Shown here one piece after another: positions 1 through 64,000 of a DNA stretch of 64,000 nucleotides. The first letter of the stretch is position 1, and each line of letters begins with the position of its first letter. The notes below the pieces were generated by a model. It was not told the origin of the DNA. It ran no database searches and saw only the letters and a program-made list of their open reading frames with translations. The stretch comes from Klebsormidium nitens (lineage: Eukaryota > Plantae > Klebsormidiophyceae). Made by a program: the position numbers and the translations under genes. Location of the stretch: positions 1-64,000 of the forward strand of contig DF237079.1 of assembly GCA_000708835.1 (NCBI GenBank). Reading direction: 5' to 3'.

Positions 1-39
1 TCTATTCGAGGGGCCCACTTGCGTTGTTCACACCAGACG

Positions 40-113
40 GAGTGCGGGGGCCCAAAGCCCCCGCACTCTTGATTCCTTCGCCAGGAAAGCCTCAAACTCG
101 GAAGGTTTGAGGC
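40..113. other. Twin GC-rich hairpins
   Basis: gagtgcgggggc-ccaaa-gcccccgcactc (40-68, 12-bp stem) and gcctcaaac-tcggaag-gtttgaggc (89-113, 9-bp stem). Confidence 0.6.
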
Positions 114-463
114 CGGGGGTTGCGATCCGCCCAATTCTTGAGCTTGAAGCCGTGGACGTCTTGGATGGTGCCACGTTCTGCGGTGACGACGTAGCTCTGG
201 CTAAGGTAAAGCGCTTCGTTTGCCAGCTGCGCGAACTTGAACTTGAAGATGAGCTACTTGTTTCTTGCCCGCTGTTCTTTCGTTTTGGAAGGCTTCACAC
301 GTTGTTGCGAAAGCGTACTTGCGGTTGGGTCAGCTTTCAACTGGTAATTTACAGCATTGGACGGTGGAGGCTCTTAAAGATCACTGAGCCGGCTGCATCA
401 GCGATCAACGTTCTTTGAAGATCCAGATAGTGTCACCTTCCAACACCGGCTGAGCCACGAGTC

Positions 464-3400
464 ATGGCGTCATCAGTTGTGCAGCAGTCCTTTGCTATAC
501 GTGCTTTGTCGTCGAGGACTTTGATCCACCGCAGTGTTTCTTCCTCCCGATGTGGCGCATATCGCTCAGTTGTTGTGCTTAACAGCAGTAGCTGGCATGG
601 TATCGAAAGGAGGGGCTTACCAAGAAAGCAGGTGAGTTCCTTTTTGTGAGCAAGCGCTGATCACACTTTCAGCTAGTCCTGGCAGCCCAAATGCTAGCCA
701 CTAGAAGTAAGTTTTCTGTCGGCGCATGCGGTTTTGGAAAGGTGAATCACGAAAGGATGTGAGCAGTTTGGTTCTGAAAGGTCTATCAACTTGGGCGCTT
801 TATGTGGCTTGCATGTGCTTCTACCACCTGTCCGGGCCTTCTCAGAATTGTAGATCTGGCTCTCATCGAACTTTTACGATGAAATTGGCATAGCAAGCTC
901 TCTTGGTAAAACTGGCATGGCTGGCTCATTGTAAGGCAGAGATTCTTTTACTGCCAGTATACTGCAAAGCTCAATTCAGTATGAAGAGTCATGGAGGTGT
1001 GCAACTCTGAGTATGCAACACTCGTCATAGCTACCATAAGTTTCTGCGCTTTATGTTGACTGATTTTCGTCACCCTGTGCGTTTTTCCATGTTCGTGTGG
1101 CCCAATTAGACTGACGCTCTCCACGATTTTCCAGCCGCAGGTGCTCGCACAGTCCACCCTCTCTAGCCCCTTCCTCGGCGAAGCCTCCAGCCTCTACCTC
1201 TCTCGGCAGTCTCCTGCATACCCCTCCGGCCGCCGCACTTTCAGCACCGCCCGTGCCACTGCAGAAACAGAGTATCCCTCTAGCACAAAGTCCCCCTCTG
1301 AAGGCACCGTTTCTGGAAATGAAAACAACGGCGCGGCAGAGGGGAAGCAGGAGATCGTGCGAAAGGAGTATCCGTCCGGGGAGATGGTCTTTGAGGAGAT
1401 CGAGGGGTTCGGGCGGTTCATGCAGAGCGTGCGGATGTTCTTCGCATGGCCGTGGCAGAAGTTCAAGAAGGGCAGTGTGCTTACGATGAATCTCTCAGGC
1501 GCAGTGAGTCATCTGACCTCTCGGCAGTTTTATTGGTGCGGATTCGGACAGATTGCACGAGAAGACTCTGCATGAGGATCGCATACGGAGCAATTGATAT
1601 CAGGGAAGTCTGGAAGTAATTTGATAAGATCTTTATGATGTTGACTTCTCGAGCCAGCAGTGAGAACATGATGAGATGGCCTTGTTTTCAATGACGGAAT
1701 AGGTCGAAATCAGCTTTCAAGTCTTAAGATCGTGGGGCTTGACACTCGAAGGAAGGTTGCTGATTGCCTAACTCCCATCGCGTGATCTAAACAGCTAGAG
1801 GTAGAGGGATTCTACTAAGCGGAGTTTGGATGCGTGTGCTTAGGATACGTATAGTTCTCTGAATTTAGCATTTCTATTTCGCTGCAGCTCCAAGAGCAGC
1901 TTGGCTCCTCCTTTGCGAACACCGTTTCGTTGACTCAAGTCTGCCAGAACCTTCGGAAGGCTGCGCACGACCCGCGTGTCGTTGGTCTCTTTCTGAAAAT
2001 TGAGCCGCTTGGGTGCGGGTGGGGCAAGATCCAGGAGTTGCGGCGGCACATCGAGTACTTCAAGAAGTCAGGTGAGAGATTGTTTTGTACCAGACGTTCC
2101 GTTATGTGAGGGATTGTTTCTTCTACTATATTCTGTTGTGTTCGTGATAGAACGGAACAAACTTCTGCTAGAGGTTTTGAGTCTTTGCAAGGCATACTAG
2201 CGGCTTCGATGTCGGAAGGGATTGACGAGTTCGAGGAACGGTCAAGACAGTTGGTAAACCCCTTTTTGGTAACCAAAAATCCGTATTCTACAGTAAGACT
2301 TGTCACAGGTCCTGATTGCGTTGTCTTTCCTGATTGCGTCGTCCTTTTCCATGAGAAACGATTTCGATCCGTTTAGAATATATCCGTTTTAAAAATTGGT
2401 TTGCGCTTGGATCGATGGTAAACAGCACTTGATGTCCTCAATACTGCTGGTTTTCCTTCTTAAACGTCAATCGCCGTTGTTGGAGTCATTCTCGCTTGAT
2501 TCAAGACTACTCATTCTCCTCTCTTGTCAGCTCTTAATCACACTCAATCCCTCTTTTTGCAGGGAAGTACACGATTGCGTACGTTGAGACTGGCGGCGAG
2601 AAGGAGTACATGTTGGCGTCTGCTTGCAACGAGCTCTATGTGCCCCCAGGCGCTTACCTGTCGCTTCGCGGCCTCTCTGTTTCGGTGAGCGCCGACACCG
2701 CTCCCCTGTTCCATACTGGGGCGCTTGCCAGTCACTGGGCGCAGTGTGCTTTCAGAATCGGGACAAGGGACCCTGCGTCTTCTTTTGTCATCGAGATTAT
2801 CCAAGTTTAGCGACACTTGGTGGCAGTACCGCTCTGACGAACATCGAACGCCGTTCATTTCTCTGCAGGGCTCGTTCCTGGGTGGGGTTCTGGAGAAGGT
2901 GGGAGCGGAGCCGCAAGTGGCATCTTTCCAATGAAAGGAAGCGACGAATCAAACGGTGTGTCTTTTCTGCAGGGCTCGTTCCTGGGTGGGTTCTGGAGAA
3001 GGTGGGCGTGGAGCCGCAGGTGTTACCCATCCATCGAGAAAGGAAGAAATTGTTACCTTCCCAAAATTATGATAATCACCGAACGTCAAATCTCCTCTGC
3101 AGGGCTCGTTCCTGGGTGGGGTTCTGGAGAAGGTGGGCGTGGAGCCGCAGGTGCAGCGCATCGGCAAATATAAGAGCGCAGGCGACCAGCTGGCGCGTAA
3201 GGACATGTCGCCCGAGAACCGCGAGATGCTCACCGCGCTGCTCGACGATCTCTACACCGGCTTCGTGGAGGCTACCGCCGCCGCGCGAGGTGCGCCGCTG
3301 ATCGCACTTCTCGCTTCTTGTGAATGTTATTACTGTTGCGCCTGCTTTCACTTCTAGCTAGTGTTGTGCGTTTTCGTCGTGATTCTCTCGTCAGTGGTTT

Positions 3401-6400
3401 TCCGTCTGTGGTTCTCTTCAATGGATGGTGACTGAACTGCAATTCGGCGGCTGATTACCTCCGTTTACGAGCATGAATGGACGGTCGGAAGGAATCATTG
3501 CTGCAGAAGGTTGAGTCGTCGAGAGGTTCGATTGAGGCGGAAGGTGGAACACCTGTACTTTACATTTCGAAAGTACAACGGGAGTCCGAAATAATCAGAT
3601 GGTCCATAGACAAGAGTCGGAATGTCCAGTTGGTTTATAGAGGAGAGACGGAATCTCGAGATTGGTTCATTGCCTTTATTGGAAGTCACCTTGAGGCGCA
3701 TCTGTGAGACTCAGATTGCTCGCTTTCCTCCGAATACTCCCTTCTAATGCGTTTAGCCAACCCTTAACGTCAGAGTGGAAACAGCAAACGGGACTGTGGC
3801 TGTGCAGGCAAGGAGAAGGCCGAAGTCGAGGCTCTTATCAACGAGGGCGTATACGAAATGGAGGCACTGAAAGCGGGGGGGTGGATTACGGACATTAAGT
3901 ACGCAGACGAGATTGAGGAGGATTTGAAGAAGCGGACGGGGGGCAAGGAGGACAAAGTGTTGGCGGTGGATTACAGGCGGTACTCGAGGGTTAAGGAGAA
4001 AACGCTAGGCCTTACAGGTGGGTTTCCATTACTTGGTTCCGAGGGCGTTGTGAGGTTGCGTGCTTCGCTATGTGGTAGAGGGTTGTGTTGGCCTACCGGC
4101 ATTCGAAGCTTCTGTCCTTATAGATCATTCATTACAGATCATTCTGTGCACTAACCATACCGAAAATTCTGTCCTTATAGATCATTCCGTGCACTAACGT
4201 ATGGGTCGTCATGTTCATCTTTATGGGCCATTCTTGTTTGGTGCAATCCACGTCCGTTGGCATGGATCATGATGGTTGTTTTGAGGGGCTGAACGGTCAG
4301 AAAGTTTCGAGATGTGGCCGTCTTCGGAGTCGTTTTCTGCTGAGGGTGAATGTGGGTGTTATTCTCAAAAAGCTTGGGCCTGGATGCCAGACTCCCTAAA
4401 TTGCCAGTTTTTCAAAAAGTGTAGAAAGATCTGAGGAAGGAGAAAGTGGGTAGCTTCGACATTTTGGTGGGTGCGTCAGGCACCTGCTCGCAGCCTAGTT
4501 TCCAACCGAGTTGTTTTCTCGAACTTGCAGGCCGGGACCGGATAGCAGTCATTCGGGCGGCTGGGGGCATCAGCCGCGGCAAGGGCGGCCGAACGGGGAG
4601 CGGCATTGGCAGCGACGCGCTGATTCAACAGCTGCGGCGAGTGCGGGACAATAAGAGGATAAAGGCGGTCATTCTGCGGATTGATAGCCCCGGTGGAGAT
4701 GCGCTAGCATCCGACCTGTGAGTTGGCTTGACTTGAAGCACCTTCTTGGCATCGGTTTTGTCTGTTCCTCGTCGTTCTTTTGTTTCGGATGTTTTCGCGT
4801 CTGTTAGCTTTTGTCGTGGGGCCTCCAAATGCTTCCCTCTTTTGGTTGTGGGATGTTTTGCGTCTGTTAGCCTGTGTCATGTTTGGAAATTCTTCTCTAA
4901 TTTGTCTGTGTGATGTTTTCGCGTCTGTTAGCCTGTCTCATGCCTCGAAATTCTTCCCTATTCTTCGCTTGTTCACAAGCAAAAGTGATTGCGTCGATCG
5001 TGACACGCATGCGTCGAAAAGGCGTGCCATGCTTCCAATCTCATGCCTCGAAATTCTTCCCTATTCTTCGCTTGTTCACAAGCAAAAGTGATTGCGTCGA
5101 TCGTGACACGCATGCGTCGAAAAGGCGTGCCATGCTTCCAAATGTTTGTCTCCATTCACAAGCAGAAGTGACTGCGCTAAGTCGCAGTACGTGTGCGTCG
5201 AAGGAGTCAGCAGGATTGGATCTCAAGTAGAGAAATCGTTTTTTGCAGCATTTGGATCTGAAGCAGAAAACTCGTTTGTTGCAGCATGTGGCGGGAGTTG
5301 CAGATGGTCGCGAAAGAGAAGCCGGTCATTGCTTCTATGGTCGACGTGGCAGCCTCCGGGGGCTACTACATGGCCATGGGTACGGACACAATTGTCGCGG
5401 AGGACTTGACGATTACCGGGTCCATCGGCGTTGTTACCGGTACGTTCATCTTCCATTGTGTTCTAGATCGACCCTGCGGCGCTATCGTTGCTGAAATACT
5501 CATGTTGCAAAGGTGCGCGAGTGTTGTATTGGAAGGTTTTACGGAGTGCAGACACTTTACGAAGTCATGCGGCAGTCCACTTTGGAGAGGGAGTCTTACC
5601 CAAACGCAAAAGAAGCCGTTGCTTTGTCAAGAATGTCAGGAGAGGGCTTGCTCTTTCGTTCCAAGAATGTCAATGTTGAAGTTTAAACAAGACAAAGAAA
5701 CGTGCTCTGCGCTTTCTAAAAGGACGCTTCGTTAGTGCTGCTGCCGAGACACCCTTGTCTTTTTGTTTGGTCTTCCACGCTTTCCGTTGTGATCTTAAAA
5801 GCAAGATTATGAGAGGCTGTTGAACACGCGGCTGAGAACCGATGCTACCCAGTTTCCAACAGCTCTGCTCCACAATATGTATCGAGTGGCCTGACACCGC
5901 CTTGCTGCCTCAATATGCAGGCAAATTCAGCCTAGCCGAGCTGTACAAGCGCGCCGGATTTTCGAAGGAGATTATCTCGAGGGGAAAGTTCGCGGAACTG
6001 AACGCAGACAACCGGTCGTTCACCGAAGAGGAGGAGGACTACTTCGCCAAAAGTGCGATGCACGCATACAAAACGTTCCGGGACAAGGCCGCGCTCTCGC
6101 GCAAGATGTCGGTGCGTGCCGGTCGCCGCCTCCGCTGTCGTCAGCTGCTGACGTCACATGTCTTGCTGACTGGGTACTAGAAGTTTGCATGTTCAAGGAT
6201 TTTGTATGTTGAAGACCTGTGCGCTGGGGAACTTCGCGCTAACCCGGGCTTGAGACGGGGGTTAGCCAGCTCCCAGGACTGCTCGGTTTGCCTAACCCGA
6301 CCGGGCTGTCCAGGTTGAGAGGCGGTTCCCGCCGGATTTGTGCACCGTCTCTTACAGGGGGTTTTTTCGTTTGTTGTTCGCATTAATTGTCCGCTCTGGT

Positions 6401-7332
6401 AGGCCTTTCCTGCCAAACCGTTTTCCTCCGAGTAGCATTGTGTCTGTCTTTTGGCAACTTGCGAGCTTCGAATGCATCTTCGCCGTCTTCTCGTCCCGCG
6501 AACTCGTCAGCTTGTTTCGACGGTCTGAGTCGGTCTCCTGCCTTTAATGTTTGTATCTTCGTCGTCGTTTTTCCTTTTGCGTTGTCTTTCCAAGGGTCGT
6601 CTGCGCCCTGCAATCGTCCACGATATGCGGTTCCTCTGAGTTCTGGACGAGGCCTGCCCGCGCCAATGACAGACTGGTCTTTTGTTAGAACAACTTTCTT
6701 GGCTTCGTTCTCGGATTGTCGTGGCGTCTTTGAGAGCCTTAACCGCAGTCGATATGATAATTCATCCATCCGAACTTCCTTCGCTGTCCTTAAAAAGTCA
6801 TCGGTTTTTGGAAAAGAGACGAGTCTGGTAGCTTCGGAAGAGACGGGAACGGCGCCAAGTCAAGGAAACGTTCTGGAGCAGATTTTGACGTCCAATCCAT
6901 GTGATGCAGATCGAGCAACTAGAGGAGGTGGCTCAGGGCCGGGTCTGGACCGGGAAGCAAGCGCTCGAGAAGGGCCTAGTCGACGTGCTCGGTGGATTCT
7001 CCCAAGCACTCGCGATCGCAAAAGAGAGGGCAGGCATTCCGCTCAACCAAAACGTTACGCTCATCGAGTTCTCGCGACAAACGCCGTCCCTAGGCGCGTT
7101 GCTATCCAGCGGGGTAGGCGGAAGTGCGCAACTAGAAAGTTTGGCGTCTTTGGTGGAAGTGGGTAGAGAGAAGTTGTTGTCTAGCGCGCCGCAGTATAAA
7201 ATGGAAGCTTTCGAGTTGGGCGACTCGGGTTTGGGAGCACGGGAAATGGGTTCGGACTTGGAAGAGGGGGCGGGGGCACTCCTGGCGCTGTTGCCGGAGT
7301 TTCTAGAAGACGTAACGAACAGTAGGGAATGA
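464..7332 (+). CDS. SPPA: Plastid signal peptide peptidase A (S49 serine protease SppA), 10 exons, ~729 aa
   Basis: Exons 464-631 (transit-peptide-like MASSVVQQSFAIRALSS), 1141-1503, 1888-2071, 2563-2684, 3103-3289, 3808-4017, 4531-4717, 5285-5439, 5921-6111, 6910-7332. All have GT-AG boundaries with consistent phases (2190 nt). SppA motifs: KGSVLTMNLSG, GCGWGKIQELRRHI, VQRIGKYKSAGD, ILRIDSPGGDALASDLMWREL, DVAASGGYYMAM, TGSIGVV, QGRVWTG. Confidence 0.95.
2861..3019 (+). repeat. Two upstream tandem copies of the SPPA exon-5 acceptor plus first ~48 nt
   Basis: ctctgcag|ggctcgttcctgggtggggttctggagaaggtggg...gagccgca occurs at 2861-2916, at 2965-3019 (1-nt deletion) and at the real exon 3095-3150. 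Confidence 0.95.
4110..4200 (+). repeat. Short direct repeat in SPPA intron 6
   Basis: ttctgtccttatagatcattc occurs twice, each followed by a (t/c)gtgcactaac segment. Confidence 0.8.
4785..5145 (+). repeat. Tandem repeats in SPPA intron 7: three ~60-bp units, then a 102-bp direct repeat x2
   Basis: gatgtttt(c)gcgtctgttagc at ~4789, ~4852 and ~4912. ctcatgcctcgaaattcttccctattcttcgc...gtgccatgcttcca at 4938 and 5040 (period 102). Confidence 0.9.
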
Positions 7333-8420
7333 TTGGAGGGTTAAATTAGAGGTTAGGATTCAACAGCACGGCGCACTTGCATTGTACAGTTTTAATGTTG
7401 CAAGATGCCGGTAGTTTAGCCATCTACAGCTATTGATAATGACGTGTTCATCAATCAAAGATATTCAAATCGCTCAGCTCGGATTCTGGAGATGTGAGTT
7501 CAATTGCTGAGCGGAATGACAACAATTGATGCGCACGCGTCGAAATCATTCGAGCATCCCGTGGCGCAGTTGGCGTTCATGCATATGGAGTCTGGAGGTG
7601 GCAAGCTTTTCTCGTCCCAAGCAATTGTTTGTGCTGGCTTTCAAGTAGGGGGTCGATCTTGGCTGCATCGTTTTGCGGAGGATCTGCTTGTCGTGAGCTG
7701 TCGAGTGTGGCCACGCGCTACTCTTTGCCTTTGAACACGTGAGTGAGTCCAAGGCCCTGGGACTCTGTCATGATCGATACGTGGGCTGGCCGGATGATCA
7801 ATATCGCCCGGTGGGCACCGTCCAAGCGGCCGGCGAAGGTCGCGTGCCCGCTCATGCATCGATCACATCGATGGAACAGAGCCTTCTAAATTTGGATTCG
7901 ACGCGGCGGCCGCGCGGTTCAGGCCCGCACAATAAGCAATTAGGTAATACCGTGTTACACTGAAGTTCCTTCGATATTGGGCCCCCCTCGTTGAGCGTAG
8001 CGTAGATTGATGCCAAACAAGCAGTGATGGTCATGATATTAGAGCGTGCCAGCAAGCCCTCCTGTCCTCCTGTCATTTATTGAACATAATGTTCCATTCG
8101 AACAATTACATCGGCGCCAACTTTTTCATCAAGAGCCTGAGGGTCCTGCTGATCGGGTCTGCAGAATTATGAGGTTCGATTTCGTACAGACGTACTTTGT
8201 GCAATCACCTTATTAGGTGCACGGCGACCTATGATGTGCATGCGTGCGGCCACGGCGGTGCTGAAATACCGCAGCCAAGTGATTTGAAGAGCTACCCAAT
8301 GCGCGCGCCACAAATCATTCTGAACTACCATCGAAACGGGGCATCTGCAGGCTGAATGAATGACAACAAATATCAGAGTCATCATGCAGTCCTGTTCTTG
8401 CATGGAGTTCCAGTGTAAGC

Positions 8421-11180
8421 TCAAGGTTTATAGACTCGAGATTTCGACAGTCCAAACCCATAGTCTCCCTTATATTCTACCTTCGCATTCTCGCCCCATT
8501 GTTTCAGCCTCGCTACTGAAACGTCGTGTAATGTGCGTGCCTTGTCGTACAGCAAAACGTCCCACTTATTCAGTTCCATCAACTTTGCCGTAGTGGCTTC
8601 CGACAACTTGGACCGCACGACCATCCCCGCGCTCTCGTCTAATATGGTCGGGTTGGATTGGGTGCCATTTGTCAAAGGGGCCACCGTCGTTCTCATATGG
8701 AACAAGTTCGAAAGGAGGGGGGCCAAGGGCTCGACCTCCGATATGAGTTCCGAGACAAATACGAGCGCGAAGTTTTGCAGGTTGCGTAAGGCACATTGGT
8801 AATGCTCCTGGGTCATTTCAGTAAGCAGCTCAAGTGGGGTGTCCTCCGAAAGCCGCTCTTCGGAGAGATCGGAGACCAACCCTGTTCCCTGGTTGCACAA
8901 GACCCGCGTCATGTGGTTGCTCTTTTGGAAGCCGCCAACCGGAAAGTCTGCGTCTCGGACAAAGTCTTCAAACGCACTTTCCCCAACCGGTGGCGCCAGC
9001 TTTCCCGTTTGGATGCTCCAGTTCCACCAGCTGACGACCCGGTGGACCGGGTGCCGGAGCGTGGTGACGTAAGCGAAGGTGCCCCGATGGCCGATTGAGT
9101 GGATCCCATAAGAGAAGTGGCCGCTGACAAGCCGCGAGCTTTGAAACGCGCGCCGCAAACGGGCTTGGATTGGGGTTGGCAGGCGGTTCCAGCTTTCCTC
9201 GTAGGTATACGAGAAGATCCAAGGTATACAGTCTAGACTTTCCCATGCGGGGCTGCAAGGAAGAGAAGCAGAAAGTTAGCAAAATCAGAGCGCGTCCAGT
9301 GGGCCCGAGTCACACTCTGTGACTCTGAAGGTTTTTAGAACGTTTCCGCTTCTTTGCCCGCAAACGGGTTATGAAGCCCCACGGTTTTGGTTCCCCAGGA
9401 ATTCCAAGACATGCGGGCAGAATCATGTCAGAGTCGGAGCGCTTGATCATGATTTCGGGGGGATTTCCTGCTGGCTAAGGCTCAATTTACCAACGGAGAG
9501 CTTATATAATAAGGGCGCGGACACATGTGTTATTTTTCAATTGCGTGCCCATTCGTGTGCACCTGATGAAATTCGAGGTTCCTCCGTTTCAGCAATAGCT
9601 CAGACGTTCACTGGGCGCTGTACGGCTATACAGTCAATCATGGTTGGAAGAGAAAAAGGTTTCTGGACACAGATGACAACAGATGCATCATGAAAGTGCA
9701 TCGTCATAAGCAAGGACCACGAAAACTTTGAATCTGTGTATGGGGTTTGCAAATACTTCGGAGCAGAAGGCTCTTGAAAGTTGTTAGATGTCTGACTGCG
9801 AAGCCCCCAAAAACAAGTACTCATGCGAGTTGCGACGACCCCGGCCCTTATTGGTATGTGCCTAGTAAGCAGATGTAACAGAATTTAGGCTGCGGGACAG
9901 AGTTAAGCGGCTGCTTCAAGTTTGCTATCATCCATCCGTTCTCTACTAGAACGGTTTTACTGACTGAGGTCGTACGTCTACCACAACGTCTACCGCGACG
10001 ACCGTTCGGTTGGAAAAGAACACTATCAGACTTCCGGTACAACCAAAAGACACACTCAATCGCGTTCAGAAAGCAATGGATTTTTGCGACCAACTCACTC
10101 ATCCCAAGCCGTCAGACCTCCGCAAGTCTCCGGGTCATACTCGGCGTAATGCAAGAGAGCGAACAGCTGGTTGCACCGCTCCCCTTCCACGTCCTCGAGC
10201 ACCCGCATGTTGGGCTGGCACTCGTCCATGTCCTTGTGCGTCGAGAACATGACGTCGAGAGCGCTGCTGGCGGCTTTCTGAATTCTCAACAGGAAAACAG
10301 TCGCGCGGCCCGCGACAAACTCCTCGTGCAAAGGCTCCAGAGGAAGCAGGTTCACTCTGCAAAGTGACAAGACGTTCATTCCGAAAACAAGACGGTCATT
10401 ACGAGCTACCATAAACGGGTCAAACAGCCCGCCTGGCTCGAAGGTTTTTGTTCCTCAATGGGCACTTCTCACCAGAGTTTTGCTGTTGAGATTTGTGCGA
10501 CTGTGACTGGCGCAACTGGGAAGATGTATCACTTGATGAATACTGGAATGCTGTACGTTGGAGACCCTTTAGCTCAACCACACCTGGCCAGTTCTCGGCT
10601 GCCAGCTACACGACGGAGTCGGGAACGGAACTTTCACTGCACGAATTTAATGCGCAGTACTTTGTCAGCACCGCTGCGGCCGAAAGCATAGGCACAGCGG
10701 AATCCTTGCTTCTCTGCATGCAGAAGAATTCATGATCTTCCAAAGACAACCTGATGCCCGGCCCAGCTTATGGTATGTAGCTTCTGTGTTGTCTGTACCG
10801 AGAATCGAAGACAAAAAGGCCGGAGGGGGCAGGCAGGCATGACTATTTCGACGATAATTGCCGAGGTGCCTGGGCACTCACTCTGAAGTCTGTCGCTCAT
10901 CCTTGGAAAGCGCTAAGGCTTCTCTGCCGTCAAGGTGCTTCCAAATATCGGTATGATTGTCCCCAAACCCCTTGGCCACTAGGGTATCTGACTTCCCATC
11001 CGTTCCGCTCAGTATGAAAGGGTGGTCCAGGCTGCTCACACTCATCCAGGTCGCCCAGTATGCGGCTCCTAGGCCTTGTAAGAGGAACGAGCAGGCCGCC
11101 CAGCCGAAAAGAATAATCACTAAGCAGTTCCGGCGACTAGCCGATAGCTGGGGGAACTTGAAAGTCGGGCGGAATTCCAT
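8421..11180 (-). CDS. Type II membrane (Golgi-like) sulfotransferase, Sulfotransfer_2 / HS2ST-HS6ST-like fold, 3 exons, ~462 aa
   Basis: Exons 11180-10882, 10356-10099, 9252-8421, joined by phase-2 GT-AG introns (1389 nt). N-terminal hydrophobic anchor CLVIILFGWAACSFLLQGLGAAYW. 5'-PSB-like VFLLRIQKAASSAL, then SGHFSYGIH, 3'-PB-like YVTTLRHPVHRVVSWW, and C-terminal LMELNKWDVLLYDKA. Confidence 0.85.
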
Positions 11181-12322
11181 TTGGAAGCGCTTCGACCGGT
11201 GCTTAGTTGCAGGATGAAGAAGGCCGCCGAAAGTCTGAGAATCTTCCTCAGTGCGTGCGTGCAAATCTCTAGCTGCTGGTCTATCAATCCAAATTGAGAG
11301 ATGAAACGGCGCGTCAAGATTATGGCAAATGGGGGAAAGGAACGATGGTAATTCAAGTTTGAAGCCGAGAGAAGAATTAGAGTCGGTCCAAAGGCCGCTT
11401 GACGTTAACAGTCAGTACTAGCGCTGTTGTGGCCGAGGAAAAAGCAGAGAAGTGAGCGTAACTGGTGCACAGTTCCCACAAGTCCGCAGCTCGTTTCCAG
11501 ATCAACAGGGTTGATCGACCAGATGCGCACTTCTCTCAGTTTTGCAATTTTCCTTTCATGTGGATTTTGGAGACGCTGCGAGGGACCACTTTCAACAACT
11601 GGCCATGGAGAGTGCCAGGCGGAGTCCCTTGAATCTAACGCATACACATAATAGTCGTGATGTGACAGGAAGTGCTCCTCGAAGTAAACATTTTCTTCAC
11701 AGATTCCAACTTCACACGGTAGGCTCAGCATCTATGCCAGTTTTATGGTATGGTACTTGGGGAAGTTCGACCGCTCCGGGTTATCCGTGGATGCGTCACG
11801 GCGGTCACATCACAACCACGAAAGGCAAGGTATAAGCAATGCATGATGAGACTACTCGGGGCGCCACACACAGCCTTGCATCACATGACAAGACTATTTG
11901 CGCACTGCTTATACCCATCGCTTGCAATTTCCTTTGACAGGCCGAGGCTGACGCGTTTCCGTGCGTCAACTACCACCATACTGCTCAGTCTGCCCGTTTC
12001 CGCCACTGTGCTGAGACCGGCTAGGTATGATTGGTTGCAGCGCTGTCTTGGCTGGACGCTGACGTCAAGTGGCTCGCGGTCCGCAAAACGTTGGGCTGCT
12101 GTCTTTTGTGACGTGACGGCGCCCTCCAGGACTGAAGAGAGGGGCTGCTAGGACCTCAAAAGTCCGTCCACTCCTGCGCGTGCCAGAGCACGAAAGTCAG
12201 AAGCTATATCAGGCTGTGTCTCCTCGGCAAAGCAAAGCGACAAGCTGAACGATAGTTAGACGAATTCATGCAGGCTTGACAGCCTTTCCCTCAACGTGCT
12301 GAGATCGGATTGCTTTCGAGTC

Positions 12323-13699
12323 ATGGGCTTTCTGAGCGGTTCCCTCAGGTCCGGATCCGCGGGACATAACCCGGGCGTCTTGAGGCAGTCCCCTGTTCTG
12401 TTTCTGTCGGTGATCACAACTGCCATTGTGGTCTATTTCAGCATCTGGGATGCCGCGTTCGGCGTTGGAGCCCCAGATCTTGCAAGAACAGTATCCGGGG
12501 GAGTTGGCTCTCAGCCACTTGATGTCGGGGCAACCATGGAGGCCTGGCGGAACGGTTCTCTGAGCGGAAGGCAGTTGCACATCGAGTTGGGGCTCACGGA
12601 TGCTGTCATTCCCGCCATATACAACTGCTTCAATGAGCCGTATCCGCTGCTTGACAGATCTGAAGGGCAGCCCTGTTTCTACTTGAGGACTCCGATCCCG
12701 GTGATAGGGACCAACACGGTGAACAATCCTGCGATGCTCCGCAGGCTTGTTCTTAGTATTGACGTCCCTGTGCAAGTCATAGTCATCGTTGTGAACACCA
12801 TTCCTGGAGAAGACGGCAAGCAGGATGAGCTGGATATGATGGCAATTATAGACGAGCTGCAAGAGCTGATAGGGAGGAGCTTCTTTAAGGTCGTCAGAAG
12901 CGGGTGCAACCGGGGCTGTGCCGGTGGCTGGAACACCATTATCCACTCCACCTTGGATTCGCCTTGGTGGCTTATCGTCAATGATGACGCAGCTTTCGTT
13001 CCCGGCGCGCTGCGTACGCTGTATGACTACGTCAGCAGCAACCCCGACGTGGCTTTTTACAAGCTGACGACATATCAAGTCTTCCTGATCACCAAGCGTG
13101 CGGTGACCGAAGTAGGGGTGTTTGACGAGAACATCTGGCCTGCATACGGGGAAGATTGTGATTACGACCTTCGTCTACAGCTGAGCGGTGTTATGGTCGC
13201 TTCCAGGCCCCCCGAGTTTAGTAACATCCATGGGGACCCAGAGTCGGGCGCTTCGTCCTCCCTCATAAACACAAGGGGAGGAGGGCACTCGGGATACGGG
13301 CAGCGGAGTAAATGCTCTCATTCAAACAACAGGATCTACTACCAGAAGAAGTGGAATCTGTCCGTGCCCGGTTGTGGTAGGCAGCTCGAGGGGATGTTCC
13401 GAACCCCTCACGGTAACCCTTCTCGCAGCCTCGCCAGCTGGACGTTTGACAGAGAACTTCGTGCCCGGTCCCAAACGTGCTGGGCGCCGACCAACAGAAT
13501 AGACAACTGGCTTAGGGAAGATGCTGCAAGTTACTACGCCAAGGTGACCCTCCCAGGGGACCAGCCGGCGTCGAATTGGGAACGAAACCTCATTACCCTC
13601 CAGGCGGAAGAAAGCGAGTCGGAAACTGTTAGCGAGCTGCTGTCCAGTGGAGTGAAAGACGGCACTCGATGTGTCTCTCCGTTCGCAGAGATGATGTAA
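12323..13699 (+). CDS. Intronless GT-A fold / GT2-family glycosyltransferase with N-terminal membrane anchor, ~458 aa
   Basis: Single 467-codon ORF (12296-13699), first ATG at 12323. TM segment VLFLSVITTAIVVYFSIW. GT2 hallmarks: PIPVIG...LRRLVLSID, NRGCAGGWN, DxD-like WWLIVNDD, GVFDENIWPAYGEDCDYDLRL. Confidence 0.85.
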   Translation: MGFLSGSLRSGSAGHNPGVLRQSPVLFLSVITTAIVVYFSIWDAAFGVGAPDLARTVSGGVGSQPLDVGATMEAWRNGSLSGRQLHIELGLTDAVIPAIYNCFNEPYPLLDRSEGQPCFYLRTPIPVIGTNTVNNPAMLRRLVLSIDVPVQVIVIVVNTIPGEDGKQDELDMMAIIDELQELIGRSFFKVVRSGCNRGCAGGWNTIIHSTLDSPWWLIVNDDAAFVPGALRTLYDYVSSNPDVAFYKLTTYQVFLITKRAVTEVGVFDENIWPAYGEDCDYDLRLQLSGVMVASRPPEFSNIHGDPESGASSSLINTRGGGHSGYGQRSKCSHSNNRIYYQKKWNLSVPGCGRQLEGMFRTPHGNPSRSLASWTFDRELRARSQTCWAPTNRIDNWLREDAASYYAKVTLPGDQPASNWERNLITLQAEESESETVSELLSSGVKDGTRCVSPFAEMM

Positions 13700-14139
13700 T
13701 CAGGGTGATTAGCGGGGTCTGTTCGAGGAGTGTTTTGACTACTGTCCAGACGTCCAAGTCGTTTGCTTAGCAAGTTTGCACGGAAGCATAGCTCTTTCTG
13801 ACAAGAAGCTCTAGGTGCTCTACGTCCAAGCGTACACCATATGGCCGGCTTCGATCGAAGTGAGTTATATATCAGAGAGACATAGGCTGATAAAGGGCGC
13901 TGCCCCTCTAAATTTGTGACACAAATCTCTGGTCTTGTTTCCTTTTTGCAAAATCCGAGGCTTACATTCGGGGCTGAATCCTATACATGAATGTTCGCAT
14001 GCACGTCAGCTGGCAGATATCATGCGCCTTCGGACAGAAACCTCTCAAATACTAGCTCATCATGCATGTTTTCATTTGGTAGTCATGCTCGCCACAAGCC
14101 CGGCCTGCGTAAGATTCTGCGCCCCTGCGCGCTCACACT

Positions 14140-15310
14140 CAAGTACAAGATACAATGGAAAATTTGGATCATTCACGAACGAAGGGCGCAACGCAATCTC
14201 AGAACGAGTCTCCATGACGAGTCTGTACCGAACTTGCTGTTGAAGTTCCTCCCACACGGCCGTGGAATGTTGTACGGCTAAGCTGTCATTGCAATATTGC
14301 AATATGTGCCTGCATCCCGCACGTACTTCTGAGCTTATACCGGCGGTTTGATCGAGGATTCTGTCAGCCGCGCGGCCGCGTCAGGAGTGCGCGTTAGCCA
14401 AGGCGCTACGTGGCGACCTGCTGTGTAACGGGCCCGGGGTTTTGATCTTGTCCGGCGGCCGCGGCTGTGCGCCGCCTCCATCGCCGGATCGACGGCTCCG
14501 AGTCCTGCATGTGAGTCTGCTGTAGCATGTAGTCTACAGCTGTGTAGACATAGAAGGGGCGGCGAAGCGACGAGTCTCAATCAAGTGCGGAAGCTTATGT
14601 AGAAATAGTACTCGCGTGGCTTTGTCTTTAGAAACGCTGTTCACTTCTCTGTAGTTGGTCCCTCATGCTGGGCTTCCTCAGAAGCGCTCTTTCAGGTCGG
14701 AAGCCGTGAGCAGAGATGGGTCAGAAGCGCTCTTTCGACTTTGCCTTTAAGTCCTCCGTCTATAGCGACCGTCTCCTGCACGTGCGCGTTGAAGCCCAAT
14801 CTGCAGATAAGGTTGACGACGAGAAGCCTTATTCAGAAGAAAGACAGCCAGCTGCTGAGCCTGGAGTTGAAGAAGGCGCAAATCCTGGCAGAGAAGGAAG
14901 TAATGAATGTGTTGTTAATCATTTCATTTCAGGCCCAATCCTTACGTCATCACAATGCATACATAGCGTGCAGTCGAGCGTGGTATAAGGCGATCCAAAT
15001 TCATCGGTCGGAATATGAATCCTCGTTTCCAAATGCTTCAAGAATGCCAGCTGACCTCGGGCGATTATGGAGCACGTATGATCGAGTAGCCGCAATTAGT
15101 GACCTGGCCAGGGTTCATGCAAGCCCAACTGGTCAATCGGCCATGGTTATGGAGGAAGTGCGCACCATGACGTCAGGTTCATCAAGATTAAGTTACAATT
15201 ACAAGACATGATTCAGCGCATTAGCATTTCTGCTGGCCGCTGAGACAATCATGAGTAACCCGGCGTCCCATGATGCAAGTGCCTTAAGAATCACGGAGCC
15301 CAGGGAGGCG
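14140..15310 (+). pseudogene. Internally deleted tandem duplicate of the BTB-BACK gene (upstream region + exon 1 + 3' flank)
   Basis: 14140-14900 aligns with 15960-16630 (MGQKRSFDFAFKSSVYSDRLLHVRVE vs MGKKRSFDFAFKSSIYSDRLLHVRAE). The reading frame stops at 14988. 14990-15310 (ctcgtttccaaatgcttca...atgagtaac...acggagcccagg) aligns with the intact gene's downstream flank at ~19125-19490. The BTB/BACK body is absent. Confidence 0.8.
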
Positions 15311-16436
15311 GGGTGGGGAGAATTGGAATATTCTTGAACGAGCTCAAGGCAGTATTAAACACGAGCTCGGAGCTCGACGACAGGTGTCGGCAAAACGAGC
15401 TCGATTGGAAACACAGTGTCCGTCCGATGGAGCTTGGACGGCTCGATGAGCAGAAATTCGATACCTACCGGTCACGGCCGCCGAACCCAAGTGGTCGGTA
15501 CCGTAACCCAGCGATGTGAACGTCGCGGTCTGTGTCATTAGTAAAGTTTCAGGGGGTTTAGAGTACCCGTCAATACTGCCTCAATACTGCCCCTCCGAGT
15601 CAGGATCCGAGCAATTCGCCCGGAGCTGGCGGAACTTGCTCGATGGACCATCGAGCAGCGATACGAGATCCAATTCTCCCCACCCCCACTCCCAGGCGAT
15701 AACCCCCGGCTTGGTGAGCTTTGGTGGAGTCCTACTCTCAGCAGGGATGTGGTACGAGCAAACAAGATCAATGATTCGTGACTTTCGGAACTCATGGTTG
15801 TTCTCGGCTAGACCAGAGCACGTTCATGTAGAGGGCTGATCTAGTGGCTGGATCCTTCGAAGAGTCGTCTTGACTCTACTTCTCGGGCTATTTCGCCGTG
15901 CGTGATTGTCTACCTTTAGCACATCCAGCCGGGGGGACCTTGACCCGATTGGACTAGGGGCGCAACCGTCTCAGAAAACTTCGACCGTTCACGAATCAAG
16001 GCCGCATGGCAGAACGAGTCTCCATGGAGAGTCTGTACCAGAATTGCCATTCACGTTTCTTCCGCGTGGCCTTGGAATGCTGCACGGCTAAGTGGTCATT
16101 GAGATGCATGCCTGCATCAACTTTCTGACTCAGTAAGGTTGTACAGCTACGGCCAGCGGTTCAACTGGGGTCTATGTCAGCCGCGCGGCCGCGTCTGCAG
16201 TGCGCACCAGGCACGCGTTGCCAAGGCGCCACGTGGCGACCTGCTGGTGGTGTAATCCGTGTCCGGGTTTTGAGCCTGTCCAGTGGCCGCGGCCGCGCGC
16301 CGCCTCAGTCTGCAGTGGAATTAAAGTAAAGGCCTTGTTGTTGAAAACGCTGTTCACTTTTGTGTATAATGGTTGGTCCCTTAAGCCGGCCTTCCTCAGA
16401 AGCACGCTTTCAAAGACGTTGGAAGCCGTGAGCAAA

Positions 16437-18763
16437 ATGGGTAAGAAGCGCTCTTTTGACTTTGCCTTCAAGTCCTCTATCTATAGCGACAGACTTCTGC
16501 ACGTGCGCGCCGAAGGAGAACGTCCAGACAAAGTTGACGAAGAGAAGCCTTTATCAGAAGACAGACAGCCAGCTGAGCCTGAAGAGGAAGGCACAAAATC
16601 CGGCGAAGAACGAAGGAATGAATGTGAGGCAGGTGAGGACGTAAACTTCAATAGCGTACAGCCAACCACTTTCCCTATGTGTTTCGTTTTTTGACTACCC
16701 CCTACCTGCTTTGCTCTGACTTTGTTCAGAATGTTTGTTTTGAAGTGCAAGCGAGTTTGGACCTTCCGCTCAGGGTCACGTAGGTGCATCTCGTGTACAG
16801 TCAATCATTTGCCTTGAAAATTATCGTCCAACCTGTTCAATAGCAACAGAATATGGAGCTCATAAGCATATCTCAGCTCCTAGCTCCCCTACAGTTCTGA
16901 AAGCAGGAAAAGACTGTCTTCTAGAAGTCAAGGTCATTCAATTAGATTAGCAGGACTTTTTCGATCGATTCATGCCGTGTTCTGAAGCAGACTTCGAAAG
17001 GAATGCACAAGTCCCGTTCTTCTTTGGCTCTAGGTCCACTCAAAATTCCGGTCAGCAGCGGAATCCTGGCATCAAGCTCTGAATACTTTCGGAAGATGTT
17101 TGAGGCTGGCCTCCGAGAAAGCGGAACAAAAGATCAGCCGATCGACATCTGCCTGCCAATTGAAGGCAAGTAATGACTCGCCGTGCCTTGTTACTGAAGG
17201 ATCCTACTAGGTTGCTTTCAGATTTCAGCAGTGTGCTCAAGTCAGGGCCCGTTCTCTGTGCATTCCCATCAACAACAATCCTCTTGAAAGAAATCGTTCC
17301 AGACTTGTTTGAGAGTCAGTTTCCTGTCCTCATGGCCTCTTATCGAAGAAATCATATTGTCACCAGTAGCCAGCAGACTCTTCTCTCTTGATTCAAGCTG
17401 ATCTACCTCGTTGGGGACTTGCAAGAGCTTCCTTTTATCAATCTTACTGCTTGTCCGTATCCGACGTAGTGTCCGCTTAAAAATGTTTTTGCTTTCACCC
17501 TGTGCCATTCTGTTTTCAGCTTACAAAAGCTGCCATTAGACCGTCAATAAAAGCTGAAAGCAAATGTACCTCCTCAATGAACCTACCAGGAAAGCCTACA
17601 TTCCTCCTGCAGACATCGAAGCCTTCCAGCAGCTCATCCGTTTCTTCTACACGGAAGAACTTCCAGGGAACGATAGTGCCACTCTCATCCGCCTCCTCAA
17701 AGTTGCGGACCGCTTCGAGAGCGCCCTCTGCATGGAAAGCTGCGTCTCTGCTTTGCTCCAAGCGCCTCGATCTCTAGAGACAGCTCTCCTGTACCTCTCC
17801 TTACCAGAAGCAGTCAAGTCTTCCCCAGCAGCAAAGCCCCTGGTGTCCTCCGTCTCGGACTTCGTAGGCTGGAGCTTCGATCAGGTTCTCAGCGCAGACA
17901 ACATTGCAGAAATGCCGTTCAGCATGATCAAACATCTGCTCGAGTCTGCTCCGCTCGGAAGCGGATGCGAAGAGATTCTCTTCAAGTGTTTCTTAGAGTG
18001 GGCCCGTAGTGGGGGTGACGTCAGCAGCGGGAGCAACGTCAGCAAGGACGGGCGAGAGGCCAAGGTCAAGGAGCTAGCGGGGTTCCTGAAGTATCCGTTC
18101 ATGGATCCGAGGTTTCTTGAGACGGAGGTCGCCTCAGCCCCCGAGATGCAAACCCCCGTGTGCCAGTTGCACCTTCAGGAGGCGCGCACGTTTTGGCAAG
18201 GGTCGGAACAGGAGCGCGAGCAGATGCGCGCGCAGAATCCCACCTGCCGTTTACGTCCGAGGGAAGGATGCCCGGAGTCCGCTCGCGTCAGCAAATCTGA
18301 GAAGGGGGAGTGGGTGGTAGACGTCAGGTTCCCTGTTGAAGAGGTGACAGGTTTTAAGGTTGAGCAAGTAGTCGAGAAGAACGTCAAAATACGGCCTGAT
18401 CTGTCTTGCTGCGTTCAATTGATCCGTAAGGCGCCCGACGAGAAGAAGAGAGCGGACGACGGCCGCGTGGGTGTGTTCGTGGGTCTGGTAGGTCCGGCTC
18501 GAAGAGACGGTGCTGCTGTATCTGCAAGATGGAGAGTTGGTTTTCGAAATCAGGAAACGGGACGGTACGAGCGAAAACTCGATGGCGGCAGCTGCTCCGA
18601 TACATTTACGCGCGTCTTCGCTGACGATATCCTTTGTTTGGGGGTGAAGGACATTGGTATCGAGTGGAGGAACTTCTGCCTTAGGGAAGGCCCGTTCCTT
18701 GTTGACGGCAACCTGTACGTCCGGGCTGCCTTTGAAAAGCTAGTAATAGACCGTGCAGGATAA
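16437..18763 (+). CDS. BTB/POZ-BACK protein, LRB/POB1-like (CUL3 adaptor family), 3 exons, ~492 aa
   Basis: Exons 16437-16632, 17034-17165, 17613-18763 (1479 nt); intron 2 is GC-AG. Motifs FDFAFKSSIYSDRLL, IPVSSGILASSSEYFRKMFEAGLRES, EAFQQLIRFFYTEEL...LLKVADRFE...CMESC, ETALLYLSLP, FLEWAR, LKYPFM. Confidence 0.9.
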
Positions 18764-19708
18764 CGCAGTGCAACCAGGTAGGTACCAGCCAAGAGCGCGC
18801 CGCTATAGCTCCAGGAAGCGTCTCTAGGCCTGGGATTGAACGTATTATATTGTTCGCAATTCTAGAACTGAATGATAACACAGAGCTCTGGTTGATGCAT
18901 GATACCCACTGATATGTAGCAAGGAGCGCGTTTCTGGTTCTAATTATGAGGACAGACTCACACAAGGAGATCTTGCTAGTGCCCATGTTTGAAACGATCA
19001 TATATTCGTCATGATCGATCATCATTTTCATCAGGCTCAGGCCCGATCCTTTCGTCATTCGATCATATTCAAGCCTTGAAGCAATGATAGCGAGCAGTCA
19101 TGACCGGTGTACGTATCATGAGCGATCCAATCTGATCGCGACTCATCAAAATGTGAAATTCTCGTTTCCAAATGCTTCATGCAAGAATGCCCTGACTCTG
19201 TGCGGTATTTGAGCACATATGATATCGAGCAGCCTGCAGGTGAATTCATGGGGCCCACGGTTCAAGCCCAATTAATCGGTCAAATCGACGGCCATGATTA
19301 CCAATCGGAAGTATATACGCACCATGTTAGGCACGTATCGAGCTTGTAATTTACAATTATACCAGACATGTCATTCAGTGCAGGCCTAAATGAGCTGACC
19401 GCTGAGTCGGTTATGAGTAACAGTCCCATGTTGCGCGAGTAACCGTCCCATGTTGCAATTAAGCCAAAAATTACGGAGCCCAGGCAATAGCCCCCGCTGG
19501 ATTTAGTTCTACTCAGAGCAGTATCTTGGTACACGAGCAACCAAGGTCAGACAGTGGGGATTTTCGGGGCTCATGATTGTTCCTCAACCAGACCATGGAG
19601 CAAGGCCTAATGACCGCTTCTGATAGAGACAAACAAGAGTCGCTTGCTATTAGAGCAATGTGGCCGATCAAGAATGTTCTGTACAATTCCTCAACTGAAG
19701 CATAGTCT

Positions 19709-31370
<11,662 letters not shown>

Positions 31371-34238
31371 TGAATTAGGTAGTAGAAGTGTACACGGCGA
31401 ACATTGCTGCATAGCCTTGAATGTACTCGTGTCCCATTTCATCATGAGTTGCATTAATCACAATGTCCCACCCAGACCCCTGCTGCAAGCAAAGCCCATG
31501 CATACTAGGACCAATGGCGGTGCCAAAAATAGGCCTTGCCAGACAATCAGCCTTGCCTAGCTCTGCACTATGGCTAGCAAAGAAGCCAATCAATCTCAGA
31601 CGTTCCACCTGCATTTGCATATTGGATACTGCAAAATAGTATCATGATAGCAGTAGAAATGTTTGGCCAGGAATGCTAAAACCCATAACAAACAAAACCC
31701 CTACCTGAGGCCATTTCCAAGATCCCTGGATTGCCCAGGAGCTAGTCCGTGCGTTTGCAGCCCCAATTGATCTGCAATAGCGTAGCAAACAATGACATCA
31801 AATGAAGCCTTATCCAGCTCCAACAACTTCTGTACGCCATTATAAACACCAAGTGCTGCAAGCAGCATGTACAGCTCCAGTTTGCTACACCAATTGCTCC
31901 AAGTTGGACATAGCATGTTAGTGAGGCAAGAGAATCCAGAATCAAGGTAGCACGTCATGCTACCAGGTCCTTCAGACTGGAGAATCGAAGGGGTGCAAAC
32001 AAAACTCTGTGATGCTCACGTTGAACTGGTGATTGTAACTGACTGCCAAGAAACCCGTACTGTTCTCTTTGGACACCCTGCATTGGAAAGACCTTGATAT
32101 AAATTGAGCCTTGGTCCAGAAAATGTGAGCCTGAGTTGATCAGGTGTGAAGCCGCTCCTCGAGAGAACAAACCTCTCTCCTTACTGACATTGATTAAAAG
32201 CAGAAAAACACCGAACCACATACCGTTCAAAACACAAACCATATAACTTTCAACAAGAACCTACAGATATAAACAACTGCACTCAAGACGCCTTGAGATA
32301 GCGTCGCCATAGGATCAACAAAGTGCAAAAGAAACAGCACCAAAATTTGACACAAGACACCCAATTCAGGCGGCCAAAGATACACAGACCAGCAAAGCAG
32401 ATTAAATGCAAGAAGCCCAACCAACATACGGTGCAATCAGGATCGTCGAACTCACCATGGGGTATCCATGCCTGGCCATGGCCAGAGGAGCATCCTCCAT
32501 CCGAATGGAGAATTGCTCGGGGCCGAGGGCCGCAAAACTGCTCTGCAGGGCCATCTAACCCCAGCTAACTCTCACCATCCCGCTAACCCTTTCCCAACTT
32601 GCACCTGTAACAGCTCACAGATGAGACTCTGCAAAAAAGGCGTTGGTCTTTCCCCCGGTGCCTGCGACTCTGGTAGAGCCGACCTGCCAAGCCTCCCCGT
32701 TGCAGCAACCTGAGCAAACCCACAGAACGGGGACTCAGGCAAACCCCCAAGCTAGTAATCCTAAGGTTCTCAAACCCCTGTGGAGGCCCCCTGTGCTGGG
32801 CAACCCTCCTCCCTGGGTTCTGCCCTAGGTTGCTGCTCTGAGGACCCAAATGGCAACATGGTCCCATTCTCCAAGCCCCAGTATCTTCTTGGAGTTCAGG
32901 GGCCCTGCAAACTCCAGCCAGGGTTTCACTGGCACTGCTTTGGGTGCATGGAGGAGGACCCATCCTGAGGCCCTCAGTGAGGGGCGAGTACGGTGTTACA
33001 GAGCTGAGCTGGCCTGACTCCGGCCTCGAACAGATGAGGTCCGACCGTCCTGCGGCCATGGCTGCGCGACAAAATCCGCCCGCCATTTGCCAATCAAGGG
33101 CTCCCAAAATTCTGTTGAGTGCAGGGCGACGTCCGGGGCTTCTTTTCCACGCCCACCGCAAATTTGCTGTAGGATTTTGAGCGGACTTGGTATTCCAACC
33201 CCTGTCGACATGTACAGTGGTTTTGGGGTGGTTCCTTCCCTTTGGTTTCGGTTCCTTTTCGACAGCGACCGTCGAGCCCTGCCAGCGGATTCGCCTCGCG
33301 TTGTGAGAGAAGAAGATTCGACGTTCGAACTTCGCCGTACTCGAAGCGCAGCCACGAGGTGCACATGTAATCATGACGTCCCCAAACCTCCGTACGTGCT
33401 TCTGGACGGAGGCGCGCGCGCGGGCCGTCGCCAGCACGCTGCAGCCGCCATCGCCATGATCATGATGATGGCTGGCAGCTACCTAGCATGCAGAGCTGCT
33501 GTCCATTCACAGGGCATATCAGACGTTGGTAGCGCTACCTGCGGAGCGTTTCTGCTGCATACATAGGTATCCGAAATTGGGCGTGATTCTCCTGATTGCA
33601 GAGGTTTTTAGATCAATTTTGCCCACAGCACTGGGCAATTGGCCCGTTGGCTCTCACTGTTCAAGGGCAGAGGTGGTGGCTGAGACGATCTGCTCGTGTA
33701 GAGGTGAGGTTGGTCAGTGCCGACGACAAAGCCTCTTCCTGCCAGCTCAATTGTGATCTGGATTGGGCATCTGTTCCTTGACATAGCTACAGTCTCTATT
33801 CAGCTCAGGTCCTGCTACCAAATTGATCCTAGAAGTGATAATTCCAACAGCGCGAAGTACTTTTGATGGTGCTCATGTGCTCTAACATTGATGCATAGGC
33901 ACTTTGTGTGCAAAGATCTCAGTAATCTACGTTTGTTTTCTCAGCATCTCTGCATCCTGAGACCAGCCAATCAGGGTAGGGAGTTGATGTCTAGTGTGTA
34001 TCTCAAGACTCCTGCCTCCTATAGTCTGCCATATTGCAGAAGTTTTCCTAGATAGCCATTTTACTGGTGGACACTCTGTTAGTGAGATGATGCCTGCCTT
34101 ATCAGCTGAAAGCTCTTAGCGGTGAAAGCAATTCACCACCCTTGGCTCTATGAACAGTTTCTAGAGCACAATGAGTTGCTCTCATCTCTCCAGGAGACAA
34201 ATTGAAGGGACTTTGGGCGCCAACTCTGTCTTCAACAT

Positions 34239-37200
34239 ATGGCGACCATGTACAAGGCCTTTGAGTTTCCTGGCCCTCACAAAAAGCTTGAGGCGACGGA
34301 GCGGAAGCTGGAAGAACCTGGACCAGGACAAGTTAGGATCAAGGTGAGGGCCCGAAAGAAACTCATTGGACTTAAGATATCAATTAGACATTAGAAGAAC
34401 TAGCATGGCAGATTGCTCAGCTTTGATTCTTCTTTCTATATGCGCATGGTGGTTATTTCAGAAGTGGGCTTCTTTTAAACTGGTTGTGATGCTTTTGACT
34501 CCCAGAGCAGGTTGCAGACCTGGGGGTAAGCTTTTAGTTGACCAACCGCAAAACGTGGGGCAGAGTGATGGTAGTTATGTCAACGAAGATGCAGATTCAG
34601 AGGTTCGATGTTATCATTGTGCCAGGAACTCTTAAATAATCCCAGGGCAAACTTGCTGACCTGATGAAAAGGACGCAGGTTGGAAACTATTGGAGATTGT
34701 GGGGGTGAAAGGCTGGAGGGGTCGAGGGGAGTGAGGGAGGAGGGGAGGGGATGCCTTAACAGGGAAGGCGCATGGGGAGTGCGCATAGGGGGGGAGATTG
34801 GGAAGGAGGAGGGCGGGGGGCGCTCTAGAAAGAGCGCACAATGGGCCGCTTGAGGTTGTGTCTGTCAACCGTATCCATGCTGGGTTCTTAGGGCTCTTCT
34901 GGCGAGCTCGGATGGTGGAAATATGTAAACAAGCTGTTCTGGACAGCTTTGCTGTGAAAGTGCAGAATTTGATCTTGATGTCAGCTTTGAGACTGTTTCT
35001 TGTCCTCCGCAAAGTAAAGCTTCATTTACCGCCGCCCCCTTTTCTTAGTGACCTCTTTCAATCGCACGTTTCTTAGAACACCTTCTCGCAACAAACTTCT
35101 TTGTCCTCGCCTCTTCCAGGTCAAGGCCTGCGGCGCCTGCCATGGCGAAATCGTGGGTTTCCTCGGCATGGCTTCCGCCTACCCCCGCATCCCTGGCCAT
35201 GAAATCGCAGGCATTGTCGACGCAGTTGGGGAGGGCGTGACGCGCTTCAAGCCCGGCGACAGGGCGGGGGTGGGCTGGTTTGGGAAGCAGTGCTTTGAAT
35301 GCAAGCCCTGCCGGGGGGGTGACTTCATTTTGTGCAACAAGCACGAGACGATTGGGCTGCAGTATGACGGGGGGTATGCTGAGTATGCGACGGTGCCTCA
35401 GGAATCGATGGCGAAGATCCCGGACGGGATGGACTTCAAACAGGCGGGGCCGCTCATGTGCGCAGGTAGGAAGACTCAAACGAAGTTCTCTTGCCTTACA
35501 TATGGGTTGCCTTGACGTTTCTCGTTCCACTTTTTGTGAGTCACAGCTTTTCGTCTCTGGGTTCTCTGGTTTCATCTCGCATCATTCTACTTCTTTGCGC
35601 CTCTTCTGCCTCGGCCGCAATTTGTTTGCCTGTTGCCTTCCAGCGGTGTCTGCGCTGGTTTGCAAACATCTGCATGTCTGCATTAAGCACACTTGGCTCC
35701 GTCGAACAGGTCTTGTCCACTGCGGTTTGTAAAGGCCCAAAACATGACCATACTTAGAATGCGCCTGTGCGCACTTATGATGGACTTTTCTTGACTTTTC
35801 TGCCATGCTCTTGCATGCGAGGCGTTTGTTCGTCCTTCCCCTTACGATCAATTTAGCCCTCAGCTCTTCCTCTCATGCCTTGCAAAGTGAGCCCCTTGGT
35901 TGAGCTCCTCCTCTTCCGTTTCCTATCCAGGCTTGACAGTCTACAACTCACTGCGGCACACCAAAGCCGTGGCCGGAGACGTTGTGGTTGTACAAGGCAC
36001 CGGGGGCTTGGGCCATCTGGGTATCCAGTTCGCAAACAAAATGGTGGGTGCACGATAGTCTGCGTTTCCGCCGTTGGTTGTCCGGTCCCTAAATCTAGGT
36101 CCGCTTTTCGCTAAGCTTCCGCCAGGTCTGCCGGCTCTCTTCGACGACCATTCAGCCCGTTTCCAAGACCTGCTCTCATACCTTTGAGGGGACTTCCCAC
36201 TTCAGTTGCCTTCTCAAATCAGAATCAATACAGGATCTTTGGTGCATTCAATGTGCTGGATGCTCTCCTTGCCGTTGACAAGTTTCCAGAGACAGACTGG
36301 TTCCCGGTCAAAGGAACCTTCATCCGATCTAAGATAAAACCCTCATATCACATCTGGCTAAAGTTGCCTTCCTAACTCTTTGCTTACAAACCGTTGCCGT
36401 CTCTGGTCAGGGCTTCCACACAGTAGCCGTCTCGCGAGGGCAGGAGAAGAAGGAGGGGGCGCTCAAACTTGGCGCCCACAAGTACGTTGATGTCACCACC
36501 GAGGACCCGGTCAAGGAGATCCAGGTACGCCTGCGCACGGCCAAGATTTGATCGCTTTTAGATGTCAAACCGATGTTTCTACACGTTTCTGGGACTTCCT
36601 CGCACTCGGCTGTTTTTCGGGCCGAAGTTGGGTTGCTCTTTCTGTGTAAGCGGCCCTCAGGCGCCGGTTCCGTTTTGCTAAGCTTGAGACCGTTCGGCGC
36701 ACTTTTCAAAATCCTCAGCCCGGACCTCAGACGGGGTTACTGCTTACGTCATCAATTGCGGAGCCGTTTCGGACCTCGGTCGGGATGCTCCCAAGAAGGC
36801 TTCTGCAACTTATACGGCTCTCAGCTTCAGACGGGTCCTTTGACAGATGTCATCCGAGGACTGAGAGCAGACGGCAAAGCGGGGCACCGACGACTCCGAG
36901 CACGGTTCTTTTTGCGTAGCTGTCGAAACAAAGCACGCACGCGGTTGAGGCACTCTAACGTCATTCTTTGCCTGACGTCACCATCTCTCCCGGTCCCAGG
37001 CCCTGGGCGGTGCCAAGGTCATTCTGAGCACGGTGACTGACATGGCGGCTATGTCGTCTATCGTTCCGTGCCTCGGCAAGAACGGGTGCCTGCTGGTCCT
37101 CGGCGTCGGGCAGGGGAAACTCGAGGTGGATCCCATGGTCCTGATCTCGAACAAAGCTACCATCCAAGGGTGAGGATGCTCTTGGAAGGATGAGAATTGC

Positions 37201-38204
37201 CGTCCAACCCCAGCTTTTCTCAAAGGCTGTATAGATAAACATTTCCCAGCATAAGGTTTTCTGTTTGATCTCGAAAAAGTGCCGCTCATTCTCCTGTCTA
37301 CTTTCTGTTTCGTTCGTTCTTTTTATACGCAAAACCTGTCTGCTTCAATGAAGCGGTTCTCCGCACTTGCTGCTGAGTTGATTAAGACATTGTACAGTAA
37401 TTTCGAAGTTGCTCGAGAAAGACACGGCGCAATGCCGTTTCTGAATTCCGAGTTGTCATGTAATGGTTGCCGTCCAATCCGGCCCCAGTCCTTGTGCGTA
37501 GGAAAACTCTGTGCGTGACAAGACACAGGAGATAACCCATTCGCTGCTGGAGTCGCAATGAGGCTCACTCCCGACGTATTCTTGGCATAGACGGGAAAGC
37601 TTCAGGAAAGACGTCATTCTCCACACTCAGATCTTTTTACTGCTTTGCGTACTGGGCCCATTTTGGGGGCAGGCTGGAAGCCTAGTTCCAACCAGCACTA
37701 ATCAGGACCGTCCGATGGTCTGCCAGGTGGGCGTCCGGCACACCGTCTGACAGCGAAGACACGATGAACTTTGCTCAGCTGGCTGGGATCACGTCCGTAA
37801 ACGAGGTCTTCCCCGCTTCCAAGGTGAGCGTTTGGACGCGAAACCCCAACAGCTGTAGACGCGTAGTCTGCGTTGGCCTGCTTCTTACTGTCACGTTCAA
37901 ACGACGTAGACGCGCCAGTCAAAGCAGTTAACCACATACCTCGCAGCTGTTTCAATATCCGCTGTAGAGCCAAGTTGAAGGGCAACCAATGATCAGACAG
38001 TGGGGTGATCTGATTGCCGTAGCAGTGCCAGTTAAGGCTTCTTTATAATCATTACACCGTACATTTTTGTGTAGGCCCGAGATGAATGGCAGCCACTGAC
38101 CAATCTATGGATGTTGATTGCAGGCCTTGGAGGCGTACGAGCGTATGATGAGCGGCCGGGCACACTTCCGGGTTGTGCTGGACTGGGAAGCCGAGGAGAA
38201 ATAG
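34239..38204 (+). CDS. Zn-dependent alcohol dehydrogenase (MDR family, CAD-like/AdhP-like), paralog 1, 7 exons, ~341 aa
   Basis: Exons 34239-34343, 35120-35465, 35931-36043, 36411-36524, 37000-37169, 37727-37823, 38124-38204. Motifs CGACHGE, PRIPGHEIAG, structural-Zn CFECKPCRGGDFILC, PLMCAG, QGTGGLGHLG, WASGTPSDSEDTMNF, AYERMMSGRAHFRVVL. Confidence 0.93.
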
Positions 38205-40056
38205 GTGCTTGAGAGGAATACAGGGCATGTTTATGCGGACAAGCATCTACAGTGGCCCAGGATTTTGCACGCAGAGACAAGATTGCGCGTTTCACTGAGC
38301 GTTAGTTGTATTATTCAGCCCTCTTCAGGTTGATCAAGTGGCAAGTCATTTAATGTGAGGCCCTCTTGGTTGGTTCTCAATTGTTGCAGGTTGTGTAGAT
38401 TCAAAGGAAATCGAGTACAGTACACGCAGAACTGGTTGGTTATCTGACGCATGGCATTTGAATACAAAGATGCTTTCGTTTGACTTGGCTGGAAGTGACC
38501 TGCCGTTGCGTTTAAGTTGAGGCTTCCTAATTTGAAGGCTGTATGTTCATGCACAGTGTCTTGGTCTTGGCATACAACCTTTTTAGCTCAAACCTAAGAA
38601 CTTGCAGCTAGATTGCCATCTTTTCTCCTAAGTTGCATGTAAACAGATTCATGAAGTATTTGATTAAACAACATGCTTGAATCGAACCCGTCGAAGTTTG
38701 GAATGGCACTGTGGGCGCCGCAGTTGAGGGACGCATGTGACCCGGTGTAATATGTCGCATCGGCTCCATCATGGTTGACCGCATGCGAAATCGATTGATG
38801 AATGGTTTCATTTCACAACCGACCGTTTTACCGATATGTGTAAAGAAGATATCGGTAAGTAGGGTTTTCGAGTGCTAGAAGCAGCCCTCTGAAAGAATCA
38901 AAGCGGACAACACAACCTAGGCATATGAGATATCGTAGACGTGCCAATGGCCATGTTCCGCATAAGAGTTCTCACTTACTAAATTAGGATCCCGAGAAGG
39001 ATCGTCTCATTGGTTCACATGTCACTAGTCTAGACTCTGGAGACTGGGAGGGAGGTCCGAGGCCCCCATCTCACCCGACCGCAGTGTTGGCCACCCGGGC
39101 GGCCCCTGGCCAGCCGCTGGCCCTGAAAGTGTCCCCCGGGTCCCTCCGAGTCCGGGCGGGTCCTTATAGGTGCACCGGGTGGTGCATGACGTCAGCTTTC
39201 AAAAGCGAAGAGTCTGGACTCAGATTCGGAGGAGGCGGCCGCCGCCGCGCACCAGCCAGACTTTAAGTTTCAATGCCGGACCTTGCCATGGCAAAGGCTT
39301 CATGCATGAGATTCTGAGATTATCAGGCGAGGTGCTTGCGACTCCCTCCACATTCCACATTAAGTTTTCTCGATTGCACAAGAGCACAGGGTTTTGCACA
39401 ATTTAGCATCCTGAGCGATCCAGGTGAGGATTTCCTTGCAGGCTCAGCGGTGATCCGGTGTTTTGTTGCACTTTTTGTTCTGTGCATGCATTGTAATTGG
39501 TTGAGCATATGGCCAGCACATTGTCCCATCCTTGTCCCCGTTTAGCAGCCAGTGGGTGTCATCACAGGGGGGGTTTGAATTGCCTGAGATGCTGACAGTT
39601 GTTAGCATTGATTATCAAGTTTTACGTGGTACTTCCAGCATTGACTGTGAAATCTCATTATGTTCCTTTACTTGCTCTGGTAGCTCTTATTGGAGCTGTG
39701 AATCTGGATATTTCAGGATACACTTATTTCATCCAGCATTCTGGAGCAACTGGCATACACTCTTCTGTTCTTGCTTGCTCAACTTGCCCCTGGGTCTGAA
39801 ATTTACAAGTTGGAATTGACGACCAATTCGCATTGCTGCAGATTACATTCTACTGTTGGGAAACAGAAGAAGTGTGTGGTTTTCAGCTTTTCTGTCCATG
39901 TGGAATGAGCCATCACTAGATCGAAGATCACATTTCAAATGAGGTCAAGCAGTCTTTCCCCCTGCTGCTAATCTCGAGATTGACTTCGAGCTCAAACGTA
40001 GGTGCGACTTGTGCAGTTCAAGACCCTGCTGATTGATATCAAAGTACAGATCCACC

Positions 40057-43000
40057 ATGGCGACCTACAAGGCCTTTGAGATTCCTGAGCCGAAGAAGGA
40101 CCTCAAGGCCACAGAGCGGAAGATCGAGGAGCCGGCTGCCGGGCAGATCAGGATCAAGGTACGCCCCAAATCTCAATCTTATCTGGATTCTGATGTCAAT
40201 GTAGAGGACTGTTGACAATGTTATGCCGTACAATGCATCTGCAAATTGCCCCTTGGGTCAGAGTGGCTCTGGAAGAATTACATGTCCACTGCCTGTTCGC
40301 TGCCTATTCATGGATGTGCGCCATGTGTTGCCCTTTCAACAGCAGCCTTCAAAGTAGTGTACTAAGAGCGAGTATCAGTCATTCTGGAGTTTGACTTCTG
40401 AACTTAGCCCAGGCATAAGTTGCAAGCCTTCCCTTGTCTCAGGATCAATGCCCATACCCACAATGCCCATGAGAGCTGAAAAAATGTTCCTTTTTTTTTT
40501 GCCCCTACCCATAACACCCGCTGTAATGAATTATAAACAGAACTAAAGGAATCATAGATATGTGTGCTTCGTATGTAAATTCATTTGAGGTCGTTTCCAA
40601 AGAGGAGACAAAACTCCTGAAATGATCAGCTCCCCCACTCCCCCATTTCTGGAACTGCTTTTCAGTCAGAATACAGAACAAAGGATGATTCGAACTCGCG
40701 TTTTCTTTCTTTTGGCGCGGATAAGCCCTACTCAGTTCCAAGCAACAATGGAAACAGATTGGAGACTCTTTTCTGGTCCTTCAGACACCAGACTCACTCG
40801 GCGTTCTGCATTTCAGGTGAAGGCCTTGGGTTTGTGTCACTCTGACGTCATGGTCCAGGGTGGCATGGCATCAAGCTACCCCCGCATCCCAGGACACGAA
40901 ATCGCTGGCATTGTTGACGCCGTCGGATCCGGTGTGACTCGCTTTAAGACTGGGGACCACGTTGGTGTCGGCTGGCACGGAAAGCACTGCTCCGAGTGCC
41001 GGCCCTGCCGGCAAGGAGACTTCATCTGCTGCGACAACTACCAGATTACGGCGCTTGCGTTTGACGGGGGGTACGGGGAGTACGTAAACGTCCCCATCGA
41101 ATCGGTGGCAAAGATTCCTGAGGGAATGGACTTCAAGGAGGCGGCACCACTGATGTGCGCGGGTGAGGGTCGCCACGTTCTGATATCAAAGCCAATCCTT
41201 CGAGGGTTTTGATCTGATTCTTAGGGAATCCTTGGGTTTTGCCCCTTCTCTTATCCAGGTTACTTTGTGATGGGGCCACGGGTTTGTGTAGATTCAGAGC
41301 CTTCCGGTTGCCGGAGAAAACAACCGACTGAGTGCTCGAAGTTCGCTTTGGAGTGAAGTGTCTTCGAGTCGTACTTCTTCGAAGCGAAGTAGGATTCCGG
41401 CATCTTACCTTCCAGTCCATAGACCTTGGTATAGGGTTCGATGTATCGAATCGGGCAGCTCCTCATGCTCGTCCACAGATTCCGGCCTTCCAGCTGGCTA
41501 CGTGCAAAAAGTTCGAGAATTAGGGAGCAGATTTGTTACGATATCTGGCATATGGATTTGGCCGCCAGTAAGCGAAACTCATTCTCTCAATATTCGGCCT
41601 CGTGTAAACCCACAGCAATCATGGTTATGAGGACCTCATCTGAAAATTTTGCTTGTTGAGATGATCAGCGGCTTACAACCATTTTCCCGTTCAGGTCAAA
41701 CTCAATACTAATGTGCTTCGAAGTACTGGTTGCTATAGCTCACAGCAGGGAGGTGCGGAACGGACGAAGACTGTGTGTTGACCAAACCGCTGAAATCTCG
41801 CGGGCCTATTCAGCAACTGTGAAGGGAGACGCGACCCTTAACAAACGGCTCTCGATGCTCGGTTCTCAGGTGTGACAGTCTACAACGGTCTGCGCCACAC
41901 TAAGACCGTTGCCGGTGACGTCGTAGCAATTCAAGGCACCGGAGGGCTGGGCCATCTTGGCATCCAGTTCGCAAACAAGATGGTGAGCCGTTGTCTTTGG
42001 CGTTTGCTTTGATTTCTTTGCATATCTGCAATTGAGCGTGCCGCACTTGTGTAGGCTGTTTGAAATATCGCTCCTAATCTGCAATTAATCAAGTAGATTT
42101 TCTTGAAACGTAGTGCCTGGTTGGCGGCTGAAGCAGACCCTATTCTGATCTACCATCCGACCCGCTGTCGCTGCCGGATCTGAAGCGTTCAAGGCCAACT
42201 TGGCACTCGACAAAAGCTGCGTCGAACAATCTTCAAAGCACAGTGGCCAAATAAGGCATTGGTCATTCACCCGTCCGTCCCACGTGAACGGCTTGTTTAC
42301 ATTGTACCCAGGCTTTGATGTGATGCTCGTTTGAAAAAGGTTCGACACGCTCGAGTAAAGTAATGTCTGAGTTTCGGACAATGTAGCCGGTCGGGAAAGG
42401 TGGGGGAGGGGGGGGCTGGACGAAGGGGGACGAGGAGGGGGGAAGAGAGGGGAGGGAGGGCTGAGGCGAAGGTAGGACCAAACGCCTTTGGTTCAAAGAC
42501 TCTCGCCTGTGCCGGCTACTGAGTCTTTCTTGGGATATTCAGTCTAAGAGGTTCGTCTACCTTACGGACCAGATTTGTAAACCGAAGCGGGAAGCTGTGC
42601 ACCGACACACACGATTGCTGTCACAAGTTTCTAGTATGGATTCAAAACATTCGGGTTGGAACTTATTCAACGAAAGGCGAAGTTTGTGGGCCGGTTCCTC
42701 TCATTTCAGGGCCCAAACAATCAGTTGACATCTGCTCGGAGTAGGCAGCCAACACAGCCGGGCCCTGGTTGAGAGACGAAGTTGCGAGCTGTACCCGTTG
42801 ACAAGTTATACAAACCTTGCGTATTGTGGGACGTGCGTAGTGTAGGACGCGCCATCAGGCTAAGGACAGGCTCTTACATGCTTGTGAGACCCTCCTATAC
42901 CTCTGCGGTTCCCAAGCTAAAGTCCAAAGAACCAGCATTTGCGTCAATGCACGCCGGACGTTCTGCTGAAAGAATGCTACGCAGTGCAGTAGCTCATATA

Positions 43001-45763
43001 CTCGATTCTATTCTTTTCTCCTTTAGGGCTTCCACACGGTCGCCATTTCGCGGGGCCAGGAGAAGAAGGAGGAGGCGCTCAAGCTCGGTGCCCACAAGTA
43101 CATTGACACCACCTCCGAGGATCCGGCCAAGGAGCTTCAGGTAGGCCAAATTTAGTGTTCCGAGTGGTATCTTAAATGGTCCAGTTCCCTCGGTTTTCTT
43201 GCTTGGATAACTTTCCTTCGAAGGTATGTGGATTCTGAGTCTAGAATTTGGTAGAGACGGGTCGAGGCAGGGTTTACGCTTTGCTTGGAGAAAGTAGGGT
43301 GTCAGTCGGCCAGCTGCTTAATGTTCAAAGCGTTAGTTGGTTTGTCGAAGTTCTATCCACAGCGTAGTAACTGAAACGCCCTTAGTCAAGATTGCTCGCA
43401 GCCCCTCAAATGCCAATCCCTTTATCCTTGAAACGCCATAATGAGGCCCCGAAAAGCCTGCAGAGTAGCCCAGTAAATCTGAATATCCCCGATCCTCTAA
43501 ACAATTGTTCGAGGTAAATATTGGCAAGCTTTCGGCCGCACGCCGTTGTTCCGTTGCCAGACTCTTTGTGGTTAGCTGGCCTTTAGCCGGTAAAACAAAG
43601 AAGTTGTGCTTTTTGAGTCGCTGCCATGCCACATGGTTTGACGCCCTTACTAAAGCAGATCTTTGGTGAAGTCAAGGTGGTCACTTCCACCTTTACCAAC
43701 AGCAACCCGCAACCCAGTAATCTCCTCTCCTCTCTTTGTCCGTTGGAAACGACGTCTCATTTCTTCATTGCTACTACCGTTACCTCTTTCTTTTGAGTAA
43801 TCCACTACTCGCTGCACTCTTCTCCTCATTCCAAAAGCGTAGCGTGCCTCACCGGAACTCCATCACTTGATCACATTTCCGTTGCCTGACCGGAACTCCG
43901 TTCCCTTACCTTAACTCGTTGTCTGACCGAAGACTCGTTGCCTGACCGGAATTCCGTCGCCTGACCGGAACTTCGTTAATCTGACCGGAACTCCGTCACC
44001 TGACCGGAACTCCGTCACCTGACCGGACAATTGTTGCCCGACATGGATTCAGTAAATGAAAGACTTCCGTTGCCTGACCGGAATGCCGTTGCTTCCTACA
44101 GGCCCTCGGGGGTGCCAAGGTGGTCCTTTCTATGGTGATCAATCCGGCGGCCATGTCGTCCATGATTCCGTTGCGTGCCTGACCGGAATTCCGTTTGCTT
44201 TTCCAGGCCCTCGGGGGCGCCAAGGTGGTCCTTTCTACAGTGACCAATCCGGCGGCCATGTCGTCCATGATTCCGTGCCTCGGCAAGAACGGAACACTGG
44301 TCGTCATCGGAGTAGGGGAAGGCGAAATTTCCACCAGCGCCGCACCGCTGATCATGGGCAAGCTCAACATCCAGGGGTGAGCCCGCGCCTGATGTTTGGC
44401 TGACGTCACCCTTACTACCTGCCGTTTGGCTGACGTCCCCCTTAGTACGACCTGCCGAAAAGCGCGACGTAATTGGCCCCTCTTCGCAGCCTTTCTGGCA
44501 ATTGGATAATACAAACATTGCATGGGTGCGATGCTTGTGGATCAGGTCTAGATGTTTTGCCAGTGCTTTAGCTTGCTGGGACGGCGCTCCATACGTCCCT
44601 CCCCATTGAAAACTTTGTCCAAGTCCCTGTTCTGGGGATCCAAGCCGTTTCGGAAAACCTTTTGATTTTTGTGTAACCGTTGACTGCTCAGCATATTCTT
44701 TTTCAGGGAAGTACCGTTGTTCGTTATTGAATACCTCGCTGACTGAGTCTGCTTTCGCATCTGGCTCGCGTCAAAGCGGAAGAAGCCAACTCTCCTGGAA
44801 GTGGGCATTTATCGGCCGCATTTGCAAAGCACACACAGCGTGCAGATTGCTGCGAGGTTCAGACGACCACGCGCTCAAGAAAAAGCAACAAAAAAGCTGA
44901 ATTGCCTGCCGTACATCGGCCACCAAAATTCGATCCCCCGGTTTCCACTTGAAACGGCGTGTAGCCTCGCGGTTTCGCGGCCGTACCTGTGCAACAAATC
45001 CTGCTTTAGTGTCGCCAAAGATCTTGCTTACATGGTATTGCGTTTAGCGACTCGAAACACTGGCATACGGGCCATCTGGCCACCGCATCACGGGTCACAC
45101 GACCCCCCCTTCAGTACAAAGACATTATCGCTCTTCGCAAACCCCAAAATGATTCAAATAAGGTTTGCACATCCTGCTCAGGTGGGCGTCCGGGACCCCG
45201 TCCGATAGCGAAGACACCATGAACTTCGCGCAATTGTCCGGTGTCAAGTCGCTCAACGAAGTCTTCCCCGTATCGAAGGTGAGTGCTCCGGTCGCCTTTG
45301 GCTGTCTCTACCCTTGCGCTTATGGACCAGACATTTTCGGGTTGATCGATCTCTCAGGTACCTGCAGTGCAGCGTCCACCTGGTGGTCGACTAATATTCC
45401 TCTAAGCTCGTGACTGCAAAGAAGCGTGTCTTTTTCAGATCGTTGAGATGGGCCAGGAAACGCGTCCTACAGCTTGAAGTTTGTGCTCAGCGAAAAATGA
45501 GATGCTATCTTTGGTGCTGACCGGATTTTTTGCTCTTACCCTCATCGTGGCTCGAATAAACTTCAACCAAGTGTCTTCCCGGATATCACGAAGAGTGCGG
45601 ACATCGATCGAACGACAATGAGCAGGGTTGTAGGTCGTGAAAACATCGATGGGGCAAGAAAATATTCATGCACTTGTCCGTTTTGCAGATGGACGAGGCT
45701 TACAAGCGCATGTTGAGTGGGAAGGCGCACTTCCGTGTTGTTGTCGACTGGGATGCGAAGTAA
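40057..45763 (+). CDS. Zn-dependent alcohol dehydrogenase (MDR family, CAD-like/AdhP-like), paralog 2, 7 exons, ~338 aa
   Basis: Exons 40057-40158, 40817-41162, 41870-41982, 43027-43140, 44207-44376, 45182-45278, 45689-45763. Intron positions and phases are identical to paralog 1. Motifs GLCHSD, PGHEIAG, CSECRPCRQGDFICC, QGTGGLG. Confidence 0.93.
43845..44200 (+). repeat. ~19-bp minisatellite in ADH paralog 2 intron 4
   Basis: About 10 variant copies of (t)cacctgaccggaactccg / tgcctgaccggaa. Confidence 0.9.
44090..44180 (+). repeat. Upstream duplicate of the ADH paralog 2 exon-5 acceptor plus 5' half
   Basis: ctacag|gccctcgggggtgccaaggtggtcctttct...atgattccg at 44095-44170 versus the real exon at 44207; in-frame TGA shortly after. 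Confidence 0.9.
44395..44460 (+). repeat. ~30-bp direct repeat x2 in ADH paralog 2 intron 5
   Basis: tttggctgacgtcacccttactacctgccg followed by tttggctgacgtccccttagtacgacctgccg. Confidence 0.8.
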
Positions 45764-47147
45764 GAGCGATGAGTTGTCCAGAGACATTGCACGCTTCGGA
45801 TTTTCGGCAACGACGAAGTGTATAAACTTCCGAAGCAGCTATATATACGTGCTGCTTTTGGACGAGCAGCTAGTGCGATTGTAAAGTAATAGGTTACCGG
45901 TCTCGCTCTGGTCGACGATTTTTTCAGCCTTCGTGTATTTATTGCTCTTCCTGATGCAAGTTGACAGGAGAGAGGCGACGGCAGTTGTAGTGACACTAGT
46001 TCATTTGTATGGAACATCGCTGATTGATTCAAATGTGAGATTTGATGAACGGTCAATCAAATAAAATTTCCAAGTACGGAGGGCTCAAAGCAAGGCTTGT
46101 ATCAGTAAATTATTCTCACCTCAGGTGGTCCTTTGGGTCATGTATGAGGACTCATCACCAGTGATTGAAGTGTCGGGGTAATTACGAATCTGTCATAGGA
46201 CACAAGGTAAGTCTGCAGGCTGAGGACCGTCAATCCTAACCTAAATCAATCACCATGATATCTGATCGCCTCATGAGGAAGTGGTTGGTGGAAATCTGCG
46301 TATATGAGCGTCCTTAAGTTCCACTCCTTCCGCGGCCAGGCCGGTATAACATGTTGATAAGATATAATTGTCGAGCCCGTTGGTTATTAAGCTTGCGCGC
46401 CACAGCTAGCGAGCCTGCATGGGCGGCCCCTAAAACCGTCCATGGCATCTTGCAGTCACGTGTGAAGTCGGACGCGCACGTTATCTTAACTATCTAGCGC
46501 GGCTGTAGTCACGCATCGAGATCGCATGGGGGGATAGCTAGCTGAGCCGATCGAACTTATTTATAATTGCATTAAAATTGTTTTCGCGGTGTATGCACGG
46601 GCCGCATCGGCTAGCTAGGCCCAACATAACTTTATCCAGCTCTATATCCATTGAACCGACAATCGACATGCAATCATGCAACCGTGATCGAACCAGAAGC
46701 TAGAAAATATGCATGATTGCAACCAAGGTCGATCGTCGGACCAGGATACATTATCGACTATAGAGCTGCCATAGGGGACTCGAGGTCGGAGTGTTTGAGT
46801 ATACCAGAAGAACCGGCCCTGCGGCGTCATCACTGACAGCAAGCTCGTATAGTATGGGCAAGCCCGGGAATCAGAGTACAGCGGCACTCTTCTGTAACTA
46901 TCGATCATCTACAATCAGACCTAGGTCTTGCTTTCTCGTCGGACAGCTATACGTAGATTAACAAGTTGCGACTTTTCAAAAGCTATGGCACCTCCGACCA
47001 CCGTTAGCAACTGCGAGCTTGACAACTGATCAAACAGCTTCGCAGAGGTATCACATAGTCGCGGAGGGGTCTTTATGGCAGACAGCTTCCTTCTGTAAGT
47101 GACTGTACATCACATGCAAGCTAGGGCCCTTGCCCGGTCAGTAGCCT

Positions 47148-48994
47148 TCAGATAGCGGAACCGTACAGATCTAGACCAAGCCCGAAGCGAGCGGCTGCGC
47201 GCCTGAACGCCATCTGTTCGGCCATCTGAACAGGATCGGGACCTCCAGCCGATGATGCTGTTGGCAGCTGTTCCGTCCCCGTGGCTTCGCGAGATATCTA
47301 TAGTTCAAAGCGGTTTGTTTAGATCGACCAAACGATCAAGCCAAACGTCGGAGATGGGGAAGAGCTTCTCTGACATTGGTGGTCAAAAAAGGGGTCATGC
47401 ACACCTTTTGGAAGCTGCTCAGACTGGATAATAGAAGATTGACATCGCTTGTTCAAGTGCGACAACAAAGACTGCCAAACTCTGACATCCAAAGAGCTGC
47501 AACATTGACGTTTTCGAAGGGCTCCAAGCATGTGATATAATTAGCAAAAGAAACACTCAAAGGAAGAGCCAACGAAAACAAGCTGCGCCAATGGCAACTC
47601 ACTGAATCCCCATCTGCCCCAAGGATGGTAATGCGGTAAACTACGGTCACCGTGTGGGGCCCGAAGGTCACCGAGCGGACCTCCCCATGCCAGCCAGGGG
47701 CGTAATGATCCAATATCCGGTTAGCGCTGTGCCTGCAAACCAGGTCAACACCCTTCAGTTATGTCCACTCAAAGGAACATCCTGACATCGCTGAACCTCT
47801 GTAGCCAATCCTTTGGTTCCGTCTGCTGAGATCAAAGCGGCTCCAACGTCCAACTTGACAATGAATCCCTGATAAACCTTTGTCTCAATGCTTCCTCGAT
47901 TTTAGCCCCATCAAAACAGCATCTCATTTGCTCTAATAGCATCTCAGTAGCTCTACAAGGCCAGAATGTACCAAGCAACTTCGTTTGGAAACTTGAGAAG
48001 AAAGGATGCCAGGTTCGAAAGATGGCGTACCATGGGATGTAAGTAAGCACGGTTCCGTCAGGTTCCCGCCTCTGTTTCAGCACCTCTTCTGGTACTGGTC
48101 TCCTAAGGGCATCCTGCAGGTTTAAGTACTCGTCAGAATACCAACGGTGTGACATTAAAACGAGCAGATTGGCCGAATGCGCCAACAACACACGTCCTTA
48201 CGTGAAGCACCTGAACTGGTCGACCGGATGACAGGTGATAAAGAATCTGATTCCTCTTACCATGATGTCCTTGAGTTTCTTGTGGTAGCTGCTCGAGGTG
48301 CTGGGCTGGGCGCTTGGAGCTGAGCTGGCAGGTCTTGGCTCTGTTGTTCTGGCTGCAAAACTGTGACATAGTGACGGAGATCTTAGCTGGTGCGCACGGG
48401 CTGAGCTGCAACACCATGCTGAGAGGGGAAAGGGTGGGTACGCTTGTGATGGGAACATGGGCAGCCAATTTCAACAAAGTGAACAAACTTACACATTTGA
48501 AAATGCATCTAACGATACATATTGCCACCAGCTGTTGCGGAGTCCAACACAGAGCTCTATACTTCACACTGGACAGTCCAAAGTAGCATCATACGCCCTC
48601 ACAACACTGCTTTACAACACAAGAACACCTTCTGCTAGCAGATAGTCAGGGCAGCTCAAATTTAATGAGATCACATTGATCTCACAAGTTGAGGTCAAGT
48701 TGAACACAAGTTGCAATGCGTCAAGAAGACCCAGACTTACCCACGCCGTGAAGCAGGAACCTCAGCAGCGGCTACAATGACAGCCCCAGGGGTGGTGCTT
48801 CTTCTACTGCTTTCAAAATCAGTTCTCCCTGTCCCATTCAGACTCTTTGAAAGTTGCGGGGCAACATTGCTTGTCCTATGAAGGTCCATTCTTGGTGAAT
48901 AAGTCTGATGCCATAGCTTTGCATTCTGCAATGCTGACGATTGGATGCTGCGCTGTGCAGAAATGGCTGCCATCCTGATGCGATTGACGAGCAT
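47148..48994 (-). CDS. RAD52: Plant-type RAD52-like organellar ssDNA-binding/annealing protein (RAD52-1/2, ODB family)
   Basis: Transit-peptide-like exon 48994-48741, then ~48405-48261 and three core exons. Core sequence: DALRRPVPEEVLKQRREPDGTVLTYIPW, HSANRILDHYAPGWHGEVRSVTF...VTVVYRITILGAD, ISREATGT...DPVQMAEQMAFRRAAARFGLGLDLY. These match the plant RAD52 signature known to me. Confidence 0.9.
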
Positions 48995-49283
48995 CAGTGC
49001 AGAATGAAGCGCTAACTTTATGTGATTCGACTCTGAGGAGGAAGAAGGGGAAAGTACATTACGTACCAAGCTTCATTGCAATGACAACTTTCGTGAAGCT
49101 CATGCCATCGTGGTCAAAGTCACAGCCCGCTTGACACGCTCAACATTTTCAGTCATGTGAGATGGTCCATACATCCTGGAGTGTCAAAGAAATTTAGCGA
49201 AACTTTAAATCCATCAGGAAAATCCAGCAGGAAAATCGAAAACTTGAATCAATCTTTCTGCTGGTGACAGTGGAGCAAAACGT

Positions 49284-56762
<7,479 letters not shown>

Positions 56763-57800
56763 TAAGCCCAATGTCTGACGGATGAAATGCAGAAGCGCTG
56801 CCTGGCTGGTCAGTGCGAAATACAGTTCAGCCCGCTGCCATCTATGTGCGCCACAAGCATGACTTATACACTCGATCAGCCGCTGACCGGCCCACGACCT
56901 GCAGTCAGCCGTCAAAAGCTATGTGCGAATTCCCTGTCGCTCTCACTACCGGCCTGGCTGGCAGAAAGGTCTGGCATGCACGCAACCACCTTGCAGTGCA
57001 TGTTTGCCTATGCTTCGTGGTCGGACTCATTGAAGCCAGCTGCACGGCCCTACAGGCGGTGCAGTACTGATCTATGAAAGCATAGGAAATTCAATGTAGC
57101 GCGTACAATCTGATACCTATCAACGAAGATCGATCGTATAGCTGTGTACGTGGTTGTTGGATTCGTCCATGTCAGAACCGGATATCGCACATATATGCGC
57201 GCGCTGTATTTCAAGCGTACCGGCCATGCACACTGCCATATGGCCGAACTTTAGCAGTATGTAAAAAATCATTAGATCCGGATGGCCTAGGATCGAACTT
57301 GCGTAGCTTGTAAGCTCAAGCTGATACTGTACAGTATCCTTGAGTCAAGACGTACATGCATTGCTATCTTAAAAATGGCAGCTATCTAGGTGCATCCCGG
57401 TCATGCCGCCAAACAATTCCGATTAAAGCTAAGCGAATTCGTTATATCAATGCAGCACCATGTGAAGCGCTGTGTTGCAATATTCAAATAGAGCCCGCGA
57501 GAGCGCACAAAGCAACACTTCAACGAGCGCGGCGCCGTTTTTTGATGTAAAGCTAGCCGAAATGACGAGCTTACAAAATTTGTCAGTGATCGAATGTCAG
57601 CATCCATCCTTTGTGTGGGTGCCCGTTCAGAAACATTGTACAGAGTTCTTGCCGATTTCGACAATTTGTATTCTGCAAATCCCACCAGTCTATCGATTTA
57701 GCCACACGCAAGCGTCCCGTATGCTATGAAAATTTTACCGGTGGGCAGCTTTCATTCACGACCCCCGAATCAGTTCAGCAAGTCTATCAGTCCCCCGAGA

Positions 57801-58901
57801 TCAGTCATCTGGTGTCGTAGGGCCAGGATGTCGATACGGCCCAAAGACGAACTCGTTGACCTTCCGTTTCCAGTCCGCCTCCCCTTGGTGCATGAACCAC
57901 GACAAGAACGTGGAGTCTAACAGGCTGAACAGATTTACCACCATTAAGTGGTGCCTCTGCGGAGTGAAAGCGAAGTTGGCTGACTGGATCACAGGCCACA
58001 CGCTGAGATCTACTGCGAGCCCCGGCAAGAAATCCTTCTTTACGTTCTCTTTCACCACCGGCCAACTCTCCCCCTCGGCGAGACCCATATACGTCAGGTA
58101 TCCGACTAAATGCAGCGGTGCAAATCCGAGGCAATCCGCCGACACTTTCGTGGCGATGAACTTCCACCCCGCGGGGACGTAACGAATGGCGAGCTTGTCC
58201 AAGTAGAGGTACCTGAAGACAAAAGGACGTGGACCTGAAACCCCGGGCTTGGTTCATTTCATGTAACCCACAGCAAACCAACAGCAGATCAGAAGCAGAG
58301 TTGAGGTGCCACCCTCCGACTCTGAAGCAAGAATTTCGAGATGGTGGAATCAGGATTCAAGAAGGACACGTGTTGCACTTACCAGAAATGGCCAATGGGC
58401 CCAACGAAAGCAAAGCCAAACAGGCCAGCTAGTGCCATGCGCTTATAATCAAGACCCCGCTCGTCGTGCTCCTGCAACAAAGGGGAGCACTGTTAAGATT
58501 TATCAGAGTACGCAAGCAAGTGCAGGACCAAATGATGGAAGAATGTATCTTTTGTACACTTGATCAAAAGCCTTGGATGAACTGGTGGAGCATTGGCCGA
58601 ACAATGATGTGAAGTTCCATTTTTTGGAGTCCATCCAGCATTGCGAAGCCCCAGCTGCAGAGGAGCTCAGTGCTTCTCAATTGGCCAATCAAAACAGGAC
58701 AGCTTTTCTCATCTCCTTTCTCACCTTTGAAGCATGTATCAGACCCTTCTTCTGATCCGCCTGCCGCTGCAATCTCTCCACGTTCTGCGCGCCTGCATCC
58801 CCGACACCCCAAAGTACCGTTGAAGTGACCATCTGAGTTGGAACTGGTCTTCGCTTCAGCATTGCATTGTACCATTGCCAAAGCCGGGCGCCAGAGGCCA
58901 T
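57801..58901 (-). CDS. Mpv17/PMP22 family membrane protein (SYM1-like), 3 exons
   Basis: MASGARLWQWYNAMLKRRPVPTQMVTSTVLWGVGDAGAQ; LDYKRMALAGLFGFAFVGPIGHFW; YLYLDK...KVSADCLGFAP...WPVIQSANFAFTPQRHHLMVVNLFSLLDSTFLSW. Confidence 0.92.
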
Positions 58902-59860
58902 CGCTGCTGGCCGTCTGGACTGTGTAGCTGTCAACTTAAACTGAATTTGCTTCCACTATTGTTAGAGTTACAATCTGCACTCCACTATCCTCTATCGAGC
59001 ATCAACTACATGGTCGTCCACATTAGCAAACTGCATTCTCTTCATTTGGCAACTTGTGATCAAATAAGCTGCCTTGAAATCGCGACGCAGCTGATTGATC
59101 ACGGCCGATTGTACGTGCTGCGCTAGATCAGCTCTGCGGAACGCTGAATCGCACTTCCAAAGGAATGCTGCAGAACTCGGATTCCTTGCCACAGAAACAC
59201 CTGGTCCTTGTCCTTGAAACTGAAGCGGTGAGGCAGTAAGCGATGGACTGGAAAAAGGAGAAAGAAAGCCAAGAGGGGCGGCCAAAGTTCCGATGCGACA
59301 GAAACTTTCAACAATTTTCAAGTTGAACTTGGAACTGCTCTGTGTGTACTGTAGCACACCGGCCTGTAGCATTTTTCTAGGGTTTGCACACGAGGGACTT
59401 TCAAACCATACCAGGAGCGTCAAGGTACCGTTATCGGCTCGTCAGTCCAGGCGCTGATAGAATCGTGATAATATTTGTGGAAGCAGCTGGGAAACGGCTG
59501 TGTTAACGGTGTGGAACCTGTGTGGAAGACTCATTCCACATGGGCGAAGCCTAGACTCGGCATTCAGAGCTCTGTGCACATTCACTGTCAGTGTTTCACG
59601 AGGATCAGTTGAATTGCGAAGATCTCCATTTGCCAGGGCGCTTTCAAAGGTTCACTGTCTCACGCATTCATTGTTACAGCAGGCTGCTGCCGTTTTGCGT
59701 GGGCAGGGTCGTGCTGCCTGTGCATTGTCAGGTAGCTTCCTGCTTTAGGAACCTGTAAAAGATGCAAGACGATTTGGAAGGTTCTTGCCTCTCTTTCTTT
59801 TGATGATGCAACCGTTTTGGAAGTGGCAGTGAGCGCAGAGTTGTCCACAGCAGAAGTCCA

Positions 59861-62102
59861 ATGGCTTCATCCTCTCAGCTTCTCCGCTGCAAATTTAGCA
59901 ATCAGTTGAGCGGCAGCCAAAGTCCTCATGGAATGCTGGCGCAACCACATTGCAGACTGCAGCTATTTAAACCATCGCATGAGTTGTTGATGAGCGGTGG
60001 TCACAGAAGGTTCAATGCATTCACACAGAGGGCGGGAAGCCTCTCGGGCCTCGTTTTTTCGGTGCATCAGAAGCGAAAAACGTTGCGGGTGCAAGCCTTC
60101 CACAAAAGTGCTCGAGAGGCCAAAACAAAAAGGACTTCAAAGACTGTCAAAGCGTGTGTGACAGACAAGCAGGCAGAGCATCAGGAGGAGCAGGAGGTGT
60201 ATGCTGCTCCGGAACCCTTGACTGTGATTGTAAAGGAAGGAAGGAGACCTGACGAGCTCCGGGCTGCGGCAGTGCTAAGATCAAACAGTTTCAATGTATA
60301 TCCACCGGGCAGGTCGGAAGCTGCAGCAAAGGTGCGGTGCTTACTCCTCCTACATCATAATAGGAAGTTCAATTCTGTAACTTAAGACTATTGGGTGCCG
60401 TCAGCCACATCTTCTCATATGCTCGACGTTCAAGAAATGCAGTTGGCCACTTTGATTGTTCCCCAATGCCTTGTCCACGAAGAATCATAAAATAGAGTGT
60501 ACGATTAGAATCCGCTTCTGTGACTGGTGGTGCATTGCAGGCTCACCGTGACATGAAGGCGCAGGCGGAGTTTGAGTGCGTCACGCTGAAAGTAAACGGT
60601 CAAGAGCCTAGCTTTTGCAGGGTGGCTTGCCTCTTTGCCGGCGTTGCAGAGGCAGAAGTAGCCTCTGTTTCAATAGATCCCAGCTTGAAGGCACGTAAGC
60701 CATCTCTTCTGACCCTACCTCTCTTCTTTCTTGTAGGAGGCTTTGGTGATTGCAGCGAACCTCAGGAGTCTAGAGAACAAGTTGCGGTTGCTTTACAAGA
60801 AGGCCTGTTGCTTGCTTGCAATTCATCGGAAAGGCAGTCCTGACATTGGGCCAGGAGAGGTGGACCCCCGATGTCAGGCAGGTACTCTACTCTCCTGGTC
60901 GAACCTTCAAGTCAAACTTTCTAGACTCTATACTGGTCCTCTTGGGCTTTCAATCGTAATCGTTAGAGAACGCAAAGGGAACAAGTTGATCAGGTGATTG
61001 CTGCAAAGACCCTCGGAGACCTCCCTTCCTGCTGCTGAGGAGAAGAGCTTGGAAATTTTGCAAGGTTGTTCTGCTGAGATGCGTCCTGTTTTTATTGTTC
61101 TTTGTTGTCATTCATCCGTGCTCTGACGAGCAAGTACACACTGTGTTGATGCAGATCTCGAACAGAGAGGGCAATTGGTGGGTTGTAGGCACGCTAGATT
61201 TGAATCAAGGCCAAAAGCTACCAGGAGAAGATCTCGTAGGCGACTTCCCCTTGGTGAGACACCATTCTTCTTTCGTCATTCTGCCTTCATTATTTATGTC
61301 CTTCAGATACGTTTTCATTCAGTAGACATCAGATCTGTCGGGTGCCATCCGACTTGGGCTGCGTTATGTACTGCCGAAGTAAGCGTCGTCTGTTATCCGT
61401 CTACAAGCCTGAACCACTTGACAATTCGTCTTGATAGCACTGATGAGAAGATGTAAGGTTAAATGAAGCTGAGTCGTGAGTGTTTCTGAGTGTTTGGACT
61501 CTTTTAGCGTTTCTTAAGTATTCGATCTTTCGACCTCAAAAAACAGCAGTGTAGTTGAGTCTGCCAGTGCTTCCCGTGCAGGGCCCGGATGCTGGGGAAC
61601 GGCGGGCCTACCTCTCCAACGTCTGTGTTGAGAACGCGGTTCGAAGGAGGGGGGTAGCTCGGAAGCTTATAGAAGAAGCCAAAATACTTGCGAAAGAGTG
61701 GGGTGAGTGCATTTTAGGCCTCGTTGACAAGCAACCATGTTCTTCTATTAGGCCGTGTCCCAAAATTGAGAGATGCTTCCGAACCTGCCAACTCGCCGAA
61801 GAATAAGCTTTCGAATGGTAAGAAGCATAGGCAACACATCCTATCAGCCACTCCAATCTGCATCCCATTGACTTGAATTTTGTCAAACTCCCCTGAAGTC
61901 GACTGACCTCGTCCTGCCTTCCCTTCCATGCACTGCAGGCATCGAGGAATTGTACGTCCATGTACTTGCAGAAAACACATCCGCTCGAAACCTGTACCTA
62001 CAAATGGGGTTCGTTTACGAGAAAGAGGAGACGCCCCAAACCGCTCGATATTTAGGCAGGCCAAAAAGACTACTCCTTAGATCACGTCTTACAAATGACT
62101 GA
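59861..62102 (+). CDS. Plastid GNAT-family N-acetyltransferase (GNAT7-like), 5 exons, ~334 aa
   Basis: Exons 59861-60331, 60541-60690, 61155-61253, 61582-61702, 61939-62102 (1005 nt; intron 2 inferred GC-AG). Motifs VVGTLDLNQ, RAYLSNVCVENAVRRRGVARKLI, LYVHVLAENTSARNLYLQMGF, ARYLGRPKRLLL. Confidence 0.9.
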
Positions 62103-62260
62103 CACTGTGTGTAGTTCAAATTGCTATTGTAAAGGAGCAAGTCACATATGCTAGGATGCCGCAGATTCATAGTTTACCATATAAGAAACAGTAACAGCCC
62201 AAGCGGCTTCTGACTCGGGCCACTGGTTGCCCTGAGCCGAGCCGCTCAGCAACGAGCAGG

Positions 62261-62317
62261 CTTCAAGGTCATTGTTGAAGTCGGTCGGGAATCAAGCCTT
62301 GATTCCCGACCTTGAAG
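62261..62317. other. Near-perfect hairpin downstream of the GNAT stop
   Basis: ggtcgggaatcaag-c-cttgattcccgacc (62283-62311) is a 14-bp perfect inverted repeat. An outer arm cttcaaggtc (62261) pairs with gaccttgaag (62308-62317). Confidence 0.7.
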
Positions 62318-63472
62318 GTGCCAGACAAAGATGCGCTCTTTGAGCTGTCAATCACAAACTTAGGGCACTCGGATATATATACAGCCGCGAATCATGAAAC
62401 CTCATCATTGAAGGTTTTCGACAATCAACTTTCGAGCGGGTCGTTCGCAACATCGTGAGCTAAAACCCTGTCGTTTTTCTGGTTGTTTTGAATAAACTGT
62501 CATCAGCACCTTACCCCGTTGATTGAAGCGCGACGTAAAGGCGATCACCAATACTGCAGGCAGAAATCGGTCACGTTCGGCACGATCACTGGCAACGTAC
62601 CTGCAGCCATCTCATGAGCCCATGTGCCCACGCTTACGATGTTTTAGTGCGCGCGCATCCAAGCTAGCCTGCATCTTGGTTGTTAAGTTAAGCGCGTGAC
62701 AAACTATATGTGCGTGCCTCTTGGGTGTTGAGCTTTCTAATCGAGGAGAATAATAATTACATCCATGAATGCACAGTATAGTATACTGACTTTCTGCCCA
62801 GAGCCGAATGCCTAGGACCTAGCCAAGAGATTTGGAATGCAGGTATACTCACGGCATACACTCGGTCCAGAGGCTTCCGTAAGTTGATGATACGTAAGCA
62901 TGAAAGAGGGTCACTAGCGCAGGTTCAACAGACTCCGAGTACCATTGTTGATGAGATCGTCTGCGTCGAACTGACGAGGTCGCGTCTGACAATGGGCCGC
63001 ATGCGCGGAAATGCACATGCAGCCTGGAACCTCCGACATCCACGTGAATGCTTTCAAATCTACTGCATTTGATCGACCGTACTGATGTTGTCGGTCCGTC
63101 TTTGATGTGACAGCGAAACGTGCCATTTCGCTATACGATCCACACCCACGGAAATGAGAGAAGGTGAGGCTGACGTTGGGCTGACGGTGCAACGAAAGGA
63201 AGGGGCGATCAAGCAAAGCTGCTGTCTCGTCACAGAGCGAAGATATGTACCATCTGAATTATGCAACTTGTGAGGCAAAGATCATCATCCTTGGAAGAGG
63301 AAGACAAGTAAACCATTAGCGCTACCTTGTAGCTGCAGCGACCCTCGCAGGTGCGCAGAAGGAAGGAAAGTGTAAGCGAAGTCGGCAGGTTTGCGCGTCA
63401 ACGGCTGTAGCGCCTCTCAAAGATCAGTGTCCAAGACGCTTGCTCTACCTCAGACGCTCTCTGGCGGTCCTG

Positions 63473-64000
63473 ATGGAAGGTCTGGTGTGCAAGTTGGAAG
63501 GCTGCAGCCGGCCGGTCTATCGTGATGAAGCAACCAATGAGATCTACCTGTTCTGTGGGAGAACTCACAGCAGAAAGTACGAGGAGCTGGTTGCGCAGGC
63601 AGCGGGAAGGCCCATGTGTAAGCTTCCCGGCTGTGACCGGTACGTGTACTACGATGAAATTGCAGAGATAAAACACAACTTCTGTGGAAGAACGCACGCA
63701 AGAGCTGCGGGATCTTTGCAAAGACCTCTCAGGATCGACCCCTCTGCAAGAGCGCGGGAGTTGGCGGGGGAGAAGCTATGCAAGCTGCCGGGATGCTCCA
63801 TAGAGGTGTGCGTTGAGGGAAACCGGGTCCACGACTTTTGCTGCAAGACTCATGCAACGAAAGTAGCGGAATGTCTTGGTCCGCAAATGAAGCCAGGCTT
63901 CCAGCTGAAAGATAAAGAGGCGATAGGGCTGATCCAGAAAAAGCACGACGAAAGACAGGCGCATCAGCTCCCGCATTACATCTTCGAGAGTGACATCTAC
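63473..64000 (+). CDS. Partial ORF (runs off window) with three C-x4-C-x14/16-C-x3-H putative zinc-finger repeats
   Basis: 176 open codons to the window end: CKLEGCSRPVYRDEATNEIYLFCGRTH, CKLPGCDRYVYYDEIAEIKHNFCGRTH, CKLPGCSIEVCVEGNRVHDFCCKTH. It is absent from the ORF track because there is no stop in the window. Confidence 0.8.
   Translation, partial: MEGLVCKLEGCSRPVYRDEATNEIYLFCGRTHSRKYEELVAQAAGRPMCKLPGCDRYVYYDEIAEIKHNFCGRTHARAAGSLQRPLRIDPSARARELAGEKLCKLPGCSIEVCVEGNRVHDFCCKTHATKVAECLGPQMKPGFQLKDKEAIGLIQKKHDERQAHQLPHYIFESDIY

Follow-up and report, generated by a model that had tools for sequence, protein, structure and literature searches.

The window analysed here, a 64,000-nucleotide stretch of Klebsormidium nitens DNA (contig DF237079.1), contains two genes arranged head-to-head: a predicted sulfotransferase on the minus strand, starting at an ATG at position 11180, and a predicted glycosyltransferase (GT) on the plus strand, starting at an ATG at 12323. 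The two start codons are separated by 1,142 bp. This divergent arrangement, with about 1.1 kb between the genes, had been proposed in an earlier note on this DNA and is borne out by the gene models. The pair is flanked upstream by a Peptidase_S49 gene (5286-7329, plus strand) and downstream by a BTB/BACK gene (17564-18760, plus strand). Both neighbours are indeed unrelated to glycan synthesis, although "housekeeping", the word previously used for them, is a loose term.

The sulfotransferase gene consists of three exons with consistent phases, runs from the ATG at 11180 to a stop codon at 8423-8421 and encodes a protein of approximately 462 amino acids. A 234-nt RNA contig from run X2 joins position 10882 to position 10356 with zero mismatches and thereby confirms intron 1 exactly. 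RNA confirmation concerns intron 1 only; the boundaries of intron 2 are predicted from phase, splice signals and the junction in paralog proteins, and the resulting exon 2/3 junction (AWD before it, DPAW after it) agrees with the annotated K. nitens paralogs. Exon 3 is 61-69% identical to the K. nitens paralogs. The features of this gene and of the region upstream of it are as follows:

11181..12322, no strand: divergent intergenic region, presumed shared promoter (by position only)
10882..11180, minus: exon 1 with start codon (ATG 11180), cytosolic tail, signal-anchor and stem; donor GTGAGT after 10882
11046..11126, minus: N-terminal hydrophobic anchor, aa 19-45 (Kyte-Doolittle)
10357..10881, minus: intron 1, 525 nt, GT..AG (spliced RNA contig)
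10099..10356, minus: exon 2, carrying the 5'-phosphosulfate-binding loop; 72-79% amino acid identity to exon 2 of K. nitens paralogs
10263..10289, minus: 5'-phosphosulfate-binding (5'-PSB) loop LRIQKAASS with conserved Lys, inside the family's conserved block LRIxKxASS
9253..10098, minus: predicted intron 2, 846 nt, GT..AG (phase, splice signals, paralog junction)
8421..9252 (coding to 8424), minus: exon 3 and stop codon, open frame of 276 codons
9105..9122, minus: GHFSYG motif with candidate catalytic His, aligning with GHVSY of HS2ST
9024..9071, minus: 3'-phosphate-binding motif YVTTLRHPVHRVVSWW, aligning with YYITMLRDPVSRYLSEW of HS6ST3

We found that the assignment to an HS2ST/HS6ST-like family with a GHFSYG motif, as put forward in the earlier note, holds on the basis of profile matches and three aligned motifs. 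The profile of the immediate family matched HS6ST3 with an E-value of 5e-4, and a wider profile built from 50 relatives reached HS6ST3 (PDB 5t03) at 2e-31 and HS2ST1 (PDB 3f5f/4ndz) at 2e-20. In this wider profile, the block lhipKtaGts, which corresponds to LRIQKAASS, aligns with PKTASTS of HS2ST and IQKTGGT of HS6ST. The Lys-bearing 5'-PSB loop, the GH(F/V)SY His motif and the RxPxxRxxS motif of the 3'-phosphate-binding site are thus common to the window protein and the two enzymes, as is a single-pass N-terminal anchor, whereas overall sequence identity to them is low. The G and H of GHFSYG and the R, P, R and S of the R..P..R..S motif are each at least 90% conserved among the 50 relatives; the corresponding His is catalytic in HS2ST. 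PF03567 was matched by 36 of these relatives (E<1e-3), and the relative P0012 scored 27.7 bits. Exon 3 of the window gene, scanned alone, gave 15.3 bits and stayed below the cut-off of 22. The neighbours of the family in the Atlas are Sulfotransfer_2 clusters, and the Atlas model of the paralog P0010 resembled sulfotransferase clusters at TM 0.47-0.53; our own fold model of P0010 had a pLDDT of 42 and was too poor for use. Named relatives come from Klebsormidium, Pyramimonas, Balamuthia and Endostelium, so that the family, as far as named matches show, has no members beyond Klebsormidium and a small number of protists and algae. It is expanded in Klebsormidium, where the tree and the names indicate at least eight genes.

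The GT is encoded by a single open reading frame with the following features:

12323..13699, plus: GT2-like glycosyltransferase, intronless CDS, 458 aa plus stop (13697-13699)
12389..12448, plus: N-terminal hydrophobic anchor, aa 23-42 (Kyte-Doolittle 2.03 at aa 23; N-flank charge +2)
12680..13480, plus: GT-A catalytic domain, aa 120-386 (fold model, Foldseek, PHROG)
12980..12988, plus: DxD-type motif N220-D221-D222; N220 and D222 invariant in nine relatives
13145..13174, plus: YGEDCDYDLR motif; E277, D278, D280 and R284 invariant in nine relatives
13700..13879, plus: 3' untranslated region of at least 180 nt (RNA contig of run X1)

Its match to PF00535 lies barely above the cut-off (23.6 versus 23.3 bits), and the distant relatives P0005-P0008 carry the same domain. 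The core of the fold model (pLDDT 75-93) retrieved GT2 structures with Foldseek at E-values of 1e-8; 394 PDB chains matched at E<=0.001, GT2 enzymes foremost, and the shape comparison with GT2 clusters of the Atlas gave TM values of up to 0.84. PHROG 29879, annotated as "galactosyl transferase", was matched at an HMM E-value of 1.8e-15, the sugar specificity in that name being an annotation and not an assay. Together with the GT-A fold and the invariant motifs, these matches uphold the GT2-like assignment. The profile searches that the earlier note had called for put PF00535 just over its cut-off and left PF03567 on exon 3 below it. Both Pfam calls are weaker than had been implied; profile evidence, and for the GT also fold evidence, nonetheless confirms the two assignments.

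The closest relatives of the GT outside the algae are phage GT2s of about 250 residues, and its small algal family as a whole most resembles such enzymes of tailed phages. Phage enzymes of PHROG 29879 (Uroviricota clusters of ~250-265 aa) are 30-35% identical to the catalytic domain (aa 120-386), have the PAYxEDxD and FDEN motifs in common with the algal GT, and match it in shape in one Atlas cluster at TM 0.80 across 251 residues. A search using the YGEDCDYDLR-type pattern yielded 423 metagenome relatives; one relative lies ~6.4 kb from a terminase gene. The algal GTs differ from the phage enzymes by three additions: an anchor at the N-terminus, a stem that is conserved (aa 68-120) and, at the C-terminus, a tail with CVSPFA as its last residues. 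They also form a separate clade with a support of 98. The comparison gave no sign of a recent transfer.

In each protein only one hydrophobic segment is present; it lies near the N-terminus and is preceded by a flank of positive net charge, which agrees with the type-II-like anchors proposed previously. In the sulfotransferase, the 19-residue Kyte-Doolittle maximum is 2.13 at aa 19 (flank charge N +3, C -1); at a threshold of 1.6, no second hydrophobic segment was detected, the maximum in exon 3 being 1.43. Single-pass enzymes with such an N-terminal signal-anchor typically face the Golgi lumen, which suggests a Golgi location for both. The sulfotransferase is predicted to be a PAPS-dependent member of the HS2ST/HS6ST/Gal3ST-like Sulfotransfer_2 superfamily that would transfer sulfate from PAPS to a hydroxyl group; the acceptor would lie in the lumen and is most probably a sugar. 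The GT, according to its NDD and ED..D..R motifs, would use a nucleotide sugar as donor together with a divalent metal.

The nature of the sulfate acceptor needs particular consideration. Family membership is what points to a glycan as the probable acceptor. However, plant TPST, which acts in the secretory pathway, belongs to the same HS6ST-like superfamily, and family membership alone therefore does not fix the acceptor. Heparan sulfate is not known from green algae, so the acceptor must differ from those of HS2ST and HS6ST. An alternative is that the enzyme sulfates tyrosines of secreted peptides in a TPST-like manner, a glycolipid or a small molecule, in which case the neighbouring GT would be irrelevant. 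Of the 50 relatives, 23 also match the galactose-3-O-sulfotransferase family (PF06990), and the animal enzymes of this family sulfate glycolipids. In addition, TPST-like genes are reported to be conserved across streptophyte algae (PMC6421419). Against this alternative, the best solved-structure matches are carbohydrate sulfotransferases and the named relatives are those listed above; of the 30 clusters that we looked up, none bore the name of TPST or of a land plant, and the 13 matches of TPST-like length (450-565 aa) that the deep search gave within its top 150 clusters were all included. The fold family is shared, but plant TPST has a C-terminal anchor according to the earlier note, whereas the window sulfotransferase has its anchor at the N-terminus (aa 19-45) only and lacks a C-terminal hydrophobic segment, so that the contrast drawn there holds. 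We consider a non-glycan acceptor improbable.

Both genes are intact and transcribed, as shown by RNA contigs, one of them spliced. They are also under purifying selection, with dN/dS values of 0.15-0.22 against their paralogs. RNA contigs identical to the window over the GT span 13030-13879, and the X1 contig covers 13654-13879 with zero mismatches. Run X2 holds contigs of both genes, while X1 and X4 hold contigs of the GT only. The sampled words were present only in these three runs, all from one study, and the contigs are of low depth; this distribution is weakly in line with a shared, condition-specific expression of the pair. Since the two genes have 1.1 kb of divergent upstream DNA in common, which presumably acts as a shared promoter, co-regulation is possible and might be mediated by this region.

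These observations raise the question of whether the two genes form a true module, in which the GT would extend a glycan of the wall or mucilage by a sugar and the sulfotransferase would sulfate the product, both expressed from one bidirectional promoter. The head-to-head orientation, the luminal type-II topology of both proteins and their transcription, with both present in X2, speak for such a module. Sulfated wall polymers are known from Chlorokybus, an early-diverging streptophyte alga (PMC10953000), which lends it further plausibility, whereas for Klebsormidium our literature search turned up no paper describing sulfate esters of the wall, which counts against it. The earlier note had proposed a co-regulated pair and suggested examining its linkage in other algae. 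We did not find an intact pair at any related locus examined. Conserved linkage, the lack of which the note itself had listed among refuting outcomes, therefore lends no support to the co-regulated module. By tblastn of the fetched loci, a GT was present near none of nine other loci of sulfotransferase relatives, which include five K. nitens loci holding six genes as well as L005, L090 and L093. Conversely, an intact sulfotransferase adjoined none of the three further GT loci of algae whose flanks could be used (L001, L004 and L002), and in 80 phage-type GT loci no sulfotransferase was present. Synteny of the flanks with related loci was likewise not found.

One of these loci, L001, nevertheless retains a trace of the arrangement. 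The GT is collinear over its entire length with the K. nitens paralog KFL_000120210 (86% identity; dN/dS 0.15), and five collinear patches of 72-84% identity connect the window to the DNA upstream of this paralog, two of them inside sulfotransferase exon 1 and one extending into the GT start. The exon 1 copy upstream of the paralog is decayed, being frameshifted and devoid of an ATG, and the remaining sulfotransferase exons are absent from this copy. The duplication thus took in the GT together with the intergenic DNA and exon 1 of the sulfotransferase. It follows from the decayed copy that the pairing is older than the segmental duplication that gave rise to KFL_000120210; the arrangement is therefore not very recent, which favours the module reading and leaves room for a real coupling. 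On the other hand, the paralogous GT has remained constrained while its adjoining sulfotransferase decayed, which argues that this GT is independent of its neighbour in cis. Moreover, a single adjacency among about nine paralog loci is within what chance could produce, and chance adjacency is unsurprising given the relative numbers of sulfotransferase and GT genes, an estimate rather than a genome-wide computation.

Overall, we favour, with some reservation, the interpretation that the locus comprises two separate intact enzyme genes in a lineage-specific neighbourhood; a pathway module of the two has not thereby been demonstrated. A pathway in which both would make a sulfated sugar stays a plausible, unproven proposal, since the pairing was intact at no related locus checked; functional coupling appears rather unlikely, and we regard the full module with its bidirectional promoter as similarly doubtful. 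A comparable case exists in brown algae, where a sulfotransferase-domain gene adjoins the fused fucose-activation gene FK-GFPP (PMC6418280). As in the window, the physical neighbour of a sulfotransferase gene could there serve the same glycan pathway, which speaks for a module. The brown-algal neighbourhood, however, is syntenic in three species, in contrast to the K. nitens pair. Contigs of a second, related organism (X3, 90-99% identity) cover both genes as well as pieces of the intergenic DNA; at least one close relative thus probably retains the arrangement of sulfotransferase and GT, an observation that weighs against the interpretation favoured here.

A head-to-head sulfotransferase/glycosyltransferase pair, as proposed in the earlier note, was borne out by the gene models of the locus, in which the ATGs of the minus-strand sulfotransferase gene (ST) and the plus-strand GT2-like glycosyltransferase gene (GT) lie 1,142 bp apart. 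The features of the region and the evidence for them are the following:

5286-7329, plus strand: exons of a Peptidase_S49 (SppA-like) gene, flanking the pair upstream
11180..10882, minus strand: ST exon 1, from reading of the sequence
525 nt, GTGAGT..CAG, minus strand: ST intron 1, confirmed to the base by an RNA contig
10356..10099, minus strand: ST exon 2, to which paralog proteins map exactly
846 nt, GTGAGT..CAG, minus strand: ST intron 2, from phase, splice signals and paralog junction
9252..8424, stop 8423-8421, minus strand: ST exon 3, to which paralog proteins map exactly
ATG 12323 to stop 13697-13699, plus strand: GT, a single ORF of 458 aa, collinear end to end with the K. nitens paralog KFL_000120210 at 86% identity
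17564-18760, plus strand: exons of a BTB/BACK-domain gene, flanking the pair downstream
21641-22240, minus strand: exons of a Helicase_C-domain gene, flanking the pair

Both ST junctions are in phase 2 and yield the codons GAA and GAC in a protein of ~462 aa. A contig of 234 nt from sequencing run X2 joins 10213-10356 to 10882-10971 with zero mismatches, which shows that ST is transcribed and spliced and that intron 1 is exact. For the exon 2/3 junction, the evidence is phase, splice signals and an identical AWD/DPAW junction in annotated paralog proteins. GT is transcribed as well, for 13030-13879 is covered by contigs identical to the window, and its 3' UTR measures 180 nt or more. In each protein a single hydrophobic segment lies near the N-terminus, with a positive N-flank, and there is no further membrane-like segment, in agreement with the type II anchors that had been claimed. 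No second copy of ST or GT was found elsewhere within the 64-kb window.

Sampled words from the locus occurred in three small runs only, all from one study, and next to none were detected in 20 other runs under the same species label. At depths of 2-3, run X2 provided contigs of ST and GT, and runs X1 and X4 of GT only. Run X3 represents a second organism at 90-99% identity; its contigs cover introns, so that X3 is apparently DNA, and they extend over both genes and portions of the intergenic DNA, with no single contig bridging ST and GT. The region is eukaryotic and contains spliceosomal introns, and the best protein matches are all from Klebsormidium nitens. Neither protein had a 100% match in a collection of 15 billion proteins, and an exact look-up of GT also returned no record; the locus thus seems to be unannotated in, or missing from, the public gene set of K. 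nitens, or else to come from a close relative. Despite the absence of an identical protein entry, there are RNA contigs identical to the window.

The assignment of the two proteins to a sulfotransferase and a GT2 family proved broadly right by profile and fold searches. Of the Pfam matches expected, PF00535 was just reached by GT (23.6 bits, cut-off 23.3), and Sulfotransfer_2 stayed below threshold at 15.3 bits for ST exon 3 alone; ST was searched exon by exon, with the paralog P0010 as full-length stand-in. NCBIfam gave no match for ST or GT, and single-sequence PDB searches with either protein returned nothing useful, matches being obtained with profiles alone. The ST family profile matched zebrafish HS6ST3 (E 5e-4), and a profile of 50 ST relatives matched HS6ST3 at E 2e-31 and HS2ST1 at E 2e-20 with three hallmark motifs aligned. 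These are the 5'-PSB loop LRIQKAASS, whose position was taken from the family alignment, the 3'-PB motif YVTTLRHPVHRVVSWW, which lines up in the profile match to HS6ST3/HS2ST1, and GHFSYG, which aligns with GHVSY of HS2ST, whose histidine is the catalytic base. PF03567 was matched by 36 of 50 ST relatives from the exhaustive profile search, and the galactose-3-O-sulfotransferase family by 23 of the 50. That search returned 1,047 clusters at E<1e-3 and just 13 at E<1e-30, so the close family is small. A predicted model of P0010, built from an alignment of eight rows, was unusable (pLDDT 42). In the paralog P0016 (K. nitens KFL_000090180), the 5'-PSB loop has Gln where the family has a conserved Lys (LTFRQGATN versus LRIQKAASS, alignment A4 columns ~150-160); judging by this substitution, P0016 may be catalytically dead.

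TPST-like genes have been reported to be conserved in streptophyte algae (PMC6421419), and ST might belong to the plant tyrosylprotein sulfotransferases (TPSTs). Among the best 150 matches, however, none of the 13 of TPST-like length (450-565 aa) carried a plant or TPST name. Together with the N-terminal position of the anchor, this name look-up argues against TPST membership, and ST probably lies outside that family. The named relatives are K. nitens paralogs, the prasinophyte Pyramimonas parkeae and the amoebozoans Balamuthia and Endostelium. In a maximum-likelihood tree, in which the window ST is represented by exon 3 only, it is one of five members of a clade confined to Klebsormidium (support 97/96), with KFL_000190500 as nearest relative (69% identity). 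The sister group consists of three metagenome sequences; another Klebsormidium clade is placed further out. From these clades we infer that the ST family is a lineage-specific expansion in Klebsormidium of at least eight genes; dN/dS between ST and its paralogs is 0.15-0.21. An additional intron is present in three K. nitens paralogs (L003:5085-5263, L003:11960-12164 and L007:13428-13946), while the corresponding exon 3 is uninterrupted in the window (8424-9251) and at the ST-relative loci L005, L006 and L008. This difference is an intron gain or loss inside the family, and in the annotated protein of the relative P0015 part of the extra intron has seemingly been read as coding.

GT is matched far better by PHROG 29879 (E 1.8e-15 over aa 132-345; its name, 'galactosyl transferase', is an annotation only) than by PF00535. 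In the AlphaFold model the core is confident, with most pLDDT values at 75-93 over aa 68-310, and the anchor and the tail beyond aa 374 are poor. Foldseek searches with this model retrieved GT-A/GT2 enzymes at 12-15% identity, among them the Leptospira glycosyltransferase 6p61, WrtF, K4CP and GalNAc-transferases. The best Atlas shape match was a 265-aa tailed-phage GT2 cluster (TM 0.80, residues 122-387). A metagenome scan yielded 423 confirmed relatives of ~250 aa at 30-35% identity, and the GenBank phage collection a single weak match. Invariant residues among nine aligned relatives are N220, D222 (NDD), E277, D278, D280 and R284. In contrast to the phage GT2s, the algal proteins also have an anchor, a conserved stem region and a tail that terminates in CVSPFA; the C-terminal motif C-V/I-S-P-F/A-A (window 13640-13696, plus strand) is present in four of five algal family members and in no phage relative. 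The algal proteins (the window GT, two K. nitens paralogs and two metagenome sequences) form a separate clade with support 98. Because the tree is unrooted and its branches are long, we draw no conclusion on the direction of transfer; a recent transfer from phage to alga is unsupported, as the algal clade stands separate on a long branch. We know of no single-pass, phage-like GT2 enzymes in land plants, and for this reason GT may point to a linkage in walls or glycoproteins that was lost en route to land plants.

The ~250-aa proteins that share the GT catalytic-domain family form a large family on aquatic metagenome contigs (L010-L089). One of these, L019 (7751-8548; 14951-16471), also carries a large terminase ~6.4 kb away, a methyltransferase and a second glycosyltransferase, and the terminase indicates that the GT2 family is at least in part phage-borne. 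Three more distant metagenome proteins of 760-785 aa (P0005, P0006 and P0007) contain the GT2-like domain twice in tandem behind an N-terminal hydrophobic segment, with NDD-type and PAY.EDCD motifs in both copies.

Linkage of the pair was assessed by tblastn at related loci with up to 10 kb on either side. Conserved linkage, by which the earlier note had proposed to judge its reading, was not found: no intact pairing was present at any related locus examined. No GT was detected near ST relatives at five K. nitens loci with six genes (the tandem pair at L003, then L006, L007 and L008; the 3.8-kb contig of P0017 was left out), nor on L005, a 42-kb metagenome contig, nor at L093. The 10.8-kb contig L090 likewise had none, and its 3.4 kb upstream of exon 2 would suffice for most of a GT placed as in the window. 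Conversely, no ST was found near the algal GT loci L002 and L004 (L009 is too short to judge) or at any of the 80 phage-type GT loci.

L001, the K. nitens locus of KFL_000120210, retains a trace of the arrangement. A copy of ST exon 1 lies upstream of the GT paralog (L001:8781-9028, minus strand) at the place expected from collinearity, on the strand opposite to GT. Its anchor is 76% identical in protein, a frameshift splits the copy, the start-codon position has no ATG, and ST exons 2 and 3 are absent from L001. Similarity is found in five collinear patches, which begin inside ST exon 1, continue across the intergenic DNA and reach the GT start; beyond them, blastn and tblastx revealed no shared flank, and we therefore rejected orthology of the two loci in favor of a paralogous duplicate. 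The patches and the exon 1 copy indicate that GT, the intergenic DNA and at least ST exon 1 were duplicated as one. Read from sequence, the exon 1 copy is a decayed remnant of a segmental duplication that comprised GT, promoter region and exon 1. As GT and exon 1 were copied jointly, the head-to-head layout predates the duplication (dS ~0.5). GT and KFL_000120210 differ with a dN/dS of 0.15 at a dS of 0.5. At L001, GT has thus been kept under constraint beside a non-functional ST half, which shows that GT is independent of its ST neighbor in cis.

The earlier note had read the locus as a co-regulated pair for the synthesis and sulfation of a cell-wall or mucilage glycan. The sulfated-glycan function is a reasonable hypothesis, to which the pairing adds little evidence because related loci do not retain it; that ST and GT are a working two-gene unit making and sulfating such a glycan in this terrestrial streptophyte alga we consider unlikely. 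For the linkage of sulfated-glycan genes in algae, the closest precedent comes from brown algae, where a sulfotransferase-domain gene adjoins a fused fucose-activation gene, syntenic in three species (PMC6418280). In the early-diverging streptophyte alga Chlorokybus, 'pectin' was recently found to carry sulfate esters, previously unknown in streptophyte pectins (PMC10953000); we found no publication in which the enzymes sulfating its wall polymers are named. If the two-gene reading were true, the Klebsormidium-expanded ST family would represent the long-missing carbohydrate sulfotransferases for the sulfated walls of early-diverging streptophytes, such as Chlorokybus 'pectin', and the partner of ST would be a phage-like single-pass GT2. 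The ST locus and its family of at least eight genes provide specific candidates for carbohydrate sulfotransferases in a tractable land-plant relative. KFL_000190500, the closest ST paralog, adjoins two Glyco_hydro_9 (cellulase-type) genes (L007:15562-24247), another wall-related neighborhood that may be due to chance.
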